A DNA stretch of 63,249 bases, the filler included, from Rhabdomonas costata (lineage: Eukaryota): the NCBI GenBank assembly GCA_019059605.1. It is 48 parts of 48 records of this genome, joined end to end, with 100 filler letters (N's around TTAATTAATTAA, not from the genome) between each part and the next. Parts side by side here need not be neighbours in the genome. Positions count along the whole stretch, not along the records: positions 22,449 to 23,668 come from JAHMHO010023097.1; 47 more parts are not named here. One strand, 5' to 3'. The notes below the pieces were generated by a model. That model made no database searches and was not told the DNA's origin. It saw only the letters and a list, made by a program, of their open reading frames with translations. Shown here piece by piece: positions 1 to 63,249 of this stretch (its first letter is position 1; each line of letters begins with the position of its first letter). A program made the translations under genes and the position numbers.

Positions 1-1
1 G

Positions 2-340
2 GTCAATGTGGGTGAGTTATGGGAACATCGCTTTGGACCTCCAAGAGCTGATGAACTCTCATCTCTATGTGAACGCTACATTAAGCGCTGATCTACTTTG
101 TACACCGATGGAGCTCGTGCATACGAGAACATCTCAGATAAATTTGGTTATTCTTATGCTCACGTTGACCACAGCTGTTGTGAGTTTGTGCTGGGAGCCG
201 TACACATTAACACTCTCGATGGTCGGTGGGGCCGGCTACGGAAATGGTGTAATCCTCGTGGTGGAATCCGATAATACCACATTTTTGAGAACATCAAGGA
301 GTTCAAATGGATCCCTAACATGACTCGTGATGATCCTTGC
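2..340 (+). mobile_element. Degenerate Merlin/IS1595-family DDE transposase, C-terminal fragment
   Basis: Frame +2 reads ...YIKR*STLYTDGARAYENISDKFGYSYAHVDHSCCEFVLGAVHINTLDGRWGRLRKWCNPRGGIR*YHIFENIKEFKW. This matches the IS1595/Merlin pattern TDg..aY / VnHs..efv...vHtNtiEg.W..lK / Ef.W, with two in-frame stops. Confidence 0.85.
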
Positions 341-1221
341 GTCTTTGTTTGGCTACATTTGCGCTTGAAACTTCCCGTTTCGACTAGGTATACTTACTTT
401 CTGTGGGTACACATATGCCATATAAATATCACCTGTAGCAGTGTATCAAATGTCAGAGGGGGTTTTGCAAGTTGTATTTGGATGGGTGTTCCACCTGGAA
501 CTTGTTTCGTGTTAGGGTTCTTACAAAGCTCTTTCACCATGTTTACTTTTGATAATCTTACTGCTCTTTGCTATGACCAAGATGCCTTATAAAATTTACT
601 GACTGATCTGGGCTTCCAGTACAGAAAGCCTGATTCGTGTCCAAATGTGGTGGTGAGCTCTATTATCAGCTGTACTTGAATCGCGAAAAGCAGCACTAGA
701 GATGCAAAATAAAGGGCTGTTATAAGCTCATTCCAGTATACCAACTCCACTGATAGCTGGTGGTGTATCCTGAAGACCTGGTGGTGTCCAAGAAGACCAC
801 ATTTTTTCTGCTATGAAAGAGGTCCAGTTGCGTTCTGATGGGATAATCCTTGCCATTTTTTATTGCGCACATTAAGGCTGGAAAATTACCCTATTGAAAG
901 ATTTCATATGCTCCGATCATCTAAATTTAACCTGCCTTTAATACACTGCTCCGCGTATGCTTTATAAATTATTACACAAACGAGCACAGTTCCAAACACC
1001 ACAAACCATTACAGCACAACTGCAGACACCAACTACACCACCAACCACACCAACCGCCATGACACCAACCCCAGTATCTACAATACAGCAACAGTTACAC
1101 CATCTTGATTTACATCACCAACACAACCACACCACATAACTCTTGACACCAAACAAACCTATTATAAGCCACACAACACCACCACCAACAACTACATTTC
1201 ACATCAACTCCACAACCAATT

Positions 1222-1321
1222 NNNNNNNNNNNNNNNNNNNNNNNNNNNNNNNNNNNNNNNNNNNNTTAATTAATTAANNNNNNNNNNNNNNNNNNNNNNN
1301 NNNNNNNNNNNNNNNNNNNNN
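1222..1321. other. Artificial contig-joining spacer N44-TTAATTAATTAA-N44 (first of 47, recurring about every 1.32 kb)
   Basis: The same ~100-bp linker, with stops in all six frames, recurs throughout the window. Composition and gene content change abruptly across each one. Confidence 0.99.
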
Positions 1322-1323
1322 GG

Positions 1324-1380
1324 TTTTTTTTACGCATTCAAAAAGTCAAACACGCGGAATTAGTGAATGCGTAAAAAAAA
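1324..1380. repeat. 17-bp perfect inverted repeat with 23-nt spacer at contig start
   Basis: ttttttttacgcattca (1324-1340) pairs with tgaatgcgtaaaaaaaa (1364-1380). Confidence 0.85.
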
Positions 1381-1769
1381 GATTTCGGTCCCGAAAACAC
1401 ATAATCTGTGACGCCGCCTAGTTGTCATCTCTGATGCGGCCGACAAGTTGCCAAGCCCGGAACTTTCTATGAACCTGTCCAGCAGGCTGAGTTGAGCCTT
1501 GCTGATGAAGCAATTTCGCTTGAAGACAAAGTACCGGCATGGAACTTGATTTAAAGCATCACGGAACGATTTCGATGGGAACTACTTTAGGGGAGGAATA
1601 GATGACTTCATCCCTGTCATCGCTGTCATCATTTTTGAAAGTGCCAGTGCTCTTTACATATGCACACTGCCGTTTTTGTCACACCTGCAAATTATGAAGT
1701 TTCCATCATTTAGCGCACACAAGCTCACGACCCTTCCCAAATTCTGTCTGTTCTATCACTTTCCCAAAG

Positions 1770-2472
1770 GGCTTCGCCTCGCTGCTGGTTCTGCTGATGG
1801 TTTTGTTCTGCGGGTACATGATCCCCAAGAGCAACATCCCTGCCTGGTGGGTGTGGTTCTACTGGTTCACCCCGCTGAGCTGGAGCTTCATTGCGATCGT
1901 GCAGAACGAGTTCCTGTCGTACTTGTATACCGTGGCGCTGCCCTCGGGGCAGTCTCGAGGCGAAGCTTACCTCGCTCAGAATGGCTTTCCGACGGACAAC
2001 TTCCGGAAGTGGATCAGTCTGGCCTACCTCGGGGGCTTCTACATCCTGACGTTAGTGGTTTTCACCCTGGGACTGAGGTTTGGCAGAGGACGACCCCACC
2101 CACCACCTGCTTTATTTTCTCACTTCAGTTCCAAAAGGGTGTAGTGCCTTTTTCTTCGTTGAGTTGGAGCTCCCAGCATCCCAATCCGTAGTGCTTCTTT
2201 TTGTATTTTATGTGAAGAGGGGAAACTCTGATTCAGGAAAGAAATTTTGCACACCGCGTGCGCCGAGATATGTCACACTGCATGGCTGTCACAGGTTTCT
2301 CCGCTGGCGAGAGATGCGCTCGGAAGAACCGAAATCGCCCAAGGCGGCGCCCGCTGCCGTGGCGGGCCCTGGGCCGCTGTCCACCAGCACTGTGGTGGAG
2401 ATGCGCCCCTTGGACTCCACCATGGAGAGGGCCGCTCCCGTGACGCTGTCCTTCCACTCCATCTCGTACAAG
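1770..2472 (+). CDS. ABCG/PDR-type ABC transporter, partial (end of TMD1 and linker to NBD2); exons 1770-2077 and 2295-2472
   Basis: GFASLLVLLMVLFCGYMIPKSNIPAWWVWFYWFTPLSWSFIAIVQNEF is a typical ABC-2 transmembrane signature. A GT-AG intron at 2078-2294 joins it in frame to ...VTLSFHSISYK, the usual lead-in to the NBD. Confidence 0.9.
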
Positions 2473-2668
2473 GTCCACCGCAGCTTTTGTCAAATTTATT
2501 TGCTTTTCGAAAAACCATTATCCTTTGTGTGGTTGTGGTTGGNNNNNNNNNNNNNNNNNNNNNNNNNNNNNNNNNNNNNNNNNNNNTTAATTAATTAANN
2601 NNNNNNNNNNNNNNNNNNNNNNNNNNNNNNNNNNNNNNNNNNTTTTTGGTTTTTTAGTATACATATTT

Positions 2669-3040
2669 GTGGTTTCACTGTTATTATCTTTTCAACTGAC
2701 AAATATAAAAGGATATACAAAGATTGAAAATTTGTCAGTTGAAAAGATAATAACAGTGAAACCACAAATATGTATACTAAAAAATGAAAAAGAAACAGTA
2801 TATATTACAAGCTCTATTGTATTTTTATATGCAGATGTATCATGTATAGCATCATTACAAATAGATATGAGATATTACAATGCAGTAATAAAAATAATAT
2901 TAAAGAAGAACCCAAATGATAGTAAAATAGTATTATATTATGGTAAAGATACATATACAAAATTAAATAAAATAAATGAATATATAGAAGTAATATTTTA
3001 TGATGGTGTGTTTGAATATTTAGGTGGAAAAATACATTAA
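2669..3040 (+). CDS. Hypothetical protein on an AT-rich viral-like contig (probably 5' partial)
   Basis: Intronless ORF in very AT-rich DNA, ending 27 bp before the next ORF. No family recognised. Confidence 0.6.
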   Translation: MVSLLLSFQLTNIKGYTKIENLSVEKIITVKPQICILKNEKETVYITSSIVFLYADVSCIASLQIDMRYYNAVIKIILKKNPNDSKIVLYYGKDTYTKLNKINEYIEVIFYDGVFEYLGGKIH

Positions 3041-3067
3041 AAATATTTTTTGTGAACTATATATATA

Positions 3068-3763
3068 ATGTATAGCGACAAATACATCAAATACAAAAAG
3101 AAATATCTTAATTTAAAAAAGAATGTATCACAAAGAGGCGGTAGTGATCAGGTAAGTTTTGTTATTTTTCAACTATTTCAATCTGATGTACTACCCACAC
3201 TTACAGATGAACAAAAAAATATATTTAAAGAATATGATGAAAAACAAAAAGTAATATCTGATTATATATTTCAATTAGATAACTGTGTACGTTATATTAA
3301 TGAAATTAATTCTAAAATTGAAAATATAGAGCAAATACAAACTGTAATATCATCATTTAAGGGAATACAAAAATTTTTTTGTACAACTGCTCGACAAAGA
3401 ATAATGAGTAACAGTATAATATATGGCAGTAGCAATCAAAACTTCACTTCACAATTTGATTTTATATTTAAGAAGTATATGGCGGGAAATAATGTATTAT
3501 CAAACTCATATTTTAACATAACAGATATGCAAAAAAAATTAGAATTACAGAATTCGTCTAATTTATACGATTGCATAATTAAATTTAAAGATGATATAAA
3601 TTATGGAGAAAATGTTAATAAATTAATGAAAAGTATACTACGGTTATCAAAAAACAACTATTTAGAAGATTTTATTAAAAATTTTTCAAGTGTAGTAGAG
3701 GAATTAAAATCAATAACGTTGAAAACATTTACAACTGTTACTGTCTTTGTACCTTATACCTAA
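3068..3763 (+). CDS. Mimiviridae-type hypothetical protein with N-terminal KYxKYKxKYLxLK...GG motif
   Basis: MYSDKYIKYKKKYLNLKKNVSQRGG matches the basic KY-repeat leader ending in GG that is common in Mimiviridae/Klosneuvirinae ORFs. The ORF is AT-rich, intronless and has an ATATAATG start context. Confidence 0.8.
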   Translation: MYSDKYIKYKKKYLNLKKNVSQRGGSDQVSFVIFQLFQSDVLPTLTDEQKNIFKEYDEKQKVISDYIFQLDNCVRYINEINSKIENIEQIQTVISSFKGIQKFFCTTARQRIMSNSIIYGSSNQNFTSQFDFIFKKYMAGNNVLSNSYFNITDMQKKLELQNSSNLYDCIIKFKDDINYGENVNKLMKSILRLSKNNYLEDFIKNFSSVVEELKSITLKTFTTVTVFVPYT

Positions 3764-3816
3764 AATTATTATTATACAAAAATAATATAACTATTACATA
3801 TATTTTAAAACAAACC

Positions 3817-3841
3817 AATAAATTATAATTTATAATTTATT
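3817..3841. terminator. AT-rich palindrome downstream of the viral ORF (possible Mimivirus-type polyadenylation hairpin)
   Basis: aataaattataa-t-ttataatttatt, about 55 bp after the stop codon. AT-only palindromes can arise by chance. Confidence 0.35.
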
Positions 3842-4530
3842 ATTCTTATTTTTACAAAATAAANNNNNNNNNNNNNNNNNNNNNNNNNNNNNNNNNNNNN
3901 NNNNNNNTTAATTAATTAANNNNNNNNNNNNNNNNNNNNNNNNNNNNNNNNNNNNNNNNNNNNCCACCTTCCGCCATAAGGTGGTGCCAGAGTGTCTGTG
4001 TGGGTAGAACGTTGCTACCTGGGACTTCTGGGGCTATCTACGGGGTAATGGAAACGCAGACCTGAAGGCGAGCGGCGCCTTCCAGTAAAGTACTTGATCA
4101 TCATGGGTGCTGTCACCATGTTCTTGCGGTCTTATTTTTGGAGCCCAGAATGTCATGAGAGCAAATCCTGTCCAAGAAAATGGCATTCAACACCTATTTG
4201 TGCCAATTGTCCCCTGAAACTGCCTCCGAGTTGTCTTGTACCCATTTCTGGGCAAATCTCACGTTATTGTGCCACTGCCAAACTGCCAAATGTGCTGACA
4301 ATGGCGCTATTTTTTTCTGCTGAAATTGGCGTCATTGTTGCGGTCCCTATGGGCCGCCCTCCCGAAGCATGAAGGCCAATATTTTCTCGAAGAATGAGTA
4401 TTCTGCCGCAAAGAACACCATCCAATCAAGTCGAAAGTGATGCCATTAACTGGTCTGATGGAGCATGTGAGCAGCAAATGCCTTACCACAAAGTGCAAAC
4501 TGCGCCCCCTTGCTCAATGGAGTGGTACTC

Positions 4531-4990
4531 TTAATCATCTGTTGAATTGATCCATGAGAAGACAGTTGGCCACGAATGTCGGCGCCTCAACGTGCCATTG
4601 TCTTCCAAGTACAGCGGTTGCTTCCAGTACTGCCGATCTCGCCTCAGTCTTTTCAGCTTTTTATACCACGAGGCATCCGGCCAGTACGGTGCAATCAACA
4701 GTACCATGCTACGTTCAGAGAGTACTTTGTCAAGTACTTTGTCCAACAACGACCACGGAGGATTTGCAAAAAGGATTTGGTCCTGTCCCCAGTGGTAGTT
4801 GAAGGAGTTTTATCTCTCTGACCACCGGTACTCAGGATCAGCTGAATAGTACCTGCTCAATTAATGATGTTTTCGGCTTGCAAACAGATCCACCTGAGGA
4901 ACCAGATCAAAGTTCTGGCAGATTTTCAGGAACAACTTGGGACACAGCATCACATCCTCCTCAATTCCAAAGCATGTATGCGGTTACCAT
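4531..4990 (-). pseudogene. Dam-like N6-adenine DNA methyltransferase domain of retrotransposon (DIRS-like) type, with in-frame stops
   Basis: One frame reads EDVMLCPKLFLKICQNFDLVPQVDLFASRKHH*LSRYYSADPEYRWSER*NSFNYHWGQDQILFANPPWSLLDKVLDKVLSERSMVLLIAPYWPDASWYKKL. The DLFAS, NPPW (4753-4764) and P.WP...WY motifs are present. Confidence 0.85.
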
Positions 4991-6885
4991 GCAATCTTAA
5001 TGAGCGGGGAACGGCCATGCTCAGTCAGGTCGCGCTCCCCCACTTGAAGTTGGCTAAACAGCTGTGCGAGCTGCGCACAGTCGCTGGATAGTACCAATCA
5101 AATGCATTGCTCCGCTACTTGAAGTGGATCAGCCTCTTCCAATTGGTATGGTGGGAGCTGAAGCACAATTACCTCCAAAACAAANNNNNNNNNNNNNNNN
5201 NNNNNNNNNNNNNNNNNNNNNNNNNNNNTTAATTAATTAANNNNNNNNNNNNNNNNNNNNNNNNNNNNNNNNNNNNNNNNNNNNTGTTTTGATCTTCCCT
5301 TTTCGTGACCAGGCCTGCACCAACGCAAGTTTGGCCACGAAAAGGGAAGATCAAAACAATTGCACCGGAAATACGCGATTCTTTCGGGGCCGCTGAATTC
5401 ACTTGACTGCATCGTTTCACGAAAGCCTTCTCTCGCGGCGATGCCAACTTGATCAGTATGCAATAGTGGATGCGAGCGGGGTATATTTGAACTCAGACCA
5501 GCATCACCAGCACCCAACAGTGAAGACAAATAAGCTCCACTTTCCCCCAGCAACTTGCCTTCTGTGGCAGGTGTTAGACATCTGATGCCCCTTTAACGCC
5601 TGCGCTGACTAACATCATCATTGATTCAATTGTATGACTGTTGCTCCTCCCCTTACCGTCGCAGCGGGCGTCACACACACTGCAGCGAAAATACGTCAGC
5701 CAAGGGCGTTTCCATCCCGATAAACTTTTGCTTTGAGCATTCGATGAGACAAGCTGTAGTAACGTTTTTCAGAGTACTCTCTACCAAACTGCTGACTATG
5801 ATTAAACAGCTGGGCAGCCTCCATGGATCTACGTAAAGCTGCTGTTGTTCTCCTGCGGAAGGACCGATATGTGTTGAAGCCAAAGAAAACCACCACCAGA
5901 GCTAGACGCCATTCCCATTAGCATTCTGTGAAGAGGGCATATGACCGCAGCCGGGGTGTGTCATAGTGACAAAATGGGAATTGTTTCAGCCCCATTCAAA
6001 TGATTACAATTACAATTCAAAAGTGAACAGGAGAAAGTTGGATCTTGCAAACGCAGCGGACTCCAGGGTCTGATGTCAAAGGGCACAGACGAGTGGTGAA
6101 TCGCGCAGCACACGCTGGTACACAGACGCACTGCGAGACAAGAAAGTGGTTCTAGCTCTGGAAGATACGTAAACAACAGTGTACATAACTCGTTCTGTTA
6201 TATGATCTTTGGATTTAGCGGCAGGGAACGCAAACTTCAGAGTCATCCGAGAAAGGAAAGACCACCGAACTACCGAACTGCCGGAACCTCCGCCTTGCGC
6301 ACAACAACAGAGTATGTCGACGACTGCTTGAAGAGAGGGAAGGGCCCGAACTTTTGGGTCTCGTCCCAGATCTCCACCGAGCTCACGGGCAGCCCCCGCA
6401 GGCATGACTCCCAGAGCGCCTGCCGCTCCCATGTGGATGTGGAGCGTCCCATAAACCAACCCACGTAAATTGCGCCCTTGGGTCGCAGAATGCGCACAAA
6501 ACCACNNNNNNNNNNNNNNNNNNNNNNNNNNNNNNNNNNNNNNNNNNNNTTAATTAATTAANNNNNNNNNNNNNNNNNNNNNNNNNNNNNNNNNNNNNNN
6601 NNNNNACCATTTCGTAATTTACGAAACATGTACTTTGGCATGGGAGTGCCAAAACGCGAACACGTTTCCACTTAACAGTGATTTGGTGTTAGAAGAAATT
6701 GAGCATTTTTCTGTAGTAATGCCATCACTCTGCAGAATCTGCTGTCGCTTGAGTCGACGGGATGCTGGCGGCCTGGGGCCTTTACTAGTGGCCAAGGAGC
6801 CCTATGTTTGTGGAAACAGAAAAAGAAAAAGAAAGGGGGCCGGGAAAACGGGGCCATCTTCTACGTAATGCATGAAAGTGTTTGA

Positions 6886-6888
<3 letters not shown>

Positions 6889-6916
<28 letters not shown>
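6889..6916 (+). repeat. (TG)n microsatellite
   Basis: About 14 TG units. Similar tracts occur at 7670-7690, 8028-8050, ~9054-9072 and ~47986-48006. Confidence 0.95.
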
Positions 6917-6920
<4 letters not shown>

Positions 6921-7929
6921 AGGGAATTACACAAAGTATCATGCAAAACCGCGCGGTAGCTAGACGGCAGTGGCAGTGTCTTGCCAGATCACCATTTGTG
7001 TTTGCCATTATGTGTCACACTAAAAATTAATAGTTCGTTAAAATATCCATAACGATATAATCCAGTGTGTGGTATAATGCACTGTGTTGGTTTGATTTTG
7101 GACGTGCGATGAATAGCGGCGGCGTATCAAGACAGCAGTTTCCTTTATCTTTGGTTTTCTTGCCAGCTCACCGTTTGTGTCATCAAAAAATAAAAATGTA
7201 CATGGCGATATCATCGGTTCCTCGAGGTGCAAGGCAACCACCAGCCAGCAAGTTACAGCGGAACAACGGATGAGAGCAGCTTTGAATCAGTACTTTCTCC
7301 CACCCGCCTGGCTCTCTCCGATTGCCTTTCCGCTGGGGTGTGGTCTCCAGGTGCACATCCTCTCGCAGTACCTCCGGCGGTTCCATGGCGCGTCTGTGGC
7401 CACCCCGCAGCAGCTCCGTGCCCAAGTCACGGCTCTGTCTGCGGACATCTCCGCCAGCCTACCCCCGGGCACCCACACTTTGGCCTCCCGGCCGCTCAAC
7501 AAGCTGGTGCGCTTGTGTGTGTGTGCTTCCTAAAACCGCGGTTTAATGTTGAGATTTCCCAGGAACCTCTACCCAGCAGCAGAGGGGTGGTCCGTACCCC
7601 GAGAAGTGGCCAGCGGAAACCCGCTGATGCAGAAAAGACCTCCACCAAAACCACGTCTTGTGCTCGTATTGTGTGTGTGTGTGTGTGTGTTTTGTGTGGT
7701 TGTCTGCATATTGGCGGACAACGCGTCTCATTGCATGTGTACAGGCGTTCTACCCAGCAACGGCACCTCCCGCTACGCCGCTGACGTGGCTGCCATAGCG
7801 ATAGCTGTCGCCGTGACTCACAACAACCCNNNNNNNNNNNNNNNNNNNNNNNNNNNNNNNNNNNNNNNNNNNNTTAATTAATTAANNNNNNNNNNNNNNN
7901 NNNNNNNNNNNNNNNNNNNNNNNNNNNNN

Positions 7930-8030
7930 TTCTGCACACCTGTTGGTTTTTTGGCGCGTTCACGGTGCTGCTGTTCGTGCTGGACAACACGACGGGCATT
8001 GGGGTGGGAGTGTGCGCCGTTCCCATCCAC
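7930..8030 (-). repeat. ~100-bp dispersed repeat, copy A (inverted relative to copy B at 8600-8705)
   Basis: Its reverse complement gtggatgggaacggcgcacac...cagcacgaacagcagcaccgtgaacgcgccaa...aacaggtgtgcagaa aligns with 8600-8705. Confidence 0.8.
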
Positions 8031-8060
8031 ACACACACACACACACACACGCACGCACAC

Positions 8061-8578
8061 GGAGAGTACCGGTCGATGATCGACCGGACCACTGAAGCTG
8101 TGGATGAGGCTTGGGACTTCGTCATCCAGTAGGACTCTGGGATGACGGCAGAGGGCGCTCCCCTTGAATTGACCCTCGGACGGAAGGGGTGGTCCACGGT
8201 GGCCAAGGGGATGAGCCCAAGTCGCAGAACTCCTGACCTACCTGATCGAGCACAACTACGTCAATAAGCTACGTCAGTCGGCGGTCGGGTTCTGCGACAA
8301 ATCAAGGGGATGCCCATGGGAACGCCCGCTGCCCCGCAACCTGGCAACCTGACATACCGTTTCGTGCCCGGAAAGGTCCCTTGCGGTTTGCCGGTACATC
8401 GACGATATCTACTCGGCAGGCGCACCACTCCCCTCGCAAGACGCCCACGGCATGGAATACAAGACCACAGCGAAGGGGAGTTCGGTTGTGTATCTCGGGG
8501 TTCGCGTCTTTGAGAAGGTTCAGGAGGACGGCACCAAGGTCCTTCACACCACAGTGCACGATCGGGAGGGGTCATATC
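8061..8578 (+). mobile_element. Penelope-like retroelement reverse transcriptase fragment (frameshifted)
   Basis: Across frames: ELLTYLIEHNY / VGGRVLRQIKGMPMGTPAAPQ / AVCRYIDDIYSAG...VVYLGVRV...LHTTVHDRE. These give the QxxGxPMG and YIDD (8395-8406) motifs and a PLE-type T.vyDk motif. Confidence 0.85.
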
Positions 8579-8599
8579 TTTGTTGTTTGTGTTTGTGTG

Positions 8600-8705
8600 G
8601 TGTGGACGGGCACGGCGCATGCCCACAACCCAACGCACGACATGGTCTTCAGCACGGACAGCAGCACCGCCAACGCGCCAACAACACCAAAACAGGTGTG
8701 CAGAA
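8600..8705 (+). repeat. ~100-bp dispersed repeat, copy B
   Basis: gtgtggacgggcacggcgcat...cagcacggacagcagcaccgccaacgcgccaa...aacaggtgtgcagaa is an imperfect inverted copy of 7930-8030. Confidence 0.8.
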
Positions 8706-10090
8706 CAAGGGGGTCCTGCTTGGTGTCACTGGTTTCCACTGACTGCACCTGCTGCCACCCATTTCTGCTGCACTCCTATCTTTGTCGCTGCAACCCGCTC
8801 CCAATGCAGTCACCACCACCGATGTTCTCCTTTCTCTCTCTTCCTCCCATGCCCACTGCGCCCATTCTTGCCCGCAGTGATCTCCACGGTTTCCCACTGT
8901 CGCTTCTCGACTCTTTCCGTTTCTCGCTCCTCGCTCCATTCCAGCCATTCCCATTTATCCTCTCTAACTCTGATCTCCTCACTTGTGGGTCTTCCGGCGT
9001 CGGTTGTCGGGGGCACGCACACAGGGCGCGGTGTGCTGTGGCGTGGTCGGGGGCACACACACACACACACACAAACTTTGTGCACTTGGCCGGGACGACT
9101 TTTTTCTGGGGAAGACTCGCGTTTCTCTTCCCCCCCGCGCTCCCCACCCTCNNNNNNNNNNNNNNNNNNNNNNNNNNNNNNNNNNNNNNNNNNNNTTAAT
9201 TAATTAANNNNNNNNNNNNNNNNNNNNNNNNNNNNNNNNNNNNNNNNNNNNTGGGGGTGGGGGGGCTCGATGGGCCACAACAACCGGGACAGGTGGACGA
9301 GGGACAAAAGAAAACGAAGTTCGTGGGGGCGATGAGCACCTGTGGCCCCACAAATGGGGCATAGGTTAGTGGTCTCCGTGCCAGGTGCAGGCCGGGACTG
9401 AATTATCAGCGCGGCCTCCTGAGCCGGCATCTGTGCAGGTGCAGGGGCATGCAAACGTCATTGGAAGGCGTTGGCGATGCACCATGGCACACCAATTTCT
9501 ATGATGGCCAAGCGCGAACGCCATACAAGAACAAAGGCAAAAATTAGTGCTCGTACACTGCGTGCGCGTGTGTGCCAGCCTACAGTTCTTTTTTTATCAA
9601 AACCTACGCCCAACATAGAGCAAACGCAAAAGACGGCCCTTCCAAGCCTGGGCAAATGCAAAAAGAGCCCCCAAACACCGAAAAATGGCCCTTTAATGGC
9701 CTCCAGGGTGGCTGAAAACACAAGCATTCAGACCCACTCCAGTGCCAGCAGGAAATACTCCTGGGCTCAACGCTAAGCACGCCTGAGCTAAGGCTCCGCA
9801 TGCAGAGGATTTTTGGCCCCCATCTCCGATGAGCCCTCCGACGATTGGTGAGGTTCTGGAAGCCGGCTAAAAAAGGGTTTTCCGCCTTTGCTCGGGAGTG
9901 AACTTTTCAACACTGAGACACTGTGGGAGTCAGCTGGATGGGTGGGTCGTTTGTGTTTTATCGAAGCATATGCGGATGTGTACAGAGAATTGGTCAAGTG
10001 GGAGGTCACCATCCAGCCTGTATTAAGCAAGCACAAATTAAAGAAAACCCGCTTTTCCAAACCATACACTACACAAATAATGAGTGAATC

Positions 10091-10121
10091 AGTGAGTGAG
10101 TGAGTGAGTGAGTGAGTGAGT
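10091..10121 (+). repeat. (GAGT)n microsatellite
   Basis: About 7-8 tandem AGTG units. Confidence 0.95.
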
Positions 10122-10990
10122 GTGAGCGAGTGTGTGTAAGAGTGTCACGACAGTTCCTAGCGGCAAGAAAACTGCGTTCTCGTTTTCTCGCAAAGCTATC
10201 CCCACCAAATCCCAATCAGATTCACAGAGTGACCCCACAGTGATCAGACATACTTCCTGAGGGGGCAGGGAGATAACCTGTGCAAATCGCGTCTTATTGC
10301 TGCCAGTACGGGCAGACTTCAAAACCCCACAGAGGAGAAAACCCACGCACACCGAGGAGGTCTCCATCCCTGGGGCGGGCGGCGCTGGAAGGCCCGCCGC
10401 TGGGGTGTCCTCAGAACCACGGCAACCCAGCAAGAACAGACTTCCCAAGGGACTCTGAGTTCAAAAACAAACNNNNNNNNNNNNNNNNNNNNNNNNNNNN
10501 NNNNNNNNNNNNNNNNTTAATTAATTAANNNNNNNNNNNNNNNNNNNNNNNNNNNNNNNNNNNNNNNNNNNNGGGTTTTTTTGCTTCAAAAAATAGAGAC
10601 AAAAACAAGAACTACATCTCCCTTCCTGCTTCTTTCCGAGCTACTTCTGCAGCGGGGTGACCATTGCCCAATTAGGCAACTGGCTGAATTCCATGGTGCA
10701 GTTGATATTGGATGGATTTAAATGAAATCAAATGAAATTAGATGGAGTGGGCGGCGTTTTTGAGACTCACCCATATAACGGAAGGCTTCCCGTTGCTGTG
10801 GGGCTGAGCCACCAAGCGCACCTCGAAATGCAGCTGAAGCCCTTGCCAATGACGATGCACTTTGGTGAGGTTCTGGGTTTGCGTTTCCCCGCGACTGGCC
10901 AATCAACAAAAGTGTGCACCAAACTGCAGTCTGCTGACGTAGGTAAAAGCGCAAAAAAACAAGGAAAAACGAGAAAACGGGCTAGCATAC

Positions 10991-11790
10991 ATCCATCAGG
11001 ATCGCGCTGAACACGCTGGGCGAGTCCAGCACCGCCTGCACCGCCTCCAGCCCGTCGCACGCCTCCACCGTCTCCGTGATGCCCATCTGCTGCAGCTTCA
11101 GCACAAGCACCCGCCGGTTCATCGCCACGTCGTCCACCACCAGTACCCGGGCCGATAGGAAGCACGGCGGCGGGGGCGCCGCGACGCACACCATACCCAA
11201 GCAGGAGGAGGAGGAGGAGGAAGAGGAGATGTCAGGGGGTCCCGGAGGTGGTACTGTGGTTGCTGCTGCTACGGTGGGGGCGCTCATCGCGCTAAGGGCC
11301 TGCTGTAGCTTGGGCAGCGTCAGTGGAAGCGTCACCGCGGGGCTCGGCACCTCCCAACCGCTGACCTTCACAGGGCTGAGGTGCAGCGCGCGGAAGCCCC
11401 ACCGCTGCTGAGCCTCCGCCAGCGCCCCAAGGGTGGCCTCCGCCTCTGCCGCAGCCTTAGGCAGCAGCACCACCACCACCACAACAACACGTGCTCCCGT
11501 CGTTGAAACAGCAGCGGCAGTTGGGGGAAGCCCTTCGGCGTCGGGAAGGTCCGACGAGGCAGACAGGGCCCTAGCCTCGGCAAGCCGCTCCAGGCTCTCC
11601 ACCGCTTCGAACCGTACACCCATCACCTGAGGACCAGTCAAAAGGATACGACATTATAAAAAGCAGTGCCGTCAGCATCCAAAGTGCCCCAAAATTATAA
11701 TAAAAATAAATTTCTCGAAACGCGGGCGACGGCAGACAGGCTGCTGTGCCGCCCAACCTGAAGCAGCTCGCACGTCGCCTGACCCCCCAA
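10991..11790 (-). CDS. Response-regulator receiver domain protein (probable hybrid histidine kinase C-terminus), partial; exons ~11790-11758 and 11626-10991
   Basis: ARVLVVDDVAMNRRVLVLKLQQMGITETVEACDGLEAVQAVLDSPSVFSAILMD has the acidic DD pair and the phosphoacceptor LMD. Splice junctions are GT-AG. Confidence 0.88.
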
Positions 11791-14700
11791 CACNNNNNNN
11801 NNNNNNNNNNNNNNNNNNNNNNNNNNNNNNNNNNNNNTTAATTAATTAANNNNNNNNNNNNNNNNNNNNNNNNNNNNNNNNNNNNNNNNNNNNTGTTTGT
11901 GGGTGGATCACACGTTCCGAATGCAAGAGAGTCGGCGGAAGTCGGAGTAGGTTGTGAAACGAATTGAATGGTTTCTTCCTTTGTTAAGAGTTCCGGTTTT
12001 CAACCCCATTTGAATCCTGCGAAAAGCGTTTTTGTTTCTCGATTGGCGGTTTCTCCGCCCTCGGTGTCTGTGTTGTGATGTGTAGTTTCTGGTTTTCGCT
12101 CACTGCTCCCTTCAATTAGAAACTATGCCCTTTCAGCCTTCAGCTGTTGCCGGGACACCCTGCCCATAGTGTACTCCTCACGTGGCTGCCTTTCATCTGG
12201 AATGCGGGCAGTTTAGGTGGAAGGTCTTTTAGGTAAGTACGCAGGTGCTTAAAAGAAATCAGAAAAATCAGAAAATCAGAAATCATTTAAAAATGCCGAG
12301 TAAGCGTGCCATGTCGAAGGTTGTTTTCAGGAGTTGTTTTCTTTATAGGGAGACCCACTTTAGACCACACTGACGAAACAAATTTCACTCCTCGTCCGTC
12401 CAGTAAATGACTACTGGTGCTGTTACTTGGGACCTGTCGTCAATTTCCAAAATACTCCTCCATTTTGGCCCGCCTCCCCCATTATCATTGTTGTTGATAC
12501 CGTTTTGCCAACCAACACTGAAAAATCTGGAGGAAGGTTTTTTTTCAAATCCACTATTGAAAACGCTGCCTTAAATGACCTTTTCGCAACGGCGGATTCC
12601 CAGCGCCTTAACCGCCCCCAAAAGGGTTGTGACGCCGAAACCTACGGCGTAACTATGGCGAAAGTACTCAAAATACGGTACTAATGGGCCGAAAGCCGTT
12701 TTTGCTAATCAACCCTGAAAGTGGCGAAAATTGACATTTTTGTGGTTTATAAGAGACAAATTGCCTGAAATAGCCGGAGATAAGACCCAAAGACCAAAAA
12801 CGAGCGTAAAATGAACATTCAATAAAGCAAACCTGAAAAACCAAGATTCATGCCGCTCAAAGAGCTTCGATAGGTTAAAGCTTGCCCTGCAACGCTCTCC
12901 CGCGAAAATGCCAAAAATGAAAGTCCACGTTTGAAAGTTTCTTCTTTAACAAGTGTTTCGAAATGTTTCTTGACAAAAGCAAGTAAATCCGGCCTCTCGG
13001 CAGCTTTGAAGCACAACACAGAACGGCGGCACCCGCACCCCACACCCTCGGCACCACCATTCCAGGAAGCGGCGCGGAATATGCCGGCAAAACGCCACCC
13101 CAGTATTTCCNNNNNNNNNNNNNNNNNNNNNNNNNNNNNNNNNNNNNNNNNNNNTTAATTAATTAANNNNNNNNNNNNNNNNNNNNNNNNNNNNNNNNNN
13201 NNNNNNNNNNGGGGTGTGGTATACTGCCAGAATGTCATTGAGGTACAGTAGGCTGTCCTGTGGGGTTAAGGCGCGAGGGACGCGACCTGTGTATGCGTGT
13301 CGATGCAACGGATCCCTTTCCACTTATTCTCCTCCCATTCCATTGTGATGCGGTGGCAATAATTCTTGTCCCGGGGTCCTCCTCGCGCATTTGTTGGGAA
13401 GTTTGGACTCGGCTTATGGGATGGCGCCGAGGGGTGGCTCATGTGCTTTGCTTCTCTAATGATTGGCTTGTGTCGAGAATAAGCCCACCACACAAGGCAT
13501 GGACTTATGAGAGGAACATACTTTCGGAGTCGACTCAGCAGTGACTCAATGGATATCCTCAGCAGATGGCGGCTCATGGGGAGCGGGCACTTAGTTAAAC
13601 ATAACTGAAAAGACTGATGAGACCTGAGGGAGGAGAATGGGGGAAGTCCACACGCCGGGGTGGCTGGGGTGGGGGCAGACCTTCCGAACGGCACAGCGAG
13701 CTTCGAGCTGCTGCACCAGGGGCAACACATCGCACAACTTTGCTCGAAACTCCGCATACAAGACTTCCTTCAGGCCAGTCACCTTTGTTTTTTTTTCAAG
13801 CGGCTCAGTGACCAATCTGCACCCCCAAATCCTCGGATCTTCTTTTGTCGCACCCATGTAAAGCTTGAGGAAGCCCAATTCCTGACCAGCATAGCAAAGG
13901 AAGATAATCAAGCACGGTCGTTCGTCGAAGAAGAAAAGCAAGCGCAGGGAAATGCAAATGAAGAAGAGCCATAAAAAATTGTCACAACTCTCGTCGCAAT
14001 CTCGTTGTACTTCGGCAGCCATCTCCGTTTTTGTTGACACCAAAGGGCAAAGGCCTCGAAAATCTCATTCGAAAAAATTGCGATCTTTCCGCCGATGAGA
14101 TAGCTTACGTATACAGGTGCGCTGTGCACTTTGGATTCCTTTGTTAAGGGGGTTTAGGTGAGGCCGAACTTCGGGCCACCTTCCAGAACACTGTCTGGGC
14201 CTCGGACGATACGCTTGCGAGACAGTTCACCTGCTCATCCATGTCTGAGGAAGAGGAGGAAGAGGAGGGCGACGACGACGACGAGGGTTCACGACCCGAG
14301 GATGGAGTCGCTGGGGCACCGCTGGCCTTCTTTGCCTCGGGTGCCTTGGCGGCCTGTAATCGCCACCAGCAAAATTCACTCACTCTTCCAAATACCTTCT
14401 TTCACTCACAAAGGTGCTCAAACACAAAACNNNNNNNNNNNNNNNNNNNNNNNNNNNNNNNNNNNNNNNNNNNNTTAATTAATTAANNNNNNNNNNNNNN
14501 NNNNNNNNNNNNNNNNNNNNNNNNNNNNNNGGGGTTGTGGGCGCCAGAGGGGTCCACTTCCTTCGGCGGCCGAGGCATGGAAGGATAGATGCCCAAGGCC
14601 TCCAGCTCGTCGTCTTCGGTGGTATCCTCTGACCCGCCTTGGACCCGCATCATGCCGTGCCGTGCCAGGGGAGTCGCCGCCCTCAGCCACACCGCCGCTG

Positions 14701-15845
14701 GCAGCGCACTCCACAACATGGCGTCCAGGTCCGCGGCCGCCTCGTTCGCATAGGCGCAGCTAGTCTTCAGCTGCTTGATGATCTTTTTTGTGAACCACAG
14801 GTTTCCGGGCGGAACAGCCGTCCGGGTGGCCGGTTACTAAGCCGGTTCGTGACAGAAATGAATCGGCGAAATTTGCCTGAGTCCATCGGTGCGCGAAATT
14901 TCACCCCAAAGAAGGCGAAAGAGGCTGTTGGGGGGACTAAATTCAGGGTTGTCCCGAAATATTTTCTCCAGACACTTCAGCCAGGACACATTTGACCAAT
15001 TTGTTGCCAAAGCTTTTCGTGCGATTCGTTGCAGTCAAAAGAAGCGTTGTGTTGGAAAACTGCCCCATGGTAGGTGCGGCGCTGGGATGGCCCTGCTCAG
15101 CAATAATCATCCATTGAATGATATTGTACGTCATACTGCCCAGGTTTCCTTTTGCTTGCATTTTGCAACCAAAAACACCATCTACCACACCTCAGACAAG
15201 AAACACACAAAAATGCTCATCAGTGCACGCCCAAATGTTTTTTTTGTCACGCTTTCTCCGTTGTTTCCTCAGAGCCCCACCCCCCGGGGGTTTTGGGGTT
15301 CAAGAGCGCCAAGCAGCTCTACCCAGGAATGGCGCACAAGATGACATACGCCGGGGTGCACGCCACCGCACCCTCGGAGGGGTCAGTGGGACAGAGCAGC
15401 CTGGCCCCGCTCACCACGGCCCCCAGGCCGTGGTCCAATTCCAGAGTGAGGGAACTCTTTACAGGAGGCGGCAGGCCGGTGCCCCGGCACATCAGAACGG
15501 CGGTCCAGCGGCGCAGAGTGGAGGGGCCGGAGCCGGAGCCAGGGCTGTGGCCAGGGTGGCATGCCGAGCCTCGGCGAAGAGCGTCCTGCAGGCTGAGGTG
15601 AAACCGGAACCTGTTTTGGATTTCGGCGGGATGGCGAATCTTACAGTAAGGTCTGTTTGCAGGTGTTTGTGTGCGTACATATGAACCAATGATAACTGCA
15701 AAAAAGCGAAAAATGTATAACCCCAACCCCAACCCCAACCCCTACNNNNNNNNNNNNNNNNNNNNNNNNNNNNNNNNNNNNNNNNNNNNTTAATTAATTA
15801 ANNNNNNNNNNNNNNNNNNNNNNNNNNNNNNNNNNNNNNNNNNNN

Positions 15846-16902
15846 GGGAGTGGGGGGGTCAACGATGTGGTTGGGGTGCATGGCCTTGCAGGCGAAGGTG
15901 GGCTCGGCCAGCAAAGCACAAGCGCGGTCGTTGTGGGCGGCCATGGCCACGGCCAAGGGCACCACCCCGGAAGCATCCTGGGAACAGACAAAGCAAAGGG
16001 ATAACCGGAATTCAGTACGAAGGGCACCACCACACAGGAAAGTCGCATGGAAAGAGCAGCAAAGTGGCACGCAGAGATTTCACCGTGGAAGCCCAGCAGA
16101 GGGCATATGGACATAGCAAGGCTATTGGAGTGCCCTGAAGCACTTCGATCCCTTCCCTTCTGTGGCAGTGCTGCTGGTGCATGCTGGCAAACGCCAAAGC
16201 AGAGCGGGAGAGAGGAAAGCATTTTCGATTGGTTGTTTGGCGGTGACCCGGCCCCAAGTGTCATTCTGCGGCAACGCAACGAGAGAGAGGCTCCCATAAA
16301 CGAGAGAGCGAACCCATAAGGTGTGAGAGGCAGAGTGCGCTTGACGGAAGAGTGTCTTTTGGATAACCTTTGCATTGAGACAACTGTGGGAGTGGAAGTA
16401 ATTATGGCCTTCCGTGCAAAGTTGCGGGACACAGTGAAAACAGCTGAGGCTGTTATTAGCATGTGGGTGGAAGACGATGCATTGTATACTTCTGGGGCCT
16501 ACTCAGCTGTGGATTCGAAACGCCTTACTTTGAGGATCAGTCCCCAAACCCAATTTCATTGTTTCTCACAGAAACCTCTGAAAGGCGGTACGACGCTGTG
16601 GTGTGGCCGTACTTCTTTGCCCAGCATCGCCGAGACATAAACTCTTTCTTATACCTTCAGCAAAATGAGGGTTCTGTCAACCGATCCGAGCGCTTGGTCA
16701 CCATAAAATACAGGCACATTGTTAGACGTTAGGGAATCGGGTATTCCAACAGCAAAACAAGGTAACACATAGATAATAAACACACATATTGGGAGCGGGG
16801 TGGCACCTGCACGGCGACGTCGGCGCCAGCCCTCAGAAGGGCTGTTACAGCCTGCGGGCTGCTCTGTGCCGCGCAGTGCAGTGGGGTGCGGCCCGAGGCA
16901 TC
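15846..16902 (-). CDS. Ankyrin-repeat protein, partial; exons 16902-16807 and 15977 to contig start
   Basis: DASGRTPLHCAAQSSPQAVTALLRAGADVAVQ | DASGVVPLAVAMAAHNDRACALLA, joined by a phase-0 GT-AG intron at 16806-15978. Confidence 0.85.
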
Positions 16903-17225
16903 CTGCGCAACACACGACAAAGAAACAACATCGACGCAATCATCCACCTGAATGGCAGGCAGATGGGCGTGGCTGAGTGCAGGAAGTTGCCAAGCAAATT
17001 GCGACAGGACCATCAGCTCATAGGGAACTAGAAACTGGGTATTTTCTGTGGCACTGCCACCTCCGCNNNNNNNNNNNNNNNNNNNNNNNNNNNNNNNNNN
17101 NNNNNNNNNNTTAATTAATTAANNNNNNNNNNNNNNNNNNNNNNNNNNNNNNNNNNNNNNNNNNNNATCGCGCGTGTGTTAGTGCAAAAGGGAAGAAACA
17201 GGGCAAGGGAGAGCAGAGGGGGTAC

Positions 17226-18386
17226 CAGCAGCAGCTGTGCCGCCGTGCGCAGGACAGCGCTCTGGAAGTGCAGCGTGACCGCGGGGTACCGGGCGTCCGC
17301 GCCGTTAAACCCAGGCAGGCAATACGGGGTCACTGCGCGGGCCATGTCCCAGTCCACCACGACAAACCTGAGGGACCCATTTCCGGCCCCCTCGCTGCTG
17401 CCCCGAAAGCAGATGTTCGCCACGCGGAGGTCGTTGTGGACGATCCTTTTGGAGGTCAGGATCTCAAACAGAGGGGTGCAGACCTGGGCCCCAAAGGCGG
17501 AGCGTACCTCAGGCAGGGTCCATGCCGTGCGAAAGTCCGGAAGGTGGCTCAGGGGGGTGCCCACATCCCGCATCACAAGGACGTAGTCGTCCGAGCTAGT
17601 CCAGACCTTTGCCCACAAAACACTCGCCAGCGCTAAAACTCTCACATCAGCGCAAGGGCTCAGAAAGCACAATTTGAGGCACGGGACGGACGGAGACGGG
17701 GCGAAACCCTACTATCAACTTCATCATGCAACATCAAAACAACAGCTATTTGCACCGCACCAAGATTGTTTCTACATCAACTCGTCCCAGCAGATGGTTT
17801 CGGTCTCCGCATTACAATGTCCCGTCATCTCAAAAAAGACACAGCTTAAGTTTTTTTTAAATCAGGCCTTTTCGGAACCTACCTCGGGTGGTGAATATAA
17901 GGATCTCAACTGTTCACCGGTTTTGCTTCACCCGTTGAGCGCACCGCTGCTAATACGGGGGGCTGCTCCACTCCACTCCGTAATTGCAAAAAAAAAAATC
18001 TTTGCTTGAAGCCTACTCCTGCGTGTTGTGACGCAAAAGCCCGCTGATATACAATGGGCGTGGGCCACCCAAGCCCTCCACCGTTGCTAAGTGCCTGTCT
18101 GCATCAGGCCGGGATCACACCTGCAGAAACAACTCCGGGTAGTATGGCGAGACTCTCTTCACTACCCGTAGCATCCACCCGGCCTGGTGCTCCGCGCTGG
18201 CGGTGGAGGGCCCAATGGCCCACTTCACGAACACGGTGCGGCAGCGGCCCGCCAGCTCCTCCCGCGGGGCCACGCTCCACAGCAACTCGAAGTCATCGCT
18301 GACCAGGTGCCAGTGCAGCACCTCCAGCGGGCTCACCGGCTCGAAGGCCTCCGCTGAGACCCGGTAAGTCAGGGCGTGGCCAACGG
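17226..18386 (-). CDS. Atypical protein kinase-like domain (Crinkler/CR-kinase-like), partial; exons 18386-18121 and 17606-17226
   Basis: TVFVKW (beta3 Lys), AEHQA (helix C Glu), YVLVMRDVG (hinge), IVHNDLRVANI (catalytic loop) and VVVDWDMA (DFG equivalent). Phase-0 GT-AG join. Confidence 0.8.
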
Positions 18387-19806
18387 NNNNNNNNNNNNNN
18401 NNNNNNNNNNNNNNNNNNNNNNNNNNNNNNTTAATTAATTAANNNNNNNNNNNNNNNNNNNNNNNNNNNNNNNNNNNNNNNNNNNNGGGGGGTGGTTCCT
18501 GTGCAGTACCCCACCCACAATAAGGCAATATGGAAGGGGCCAGAAACCGGGCATCCCCTGCTATAAAAAAGAGGTGCGCTTTTGTCGGGCTGAACATGTG
18601 TTTTGTGATGCGGAAACTCTCTGCAGGAATGTCTGCTGGAACAATGTATGTTTGGTAATGGCCTGGTGCGGTCATTTGTATGAAGACAAAGTTGATCAAA
18701 AACCAGCATTGGTACAGGACGATGGCTAGCCAGCCTTCAGTTCTTTCACAATAGAGCATGTCCCGAAACCCAAGCCTCAAACCACAGGCTGAAAAGATGC
18801 AAAAGAGGCCCTTCCAAGCCCATGCGAAGGCAAAAAAGTCTTGAAAAAAGGCCCCCCCCCCAAATGACTTGAAAGGGCTAAGCCCCGGATGGCGGAAGGC
18901 CACGCATTCTCGTTCGGGTTGTATTTGAACCATTCGCTGAATTTTGCGGTGGTCGAAGTCTTCTGGAGCGTGGATGGAGATTGGTGCGAGGACGGGGATC
19001 GAGACGAAGGCGGAGGGAGGGGCGGGTAAAACGTTCAGCAGTGCTACATCGACAAAACGTGCGATCCCCTTATTAAATTCAATCATGTCTGTTGGGGCGG
19101 AAAAACAGAATACCCCGCCTCATTTTGCTGCAAACGCATTTAGAGGGAGCGGCACAGTTTATCTAAAACCCCTGAAATATGACCCGCGCCAGCTCAAGAG
19201 AAAGAGGTAGGGATAAACACATAACGAACACAAAAAAGGTCGAATAGAGGCAAACACACCTCCAGGTCAAAGCAGCTTTTTCACAACCCCTTTTATTAGC
19301 TCCTAAGTCCAAAAATTTAGAGGATTTAGAATTTAGAATTTAGAATATTAAGAGGGCACTTTTTCTTTTCGGTTGTGACTTTTTGAAGTGACGCGGACAA
19401 TAACATCCCGAAAATTGACCGGTTCGGTCGTTTAGTGCCGCTAATTGCTTATAAACGGGGTATTGCCCATCCTATGGGAACGCCCCAATGCATTCGCCCG
19501 CTCCGGCCGCGCCACGGACTGCTTCCGCACCTAAAATAACCCTGTCCCAGTTGTCTGCAAAAAGCCCCTATAGCAAAAAAGCAGCTTATCTTCTTTCGTT
19601 TGCGAAACTAAGCACGCGGTCCTTGTTAGTTTGAGCATAAGGAAATATCCAAAAACGATAAGCGAAAAATCCGACATCGACACACTCGTAATCCGCCCCC
19701 CCGATANNNNNNNNNNNNNNNNNNNNNNNNNNNNNNNNNNNNNNNNNNNNTTAATTAATTAANNNNNNNNNNNNNNNNNNNNNNNNNNNNNNNNNNNNNN
19801 NNNNNN

Positions 19807-21016
19807 ACACCATCAGGGGCTGGGCCGGGTCACTAATGAAGTTTAGCGTGATCAAGGCGGGGGCGGCGGTGGAATCGCGAAGGTTGTGGAACTCAATGAA
19901 GAGCTTCCACAGCACCTTACCCATGAACAGTAGCATCTCCAAGGGAAGGCACGCCAGCAACACAGCCTGGAAGGGCCGGAACCACGGCACAGGGGTGATC
20001 GTCCCAAAGACCACGTACAGCCGATCTGCAGAGCGAAAAGAATGCCACTTTTTATATCTCTCTTGTGCCCCTTCTTTTCCTCGCATCCTGGGGGTTTGGC
20101 CTGAAACCCACAATCCCACAACGCCAGAGAGACGGCGACGGCAAGCAAGGGGGTGTCAGCTCGGGAAAGGGACGGAAGGGCACACAGGGAATAACTGATG
20201 TTTCGCACATGCTGAGTCTCCCTCCTGCACCCCAACTTTGTTCCGGAACCCACCCCAACCCGCCCTGCCGAAGAGATGCAGAGACAATCTGCCATGGCAC
20301 TGTGCTACTGTGCTGGACGCTGACCAGGATCACTGGTAAAGATTTGGTGGGGAATCTTTACCAGTGATCCTGGTCAGCGCGTAGTGTTACCAACCGGCGG
20401 AATTTTTTTTCGCCACTGCGTGCTGGTCCTAACAGATGTGCGGGGGAGCGATATTCAGCCGCACCTAAGTTCCAGAGGACCACGGGCAGGGGCTGCCCCA
20501 CAAGGAACTGCAGCTTTATGGCGTAATCCCCGGGAGGATACGCGCCTATGGATGGGGAGACTACGGTAGAGTCCAACAGCTGAGCCTTCATGAAGCCATA
20601 GTCCCCCACCCGAAAGTTCGCCAGCATGCGGTACCTGCCACACAGCCACGAAAACGAAGGAAGCGAGGGAGTGGAGCAACGGTTATTACATTTGATTATG
20701 TCAAGCAAGAGGGTTTACCCTTTCGCTCTCGAATTCCCGTTTTCTGTTTGACAGTCATGACGAAAACAGCAACACCCTAGCGCCAACAGAGCAGCCACCA
20801 TACATGCAATAACTGCAGGAACCTAGAGAGATGAATGCGGAGCGAGGGTAGCAAGGTCAGAGAGTGAAGGCGGAGGGCAAACCCTTGGATGAACTCCGTG
20901 AAGACCAGCGCAATCACCGCGAAGTCGTACATTGCCAGCCCGCACAGAAACCACACTCGCCGGCCCATCCGCCGGTGCACGTGCGCAGGAGTTGCGCGAG
21001 ACCACCACCCCCCAAA
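19807..21016 (-). CDS. Hypothetical membrane protein, three exons (~21016-20883, 20634-20546, 20025-19807); second intron GC-AG
   Basis: Phase-compatible chain ...VIALVFTEFIQG|YRMLANFRVGDYGFMKAQLLDSTVVSPSI D|RLYVVFGTITPVPWFRPF... with hydrophobic segments. Confidence 0.5.
20318..20379. repeat. Perfect 27-bp-stem hairpin with 8-nt loop (intronic)
   Basis: cgctgaccaggatcactggtaaagatt - tggtgggg - aatctttaccagtgatcctggtcagcg. Confidence 0.95.
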
Positions 21017-22451
21017 CACACCCACANNNNNNNNNNNNNNNNNNNNNNNNNNNNNNNNNNNNNNNNNNNNTTAATTAATTAANNNNNNNNNNNNNNNNNN
21101 NNNNNNNNNNNNNNNNNNNNNNNNNNGGTTTTGTTTAATTTCAACTGGTTTTAACTCGTTTTGCGGTGTTTTTTTTACTAGTTCTCTGTTGTTTTGTCTG
21201 GTTTTAGACCGGAATTCCCGGTTTGGGATTCCGGGTTTACGGTAGAGCCCTCCCCCTATGCCCCCCCCTTCCTCCTCCGAGATTTCCCAGCTGCTGGACT
21301 GGAACGATGCGCTCCTTGCGCAACTTGCGAACGAAAGTCAGGACGGGAGCTCTGAAAGGTGTGCCCCTTTGGTACGAGGCAATGTCTTGCGTCTTATTAT
21401 TGATAACCCTGGTGACCATGGGGATTTGTTGACAACTTATGTATATGAAAAAGTCGAGGCTCACGATCAGTAAATCGTGGGTAAAGCACTCTCGTTTTAC
21501 TGTGACATGCATTTGCAAACGGGTGTGGCCGATGGTGCTTTGAATCAAAACCCAAAGGCCAATGACAGCGTTGCTGTACATCAAAGCAAAGCCAAAAACT
21601 CTGATTAGAGATCCCATGATGAGGCCAAGGCTCTTTCATCGATTCGGGGCTTGGGGTAAATTGGGACACTCAGCTGGAAGAAGCCGACGGTTGAAACAAT
21701 CGCCAGGGCGTACCTCCAGCGGAGGGCGCGTGATCAAGGATCTGCGTCTCTGTGACTTTGTTCCCCACCACATGCGGGTGGCAAACAGTTGCTGCTTAAT
21801 AGCAATCTAGAGAGGTAAGGATGGCCATCACGATGCATTCGTCGCACACTGTGCGAAGTCGAAGGTCTTGACGTCCTTTATTATCACAGTTGACCCAGTA
21901 TCTATCCACGGACTAGGAAGGGCCCGCCAAATATTTTTTTGGAAAGGACTCCCCTTTCTCCTGTGTGTCACGTTGCAGTGAAGTTCGCCAGCTATACCGG
22001 AACCTGCTGTTTCTACATGCCCTGGAGCAGTTCCGTAGTGACGGGGATTCCGAAAGTGTCCCAAAGGCCACAAGGCGCCACCCCAGAGCTATTACTCAGG
22101 TGCGTCTTTCTTTTTCTCTTGGCACGTGTTTTGTGTGCAAGAGAAGATTTGCTTATCATTCAGATGACTGCCACCGATTTCTTTTCGGGCAATGTAGTGT
22201 GTGGTCCCTTACACTCCGTTTCCGCATGTGTGTGGGCGCATGAACAGCGCTGTCACTTTTTGGTCGGACCGCATTGATCTAGTCGTCCCGTCCGACCTTT
22301 TTAGCAGGTTTTTGTTGTTCCTGCAGAAACAAAGCCCGACGCCAATGCNNNNNNNNNNNNNNNNNNNNNNNNNNNNNNNNNNNNNNNNNNNNTTAATTAA
22401 TTAANNNNNNNNNNNNNNNNNNNNNNNNNNNNNNNNNNNNNNNNNNNNGGG

Positions 22452-23472
22452 GTGTCGCCTCTGCTGCGGATCCCCCCGGGGGGCCGAGGATGGTACAGCT
22501 TCACTGCGGTTGTCGCAGGCACCTCCTCGTTGTATGAGGGGCTCAGCAGCGCTTGGGGGCGGAGAAGAGGGGCGCCCCGAGAGAATAATGGATGGATGGA
22601 TACTTGGCGTTCACGGAACAAACAAAGCACAATGTCTTCGCAGTCCTCTGCGCTTCTGGGCAGTATTACAGGCTCAGTTGAATTGCGGAAAGCCAGTGCA
22701 GTTTTGCATTGGATTTTGGGCGTTAAGGGCACGGGAACCGGACGGAAGGTGAAAGGCCCGGCCGCATAGCGAATTGGAAGCCGATTATTTATAGAAACAA
22801 AACCCGGGGACACATTTTGGCCTTGCCCTCACAGTTAAATGCAATCGTTTTTCCCTAATTTTTTTGCACGCCTCGGTTCATTGCAACAGTAAGTGACTTC
22901 CAAATTCCTCATTGCGTGCTCGCTGCAGAGGTATTTACGATGAGAGATAAGGAAAGGCACCGATGTCGAAGGCCAAAGGTCGAATTGATAAGTTTGCTGT
23001 CTGGATTTGCTCGGAGCCCCCGGCACCTCCCTGCCCCGAGCGGACACTCCCCAGCGAGTGCTTTGAGCACCTTCGCGCGTACTGTGAGGCCAACGGGCCC
23101 TTTGACGGGGTTCTGGGGTTCTCCCAGGGAGCCATCCTGGCGGCGATGTGGGCAGCCAGGATGTCCACCCTGCCCCCTTACATGCAGCTACGGTGCGGGG
23201 TCTTTGTGGCGGGGTCTCTCCCGCTGGACGTGGTGGAGAGGGAGAGAATAGAGGCGGCTTGCCCGGCACTGGGGGCGGCGTTCCCCACTCTGCACATCTA
23301 TGGAAACGCAGATGAGATTATTGTCCCGGCGAAGAGCGTCGCCCTGTCGGAGGCCTTCGAGGCCTCTGCTCGGGGGGTGGTCACCCACACGGGGGGGCAC
23401 GTGGTGCCCGCAAGTGTGAGAAAAGACATTCAGGCCTTTCTGGAGAAAGTACCTGCGAAGCAAACGGGATGA
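22452..23472 (+). CDS. FSH1/OVCA2-family serine hydrolase, 3' partial gene; exons ~22452-22544 and 23053-23472
   Basis: GRGWY...YEGL | SECFEHLRAYCEANGPFDGVLGFSQGA (nucleophile), PTLHIYGNADEII (Asp) and HTGGHVVP (His). The intron boundary is ambiguous (see findings). Confidence 0.92.
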
Positions 23473-24129
23473 GCGGCGCGAAAGTTCGTGCGGATTGTGC
23501 ACTACGAACGTTGTGCTCTGTGCCTCTTTGAGCTCGTGGTGTACTGCGAACGAATTTAGCTCTTTACCAAAAGGTTCCGCAAATGGATCCTTTCGGATGT
23601 GCTCGTCGGCCTCCATCTCCGCTGTATGCAGATATACACAGCGGTTCAGTTCACAGTTCCCCAGACACNNNNNNNNNNNNNNNNNNNNNNNNNNNNNNNN
23701 NNNNNNNNNNNNTTAATTAATTAANNNNNNNNNNNNNNNNNNNNNNNNNNNNNNNNNNNNNNNNNNNNGGAAACAGTGTTGGTGGCCAAGAGTGAGAGGA
23801 CTTCCTCGTGGGGTTTTGTCTGCTCCATTGGTACAACTGATGTTCATACAGAATGAGTCAGCTTCAGGGCACCATACGGCGGGAGGCGGAACAGTACCGG
23901 AAAACGAGATGTGAAAAAATGAAAGGGATCCCCGGCTTTTCGTTTAATTTCCACCAACTTGATCTCTCTAAGCGCCCGGGATAGCCCGTAGCCGGACCGG
24001 CCAGAAGGCATAGTATCATAGTATCATAGTACGCCGAGGGAAAGTGAACAGCAGCTGGGCTTCTGTCCATCAATAAGCACCTTCAATGTCCTTGGAAGGA
24101 TCGCCGAAATACCCGCGAGGACGAAAGGC

Positions 24130-24790
24130 TGTGAGGATATCGAAGAGACACCCACCACAGGCCCTGGAAGCTCCCGAAGTAACGCCTGTAATGCCCGAGA
24201 TATGTTCATGGGAGCTCATCGAAGAAATGCCCGCGGGCTTCCGTGTGATTCGCTGTGATTCCATTGAGGAGAGGCCCACCGCAGACACATGGGAGCCCGT
24301 AGATTAGATAGCCGCAGTAGATCCCTGAGGAGTCGCGGAAGTAGTGCCGGACGTTGGTCTCTGAAGACCCACCGCAGAGATACCTGGGAAATGGTCACGC
24401 GAGTCCATCGAGGAATCGGGGACAGCTGACCCTGAACGCCCATCGAAGAGATCCCAGCCAATTTCTCATCCGAGCCATCAAAAAGATCCCAGCCGTAGGC
24501 ACCTGGGAACCAATCGGAGAGACACCCGCCGTCGCTCCATGGGAGCCGATCGAGGGGACGCCCGTCGAAATGGTGCCAGACGGGAGTCCCGGGAAACCCC
24601 TCGAAGGTGCCCACTGGTGGCGCTGAAGAACCCATCGAAGAGATCCTAACCAAATTGTCATGCGAGCCCATCAATGAAATGCGCTTCGGCGGAATCTGGT
24701 AGCCCATCGACGAAAAACCCGGGGCTTGTCCCTGTGATTCCATCGAGGAGAGGCACACTGCAGACCCATGTTGGCCCGAAGATCGTTCAA
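24130..24790 (+). repeat. Degenerate tandem array with ~36-bp period (~18 units), consensus near TGGGAGCCCATCGAAGAGA-N17
   Basis: Unit starts at 24254, 24290, 24326, 24362, 24398, 24433, 24469, 24504, 24540, 24624, 24661, 24697, 24733 and 24769. Confidence 0.8.
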
Positions 24791-25088
24791 AGAAATGCCT
24801 CGGGCTCACAAAAAACGACGCCCTGGGCTGGAAATGTGCTCAGGAATTTTGTTGCATTCCAGCGAAAGGCGTTGCAAGAAGCGATCCAATCGCGCCCCAA
24901 GGAGCCGGTGTGAACTTCCATGTTCAATAAAAAGAAATGCTGCCTCTGGCCAAAACATAAGCATAAGCAACATTCTCTTTAGGACAACNNNNNNNNNNNN
25001 NNNNNNNNNNNNNNNNNNNNNNNNNNNNNNNNTTAATTAATTAANNNNNNNNNNNNNNNNNNNNNNNNNNNNNNNNNNNNNNNNNNNN

Positions 25089-25424
25089 GAATGGGGTGCA
25101 TGAACGGCATCTACAACAAACAGCAACCCCCTCATGGATGCTCCTTTCGTTACCGGAGGATTACTTCAGTTTCCAGTTTCAGCCCAGGCTGCCCCAAGAC
25201 CTCCCTGACAGGTCAAAAGGTCACCTTCCCGACCCGTTTAAAAAAAGAATTTTCACTTGTACGTCACAGAGTTAACCTGATATCATGGCCCACTAACCAC
25301 TAATACGGCTCCTCTTGCATCGAATGCAAGCAACTGCTCAGCGGTGCGGAAATTCTCGCGTGGAGAAAAAAGCATCCATGAGGGGGTTGCTGTTTGTTGT
25401 AGATGCCGTTCATGCCCCCCATTC
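25089..25424. repeat. 54-bp inverted repeat (1 mismatch) starting at the contig edge
   Basis: 25089-25142 matches the reverse complement of 25371-25424. Confidence 0.9.
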
Positions 25425-26423
25425 CCTGTTCTTTCGGAAAAGACGAAAGCACCTGTGGTCTTCTTTGACTTCCGAACATACAGGAAGTCACAGAAGGTGT
25501 CCACGCTGGACTGCAGCACGGCCAGTTGAGAAGCTAGAATCTGTTCGAAACCACGCAACCCAGGCCTGCAGAAGCGCAAAGTTATGCCTCTTCTTCTTCT
25601 TCACCACGACCATGACCACAGGATTATGATCACACCAGCTTGTCTCTGACCCTTCCAACAAGTCAACTCCAAGCTCTTGTGAAAAAGTATGCGTCGGGGG
25701 CACCCAAAAAAACATTCTGTTAACACGGAATGATGAGGCAATACCGCTGGATTGAAGTTAAATTGGGATGCGAAGCGTTAGGGTTCCCTATAATTTGGAT
25801 TCGAACTTTATGCCCTTCCAACTCGTCGAGTTTGGTCCACGTCTAACTCTCGTCATCCAAATCGCACGATGAGGGAATGCAAAGTCAAAGGGGAGCTCAG
25901 CCAAGACACCCCCCCCAAAGAAAACGCACATTCAACCCAAAACCCCGAAAAAGCAAAACGAGGCATGGCACATGGCCATCACACCCCTCCGGCCATCTCC
26001 ATCCCACAGATCACGTATTCCTTGCCGCCTTTGGGCAGCCAGTGGTCTAGGAAGTGCGCGAAGAGCCTGGCAATCTTGTGCGCGACGGCCTTGTCGAGGA
26101 AGTTTGTGGAGGCGTTGAGGTAGTCTGAGCATTGCATTGCCACAGGAGTGCAGGGAAAGCCAAGACATGGAGAAAGAAGTCAAAATGGTTCGCGCCGGCA
26201 AGTCCGTCAAAACGCCAGAGGCATAACTTTGGTAAGACACCCAAACTTCCTCCACCATTCCTCCTAGCCTCCTCAACACTAGGAAAAAAATCCCGAATAC
26301 AGACAGCANNNNNNNNNNNNNNNNNNNNNNNNNNNNNNNNNNNNNNNNNNNNTTAATTAATTAANNNNNNNNNNNNNNNNNNNNNNNNNNNNNNNNNNNN
26401 NNNNNNNNGTTGGTGTTGAAGGA

Positions 26424-26729
26424 ACGAAGCATGGGTGCGTCAGCGAGCCATGCGTAGTAGTGAGTGGAAGGGTAAGTGCCCCCAAGTCGAGGATGCGTAA
26501 GGAATCGGGCATTCCATCTGTAGGTATCGAGGGCATGTCTGAGGCACGAAGGCATGACCGAGACAGGAGGCAGCACCGCAGGTAGGAATGCCAACACCCT
26601 CAGGCATCTTTACACCCTTACACACTCTCTAAAGGCATCAAGGCATCAAGAATGCGTAAGAGGTTAAGGCATGCATCTTTAACCCCTTAGACACGAAGCA
26701 TGGGTGCGTCAGCGAGCCATGCGTAGTAG
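26424..26729 (+). repeat. 37-bp exact direct repeat within GGCAT-rich cryptic simple sequence
   Basis: acgaagcatgggtgcgtcagcgagccatgcgtagtag at 26424-26460 and 26693-26729. Confidence 0.9.
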
Positions 26730-27729
26730 AGAGTGTCCCCGAGTTGAGGATGTCATTGAGTCGGAGTAACACGTAGGCATGGTCGGTACGGGCATGCCGT
26801 AGTAGAGGGCATCGCGATAGAAGGCATCGAGGGGTTCAGGCATTAGGCATCTTGGCATCTGGGTTCATCTTCCACTACAGTCATGCTGAGTTACTGCATT
26901 CTTCACTCATAGTCATGCTGATACCCCTTACACATTACACCCTCAACTCACCACATCCCTCGAACCCCAGACCTCCACAGAAACACGTAGCCCCAAGAAT
27001 CCATTGACTCACTAACACATACAAGCACTGTAGAAGCGTAGATCCATGACACCAAGAACACACGTAACCCCAAGACCTCCACACACAAACAAGGCATGAC
27101 TCAGCTTGACATCGCACAGAACCCCAGACTACGCTCCAACTTCAGACCTCGAGACAGAAACACGAACCCCGACACCCTCAACGCAAGAAACACGCATGAC
27201 CCTCACATCCAACAACGTACTCAGCTTGGCATCAGAAACACGGACCCTCTCACTCTCACCACACCCCTCGACACAAACACAGCCTCCAACTCCAACACGT
27301 AACCCTACACGTAACTCTGACACCCTCCCTACGTCCTCAGAAACACAGCCCTCACCCTCCACACACAGCAGCGTAACAGAAGCAGCACCGACACCAACAT
27401 CACCAAGTACACCAGTAGCGCTAGAAACCCTCACGTCACCAACCCTCACAGCCACAGCCCCAGAACTCCACGCAGCACCTTCCAACATCCATCGACCCAC
27501 GTAAGCAAGCACACCATCAAGCACAACATCAACGTCACCACCAACACCCTGAGCGCCTCGAACCACCACACCCACCAACTGCAACACACCCTCCAACCCA
27601 AGCACATCCACAGAGCCATGAACCAACGTNNNNNNNNNNNNNNNNNNNNNNNNNNNNNNNNNNNNNNNNNNNNTTAATTAATTAANNNNNNNNNNNNNNN
27701 NNNNNNNNNNNNNNNNNNNNNNNNNNNNN

Positions 27730-28629
27730 GTTGTCAAACAGGAGAAACGAGGTGTTACTTAGAGGGTGCAGCCCGTGGGCGTTGTGGAAGGCCTCCGGCA
27801 CGGGATGCCCAGACTCGTTGCGCAGCGCCACCGTGCCAAACCGCCCCACCGACCACAGCAATTTTCCTTTACGGACATGAAACAAAGAAGCCGCCCATCA
27901 CACCCAACGCACAAAAGTCCTTTGCTAGTCCCCATTTTTTGGGATCGTGATGGTGCGACACAAAAAATATCAGCTTGCATCACGCAAAAGCTGCTGACAG
28001 TTAACACTTCCACCCAGAAGGAGCAGGAAGCATGAATACTGAGGTTCTGCAGTCAACAGATTGTGATTCAGTCACCAAAACCAAATGCGATTAATCTGCG
28101 AATCAGTCAACCCCGGGTGAGCAAGAAGAATTGTCATGTCCACTGCTAACAGATATCCAATGAAACCAACTAGTAATTTAGGGTTGCGCTCAGTTGCCCC
28201 CGACACAAAAGCAGCTGAAAATCAAGCGCTGGGGGGGGGGGGAGAGAGAATGTGTTTGGTCCAAAACAACCAGAACATGACAGGATGCCCAATCACAACT
28301 GCTGAGAAAGACGAGAACGGGTAGGTGTGAAATGCCTTTGACATTGCCTTTTTGATGTGGTGTGGGAGGTGCACCACACCCGATGGCAGCGCCACCTTGA
28401 AGAACGAGTGCAGTGTGCGGGAGTTCCACAGCAGCGCCTTCCCATCGGGAGTAAGCACCACTGTGTTCATGTGGGTCAGGTCAGGCTCCAGAGTATCCCC
28501 AAGACGGAGGGGTGCCTGGAAACTGTGGCCGCCCCGAAGCAGCCGTTCCACCGCCACCCACCGCCACAGCACCGCTCCGTCAGAGAGTCGGCTCTGTATG
28601 ATATCGTCGGACTTCAGAAAGGTGAAGCT
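27730..28629 (-). CDS. Arylsulfotransferase-like (ASST) beta-propeller protein, partial; exons 28629-28380 and 27866-27730
   Basis: DGAVLWRW...DLTHMNTVVLTPDGKALLWNSRTLHSFFKVALPSG|KLLWSVG...AFHNAHGLHPLSNTSFLLFDN fits the ASST pattern D..H.Ns...S.R / G...W..G / H.......lFDN. GT-AG intron. Confidence 0.75.
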
Positions 28630-29086
28630 CTGCTTCCTCCCAAGGGGGCAGAAAACCCTGTGCGGTGCACACACAAGCCCAGTGGGTCCGACCACAACCC
28701 GCGTCATCAGAATTAGAGGAGGGCGTGCAATTCAGGTCTTTCGCACTCCCAGCTCCGGGCAAGTTGCTGAAATTGGTGGTGGTGGTGGTGGCTCTAAACC
28801 TATGCCTGTTGCGGTTCACGTACGGTTCACGTGAACCTGCCACCGAATCCTCTATCACTATGCAAAAACTCCGCTGGAATAGAAACAACCGTAATTTCAC
28901 CCGCACTCACATGGTTCCTTCCCTGCAGGTCATAATGCTTCACACAACCNNNNNNNNNNNNNNNNNNNNNNNNNNNNNNNNNNNNNNNNNNNNTTAATTA
29001 ATTAANNNNNNNNNNNNNNNNNNNNNNNNNNNNNNNNNNNNNNNNNNNNTTGCTGACAGATCCCAATGGACGACGAAGGAATTCAA

Positions 29087-29127
29087 ACACTCACACTCAC
29101 ACTCACACTCACACTCACACTCACACT
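29087..29127 (+). repeat. (ACACTC)n hexamer microsatellite
   Basis: About 7 tandem units. Confidence 0.95.
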
Positions 29128-30846
29128 TACAATAAAACGTGCAGGTTTCCCTTTGGGATCCGCTTCCCACTGCACAACGTGTGTCGGGCAATCACCACAA
29201 AAAGCTGTGGACTCTGCAATGTCTGCGGAATGTGGTCAATGCGGTGGGCTATATCACCGTGGACGGCTTCATGGATCTGCTGAAGGAAAACCCCGTCTTC
29301 AGAGGAGCTAAGGGCGACTTCTTCATGAGGAGGGGGGACTTTGTCAGGATGATTAAGGAAAACCACTTCCGAATTGACATAGTTGAATTAGCCTCCACTC
29401 CAGTGTATTTGATATGTTGGATAAATGCACCTCCCACACCTCCTCTGTCCTGAAGGAAGCGTTGGCCATTGATGGCGTGCCGATTCGCTGCAGATTCGCT
29501 TGAATACTTTCATCGCTTGTGTTTTGGGAAAAAGAAATTAGTTTTGAGGGTGAGTGATGAGCACGGCACTGCTTTCTGGGTTCTGGGATTGGAAGTGGGT
29601 GAAGGACCTCAAAGACGACTGAACTTGTGCACAGAGGTCTGAGAGAACGGGAAATGAGGAGGGAGGGAGTTTCGGCAGCGCCGTTTTGTTCAGGTTGCCC
29701 ATTGGGCGCTGGCAGCTCAGCTTGACTGCCATCGTGTTGTGTTGTTGCTTCCCAATGCTAAATTTCAGTGTTTCAGGTTCGGGCACACCCCAGTACACCA
29801 GACCCTCATCTCCTCTCTCACATCGCGTGCGGCAAAACCTAATCTTTCTCTTTGGATGAGATGCCGCAGGACTCCTTTTCGCAGGAGTAGAGAGACACAG
29901 GCGTGACAGGGGGGAGCCTACGAACACCCATGTGTGCTTTCTTGTTGTTGGGTTTCGTAAGTCTCTGCTGGAAAGGATGGGATTGGCGCAATCATTCAGT
30001 TTGGTCGGCGCGTATTTGCTAGAAAAAGGCGTCGGTGAATGTTTCCTCGTTATGCATGCACTTTGATTTGCGCATGTCGCGACCCGGAAAATTCGTGAAG
30101 TCCCAAAAGAGAGTCACCACCTCAATGTGGGCCCCAAGAGACACGAGCGTAAACACATTTTACCCCAATATTCAAAACTGTTTTCTTCCTTTCTGCGCTG
30201 CACCAGAATCATTCTGCCCCAACCGGTCCTAACCCCTCCGCCACAGAATACGCCGCTCTACCACAAACCNNNNNNNNNNNNNNNNNNNNNNNNNNNNNNN
30301 NNNNNNNNNNNNNTTAATTAATTAANNNNNNNNNNNNNNNNNNNNNNNNNNNNNNNNNNNNNNNNNNNNCGTTTTTGTGTACGAGTCGAAGAAGTCAACC
30401 AGCTTATTCAAGACAGAAGGTGAACCCGAGGGCCGGTCACCACCGGACAAGTCGATCTACGGAGGTTTCCTGCATCCTGCCGCGGGTGGCCGTCAAGTGG
30501 ACGGGGCCGAGGCCAGACACAGTATTGCGCATCTTCACTTATTCGCGCACAGGGAAAGCCTTTTTCGCAGGGGTTCGGATGCAATGCCCGGGTTCTTTTT
30601 ACAGCCGTGTTTACTCTTTTTGATTTGGAGACTCTGTGTTGTGACGATGACAAGCTGCGTGCTTTTCTAACAAAATTCGGAGTTCTTCAGGGCTTCAAGG
30701 CTTGCAGCTGTGGTGCTTCTTAGTTTTCGAAGTGGTACTATGACCATGGCTGTGCTTATAGGAGATGCACCGCTTGTCGTCTCAGGGTTTATGGAAAATG
30801 TGATGGTATCTTGGAGAAATGCCATTTGACGCGACCTCTCAACTCT

Positions 30847-31096
30847 CAGGTGGATCACAACAAGGGGGAGTATACCCTTCGGGAGACGATAAAAGGCAAT
30901 CTTAGGGTGGTGTCGACACAGGGTATTGACGGCGCCTGGGGAAACCTCAAAAACTTCCTCAGGGCACGAGGTGGGATGCTCTGCTGACCACCTGGAGAGC
31001 TCTGTGAAGAAGTTTCAATGGCGCTGGAACTTCCCTGACCACTCTGATCCTTTTTTATATCTAATAGAGTGTATTACTGATGGCTGTTTTCAGTGA
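30847..31096 (+). mobile_element. Degenerate Merlin/IS1595-family transposase C-terminus (frameshifted)
   Basis: QVDHNKGEYTLRETIKGNLRVVSTQGIDGAWGNLKNFLRARGG, frameshift at ~30976, then SADHLESSVKKFQWRWNFPDHSDPFLYLIECI. Confidence 0.85.
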
Positions 31097-33536
31097 CTTG
31101 CCTTTCGGCCTCGTGGGCGAATAAGTGTAGGTATGCCATACATATAAAGATAAATATGCGGATAAAAGTGGGACGCAGATTAGGCGGGCTGGTCAAAAAT
31201 CTTGACATTAAATTGCTAATGTTGCCTTCCAAGAAAGCAGTCAGATATCTATCTACCTTGAGGAGATCCTTTCCTGAATACGTGGCAAAAAGCCCAGCTT
31301 AATTGGTTTAGTGCCTTCCCGATCGATCTTTTCTTTGACGATTTTTTCTTTGGCAACACTTTGCTGTGGAAGACTCCAAGGTTTTTGGCGCCCAAAGACC
31401 TTTAAAAGTCGAAGGAAGCGATGTGCAAGAAGGAGGAAGTCTTTGGACGTTGATGCCTTGGCGTCCGTTCGTTAATGCGCAATGGTCCTGGAGTTGGTGA
31501 CTTTTATGGCTTCGGCCATGCCGAGACAGAGGAAACTCGACCACAGCAACCGAGAGACAAAGACCGAAGCCGAAGCCCAACATCACACNNNNNNNNNNNN
31601 NNNNNNNNNNNNNNNNNNNNNNNNNNNNNNNNTTAATTAATTAANNNNNNNNNNNNNNNNNNNNNNNNNNNNNNNNNNNNNNNNNNNNCGCCCCTCCCCT
31701 CCCCCCCAAAGTTTTGGTGATCCTGGCAACTAGCTTTGCAACCCTGCATAGGAAATTAGGGCACAAAATAGAGCAATTGTGGCAGAAGTTTTCTGTCATT
31801 GTCATTCAGGCGGTTCCACAGAAGTACACCCCACAGAAGCCCGCTGCAGCTCCGGCGCAGCCTTCGGCCGCTTCCGCCACATCGTTTCAGCCTTTGAGGA
31901 CCACCTCTCACCCGAACAGGCCAGACTACAGCCGCATCCTCTGCCGAGACTACGTCAAGGCATGCGCCACTGGGAACGGAATGCTGATCCGCTTCTTTTG
32001 AAATGTTTTTGTTGTTCTCGAATTCGATGGGCAGTATCTTCTCGAGTTTTGTGTGTTTTCGAATCAAAGAGAACCTCCTGCCGGCTTGGAAGTGTTCCAG
32101 TCGGGGGTTGCTTTACTTTCTTAGATTTGGAATATAAACCGGGCCATTTCATGTAATAGTTGCTTTGGGTTGTTAACATTGGTGGGTGAATGAGCGTCTG
32201 TCTTTTGTGCGGCTTGCAGGCAACGGGTTCTGGGTGAGTTGCGAAATCGGGAGCTCACCGATAACCTCTCTGTTTTAGAGAGTAAAAGCTCTCGACTCTT
32301 GGGTTATATCGCCGTTGACACGTTTATTTGGATAACAAGAAGCCTGAAGCAAAAAATACTGTGACTCCTAGAACAAGAGGAAAACAAATAACCTGAGGTA
32401 AGTTACGGAAACTCAGAAAGTGATACGTGACGGGTTTCCATTCGAAGTCGTTTTAACCTGTAGAAATGCCGCTGTCTGGGGCTTAATATGTGATGGTTTT
32501 TTGACCGGGAACCTGAAAGGCAGTTAGATATAGAATGCTTCGAAGAGACTGCTGCGCCAAAGGCACGATTTCTTCCGGGTGCTTCCGTGATTGCGTTGAT
32601 CTTGAAGCGAATTGTGAGTTCTGTAACGGGCTGTTTGTTGAGAAGTTAGGTAAAGATAGGGTTTAAACACAGCCATTTGGTATGGTGCAGTTCTGACTTT
32701 GCGGTGTAACGTACATTACTAAATTTACAGACAACCTCAATCTCATTTTTTAGAATTATTGTTTTCAGAATCAGCACTTCACAACGACAACAGCTTCGCT
32801 TACTCACAGAAACGTAAATTTTTCTCGATTTCGTATGGATGCAACACAATTCAGCATGAAAAGACCAAGAACCAAAAGCCCATAAAAAAGACCAAGAACC
32901 AAAAAAAANNNNNNNNNNNNNNNNNNNNNNNNNNNNNNNNNNNNNNNNNNNNTTAATTAATTAANNNNNNNNNNNNNNNNNNNNNNNNNNNNNNNNNNNN
33001 NNNNNNNNGGGGGTGGGGTCTAAATGTAGTGGTGAAGATTCTTGATGAATTCGAGCAAATAAACTAGCAGGTGCCCAGTTAGGGACATAATTTGCTCAAA
33101 GAATGACCAGAGTCTCGAGCAGTCGCTAGACTGAAGATGATGAGGCACTACTTCAGCAGTGAACCTTTTTTCTTTAAAGCCTTTTTGTACTCATGTTGAC
33201 AATTTATGCTGTCCTGGACCTCTGCAGTGACGAAAAAAAGTTCCGAGGTTGAGTGCGGTAGCTTGTTGCCCATGTTGTCCTGAAGAAGAACTTATGGTTC
33301 GACAAGGTCCCTTCTTTGCTAACAGTATTTTTATCAAATTTAATACACTGTTTGTGTTTGCAAAGGTAATCTGATTTCGACTCTGGGGGGTCGCGAAAAA
33401 CAGCGTGACCCACCTAAAGACCCATCAACCAAAGCAAATGCTGCCGCCCCCCGAAGATTGAGCAGTGGCATCCGGCTCAGCTGCGTTTTCCATGAGAAAG
33501 GGCGAAGGAGAATGGGGTGAGAGGGGAAAGGGAAAC

Positions 33537-34069
33537 CATTTGTTGGTTCTCCTTCAGAGAGTGTGTTTGGATGGTCTCCTGCAGGGCGCTCATCTGGGAG
33601 CGCAAGCTTTGCTGTTCTGCTTGTTTGATGCTAAGCTCAGCCAGATGCTCGTCCACCTCTCCAGTGGCCTTAGCAATCTGAGAACCAAATACAACAAGCA
33701 GAGTGCCGGCCACAACGCAGTGACAAAGCATCAAGACACGAGAACACGAGAATAACAAATTGGAAAAAATTGGAAACAACCGCAAGGACGCCCGCACTAT
33801 CAATGAACGCAAACAAAAAGGATCAGAGTCTGTTCCGACAGAATCCAACGGCTGACATCGCCTTGTATTCGCTCACGAGAATCGGCCAGAGAAAATTGTT
33901 CAACCGTCAGAGCAAAGCCGTTTTTTGTAAACACGCACCATAAAAGCGCTCTAGAGTAGCGTTCTAAAAATCCTGAAAAGGCCGGGTATCTTGGCCTTGG
34001 GTGGCACACCTCCTGCTCAACCCGCTTGGACTGGAGCTGAGAGGCGGGACCAGAGAGGAGTTCCAAGAC
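33537..34069 (-). CDS. Coiled-coil hypothetical protein, internal exons 34069-34010 and 33677-33537
   Basis: AG/GT-bounded phase-0 exons VLELLSGPASQLQSKRVEQE | IAKATGEVDEHLAELSIKQAEQQSLRSQMSALQETIQ with a heptad pattern. Confidence 0.55.
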
Positions 34070-37053
34070 CTTGGCAACAGTTCTCTGAAAAAAGAAGAAA
34101 AGAGATGCCTACTACAACAACTGCGGCAATCCACCCCACAATTACAAAGCAGCCGCACAGGTGTGCTGATGCCAAGCAATTCAAACGGTGAATAGACATC
34201 AGCTGAGACGCAGCCAGCCCACCAAAACNNNNNNNNNNNNNNNNNNNNNNNNNNNNNNNNNNNNNNNNNNNNTTAATTAATTAANNNNNNNNNNNNNNNN
34301 NNNNNNNNNNNNNNNNNNNNNNNNNNNNTTGTGAGGGCATGTGCTGGAAAATTTATGGTACATGGTTTGTTCTGAAGGGCGGGGTTATGGCCCCGCTGAA
34401 TTGGGTAAGCTTATGTTTGCCGTTGTGTGTTTGTTGGCAATGCAATTTTGCATGTTTCCTTCATAAAAAAACGCAGCTTTGGGGGTGAAAATAACGTGTC
34501 AATAGTGGATGTTCACTTTCAGGCACTTGCTTCCAGAAGTTGTGCCTCCATCTGTGGTACATTGATGGCGTCTTACAGGACGAACCGCGGAAGTCCCGCG
34601 AATCCATCTTTCCTCAGACACAACATATGCAAACAATGCAAAAGGACGAAATCCGACAAAATGTATCCCCAAGTCCGAATGGAGGTTTTTGGAGCGTTTT
34701 TGCATGGCTTAGAGATGAACTAGTAGTATTTTTGTGCCACGCTTGACACTGACTTCAACTGTTCTTAGTTCCAAATCTCTTTTCCCATACTAAACCACTC
34801 CTTTCTCCTTCCTCACGCTCATCCCCTTTTATCGCAAAACCATTCCCTTCTCCCCTCTACGTTTTCATCCCCATCTCCTGTTCGCCTGTTAAAAGTTACT
34901 ATTCTACTGTACCCTTGTGCTTTCGGACCGAAAATACAACCCAAAGCCCAGTTTCCGGTTTTGTGCTTTTTTTTATTGTCAAGTTACCTTTTGAAAGTGA
35001 CACATATCGCCCATTCTTTCAGATCGCGTCCGTGGCAGCCGTGGGCCAGCGACCCGAGCAGGACGCCTCCCCGGAGTATGTTCCCCTCCCCTATCCCACT
35101 GTATCTCTTTTTTTGCCGTTGTTACAATTACGTGTCACGTGACCACCTACAGGAAGTGTATCTATGAACGCAACCTTGTGTCCAAACACCCTCTCCTTAG
35201 GAAACATGATTTTAGCTAAATACCACCCAGAATGGAAGAGTGCTGCCTGTGCGTCTGTGTACGCGCGGACTACCGCATCCTTGCTGAGCCTCTTGTCACG
35301 AGTACCCACAAGAGAGCCTTCGATAAAAGTACATGCAGGAATAACGAGAGAGGAGGGAACCAGAAAACCTTGCATTTTTGTGTTCTGTGTCATTTTGCCT
35401 GACTTTGGAGGATCGATGACGTCACAGTGCGGTGAGGCGGCACTCCGTGACGTCATCGTGACACGGTGCCGGAAAATGTGCACCCTGGTTATCAACGAGC
35501 GAGTGCACACCGGATGACATTCGCTGAGCACAAGGGCCCACACCCCCANNNNNNNNNNNNNNNNNNNNNNNNNNNNNNNNNNNNNNNNNNNNTTAATTAA
35601 TTAANNNNNNNNNNNNNNNNNNNNNNNNNNNNNNNNNNNNNNNNNNNNGGGGGGTTGGTGAACTATTGCGGTTTGGCACCCTGACAGTAAACTGCGGGTT
35701 TCAGGTCCGTTTGTGTTTCCCTGTAAATTGTTTTTGTGGTAGGTGCTGCATCCCTTCAAACCTGTGCTTGTGCCGCAGTACCGTCATGTTGCGTTTTCAA
35801 GGGCCTTCTTGTGGTGGCAAACCAGCGGCTACGTCCAGAAAGGAGCACCAGCCGGCATCTCGCAAGTATCCTCCCAGCTGAGAGTGAGTAGTGAGAGAGC
35901 TGCACCTCTCGTGGTGGATCAGATGAGACAGGTAGCTAAACGCGCCGCAGCGGTACTCCTGCGTGAGGGAGGGATTCGAAACGTGACTCACACAAAATCC
36001 AATACGAAACTAGGCATAAGTGCACTGATGCCCCCCCCCGTAACCCGCATATGCAAGTCCAACACTCCACTCCGCTGCGCTCCGCGGCCCAAGATATCCT
36101 GGAAAAAAATCCCACGGGGCATGAGCATCGCTTCCTAACCCTCTGCAAAAGCTCTCTCAGGCAATTCCAGGAGGCTCGCACATCGCCACCTGATGGGCCG
36201 ATAAAAGCACTAGTTAACAGCCCAAATAGGATGGATCAAACAGAGTGGGGGTGGGGCAAATGCACTAGCGTCCGACACTGACACCTCGCCGCACGCACAA
36301 AAATAGACTTTCGTCAGAATTTCAGTCAACAAAACATCCACCCGCTCTCCAAAGGCCAGGGCACCCAGGGCAAGAACGTTAAACAGGCCTCCCAAATGTT
36401 AACAAAAGCAGAAAGCTTCAGCGGGCCTCTCCAGGATGCGCGTAATCCAGCTGTCCCACCCTCTCTCCTTTGGGGTTCTTTGATTTTTCCTTCAAACACC
36501 CCAATTTTGGCTCTACCCTTTCTTCGAAATCAGAGCAAACCTCGTTCCCGATCGACATCGGGAAGAGCAGAGTGAGGGTTCTAAAGTCGAGCACTGGGGC
36601 CATGGAGTACCAGAACTGCAGCGTAAAACAGCACTCGCGAGGATCTCTCCAACCAAAGGCAGATTCGTTGCGCCCTGCCAATGCATTACCCTCTCTTGAC
36701 CACCTGCTAGACTGCCTGCCACCTCTTCAGGGACGGTCTTGCGACCCAGCAGAGGGGACAAATGTATTCTTTTTTTTTGGGGGGGGGGGCAATAAGCGCT
36801 TAGCATTGCTAAACGTGTAACGACCCCCCTTCAAAAAATACAAGAGTGCGGTGCCAAACAAAAAAACCNNNNNNNNNNNNNNNNNNNNNNNNNNNNNNNN
36901 NNNNNNNNNNNNTTAATTAATTAANNNNNNNNNNNNNNNNNNNNNNNNNNNNNNNNNNNNNNNNNNNNTTGTGACAGTTCAACTGGACGAACAACAACAG
37001 GCGAAGTCTAACCACAAGGCCGCTCTGGAACGAAGTCCACCACGCCAGCACAC

Positions 37054-38020
37054 CAGTAGAACCACTTCCACCAGATCGGGATCTTCGGAGCGGGGATGGT
37101 AAACCCGCAAGTCAGGATCATCAGCACGGAGTACGCCGAGCCAATCATCTGGGCCACGGCCTGGCTGGGCATCACGATCACCAGCATCACCCCCAGGAAG
37201 GTGGCAAACATCATGTACAGGAAGAACACGAGCACCCAGAAGAAGAACCACCCCCAGTTGTGGTTCATCCCGGCCTGCAATCCAGAGAGCAAGGGAGAAG
37301 CGAGAGAGCGGAGGAGGGCAAAGCCGAAGTAGGCCCGCGGTCTTTTCTGTGTACAAAGTGTGGGCAGTGTGTGGGCCTCCCAAACGCTGCGTGGCCGGCC
37401 CTTGCTCACTCAGGCGGCTCTTCCTTTTTCCTCTTGTACCGCTTCTTCTCTCCCTAGCGCAGCGGAGGGTTTGTCGATGTCACCTACAAAGGGAAGAGAG
37501 AGGGCGTGTGAACGAAACCCTGGGTACCACAGCACGGTAGCGGCAAAGGAAGGGGCTGCGGAGTCCCGAAAGGGGATGCTCACAGGAAAGGGACACCCAA
37601 AAGCAATAAGGCGGATACGGAGAGAAGTGGGTAGTGCAGAAAAAACCGGCTGGTGCGCTTTCGATTCGGTTCACGGTTCACCTGTCTGCATTATCTCGAG
37701 AGTGCTGGGCGTTTTGCATATGTCAATGTGGATGCCCAGCGAGGGGTCGCCCGAAATTCATACAGAATATATGCTGATAGTGCATATTCGTTGATGCGAG
37801 GGCGGACTCAATGAGAACATCTACTGAGCAACAGCGAGACACACCATCCAGTACAGGATGAAGCAGAACACCAAGCTGCTGAAGGCCACGTAGGGAAGCT
37901 CACAGATCCCGATAACTAGGCCAAACAGTCCAGAGGAGTACGTGCTGACGGCACGCTCGCGGTAGAACACCGCGCGCTCCGTGGTGATCAACCCCATCAC
38001 CTGGTTCATGGACATGATCC
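37054..38020 (-). CDS. ABCG/PDR-type ABC transporter transmembrane domain, partial; exons 38020-37845 and 37274-37054
   Basis: ERAVFYRERAVSTYS...ELPYVAFSSLVFCFILYWM|AGMNHNWGWFFFW...CGFTIPAPKIPIWWKWFYW. GT-AG intron. Confidence 0.92.
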
Positions 38021-38479
38021 CTTCGAAGAAAAGAGCAGTGACAGCTACGAAAGTTCACTGCCACTCTTTTTCCAATTCACTTGTTTGCCCAACTCGCTCC
38101 GTCTGTGGGGGCATGCCTGCCATTGCCATTGTAGGGAAAATGGAGCAAGCGAATTTCAAGCCGTCCCCCCACCACTAAAAAAAAAGTGNNNNNNNNNNNN
38201 NNNNNNNNNNNNNNNNNNNNNNNNNNNNNNNNTTAATTAATTAANNNNNNNNNNNNNNNNNNNNNNNNNNNNNNNNNNNNNNNNNNNNGGTTTTTGCTGT
38301 TCTTCCATTTAGGCAGCGCTTTCAACGTGAAGAAATACGGATATTCGGCACCTCCATCAAGAGCTTCCAAATTTTCTGTTCCGGTTGACTTCTGTTTGGC
38401 AACAGCATTATTAAACGAGAGAAACCGAGAACAAAACCAGTGGATTGCAACAAAAGGCACATTTTCCAACCCGGCTTGA

Positions 38480-39130
38480 TCAGCACTTCTGCAGATGGAC
38501 CACCACGTCGTCGTATGCATTCTGATCGGAAAGCACGGCAATCATGATCCTTATCATTTCCTTTTCAGAGCGTTCCACCATCATCCTCAGGTCTCGTGGT
38601 AGCGGGTTGCAATCGGAGGGAGGCCACAGCGCAAGCTCCTCGATCGTAGATTGGCGGGAACGCAGTTCTTCAACCGATCCGATCCCGGCATCTCTCATCT
38701 TCTCCGCGAGGTGCCCAAGCTCAAAGACGTGAAGCAATTGGTGAAGCCGGCAAAACCGCCTCTCCGCGGTTAGCTCCTTCTCAGTGCCTATTTCCCAGCG
38801 GAACGGAAGGAACCTGTCTCCCCCAATCAATGCACCCACACTTGAGGGATAGGTGTAGCCCGTGGGGTTGACGGTACTGCAATGCAATGTCGACACTGGA
38901 CCTACGACCAGCCGGAAGTGCTGCCGTGGTCCGCCGAGCGACAGCGGCAGTGACTCGTGAGGAGTGCGGTTGGTCATCCAGATCAGCTCCCCAGCCCGCA
39001 GCTTGATGCAGGGAACGCCCTGCAGAAGGGCCCGACAGTGCTCCAGGCTCCCATTCGGACGAACCACCGCGAATTGGTCATCAATCACCTCACAGTTCCA
39101 CACCGCCGTGCGGGAGGGAATGGAACCCGA
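38480..39130 (-). CDS. Double-stranded beta-helix (2OG-Fe(II) oxygenase-like) protein C-terminal part with SAM-like tail; 5' boundary uncertain
   Basis: GSLEHCRALL...LRAGELIWMTNRTPHESLPLSLGGPRQHFRLVVG resembles a l.aGel.w....tpH...R DSBH core. It is followed by LHQLLHVFELGHLAEKMRDAGIGSVEEL. Confidence 0.5.
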   Translation of the reverse strand, partial: SGSIPSRTAVWNCEVIDDQFAVVRPNGSLEHCRALLQGVPCIKLRAGELIWMTNRTPHESLPLSLGGPRQHFRLVVGPVSTLHCSTVNPTGYTYPSSVGALIGGDRFLPFRWEIGTEKELTAERRFCRLHQLLHVFELGHLAEKMRDAGIGSVEELRSRQSTIEELALWPPSDCNPLPRDLRMMVERSEKEMIRIMIAVLSDQNAYDDVVVHLQKC

Positions 39131-39960
39131 TGTTCTGCCACCTCCAATCCAAAATAGCGATTGCCAAGGACGCCACGAAAAGAAAGACATGGACCTTTTT
39201 GATGTGGTTATTTATTCATCCGAAAAACCAAAGCCGTGAAAGTGTCTTCCTCAGACTGAAAGGACGATCCATTTGGCCATACGACCACGGACGTACAGAA
39301 GGAGAGACCCTAACCCGCCCTTTCTTCCACCTCTCTTATAATCATCACAGTGCGTGCACAGTTTGACTCACAGCGGTTGTTAAGAAGGTGGTGAACCTTA
39401 TGCTAGTCGTATATTCTCTATATTTGCCCCCATGACGAGAGCAGCACCCAACGACGAGCGATGAGTGAATAGATCCAAAAGCTGGCCGGAAAGGCCTGCC
39501 CAAAACAANNNNNNNNNNNNNNNNNNNNNNNNNNNNNNNNNNNNNNNNNNNNTTAATTAATTAANNNNNNNNNNNNNNNNNNNNNNNNNNNNNNNNNNNN
39601 NNNNNNNNTGTTTTTGTGTTTTTTGCGTACACCGGACGGCAAGTGTGTTAACCCATAATGTTTTTGAAGGGGTAAGCGGTTTGGAAAGAAGACGTTACCG
39701 ATTGATTACCCACCGACGCTCACTACTGCAAGCAAGTTTTAGCCTTAGCTTAACGTATAACTCTATGCTCTCTCCGTTGGAACACGTTCATCTCCCCACA
39801 AACCCTTACGACAGAGGAAAGGGTGGGGTGGGGTGGGGGGCAAAAAAGCTGGCTCACTGAATGTGAATGTGCACCCACCTTTCTGTCTTGCTCTCTTCTG
39901 TTTGTAGGCTTTTCTGAAACGATCTCACTCTACGCAGTCCCATAAAAAAGGAGAATCAAA

Positions 39961-40229
39961 ATGAAGCTACATGGGTTCTGTTTCTGCTTCGTGAGCCTTG
40001 GGCTGGTCGCTTCGCTGCTTCTGGGAACCACGGCCGAGGCCAACCTGCTGCGAGGTTCCGGTGAGTTGAACACGGCCCCCGTAGACTTTTTCTGCGTCGA
40101 CGACAAGGCGACATGCGACGAAGACTGCAAGCACGTTGGCAAGCAGTGTCTCAGCTGTCCCCCTTCACTGGGCGGTGGGTGGATGTGCCCGAAACACCAA
40201 CTGCCCAAACCGGATCCTGCGCCGCTAGG
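39961..40229 (+). CDS. Secreted small cysteine-rich protein, N-terminal part
   Basis: ATG, a hydrophobic signal peptide (MKLHGFCFCFVSLGLVASLLLGTTAEA), a 6-Cys module FCVDDKATCDEDCKHVGKQCLSCPPSLGGGWMCP, then a probable GT donor near 40229. Confidence 0.55.
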
Positions 40230-40627
40230 TGCTCATCTTTTTCAGGCTTTGCTGCTCTCGGGGGTGAGGGATGGGTCAACTAACCGCCCCCCCTCGGCCA
40301 CCGTTGCTGCTCGCCGTTTTGACCAATGGCAAATGCTTTCAACAACGATCTTCATGAAGTCCTGTGCGTCACAACTGCCTTGCCCTGACAGAAACCCGAA
40401 TGGGAGCTCAACCATAAGCGGTCTGGTTCACATTTTTCTGGGAGGCGGGAAACTGAAAAACTGAGTAAACTGCTCAGGTATGAGATAACACTGCAAGCCG
40501 CATTTTTTCTTAGTTTACCCGAATTAGATAATATTTCAGAATATGTTTCAGCCATTTCCGTAGGGAGGAGGGTATCCCCTACCATCTTCGTGGGTCGCCT
40601 TTATAGTGCAATGGAGCTCAAGTTTGG

Positions 40628-40828
40628 AAGCCATGTTTGGATCGACTGTGTTACAACGTGTGCTACATATACAATGGTCCATTGAGTGCCCACCCCAACT
40701 CTGGTTCCGGGGGGTGATCCATGGGATTCGGGAGTTATTCTGGAGGTGGAACGTGAGTTGGGGTGGGCACTCAATGGACCATTGTATATGTAGCACACGT
40801 TGTAACACAGTCGATCCAAACATGGCTT
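40628..40828. repeat. 74-bp perfect inverted repeat with 53-bp spacer, ending at the contig edge
   Basis: 40628-40701 is the exact reverse complement of 40755-40828. Confidence 0.95.
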
Positions 40829-40928
40829 NNNNNNNNNNNNNNNNNNNNNNNNNNNNNNNNNNNNNNNNNNNNTTAATTAATTAANNNNNNNNNNNNNNNN
40901 NNNNNNNNNNNNNNNNNNNNNNNNNNNN

Positions 40929-41349
40929 CAGCCGCCACGTGGCCAAGCTCAATCCCTGGAGAGACGGACGCAAGGGTCAGGCGTTTGGCGGGGGGGCGGG
41001 ATGTATCAAAACCCTTACTCACCACAGAGGCGGTGTCCCTCGCACAGTACTTGCACATCAGGGGCCGGCTGCAGGACTCGCAGATCTGCCCAAACCCCAC
41101 CTTGTTCTTCGCGGTGTCTGGGCTGGCCAGGGGGGCTCGCTTGATTTCCGGGAACTCTCGAGGGGCCAGGGACAGGGAGCTGACCTGCAGCACCTCCTGC
41201 TCGTTGACCATCCCCTTCAGTGGGAACCGCCCCAGATACATGAACGAGCATTCCGATAGCAGCTCCGTGGGCAGCAGGGCGTGCGTCTCGATGGACATCA
41301 ACACTTGTCCTCCGGCGCCCAGGGCCTCGATCCGGGCCGCCCCATTAAC
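40929..41349 (-). CDS. Class III adenylate/guanylate cyclase, C-terminal exon
   Basis: After a CAG acceptor: VNGAARIEALGAGGQVLMS...LGRFPLKGMVNEQEVLQV...LAPREFP (catalytic N...R motif), followed by a CxxC...CxxC tail. Confidence 0.88.
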
Positions 41350-43667
41350 CTGTTGCGAATCAGAGCAAAAACAAGCAAACAAACGGAGCGCCTACACAAG
41401 AAAACACACTCAGATGAACGGACCCCACACGACACTGTCGGTGACCAGAGCTGTGTGCTCCCCTTGATTCGGGAAAACAGCTTTCAGTCAAAAATGTTCG
41501 AGATTAGATTAGAGACAGGCGGACCCTCACCGAAGATTTACTGACAACTCACCTTGACGCGTAGTTGAATATGGAGGTACCCTGAGCTCTGTTGAGAATG
41601 TAGTGATTGGTAGCCAACGTCACCCTGCGGCATTTCTCACTTCAGTTCTCATGGTAGGTGGGCGCCCTCTATGGGCTCCGTTTTGATTGGTTGCTACCTT
41701 TGGGCCTCAGCCACTAATACCTAATACTGTGATTGCAATGCCCATGGTTTAGGGGGTGGAACGCCTATTCCAGCGACGAGGTAGCCGTATTTCATAGGCA
41801 GGGTTTTGGTTTCGGCTTCGGTTTCGGTCTCGGGTTCGGTGCCGGTCTCTCGATCTATGCGTTGGGTTCGTATCTGGTTCAGAATTGTGTTGGGCGATCT
41901 ATTCCCAAAATGGTGGGTTGGACGTCTATCGGTGATCTGTGGAAGGGGCTCTAGGTATCTAGCGTGAAGACAAGGATGGTGATGCTACATATGGTCCTGA
42001 ATTTCCATGAACAGACCTTCCTGTTGATGTTTTGGTTCTCTTTGCAGTGTTAGCTCGGTCTCTATCAATAATGCCCTCTTTCCACACCAGAAATAGTGAC
42101 TCCGTTTTCCTCTCCGCTCACCACCCCACAATCTAACACACTCAACATNNNNNNNNNNNNNNNNNNNNNNNNNNNNNNNNNNNNNNNNNNNNTTAATTAA
42201 TTAANNNNNNNNNNNNNNNNNNNNNNNNNNNNNNNNNNNNNNNNNNNNGGTGGTGGTGAACGATGGCTTGTTCTCTGGCTTTTCGGGTTGTGTGTATGTT
42301 GGTGCTCGTCTGCTTGTGAGGCGTGGGGTAAGTTGTGGTGGGTGTGTTGTTTTTTCTGTATGTTTTTTCGCATGGCTGTACTGCTTTCTGGTTTTTAGTC
42401 TTAGATGCTGTATTTTCTGTGTGTCTGGAGACCTTTTTGTGGGCTGTACAGTCACCTGGACTTGTTTTCTGTTGGACTCCCACGATTCTGAGGTTTGTTC
42501 GGATCTGCAAAGAGCACTGGCGACGATGGTTTGTTGCATCGCTGCACCTTTAGAAGATGCGGCGAGATACCTTGCACAGACAACCCGTGCATCTTCAAGA
42601 GATACCCAATTCTCGCCCATGGCACTTGACAATTGACAATCCGGAAAATCTGGAAATTCTGGAACGGACAAACCCCCTACTTTTTGAGAGCCACCGTAAG
42701 TGAGTGGATGGATTGCTCAAGTACACGGTAGCCAATGTGCTGGTAATTGTCGGATAAATATCATTGGTGATTGTAACCGTTCTTTTGTTTGCTGCAATGC
42801 AACGCGGGCACGACAACAGATGTGATCAATCTTTTCTTTGGACCGGTAAGCTCAGATTGTGTGAGATGCTGTGTGTCGAAGTTGCTTGCATTGACGTGAC
42901 GGACTGGTTCTCAAACCAAGCTTGTTCCAACTCAGAACTATACTTGAGCTGGGGGCTGCCCACCCATTTGCCTACACTTGTGAGTCTCAAAGGCAATTAT
43001 AGTTCGGGCAACCTACTATCGCCTTCGTTCGCTGTGCTGCCCCTGCATCCTTCCCAAAATGTCATATCAGTTCTCAGTAGCCAGCCATATCTTTTTCGGC
43101 TCCTGATTTCGCCCATTGTAAGATGGCTGCTGAGGAACAGTGCCCTTCCGTAGTTGTCGAGCTGCAGGTTTTTGGGGATTCAGAGTGATGACCAATTTCT
43201 CTCTCCCTCCCCTGCCCTTTTTTTTTCGGACACAAGAGCTTTCTGCATCCGTCGATTTCTCCTCATTCACGGATGCGAAGTTGATGATATGCGCATTCCT
43301 TTTTTTTAAACCTTTTTAAACCCATTTTTTTAATAATTCCTTTACCTTTTCACTCGTTTTTCTTTTTGTCAAATCTCTGAATTGAAAATGTAAGGCAGCC
43401 TACGAGAACTTCGCTTGGCCTGATCGCATTCTGCACGATGCCACCCTTACTGTAACCACAACCAACCCNNNNNNNNNNNNNNNNNNNNNNNNNNNNNNNN
43501 NNNNNNNNNNNNTTAATTAATTAANNNNNNNNNNNNNNNNNNNNNNNNNNNNNNNNNNNNNNNNNNNNGTTGTGGTTTCATGGTGCGTTGGGTTGATGGT
43601 GTGAGGGTTCACGTTCTGAGGTCTGTGGGTTCATGGTGCGTAGGATTAGGGCTAATTGTGTGTGTAA

Positions 43668-44009
43668 GGGCTCAACATCCCCCCCCCCCTCTCCACTTTT
43701 TTCATAGAGGCGCAGGGTAGCATATATCCATTTGTTCGACATTTCTGTGAATCGCTTTGCGGCGGCCAGACGCAGACTCGGCGCGGCCACCCCCACCCGA
43801 ATTTTCGTGAAACAGTGGTTCAAGTTTCTGCACCGAAGCTCGTGACCTACCGAACAACCCGTGTAGTTCATCCCGGAGGGGGTGGGTCGAATTTCAGCCT
43901 CACGCTGAGCCATGTTACAGGGTTCATTTTGAACCCTGCGTTCATGCGATCATGCGAGCTACCGGAGCTCTATGAAAAAAGTGGAGAGGGGGGGGGGGAT
44001 GTTGAGCCC
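43668..44009. mobile_element. 342-bp MITE-like element with 42-bp perfect terminal inverted repeats
   Basis: gggctcaacat-C11-tctccacttttttcatagag (43668-43709) and its exact reverse complement (43968-44009). No clear target-site duplication. Confidence 0.7.
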
Positions 44010-45227
44010 GCAAAGAAACGAATTGATACAAATGGCCCTTCCTTCATTGAACATTGCATTGTAGCCCAAAACACACAAAGAGCCGGTTCAAAAGAGCCGG
44101 GCAACGAGAAAACAGGGTACTGCAATGCCAAGACGCTACAGGAAAACCTCAGGGACAATGTCCAACAAGAAGAGGCGGGACACGAGTAGCTGGAGCAGAA
44201 CGAAAGGTAAAAACAACGTAGCCGAACAGGAAAGAGGACATTCACCGCCTGCACGCAGCGGAGAATCCAACCGGAAGTCGGTATTGCTATCAATGGAGGG
44301 AGGGAAAGGCGGGAAACGACTGGAGAAGGTGGAGAGGGGGGAGGATCGATAGAACCAAGGAAATGACGAGAGCACGTTACTTCTCCAAAGGGCTCAGAGT
44401 TCCGCTGTTCCTAAAAACAAAGGAAAGGGAACATCAAGGAACGGGGAATGGGGTCCACGAGCCCGAACAAACCAAAAAGTACACGCAAGAAGCTAAATGG
44501 GCAAGCCACTGCGGGGCTAGCATGAAGTACTCCTGAGCTCTACTATTTGGTAAGTTACGTAACCCTGGCCGAAAACTACCGCTCAATGAGCACCCCTGCA
44601 AAGATCACAAAACAGCCCTTCCTATCTTAAGCCAAAGCAAGGGCACTCCCTCACACGCCCGTAAATGGCCTCTAGGTGAGTGCGAACCCGAAGCTCCGTT
44701 TAAGGTTGGGGCCACAACAACAGCGAAACATATTAGGCTCAGCACGCAAGTCAAAACTACCGAAAAGGGCCCTACAAACCCAAACAAANNNNNNNNNNNN
44801 NNNNNNNNNNNNNNNNNNNNNNNNNNNNNNNNTTAATTAATTAANNNNNNNNNNNNNNNNNNNNNNNNNNNNNNNNNNNNNNNNNNNNCTCGTTTCTTTT
44901 TTTTCGATTTTACTTTTCACGGCACTGCGACAAGCAGAGGCGTTCTTGAAGCGGCTGGGAGCAGCTCCACAGAAGCAATTTACAGGAAGGAACGCGAGAG
45001 AGCTCGGATGGGGAATACAAAACACAAAGACTGAAACGGGAAAAAAAGAAGTAAGCAACAAACAGACGACAGTGCAAAGGGCAAGCAGAGTGAAAACTGG
45101 AAATACGAAATAGGGGACAAAAAAGGGAACTTTTTGAATGGTCTGTGTATGAGAATTGTGCAAAACTCATTACCTTTCAGGCTCCTTTGCACCATCTCTT
45201 TTGCACTGCTCTCTGCTGCCTGCGAAG

Positions 45228-45801
45228 GCAAGCTGAACGCCACGGTGGCTTCCCTCACCAAAAAGCTGCAGCAAGAGAAGCTGCTGTCTGACGAGCTTCA
45301 AGGCAAGGTAGCTGAGCTGAGCACCACTGCACAGGTGTGCCTTTGAATCCGCTTGCTTTCCGTGTGTGGGGGAGCGGTTTGCTGGACTTTTACTAGCTTA
45401 CATGCCTTTGGCATTATTGCTTTTTTGTTAACTTCAAAGGATGTTGGCAAACCAGCTTCAGCTTGTCACATGTCACATGAGAATAGGGGAGCCACACTCA
45501 GAAGTTGATCAAATACAAGTGTCAAAAAATGCCTGCCCTGCGTTCTGTATTTTTTGTGGTCTGAACTCTGATTTGATATGTCGCGATTTGATAGGTGACG
45601 GTTGACATGTTTTGCTCCTGTGCTGTCCGCTTCGCCAGAGATAAGTACAAGCGGTCAAGCCCTTCGGAGCCGCAGATACCTGGGGGCTTTTTTTTCTGTT
45701 TGTGACTTGCACCAGGCGCTGAACACTGCGGTGTCGTCCGCCCAGAAGCAGCAGAAGACCGTGGAGAAGGGCAGCCAGGACATAGCCCTGCGGCTGCAAC
45801 G
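45228..45801 (+). CDS. Coiled-coil hypothetical protein, exons ending 45334 and 45716-45801
   Basis: KLNATVASLTKKLQQEKLLSDELQGKVAELSTTAQ | ALNTAVSSAQKQQKTVEKGSQDIALRLQR. GT-AG junctions and GC-rich codons. Confidence 0.5.
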
Positions 45802-46211
45802 GTTTACGACCTTTCCCGCCTGTCCTTTCGGAAAACGATGCCCAGCTTCCAGCTGCCCCGGATATCGTTTCTTTTCCTTCTGCCGCCACAGACATACACA
45901 CCCAGCCTCACAGACCCGAGCTGCAATGGAGTAGTTCGTGCAACCGTTTGATCAGAGCAGCTGCGCGACAAAGGCTCGGGACCGGAATAAGTGGAACATT
46001 CGCGGTCAGTACCGGAGAAGAGGGAGAGCAGGTGTGTGTGTGTGCTTTGATCAGGGAATGCGTGCATGAGTCCACACCCACACCCACACACACACCCACA
46101 CCCCCCCCCNNNNNNNNNNNNNNNNNNNNNNNNNNNNNNNNNNNNNNNNNNNNTTAATTAATTAANNNNNNNNNNNNNNNNNNNNNNNNNNNNNNNNNNN
46201 NNNNNNNNNAA

Positions 46212-47428
46212 TTTAATAATATATTTGTATCAGGTCAATCATCTGATTTTAAAATAATAAATGATGCACGAAAAAATTTATTTCAAAGAAGAATATTAGG
46301 TTTAGTATCTTATTATAGTGGAGCATCACCTGAATATTTCGCAACAAAAACAATACATGAAACACATGTATTAATGAGTGAATATCAAAAATCAATCTAT
46401 ATATTATTTGAAAAATTAGGTAAAAAATTGGGTCTTCGTACTTTAGATATTATGGGTCTAAATATTGATAAACATAAACAATTCGAAATCATTGATCCTG
46501 AATTCTCTTTTATTGAAAGTGCTATGTTGGCTTATGATACTATTATTGATGAAGAAGGAGGATACAAAAAGTTTGGAACTAAAGAAGAATACATGAAAAT
46601 ACGTCAAAATATTGAAAATAAAATAAAACAAATCTATAAAGATAATAACCTATCATATCCTTTTATTATCGGACCATTCGATAAAATTAATAAAGATCAT
46701 TTCTCAAAAATTCTTTTTGAAGAAATAAATAATTATAATGAAGACACTATAAATGGTCTCGTTAAAATTATCGATGGTAAAAATATTAAAACATATGAAG
46801 AAGCAAATAAATATATTGATGAAGTTATTTATAAAATAGATATTAATGATCTTTATAATAATATATTCGAATCAACTTGTCGTAGTAGAGGAGGCAAAAT
46901 TATCGATAGAGAAAATATTTTATATTGTTCCTATCCTACTGAACATACTTGTTCTCGTTATGGTCTTGAATGGGACCATAAATTAAAAGCATGTGTAAAT
47001 ACATCTCATGCTATGGAAAAAATATGTAAATCAAACGATTTAGTTTATAATACAGTAACAGGTACATGTGATATTACTGAAAAACAATGTAAAAAACGAG
47101 GCGGTAAATGGTCATTTAATGATAAAATTAATGATCAAGATTGTATGTTTGATATTGGACAACTTGTTTCAGCATCAATTTTTGGTGAACATGTTGTTAA
47201 AGCTCTTCAAGACATTTTTGATCCTGTACATTTTGAACAATGTAATGAAAATGAAAAAGATGAAGGTTATTATTGTTCTATTCCAGGATGTAAAAATGAT
47301 ACAGAATTAATTGATGGTAAATGTTATTCTTCATGTGCTAATGATCTAGATGAAGTTCAAACAAAATGTATTTCAAAATGTCCTTCTGATTATATTGATG
47401 ATGGCGAACATTGTAAAAAAACACACCC
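46212..47428 (+). CDS. Giant-virus ORF open across the whole contig: SNF2/D11-like helicase fragment fused to a Cys-rich, possibly virion/entry protein
   Basis: The N-terminal part KNLFQRRILGLVSYYSGASPEYFATKTIHETHVLMSEYQKSIY matches a Mimiviridae SF2 helicase inter-lobe motif. The rest is unrelated and Cys-rich. The contig is very AT-rich and intronless. Confidence 0.75.
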
Positions 47429-49161
47429 NNNNNNNNNNNNNNNNNNNNNNNNNNNNNNNNNNNNNNNNNNNNTTAATTAATTAANNNNNNNNNNNNNNNN
47501 NNNNNNNNNNNNNNNNNNNNNNNNNNNNCACCTCTTTTTCTTTCGCTTTCTTTGTGCGTGGCAGCAAGATGTTTAGGTTTTGTCCCCCCGTCTGGTCCTG
47601 AAGCGCTGATGTGCTCTCTCCTGCTTTTTTGTTGTTGTTGTGTGGAACGGGAAATCCCGTTTCCCATCTCTACCTGGCTTACAGCTGTGTGCTGCGTTTC
47701 TGCTGTAATTTCTTCCCAATGTCCTGAGAATGTCCTTAGGTAGGGTGTAACGAACCAAAGGATGAGTCTACAAGACAGGGGGGCTGCTTTTTTTTGGGGG
47801 GGGGGTTGACAAACGTTTAAGGCGGAAAATAACTTCACGGAAAAGGGAAAAACTTGTGTTTGACATTGCTAAAGGTTTAACACCGTTAAACAGCAAAAGT
47901 CAAATTTGGCACGTCAAGTCGGATACACCGCTGTCCGCTGGAAGCACTTTCAACAAGGTGGTCCATTAGATCCACCACGCGCACGCACACACACACACAC
48001 ACACACCTTTGTTTCATTAGAACAGTTAGCGTTGCTGAGTTTGAGTGTGACCACAATCATCGGCACTTTTGAAATCGATCCACGGCAACTACGCTGCCCG
48101 GCAGCTTTGCGACCAAAGGGCGTGACCGTAACATTGTCGATTTTGCAAACACCATGGGGTAAAACTGGAGGATGTTTTTGGTCATAAATCCAGAACCGCA
48201 AGGGGGGGTCGAACCATTTGGAACCGAACATCTGGTTTACGATTCGTTCAAGCCTTTCAATCGCTTCTTCCGTGCTTTTAAGGCTATGGAAACAACTTCA
48301 TTTCAAAGCAAAGGCTGACCCGCTCGACCTCCTAATGTGGTTGCCCCCTTCAGCTTTTCCACGGAAGTGCGGGATTTGTTCTTCAGGTCGGTGGTCTTTT
48401 CATACCGCGTGCCTTGAAAGTGATTAGTGATAGTCCCTTCCGATTATATATATGATTGTCATTTCCATCTCCAACTTGGAAAAAAAACACCGGAAACACC
48501 GTCCGGTCTCGAGACCTAAGGGGATTGGCTAATCCATTTTTTTTTGACTTGAGCGCTTGCAACCCTGACGGGGGAAACTGATTGGTTTATACACAAGTAG
48601 CAAAACGGCACCGGTGTCACCCAAATTGCACGATGTGTTCCCGCAGAAGCGCAATGTAAATCGACAAATTTTTTAACATGTTAATGGTACAGGTAAGATG
48701 GTACATAGACTTTAAATGATGCCCGCAAAGACTATGTCCCAACCACCNNNNNNNNNNNNNNNNNNNNNNNNNNNNNNNNNNNNNNNNNNNNTTAATTAAT
48801 TAANNNNNNNNNNNNNNNNNNNNNNNNNNNNNNNNNNNNNNNNNNNNGTAAGGGAGCCCGCTTTCGGCCGCCTGGTGCCCCTTTGCTTCGCTCTCCGCCG
48901 CTCCAGGCACCGCGCAACTCTGCCTACCCGCTCAAACACCACGGGCATCAGCAGCTAAGAGACCACGGAGATCGCGGAAAGAAAGCGGCCAGGTGCGGAC
49001 GAATATGAAACCAAAAAACAGCTTAAATGTTTGGAACCGTTTCAAAACGCTCGTTTTTTTTTTTTGCCATTTTTGAAAGAAAAACCGGCTTTTTTTTAGT
49101 GAATTTTGATCAGCCACCGGCCTTGGAGAGGACACATTACCACGCGCACGCACACAATCAG

Positions 49162-49470
49162 GTTTTGCGGGACCAAGCCTCTGGCCCGACCAGTGGCACG
49201 GTGTGCTCGTGGATCGGGGTGGCCGTGGTGGTATTGGCGGCAATCATGAATGAGGGCGCCGTGGACAGCCTGCAGAATGGTCTGGTGGCCTCCGTGAGCG
49301 GGGTGTTGCTGAAGGGCCGCGGCGTTGGGCTAGCCCGGGTCATGGTGTTGCTTCTGAATATCCCCGTCGCCGCGGTGGCCCTGAAGAACTACAACATCCT
49401 GCAGCTCTTCCTGCTCAGCAACCTCGTGACGTGCTGCTGCGCCGCTCCCGTGGCCATGGGCGTGTACACG
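49162..49470 (+). CDS. Sodium:solute symporter family transporter, internal exon
   Basis: 309-nt AG/GT-bounded exon encoding ...EGAVDSLQNGLVASVS...LARVMVLLLNIPVAAVALKNYNILQLFLLSNL, with several TM helices. Confidence 0.7.
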
Positions 49471-50170
49471 GTGTGTATGTGTGTGTTTTCGGTGCCTGAC
49501 AGTTTCTAGCTCAGCATTGATGCGTGGGTGTCCCCTCGCTCTGCAGAGCAGTGTTCCTGAATGAAGAGGAGAGGAGGGAGAGGAGTTCCAACCGAAGTCA
49601 AATTTCGGAGGGTATTCCTGTTTGCGTGCCTTTTATGGCTCGAAAATACGGCATTGGTGAGCAGGAAAGACACTCAAGAAAGACAATCACCTTGCGTGCA
49701 CGGCACTTTGCGCTTGCTGGTGGCAGCCACCTTTTCTAGCTGGGCCTTAATCTTGGAATGGGATCACACCACACACCACGCCCTTATTTTTGAGCCTCCC
49801 TCTGCAGTGCAGTTCTTCAGCTAGCCTTTCACTCTCGGCCAGAATTTTCAGACAGAGCGAGAGATTGCGGTTGAGGAAGTTCTTATCGGGTTCGTGAGGT
49901 CCCGCGGTTGGCTTTCTGAGGTCCTGGCCATTGTTTGGAGAGGTGGTGGTGGTGTCCGCACATACGCTCACTCACCCACAAAAGCATGAGATTATGACCT
50001 CAGCGTGTGAACGGCACAGAGGAGGAGACCCGAAGAAAGATTAACAATCAAAATATATTTTGATTTNNNNNNNNNNNNNNNNNNNNNNNNNNNNNNNNNN
50101 NNNNNNNNNNTTAATTAATTAANNNNNNNNNNNNNNNNNNNNNNNNNNNNNNNNNNNNNNNNNNNNGGGG

Positions 50171-51062
50171 GTGGTGGGAGGCTTCTCCCAGGGCGCCGCA
50201 CTGAGCCTCCGTACGGCGATTGAGCAGAGGGCGTTGCTGGCCGGGGCCTTCGCGATGGGGGGCTACCTGCCCGGGGAGTGCCTCCCTGGTCCCCCTCCGG
50301 CCAGCCCCCCGGTGTGAGTGCCAGCGTAGCGTGCTTGTGTGCCTGCTAGGAAAGAGATATCGCCGTCAGCGACAGCGCGCCGTAGCCATGCCAGACGCAA
50401 AGACGCAAGGCTATTAGAAGAAGTGGATGCTCGCGGGAAGGTCACCCTGGTGGCATCAGTTTCTGTGCGTCTTTGTGCGCGTTGAGTTGAGTGTCAAAAA
50501 CCTACTGTGCCGTTGGAGGTAATTGGTAATTGGATTGGGACACCCAAGGATGCTCTAAATTTCGCATAAAGCACAAAACAATGGGCAGCGAAGACACAAG
50601 ACAATTAGAGGGATGGGGCAGTGAAGAGGTCGTAAGGGACGTGAAGACTGACCGCAGGAAAAGCAGGAAATCATCATCTCTTCAGATGGGGTCTCTGCTC
50701 GGTGATGGTTTCCTGGTGAATTCCATTTCATATCAGTACCTCGAGTTTGGTGTATCCTCCTGCACCGTTCATCATACATGTCACTTGTTATCCCTTCCAG
50801 CTTCGGAAAAGCCAGGTCCATGGCTGAGTTTGCTCACTGCATTGCTACTCAGGCCACTCCTCTTCCTGTGCTGGTCTGCCATGGCACGGACGATGCCATT
50901 GTGGAACACAAGTTTGGCGTGTTGGCCGCTGAGGCGCTGCGTGCCCGCGGCGAGGCCGTGGAGCTGAAGTCGTACCCCGACCTGGGGCACTGGACCAGCT
51001 TGTCTGAGCTGCGGGATGTACAGGCTTGGTTGGAAGGGGTTATCCGAAGGCCCAAGGCGTAA
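50171..51062 (+). CDS. Phospholipase/carboxylesterase (acyl-protein thioesterase-like), 3' partial; exons 50171-50311 and 50853-51062
   Basis: Catalytic triad motifs VVGGFSQGAALSL, VLVCHGTDDAIV and YPDLGHWTS. Phase-0 GT-AG intron. Confidence 0.92.
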
Positions 51063-51296
51063 CGTGCGGCGCTTTCTGTTCCTCAAAGAGTCATGAAGCT
51101 TCCTTCAGCGACCGTGGCACTTGTGGTATCGCAGAGCACTGTGGTTGCACTCTTGTGATAATTCGCCCCAATCGACCCTGGAGAGGGTAACCAGTTACCA
51201 GTGGTAACAGAAAACATATCAAAAATGTTCTATTTTAGCAATTTAACTGATTCAAGCACCTTCGAAATGACTTTATTTTAATGTAAGTTAGATGAC

Positions 51297-51381
51297 TTGT
51301 GTCACTGTTCCATAGGTGAGTACTCTTGGTTTGCACTGTCAAACATGATGTTTAGGACTAGCCCATGGAACAGTGACACAA
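51297..51381. repeat. 17-bp perfect inverted repeat at contig end
   Basis: ttgtgtcactgttccat (51297-51313) pairs with atggaacagtgacacaa (51365-51381). Confidence 0.85.
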
Positions 51382-51578
51382 ACCCNNNNNNNNNNNNNNN
51401 NNNNNNNNNNNNNNNNNNNNNNNNNNNNNTTAATTAATTAANNNNNNNNNNNNNNNNNNNNNNNNNNNNNNNNNNNNNNNNNNNNATCCCTATTTTACGA
51501 TTTTTTGTTTTGCATTTTGCTTCGGAATCTCGGAATGGTGCGTGCAAGTGTTGTACTTCTATATCGTGGATCTAACAG

Positions 51579-52250
51579 GAGCAGCTCAAGGAGCTGAAGA
51601 AGTTGGCCAAGATGGAGACCGAGGCCTTCTACGCGCAGAGTAGGCCGTCCCCTGTTCCAGCGGAGCAAACTGTTCAGCCGGTGCGTGCCTGCGATGAGCA
51701 TTGTGGCCAAGGATTTGGATTTCTCGCATCTTTTGGTTGTGATGTGGTGGTCTCGTGCTCTCTCTCTCTCATACAGGTGGCGCAGCCCTTCTTGCAGCTC
51801 AACCCCTTCGCCATTGAGCGGTGTGAGTGGATTTTGTTTTCCTCCGCGTGTGTCGGCTTGATTGACACCACCCATTTGTGACCCACCACTGTTAACAATC
51901 CAGTGGGGTCTAGTTTTTAGCCAACGATGTTTGGGGTTTTTCAGAGCCGTGTGGTTGGCTTCTTTTTTGGATGTTTTTTGTTTCAAGGAAGTGAGATAGG
52001 GTCGCCCGAAAGGAGGGAAGGATGCAGATAGTGAGGTGTTATTGTCCCCTGGAGGGGAGGGGACGCGGACTTTTCGTGTTCAATGTTCAGATAGGTGGGC
52101 TGACAATGCAGAAACTGTCAAGTTGTTGTATGCTTGGTTTTTGGTATGCTCAGGTCGCAGCTTCTTGTGCATTTGGAACGGATGAAGCTGCACCTGCTGA
52201 GCATGCGGGGGGTACTTGGGACTTCCAACACAGGCGAGCTCTTCTCCGAG
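51579..52250 (+). CDS. Hypothetical protein, three internal exons (51579-51680, 51777-51820, 52154-52250)
   Basis: All junctions are GT-AG and phase-compatible: EQLKELKKLAKMETEAFYAQ...VQP|VAQPFLQLNPFAIER|SQLLVHLERMKLHLL. Confidence 0.6.
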
Positions 52251-52906
52251 GTTTGTGGCCGAATTGGCTTCTTTGAGGGCGAAATGCAGGCCTTCTTTTC
52301 TTTCCCTCAAAATCTCTTGCTCAGATTTCGGGATCGTCCCTTCTGATCCCAGCGGGCTGGGCTGCTCGTCCGCATTTCCTGTCAAAGCCGCAAGCCAACA
52401 AAAATCATGCGAACTTGTGTTTCCGCCAACTTTGACAGCGGTTGCCCCCCACAATAGCTCAAACCTCTTCCTCAGATGTGATGACGCACTCGCTTTCCCC
52501 GAAAAGGTGCCGCCAACGGGAGGAGCCCGCTCAGCGAGCTGGAACTTCTGCGAGCTGTTTCTATTCCATGTCCTCCGCACAGTCAAAACTGACGTTACAG
52601 ACCAACCAGCAGACTGTGCTTGCGAGGGACCACCAGGACCAGGACCAAGACATGAGTTTTATATCACTCAGCGCTCCAACACCACCCCAAATACACCCAT
52701 CACANNNNNNNNNNNNNNNNNNNNNNNNNNNNNNNNNNNNNNNNNNNNTTAATTAATTAANNNNNNNNNNNNNNNNNNNNNNNNNNNNNNNNNNNNNNNN
52801 NNNNAGAAGAAAGACCCTAAAACTGTTAAAATCAGTACAACAGAACAAGATAAGACATTACATTTTCAATGATTCATGAAAATAAAAGTGTGAGTTTATT
52901 AATATA

Positions 52907-53158
52907 ATGGATCAAAACAATAAGAAAAAAAGAAAATATAGTGATATCGTCAGTCAGTTACATGCGGTTGAATTGAACATAAGACCTGTTGATTACCTAC
53001 CTTGTGTTATTTGTCAGAAAAAAGTTTACGATTACAGAATATTTGATAATAAAGATCTTGTAACATGCAGTTATGATTGTTCAGCATTACTTGCATTATC
53101 TAAAAAAGAAGGTTTCTTACATGAAAATGATAAAAGAAGATCATCATTTTTTGATTAA
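52907..53158 (+). CDS. Small Zn-ribbon protein (CxxC...CSxxC), viral-like
   Basis: LPCVICQKKVY...VTCSYDC in an AT-rich intronless contig, with an ATATAATG start context. Confidence 0.65.
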   Translation: MDQNNKKKRKYSDIVSQLHAVELNIRPVDYLPCVICQKKVYDYRIFDNKDLVTCSYDCSALLALSKKEGFLHENDKRRSSFFD

Positions 53159-53161
53159 TTG

Positions 53162-53181
53162 AAAGATGTTTAAACATCTTT
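53162..53181. terminator. 20-bp palindrome between convergent genes (candidate bidirectional hairpin 3'-end signal)
   Basis: aaagatgtttaaacatcttt fills most of the 26-bp gap between two TAA stops. Confidence 0.65.
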
Positions 53182-53184
53182 GAA

Positions 53185-53943
53185 TTATGATACAGTATAA
53201 AATTCAAAGCACATATTAGGATCCAGAGCATATTCATATTTCATTCTAAAATACCCATCATTTGCAAAAGTAGAACCATGACTATTTAATATTTCAAATG
53301 TTTGTGTTTCGTCATCATATCCAGTGATCACAACAGCATGTCCGCCGAGCAAATCATCGTTTTTATCGGGTAAGTTTAATATATCATTCTCTTTTGTTAA
53401 TCTAAAGAAATTTGTATATACCATCATTCCAAATAAAACAGGTTGATGTAAATGGCCTATTATGTACTTAATTGCATATTTAGATGGTAAAATTTGTTTG
53501 TAACTGGCTATCGGGCATTTATTTATGGTGATTGCTTCTTCAAAGACCTCTTTTGGTGGTATGCTGTTAACTTTTTCAATTTCATAAGGATACTTTATCT
53601 CATCAATAATGTGATAATCATTTAAACTAGTAAAAATAGCTTTTAATGTCGCGCCGTGGTCTTCGACTGGAAGCATTCGGTTATTATCAACATATCTCGT
53701 GGTAAAATATAGATATAGACGACTAATATTACATTGAACTTTATCAGATATTTTTTAAAAGTTTGCGGTTGCATTTGCACTGCATGCATTCAGTGAAAGT
53801 TGATCATAAACTTGTGTTACTTTGTCCTTTAAACTGTACTTTGAAGGTAACTCTACCATTCCTTCGCAACATATTGAAACTCTCCTGTCTATTGGCTCAG
53901 GTTTAGAACGTTTTAAACCAAAATATAACTTCTTTTCAGTCAT
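53185..53943 (-). pseudogene. Papain-family (C1A) cysteine peptidase interrupted by one in-frame TAA at 53755-53757
   Basis: LPSKYSL...VYDQLSLNACSANATANF*KISDKVQCNISRLYLYF...DHGAT...GGHAVVITGYDD...ILNSHG...DGYF. The two listed ORFs are in the same frame, and the catalytic Q, C, H and N residues are all present. Confidence 0.88.
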
Positions 53944-54699
53944 TTCTTATAAATACATAAGAAAATTTTATTGCGACCAATAAGTAGTTATAAATAAAGA
54001 TGCTATTGAGAAAATCANNNNNNNNNNNNNNNNNNNNNNNNNNNNNNNNNNNNNNNNNNNNTTAATTAATTAANNNNNNNNNNNNNNNNNNNNNNNNNNN
54101 NNNNNNNNNNNNNNNNNGGGTGGTTTTTTTACTCAAGGTGCGCAGTGCTGTGCACCAGTTGGTGGATGCGCTTGTATCCATTGCGAGTGGGCGGCTCAAG
54201 AGATAGCAATGATTCAGCTACCAAATATCAATGTGGCGATGGAATATGAGAACCTGAATGTGCTGTTTCTGTTGCTGCTACATGGGCTTTGGAATACTGT
54301 CGTCGTAAATTGCCTGTAGTTGGCACACAGCCTCGAAAAGAAGAGTATGGTCGCTGGGTGGAGAGTGGAGCAATGAGCTGCTTTCCGCTTCCTGGTTGTT
54401 TTTTGATCGATTTTCGACTGTAATAACTCAGGGGTATTTCAGGACGGCAATCATGTGGCAGTCTCTTTGCACTGGTATAGCCACTGCCTCCGGGTGAATT
54501 CTAAAGGGGTCTTCAGAGACGCAGTCATTTCTATGTTATGCTAGACGGGGAGACTCAGAGGTGATGCCGAAGACGTACCGGATGTAATATCTCGAATTAC
54601 CAAAACTCTGATGAAGCCGCTGTCCACACCCGAGCCTATAGCCAGTGCTTTCCGCTTCGGGTCGTGTCGACCTTTTCACTGAGACTGATGGAGCCAATT

Positions 54700-55322
54700 C
54701 CAGACTTTGGGGAACCATGCTCAAATTTCCTTGATTCAAATGTCTATTGAGTGTCTCCGGTAGGAAGCGACTACACACCGACTAACGAGTCTCCTATGAT
54801 AGCCTCTCCAGATGACGTTGATAAATAGTGTGGCCTCCGAGTCTTTGAAGTCTTTCATGTGCAAACATGTTTCTTGGCAGTGAAACAGCCGATCCACCAA
54901 CAAACCACAGAGCACCGAGTTCATGGTACCGAACAATATGGTTAAAGGAAGCATCCTCTCGATCGTAGACGGTGGTGTGGAATTGTCTAAGTTGACACCC
55001 AGGTACGCCACCGAGCCCACTTCTCCGGTGACATTGTAGTCCATGCCATAATCTTCCGGTGTTGGAAGAGGCACACCTGCCGTGTACATGTCGTTGATGT
55101 ACCTGGAGACGGCGTCCGACATTCGATGTTCCTAGAGTGTAGGCGTGCTTCTTTTCCACTGGATAACAAGCCACGTTGGCGATTTGAGGAGCGACTGGCA
55201 TACCCATTGGCATCCACATTAAATTTGGCGGCGTACCAGGCCTCCGTTGTACGTGTAGTTGTTGGTGATGAGGAACGCCAGAAGTTCTCCAACACGCTCT
55301 TTGGTGAAGTCATTCCCAGCTA
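54700..55322 (-). mobile_element. Penelope-like retroelement RT fragment, second copy (frameshifted; YIND in place of YIDD)
   Basis: MPMGMPVAPQIANVACYPVEK / AVSRYINDMYTAGVPLPTPEDYGMDY...VAYLGV / FHTTVYDRED...IVRY / thumb ending WRGY. Clearly homologous to 8061-8578. Confidence 0.85.
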
Positions 55323-55436
55323 AAATAAACCACCCCNNNNNNNNNNNNNNNNNNNNNNNNNNNNNNNNNNNNNNNNNNNNTTAATTAATTAANNNNNNNN
55401 NNNNNNNNNNNNNNNNNNNNNNNNNNNNNNNNNNNN

Positions 55437-56220
55437 GGTGTGGATTTGGGTTTGGGTTTGGGGTCGTGAGTCGGGGTTGTTGGATTGGCATCTTGGGTTG
55501 GGAGTCGGAATTCTGAGTTGGGGTTCTGAGTTCAGTGTGGGGGTTTGGATTCGGAGTTCAGGTGTCAGGTGTGGAGTTGGGTGCTGGGTGGGTGTGGAGG
55601 GTGTGGTGGATTACGGCGTCACGTTGGAGGGTCTGGTTTGGGATGGGTTCATGGGTTCGGTGTGAAGGGTTCGGTGTCGGTGGGTAGGGTTATGGGATGA
55701 GGTTTCGAGTCTGATGGTCAAGGTTGCGAGTCTGAGAGTCACGGTCTGAGTTTCGAGTTTCTGTGTTCATGATGGTGCATGGTGGTGATTCTGGGCTCAG
55801 GATGTGGGTGAAGGTCGTGGGGTTTGTTTGTTAAAAGTTGGAATTGGAATTGGAGTTGGCATCGGAGTTGGCATCGGAGTTGGTTATGGAGTTGGGTCTT
55901 GGCATTTTTCCATCTTTGGAGGTTGGGTTCATGTCTTGGGTTTTTGTCTGGGTTCGGAGCCGCGTGTCGTGTTCACAGAAATCCCCCGGGATCTCCAAGG
56001 TGGCACGCGGTTCATATTTGCGTGTTGGGATCGGTCTTCCTGGGATCAGTCATGGCCTTTAGTTGTGTTGGTGTTCGCATTGTGGTGATGGCTTTCCGTG
56101 CTTGGGGTTCTCTTCGAAGTCCGCATACTTGGGTTTGCATTCGTGGTTGTTGGATGCTATGAAAGTGCCAACACCGGTATTCGCATTCTGGGTTCTGGGT
56201 TCGTAGTTGGGGTTTGGGGC
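55437..56220 (+). repeat. G/T-skewed low-complexity tract of degenerate hexamers (GGGTTT/GGAGTT/GGGTTC)
   Basis: Strong strand skew with local tandem GGAGTTGGCATC and GGAATT units. Similar C/A-skewed tracts occur at ~960-1221 and ~26920-27629. Confidence 0.7.
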
Positions 56221-58283
56221 TTGCACGCGCCGTGAAGAAAGTTTCATCGATAGCCGCCAAGATGGCCCGAAGCGCGCGCAAAGACCTAATGTGATGAAGT
56301 TAGCCTTCATCCGTGCATCGTTGAAACCCAACCTTGATTTTCGTCGCGGGCTTGACTTCGAAGGCGGGGAGATGAACGAATGAGAACGGAGGGACACGTA
56401 CATAACAGGAACAGGAGCGTGACGAAGTGAAGCGGGCGTGGCCAATGTGAACGGGTGACTGTCGCCGCCTTAAGCGGTGAAGAAGGGAAGAAGAATCTGG
56501 CATGTTGGTGGCCTCGTGTTCATTTTCCTGCCATCAGGCTTTACCTTCGGTCACGTTCGTGGAAGGCATGTTCCGCCCCCATTATGGTCGTCACGCGCGC
56601 TCCTTGCTTTGCAACGTCGCTCCAGTTCCTCCCGATCTTGTTCGACACACACACCNNNNNNNNNNNNNNNNNNNNNNNNNNNNNNNNNNNNNNNNNNNNT
56701 TAATTAATTAANNNNNNNNNNNNNNNNNNNNNNNNNNNNNNNNNNNNNNNNNNNNGTGGTGGGTGTGTTTGGGGGTGGTTTTCTTGGAGCCCAAGGCCAG
56801 GATTGGGGTGCGCCACAGTGGCGGGGTAGCCGCCCCCACCATAGCCATTGGGGACTGTGAGCCGCTGCCATGCCCAATGGTGGACGGCGAATTAGCTCCC
56901 GTCGCCCCAAATTGCCCCGACGTGGTGCGGAGTGACGGCCCTGGCTTTTTAATGTAGTACGTCCTTTTTTTCGGTGTATTTGTTTATTTTTATTCACTTT
57001 TCCTTCTTGCAGATTTTCGTGCTGATTTTTTCAATTACGCAATTCTTGAATGGCTGCAATGCCGGAAATGGTTTTCAGGGTTCAGGTGAATAACCCGTGT
57101 GTGCCCTTGCTCCGCGTCGTTTGGTGGCGGGGACGGAGGGGCCGCTCCACCTGCGTGCGTACTCAGATTGTCCTTGCTGCGTTCAGTGCTCGTTTCTGTA
57201 GAATTCCTTTTCCATTCTAAACATTTTTCCTGCCTGGAAACGAAGAGCGCGGTTTCGTTTCGAGCCCGTAACCGCTGTAATCACCCCTCTTCTTTGCCTC
57301 TACGTGCCCGCTGGTAGTTCTCTTTTGCGGTTACTTATCTCTTTTTGAACCTTGCGCTGTATGCTTGGGAAACCCTTGCTTCGGATTCTTCCAGATTATG
57401 CGCTCCGTTGGGGTAGGCTGGTGCCATCTCAAACTGGCAGCATGGCTGGTGTACGGTGGGCGGGCCGAGTTTCTGGGGGCTGAAGTGTTACCTTCCCTTT
57501 AGGCCTTTTAAAGACTGCCAGCAAGTGGTAATAGCAATATGCAGTCGCACAATTAACAATGGACTGCTACTGCACACAAAATTTTTCCAGTGCTCGAGCT
57601 TTACTGGACGTTTCCTCGTGCTGTACAGTGGCTGCCATATACGGTCGGTGCTAATTTAAACGCAACGCCACAAAAAGGGGAAATCGTGTTGCATTGCGTT
57701 GCGTTTTGCGATATAAGTGGAAACGTATGACGGACGACGGACATCACCTCCATTGTTTTCTGCGTACATAAGAAACCCGTTTTTCAACGGGTGTTGGACG
57801 GATCAGTACTGACACTATTAATGTCCATCGTGTGAAAACTAGTTGCGCGGTTGATGATTGGGTTTTCTAGTGGCTGAATGTGTGACTTACACCGCTGGTA
57901 ATGGAAGGGAAATGACGCGCAGGATGGGTCACGCGCCACTCTTTTTGTGCGACGTTGCCATATGCTTCATCCACNNNNNNNNNNNNNNNNNNNNNNNNNN
58001 NNNNNNNNNNNNNNNNNNTTAATTAATTAANNNNNNNNNNNNNNNNNNNNNNNNNNNNNNNNNNNNNNNNNNNNGGTTGGTGGGCCATCAGGTGCGTGTG
58101 TGTGTTGTTGACAGATGTGAAGATATAAAACGGCTGTGAGAGACACCCGAAGTGCTTTGGGGACGGGCAAAACGTCAGTTTTCTCTTAACAATCCTCCCC
58201 AGCCCAACATCACTTGGTGCATTTGTGCGTAAATTTCAGGAACCCTCCGAGGGATTCTGGAAAGAGGTGCAGCGAACACATAC

Positions 58284-58991
58284 CCGGTTGGGGTCCTCCA
58301 CGTCCAGGTCGACTTCCACAGAAGCGGTGTCCTCCGTGGTGTTCACCGCAGTGCCCCCCAGAAGCACTGGGATGTTGGGCTGGAAGGAGACGTCCACTGT
58401 GACGGTGCCCTGGGCGCTCAGTGGGACCGCGTCAGATTTGAACACCGGGACCTCCGTGATAGTGTACTGAGAGCAACATTCCGCAAACATCCACCGTGCA
58501 CAAATCATTCTTGCACAAAATAAGTAAACGAGCCAGAGCAGCTTCTGAGGCAGGACAGCCGCCGAGGCGCGCAAATATGCCCTCTCTCTCTGCTCAAGCA
58601 CAAGAAGAGCAACAGTGCGCTGCGGAAGTTAAGATACAGCCCGACAAGACACAGCCAACGTCCCGTCTGGAAAGCAGTCAGATGGAGATGCTAATGCATG
58701 CAGCGCGCTGAGCGTGTTTACCAGATCACCACACTGTGAACATTTTGCAGCATATGCCAGAAAGCCGAAACAAGTCTTAGCTGCCTTCGAGAGCTGGGCG
58801 TAATTCCGACACCAAAGTCGAGGAGGAGAACAGAGAAAAAGACAAGAGAGGCAGAAAACCTGAAAGACAGCGTAGGTGTTGCCCCAGTCCACCCCAACAG
58901 ATTGGAAGTACATCGCACATCCCGCGCTGGTGAGCACAGTCCCCGCGGCGGTTATTGGGACGGCTGCAATGCCCCGGTGAACATCCGAATC
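58284..58991 (-). CDS. Cadherin-like/Ig-like repeat surface protein, exons 58991-58860 and 58466-58284
   Basis: Phase-0 GT-AG exons. YTITE...GTVTVDVSFQPNIPVLLGGTAVNTTEDTASVEVDLDVEDPN fits the cadherin-like N.P....T.ED.......D.D pattern. Confidence 0.6.
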
Positions 58992-60711
58992 CTGCAGCAG
59001 CAGGCTCCCTGAATGAAAGGCATCATCAGTGGGGTCGCTCTGCTGTCTGCCAATAAGGTACAGCAACCACATAACAGATCCAAACTTATGTACAAAACCT
59101 ATACCCCATTTGCTTTGTTTATCCTTGACTTGCTTGGCTATGTTTTTCCTTTGTCTCGCTCCCCTGGAATTTAGCATTTCCTTCCAGTAACCCCGCCTTT
59201 GCTGCTGTGCGTTGCTTTTTTTTTTTTGCTGTGTGCTGTACACCTGACATTATCGACGCTGCAAGACTGAAGACATACCGCCCGGATAACAANNNNNNNN
59301 NNNNNNNNNNNNNNNNNNNNNNNNNNNNNNNNNNNNTTAATTAATTAANNNNNNNNNNNNNNNNNNNNNNNNNNNNNNNNNNNNNNNNNNNNTTGTTTTG
59401 TGACTTGATTTTGAGGTCTTTGATGTCTTGATGTCTGGACGCCGTGTGAATGTGTGAATGCAGTAGTTTTGTGTTGGAGTAGGTGGGGGGGCGATGCCAT
59501 ACACAGGTCCTGGTGGTCCCCGCATCGTTCGTCGCGGATTGCCTGGAAACTACAATGGAGCTGGGACATGAGTACCGTGAGGTTCATCTCGCCCATGGCG
59601 GGAAGGGTCGGGCTGGGCCTGCCCGGTCGTTTGACGTTGTGCCGTGCCCAAACAGCTCGGCGGCTTTAGTCCGATGCATTGCGGAACTTGTGCGGAGGCA
59701 GGTACCACCTTAAGGTTATATTGACACGTTATAGTAGCACGGCTATGCTTTCGTCCGAACATGCGCTGCATGGTGCGCGGTCAAGCCTCGGCTTTTTCTG
59801 CAAGGGGCGCTTCACCTTCCCAGGATTCGATGACTCGGTAGCTTCCCCTTCCCCCTTCCCTATGGCTTTCAATTCAGAATCAACTCCGGTGGAAGAACGG
59901 AAACGGTGGTGAAGGTTATTTGTCATATGTCATGGCATCAATGCATCACCACCAGGGCTCAAGCGGTTGGGTGAAGGCTCGATGGATGGCGGTTCATGGT
60001 TATGTGAATATGGAATCTATTTCTTGAGCAAACAATCGAACTTGAGATTGGCCTGATGCACCGGCTCTTCTCGCTCTCTCTGGTTGAATTGCCAGTGCTC
60101 TCAGGGCTGGACGTGGGATGGGGACTGCCCCAATCTCTGACACCAAGCTATGGGGGTGTAGAGTCAAAAAAGTCACCTCTAATGCTAAATCGGAATGTGG
60201 TGGGTCGCAATTTCTGGTTTCGGCATATTTGCGACATCGCAGGAGCGTGCTCTCTTTCCCCTTGTTCTCTTTTGAATGGAGGCGGTGGACGCACTTGGCA
60301 GAGCAGCACCTCCGGCCTTTGCTTCTGGGACTATTGTGGCAATTCTGGATTTTGACGATGACCCTGAGTTGTACAGCCGCCACCTTCCTCCTGACATTCA
60401 GGTGCAGTATATAAGGCCTGCCAGTGCCCCACCTTCGCCGGGCCAATGTTTGGTTACTATCGAAATTTTCAGTCATCTAGGCCCGAATGAATGCACACAG
60501 TGGTGAACAGAGAAGCAGACTCTGACATACACCTTGATCTTGCCGTTCCAGAAAACAAGCAGCCTGTGGTTCTTGGAAGGGACGCGATGATGGATGGGCA
60601 AAAAAAAGGACNNNNNNNNNNNNNNNNNNNNNNNNNNNNNNNNNNNNNNNNNNNNTTAATTAATTAANNNNNNNNNNNNNNNNNNNNNNNNNNNNNNNNN
60701 NNNNNNNNNNN

Positions 60712-61570
60712 CACGGCGAAGGGGGCCACCCAGAGCAACCCCAGGTGGATCCCCAGAAGAGCCCTCGCCCTGCCGCTGAAGGGGGCAGCTCGATCCTGCC
60801 CGAGAAGGCGGCTACACCACCGCAGGACCGAGGGGCCCAGGCCGAGTACGGCCCAGGCGAGCCCGGTTAGGGTGAGGGCTATGGTGAGGAGGGATTCCGG
60901 AATAGCCGCCAGCATCATGACCTGGCTGGGAAGAGATCCCCGCAGGGGCTCGGCAGCGGAGGCCGAGAGGGCAAAGCGGTGGTGGACCCGAGTCACCTGC
61001 CCATCGACTTGCGTGGCCTCAACCTCCAGGAGGTGGACGGCCGAGAGGAGCTCCGACCATGGCGAGTTGGGCTGAACATGCACATGAACATGTATCCTCA
61101 TGCATATACATGCCGAACACAACACGCCCAACAGGGGAAATGGCACCAAGCTGGTAGATGCGGTGGGAGGCTCAACAAGATGCATAGCATCTTCTATCGT
61201 GAAGGAACTTGCGGACTAGCCAACAGACAACTTCACTGGTGACAAGCCGGTCTGCAGACCACAGTAAATTACCAAGCCAATTTGCCGCCATGCTGTCACG
61301 GATGGAAATCCTCACTCCGTTCTCGATGTGGAGCATGCTGGAGATGGAGGAGAAGCAAGGGTTTGAGACTGGGGAGGCAACTCACTTCCTACCATCCACG
61401 TGGTAGTTAGGAAGGGTACAGGAGAGCTTCTGGGCCCGCTGACAGCCTCGCGGAGCTCGGGGCTGGGCACGGGCAGGCCGTCTACCCATACCGCCACTGT
61501 GGCCAGGGCAGAGGAGTTGAAAACCAGCACGCGGATCGGCAAGGCAATCCCGCCGGGCCTGCCCTTCTTC
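60712..61570 (-). CDS. TMEM62-like membrane metallophosphoesterase, Ig-like domain and first TM helices (partial); exons ~61570-61393 and 61071-60712
   Basis: IRVLVFNSSALATVAVWVDG...PFLTTTWM|P...VHLLEVEATQVDGQVTRVHHRF followed by hydrophobic helices. GT-AG intron. Confidence 0.5.
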
Positions 61571-62056
61571 ACTAGGGGAGTGGTGGCGGAAGGAGGGACC
61601 AAATACCACCTACACTTATCAATTGTGCCTTGGTATACCAATACAACGAGTATCGAATATGCACGATGGTCACTACACCTACTTGGATTGCCGACGGTCC
61701 AGCATTCTTCCAAAAATAGGGTCCAAACCCGGCTTGCAAGACTCGAAATAGAATTACCTGTCAACAGGTGATGTCAGGTGCCTCCAAAATTTGGTCACTG
61801 ATTAAGAATTAAGTACCACAAAAGTCGACCCATGATATGATCTGGGGATGAGGTATGGCAAGCGGAAATTGACTCTGGTCTTTTTTTCCCGTTAGGAGGG
61901 TAAAAAGGCAAATCCAAAAGCAATCAAAAANNNNNNNNNNNNNNNNNNNNNNNNNNNNNNNNNNNNNNNNNNNNTTAATTAATTAANNNNNNNNNNNNNN
62001 NNNNNNNNNNNNNNNNNNNNNNNNNNNNNNGGTTGTTGTTTGGCGAGCGCACAAAC

Positions 62057-62214
62057 CTCAGTGATCCAGACCACAAAGCCGCCGCTGTGGGGCATCAGCG
62101 TGGCCAGCTCGGCCGTGACCAGGGCCACGGGGATGCTGTACAGCAGGGGCCCCACCACCAAGCAGGCCAGGAAGACCACCCCGGGGGGCGCCGCCAGCAA
62201 AAGGGTCTCATTCC
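62057..62214 (-). CDS. APC-superfamily amino acid/polyamine permease (PUT/RMV1-like), internal exon
   Basis: GNETLLLAAPP...PLLYSIPVALVTAELATLMPHSGGFVVWITE, bounded by AG and GT. Confidence 0.85.
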
Positions 62215-63249
62215 CTGCGTGCAGAACAGAGGATGTTTCCTACACGTCCGATGGTGAACTCGGATGCAGCTTTCTCAAGGGGGAGAGAGGGTACGTGCTG
62301 CACAGTGGGGAAGTGTTTCTACGTTTCGGGTGAGAAAGGGGCTACCAGCTCATCTCTTTGGCAAGAATGAATCCGTCTCCAATCTCTGCATGTACTCTCC
62401 CATTTTCGACCCAATGGAAGTTGGGGGAATTTAGCAAAAAGCCAGTCTTTCACCACTGATAATCAACACCCCCCCACACTCCATGTCAATTGCACTCCAT
62501 TTTCAGCGCAAAACGCTGAGGCCCTTGAGAAAGAACTCACGCTTTTTCCGGAGCAGCGCTTTCGTCGTCCCACCCAGCACCAGCTTCTACAATGCTCTCA
62601 CTCCGGAACTGTTCTCTTTTTCTTTCTCTGGCTTGCTCTGAGCCCATCAGTAACGCCGATGCTGCAATTTTCTTCAATTCTTGAAAACCTCTGTCCCGAG
62701 GAAAAAACACTACAATCTCAGCAGGGAACGCCCCAAAAGAATAATGTGTCAGGTCAATTCCAATCTGATAAATTTATGATGACTTTCGGCCGTTGATTAC
62801 TCCGGTTTGGGTTCTATTGGTTTGACCGACAAAAACGAGTATCGATGGAAAGATACGAACATGCTTTATTTTCTTCATGGTCAAAAAATCATGAACACTG
62901 CAATGCCAAGAGGTCTGTTCAGACAGAGAGGCAATGCCCAGACAAAGGAGGCGGAGAAAAAGAGGGAGAGGGACAGCGGGAGAGAAATGGAACAGAAACA
63001 GAAACGTGATGGTGTGATACATTTGCAGACCGGGGCGTCGGGAGGACAGCGGTGTGTGAAGGAGTGAGCTTAATGTTAAGAAAGGGGCGGGGAAGCGAGG
63101 AGGATCAGGTCCCACACAGCCACGCTCGCTGGGGGCAAAAGACACCGTAGATTCCCCCGCAGACCCAGAAGAACCCCAGGAAGCACATGAAGAAGCTCGT
63201 TTCACAACGGACACATAGGCTGCACACCCACCCCAAACACGCCCAACAC

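What the first reader, a model, noticed from the sequence alone, without database searches (positions are those of the whole stretch)
22532..23055. Candidate nonconventional (non-GT/AG) intron with base-paired ends in the FSH1 hydrolase gene
Seen: joining exon 1 (...TAT GAG GGG CTC) to exon 2 (AGC GAG TGC TTT) gives YEGLSECFEHLRAYCEANGPFDG and removes 508 nt (22545-23052). The boundary can slide within a CAGC direct repeat, but no placement gives GT..AG; the best is CA..AG. The intron ends are complementary: CGCTTGGGG (22550-22558) pairs with CCCCGAGCG (23034-23042) with one G-U, and looser pairing continues inward. Known: the join fits the FSH1 family pattern Y.gl.ec.e.l.......GPFDG, and euglenids and diplonemids have nonconventional or intermediate introns of unknown mechanism, which in euglenids have paired ends. 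Inference: this is such an intron, although the Euglena CAG/CTG end consensus is only half matched. Caveat: a canonical donor TT|GTATGA at 22532 also joins in frame to the AG at 23053-23054, but it deletes the YEGL motif.
Basis: partly seen in the sequence, partly recalled or inferred. Interest (0 to 1): 0.7.

Follow-up and report, generated by a model that had tools for sequence, protein, structure and literature searches.

The report
Rhabdomonas-type nonconventional intron in FSH1
A 508-base stretch with base-paired ends and no GT-AG borders interrupts a serine hydrolase gene of a euglenid and is likely one more of the hairpin-ended introns already described in this group, although no RNA data were available to show the splice.

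Summary
Removing 508 nt joins two FSH1 exons. This join ranks 1 of 3,299 in-frame joins on a family profile and aligns without a gap to the two closest relatives examined. None of its five placements is GT-AG. The genome carries the Rhabdomonas spliced-leader motif, so it is a euglenid. The best placement is 22546-23053 (GC...CA|G), not CA..AG: it shares the GC start and next-exon G of all seven published Rhabdomonas nonconventional introns, but ends in A where they end in a pyrimidine. End pairing (-27.5 kcal/mol) is stronger than in 36 inferred conventional introns of this genome (best -20.1), but is explained by G-rich/C-rich composition. The Euglena CAG/CTG code is not met; by eye the seven published introns fail it too. 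No RNA run holds the locus, so the canonical GT-AG route from 22532 remains possible (about 8%), as does a nested two-step route (about 5%). Verdict: a new member of a known class. The scan has noted this kind of intron before on other contigs of this genome.

The parts
22449..22545 (+). Upstream FSH1 exon (partial; the contig begins here), carrying the W-Y and Y-x-G-L motifs
   Evidence: Aligns to P0017 and P0019 up to the junction; P0019 matches this stretch in the own-genome search, E 0.075
22546..23053 (+). Candidate 508-nt nonconventional intron, preferred placement GC...CA|G (slides 22544-23051 to 22548-23055)
   Evidence: one match in G000 by DNA search
22544..22547 (+). CAGC direct repeat, 5' copy
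   Evidence: Sequence
23052..23055 (+). CAGC direct repeat, 3' copy
   Evidence: Sequence
22550..22575 (+). G-rich 5' arm; 22550-22558 forms the terminal 9-bp helix and further helices follow
   Evidence: Pair probabilities; duplex energies
23016..23042 (+). C-rich 3' arm; 23034-23042 is the partner in the terminal helix
23043..23053 (+). Unpaired C-rich tail between stem and 3' junction
23054..23472 (+). Last FSH1 exon, open to its stop codon, with the GFSQG motif and the later Asp and His motifs
   Evidence: Pfam PF03959 E 6.6e-29; alignment
22532..22537 (+). Rival canonical donor TT|GTATGA, in frame with the AG at 23053-23054
   Evidence: five contiguous pairs with the U1 5' end of this genome
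22921..22936 (+). Internal 10-nt segment, 9 of 10 complementary to 22542-22551, followed at once by a strong GT donor at 22931 (basis of the nested reading)
   Evidence: I25; 7 of 9 matches to the ideal donor

Best explanation
22546-23053 interrupts an FSH1 serine hydrolase gene without GT-AG borders and is likely a euglenid nonconventional intron of the Rhabdomonas type, which would be removed as one piece to give the YEGLSECF join. Shown: no canonical placement, best protein fit, GC start, G at the start of the next exon, and G-rich/C-rich arms predicted to pair from +5 and -12 inward. Inferred from Euglena work: the stem brings the two junctions together, the cut needs neither U1 pairing nor an AG, removal follows that of spliceosomal introns, and the intron leaves as a circle. 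Inferred origin: an old insertion (MITE-like, or from break repair) that left the 4-nt direct repeat.
For: The join ranks 1 of 3,299 in-frame joins (173.4 bits) on a profile built from 99 of 166 homologues; GT-AG from 22532 ranks 194 (164.3 bits). Counting back from GFSQG without gaps, Y, G and E of the join sit where 59, 57 and 42 of the 99 have them. The two exons abut without a gap against P0017 and P0019. Genomic 14-mers beginning GT, put in place of 22532-22545, score as well in 2 of 5,000 cases, and in 3 of 382 for GTATG starts. End duplex -27.5 kcal/mol versus mean -10.6, best -20.1, in 27 inferred conventional introns, and -4.4 to -17.7 in nine more. G000 holds 53 exact copies of the Rhabdomonas spliced-leader motif plus GT, control 0. 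In PMC8219788 Table S6, 7 of 7 introns start GC and 7 of 7 are followed by G.
Against: No cDNA evidence. All seven published introns end in a pyrimidine; this placement ends in A. The Euglena code is met by none of the five placements. Pairing does not exceed composition shuffles, and 3 of 27 conventional introns have a helix as long. A good CAG acceptor and a usable GTATG donor are in frame. 36 of 37 exon pairs examined read as GT/GC-AG, so the prior for a nonconventional intron is low. Yeast FSH1 (1YCD) has a loop five residues shorter at this place.
Confidence: 0.8

Rival explanations
1. An ordinary spliceosomal GT-AG intron of 523 nt (22532-23054); the protein lacks five residues, and the YEGL reading and the stem are chance or relics. 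It may also be a minor second route beside the nonconventional one.
For: GTATG pairs fully with this genome's U1 5' end. The three inferred donors without G at -1 all begin GTATG. CAG is the commonest acceptor, 21 of 27. Yeast FSH1 has a shorter loop here. Conventional introns dominate, 36 of 37 pairs.
Against: 9 bits lower, rank 194. It deletes a Tyr kept in register by both closest relatives. A chance fit this good arises in 3 of 382 GTATG starts. Its end duplex (-26.1) lies outside all 36 controls.
Confidence: 0.08
2. Nested two-step removal: a conventional 124-nt GT-AG intron (22931-23054) is spliced first, then a 384-nt stem-ended nonconventional intron (22546-22929), giving the same mRNA as the best model.
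For: Donor GAG|GT at 22931 has 7 of 9 matches to the ideal donor. 22921-22930 is 9 of 10 complementary to 22542-22551, duplex -24 kcal/mol. Conventional introns leave before nonconventional ones in E. gracilis (PMC6221363 abstract).
Against: Found after the fact; a strong donor and a short complement are each fairly likely in 500 nt (my rough estimate, not computed). The exact Euglena register (22544-22930) gives a product one residue short, 165.7 bits, rank 102. The full-length end duplex is stronger and dominates the fold.
Confidence: 0.05
3. An unspliced insertion with a 4-nt target duplication that has inactivated this copy of the gene.
For: CAGC direct repeat and imperfect inverted ends; no expression evidence either way.
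Against: Both exons are open and keep the family motifs. It is the only FSH1 match in G000. The insert has one match by DNA search, and its first 16 nt match 5 places against 2 for the control, so no active family is seen.
Confidence: 0.04
4. A GC-AG intron of the same length shifted by five bases (22551-23058), giving SSC in place of SEC.
For: Canonical dinucleotides; rank 4, only 2.1 bits lower.
Against: The donor has 3 of 9 matches to the ideal (controls 4-7) and C at -1 (0 of 27); the acceptor GAG occurs in 0 of 27. Glu at that position in 42 of 99 homologues, Ser in 3.
Confidence: 0.03

Closest known systems
Putative nonconventional introns of Rhabdomonas costata (PMC8219788, Table S6; seven cases with transcript and read support)
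   Same: GC at the 5' end, G starting the next exon, short direct repeat at the junctions, paired arms set back from the cut sites, pyrimidine-rich tail (read by eye).
   Different: Last base is A, not a pyrimidine; the stem starts nearer the 5' end (+5 against about +10 in the first three rows); no transcript support here. No FSH1-type annotation among the 26 genes of Table S5.
Nonconventional introns of Euglena agilis and E. gracilis with the code 5'-N3-CDG...CH'G-N5-6|R (PMC12501133; PMC4770533; PMC11170887)
   Same: Non-GT-AG borders, paired ends, slidable junction, purine at the start of the next exon.
   Different: No CDG at +4..+6 paired with -8..-6 in any placement; the stem is offset (+5/-12).
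Intermediate/nonconventional introns of euglenids (PMC4770533)
   Same: One border can be read as canonical (GC at the 5' end, or AG at the 3' end in the next register) together with a stem.
   Different: That subtype is defined with a stem that follows the Euglena junction model, which this one does not; the paper treats most such cases as ordinary nonconventional introns.
Noncanonical introns of hemistasiid diplonemids (PMC12621601)
   Same: Paired ends; GC-CA is among the commonest end pairs reported.
   Different: There they are 97% of introns with median lengths of 37-91 nt; here they are a minority, this one is 508 nt, and the host is a euglenid.

Membership tests
Euglenid nonconventional intron (general) | Host is a euglenid | tested here: met
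   53 exact copies of the spliced-leader motif published for Rhabdomonas, control 0
Euglenid nonconventional intron (general) | No GT/GC-AG placement for the spliced product | tested here: met
   Five placements of the best join, none canonical; canonical joins give other, lower-scoring proteins
Euglenid nonconventional intron (general) | Stable pairing that brings the ends together | tested here: met
   -27.5 kcal/mol, beyond 36 of 36 controls; not beyond composition shuffles; a prediction only
Euglenid nonconventional intron (general) | Absent from mature mRNA | not testable with these tools
   No RNA holder listed; no protein with this sequence turned up
Euglenid nonconventional intron (general) | Excised as a circle, without the spliceosome | not testable with these tools
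   From the discussion of PMC12501133, for E. gracilis tubA
Euglena code N3-CDG...CH'G-N5-6|R | CDG at +4..+6 paired with CH'G 5-6 nt before the 3' junction | tested here: not met
   11 in-frame placements fit the code, best rank 38; none is a placement of the best join
Euglena code N3-CDG...CH'G-N5-6|R | Purine at the start of the next exon | tested here: met
   3 of 5 placements
Rhabdomonas Table S6 type | GC start and G at the start of the next exon (7 of 7 published) | tested here: met
   22546-23053 is the top-scoring of 179 such in-frame placements
Rhabdomonas Table S6 type | Pyrimidine as last intron base (7 of 7 published) | tested here: not met
   A at 23053; met only by placements that do not start with GC
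U2-type spliceosomal intron (22532-23054) | GT donor pairing with U1 and YAG acceptor in frame | tested here: met
U2-type spliceosomal intron (22532-23054) | Product keeps the family register | tested here: not met
   Five-residue deletion of the Y-x-G motif
Introner or MITE family | Many related copies in the genome | tested here: not met
   One match; 5 against 2 control matches for the 5' end; the search skips common words and the assembly is fragmentary

The most novel reading that the evidence does not exclude
The 508 nt are a nuclear twintron: a spliceosomal 124-nt intron (22931-23054) is nested at the 3' end of a stem-ended nonconventional intron, and its removal creates the nonconventional 3' junction, so the two euglenid splicing systems act in sequence on one interruption.
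Probability: 0.05. Interest if true: 0.6.

Novelty: new member of a known kind. Interest (0 to 1): 0.25.

Why it matters
The class is known, including in Rhabdomonas, so one more unconfirmed example adds little. Its modest value is as a test case. The published Rhabdomonas introns and this one share a GC start, an offset stem and a C-rich tail, and lack the code shown to be required in Euglena. That suggests osmotrophic euglenids use an older or different rule. This intron also has a complete in-frame GT-AG route beside it, so one RT-PCR would show whether the two systems compete at one site, which bears on conversion between intron types.

Tried and rejected
RNA evidence: no RNA holder listed. 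The two runs X1 and X2 (one sample, kind not on record) cover intron and exon alike and show no joint. They may be the source sample, so they are no independent support, and they do not cover the 5' junction. A transcript-derived protein was not found among near-length, longer or representative proteins; shorter proteins were not searched. The metagenome scan gave one match (L025), which lies among bacterial-looking genes and was set aside as spurious. A search with P0017 added one relative, not used. No repeat family was found for the intron. In one search the null test failed through a frame error and its two printed null lines are void; it was redone. In one search three of nine acceptor offsets were set two bases short of a CAG, so those three energies are for slightly wrong ends. 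One of 37 control pairs (L123) stayed unresolved and was dropped. The CA..AG placement was rejected as the preferred one because GC...|G fits all seven published cases. The Euglena-code joins 22544-23039 (rank 275) and 22544-22930 plus 22931-23054 (rank 102) score lower. Neither intron-end motif occurs in the spreadsheet supplement of PMC8219788. Its Tables S2-S4 list introns by contig name without sequence, so whether this intron is among them is open.

Full report
Setting. The window is a chain of 48 contigs of about 1.2 kb separated by N spacers; the finding lies on the contig at 22449-23668 (L001). The genome G000 holds 53 exact copies of a pattern made of the 3' part of the spliced leader published for Rhabdomonas costata plus GT, against 0 for the reversed control. 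The host is therefore a Rhabdomonas-type osmotrophic euglenid. The downstream exon is an FSH1 serine hydrolase (PF03959, E 6.6e-29) and is the only match in G000.

Observation. It slides over five placements within a CAGC direct repeat, and none is GT..AG. Folding 22546-23053 alone gives the helix 22550-22558 / 23034-23042 with pair probabilities of 0.70-1.0, followed inward by further helices. The 30+30 nt end duplex (-27.5 kcal/mol) is reached by 12 of 3,000 random genomic window pairs, and the best partner of the 5' arm on the contig downstream of 22590 is the intron's 3' end. But 1,253 of 3,000 composition-preserving shuffles do as well, so the pairing comes mostly from a G-rich 5' end facing a C-rich 3' end. 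The whole intron is not unusually structured (z +2.0).

Which join makes the protein. I built a profile from 99 of 166 homologues (those with a G[FYH]SQG motif at least 60 residues from the start; the closest hit, P0017, was thereby left out) and scored all 3,299 stop-free in-frame joins with donors in 22480-22599 and acceptors in 22960-23109. The GC-AG join of the same length (22551-23058) ranks 4 (171.3) and the GT-AG join from 22532 ranks 194 (164.3). Counting back from GFSQG without gaps, Tyr, Gly and Glu of the join fall where 59, 57 and 42 of the 99 have them. Against P0017 and P0019, two of the three best hits, the exons abut without a gap, with 12 residues between WY and the Tyr in all three. 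If 22532-22545 were intron, an equally good fit would arise in 2 of 5,000 genomic GT-start 14-mers, or 3 of 382 GTATG-start ones. Against this, yeast FSH1 (1YCD) has a loop five residues shorter in this region, so a deletion there is structurally possible.

Same-genome control. From family searches I took 37 adjacent exon pairs. These introns are inferred from protein continuity, not from RNA. 27 were placed as GT/GC-AG directly, nine more by eye (three with offsets two bases short of a CAG), and one stayed unresolved. End duplexes averaged -10.6 (sd 4.4, best -20.1) in the 27 and ran from -4.4 to -17.7 in the nine, so none of 36 reaches the candidate. Helix length alone does not separate them: 3 of 27 have 9 bp or more. 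Donors have G at -1 in 26 of 27, and acceptors are CAG, TAG or AAG in 27 of 27, which makes the GC-AG rival (C at -1, GAG acceptor) very weak. The GT-AG rival is not excluded. The U1 5' end of this genome reads ACAUACCUG and pairs with GTATG, and the three donors lacking G at -1 all begin GTATG.

Comparison with what is known. PMC8219788 (passages, section 7, and the spreadsheet supplement: part 85 and two searches; figures, one oversized PDF and five other PDFs not seen) reports 1,164 predicted, 105 read-supported and seven curated nonconventional introns in R. costata. In its Table S6, read by eye, 7 of 7 start GC, 7 of 7 are followed by G (4 by GC), 7 of 7 end in a pyrimidine, the stems stand back from the junctions, and none has the full Euglena motif. 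Placement 22546-23053 matches all of this except the last base (A), and it is the top-scoring of 179 in-frame GC...|G placements. The Euglena code N3-CDG...CH'G-N5-6|R, shown by knock-in to be required (PMC12501133, parts 1-4 of 6), is met by 11 in-frame placements, best rank 38, none belonging to the best join. PMC4770533 (abstract and passages) treats introns with one canonical-looking border as mostly ordinary nonconventional ones and links direct repeats to break repair. PMC6221363 (abstract) shows conventional introns leave first. PMC12621601 (abstract and section 5) lists GC-CA among common diplonemid ends. PMC11170887 (part 1 of 4) gives a mean length of about 520-540 nt for E. gracilis nonconventional introns. 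Three literature searches listed no title on an FSH1 intron. No FSH1-type annotation is among the 26 genes of Table S5; Tables S2-S4 give contig names only, so prior listing there is open.

Mechanism. Shown: borders, frame, protein fit and predicted pairing. Inferred from Euglena: the stem brings the junctions together, neither U1 pairing nor an AG is needed, and the intron is released as a circle after spliceosomal introns are gone. The trans-acting machinery is unknown. An origin as an insertion is suggested by the 4-nt repeat, but no related copies were found.

A nested alternative. Inside the intron, 22921-22930 is 9 of 10 complementary to 22542-22551 and is followed at once by a strong donor at 22931 (7 of 9 matches). 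Splicing 22931-23054 as an ordinary 124-nt intron and then 22546-22929 (384 nt, duplex -24.2) gives the same mRNA. I found this after the fact and rate it about 5%.

Limits and verdict. No RNA holder was listed; runs X1 and X2 show no joint and cover only the 3' junction. Earlier notes of this scan report similar introns on other contigs of this genome (161 notes fit the look-up, 8 shown); none lies near this one, and I did not test them. Verdict: likely (0.8) a nonconventional intron of the Rhabdomonas type, a new member of a known kind, interest 0.25.

Noticed in passing
window:22921-22936: A segment that fits the Euglena CAG/CTG code exactly with the 5' end (22544-22930) and is followed at once by a strong GT donor; 22931-23054 would be a clean 124-nt GT-AG intron.
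   Followed up: partly
window:22540-22555 with 23055-23070: With flanks included, the 5' junction region is predicted to pair with the start of exon 2 (about 14 bp), an alternative to the terminal intron helix.
   Followed up: no
L027:930-1096 (G000:C18689; also C443, C50243): U1 snRNA genes whose 5' end reads ACAUACCUG, so the ideal donor is CAG|GUAUGU; the three inferred donors lacking G at -1 all begin GTATG.
   Followed up: partly
window:22798-22973: Runs X1 and X2 show six substitutions and a 7-nt insertion in the intron middle against one substitution in the exon 2 coding part; single contigs at depth under 5, so errors are possible.
   Followed up: no
PMC8219788 Table S6: All seven published Rhabdomonas nonconventional introns share GC...Y|G and, by eye, none obeys the Euglena code, which hints at a lineage-specific rule.
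   Followed up: partly
L123 (G000:C8837:1257-1587): One kinesin exon pair could not be resolved as GT/GC-AG (low-complexity flanks).
   Followed up: no
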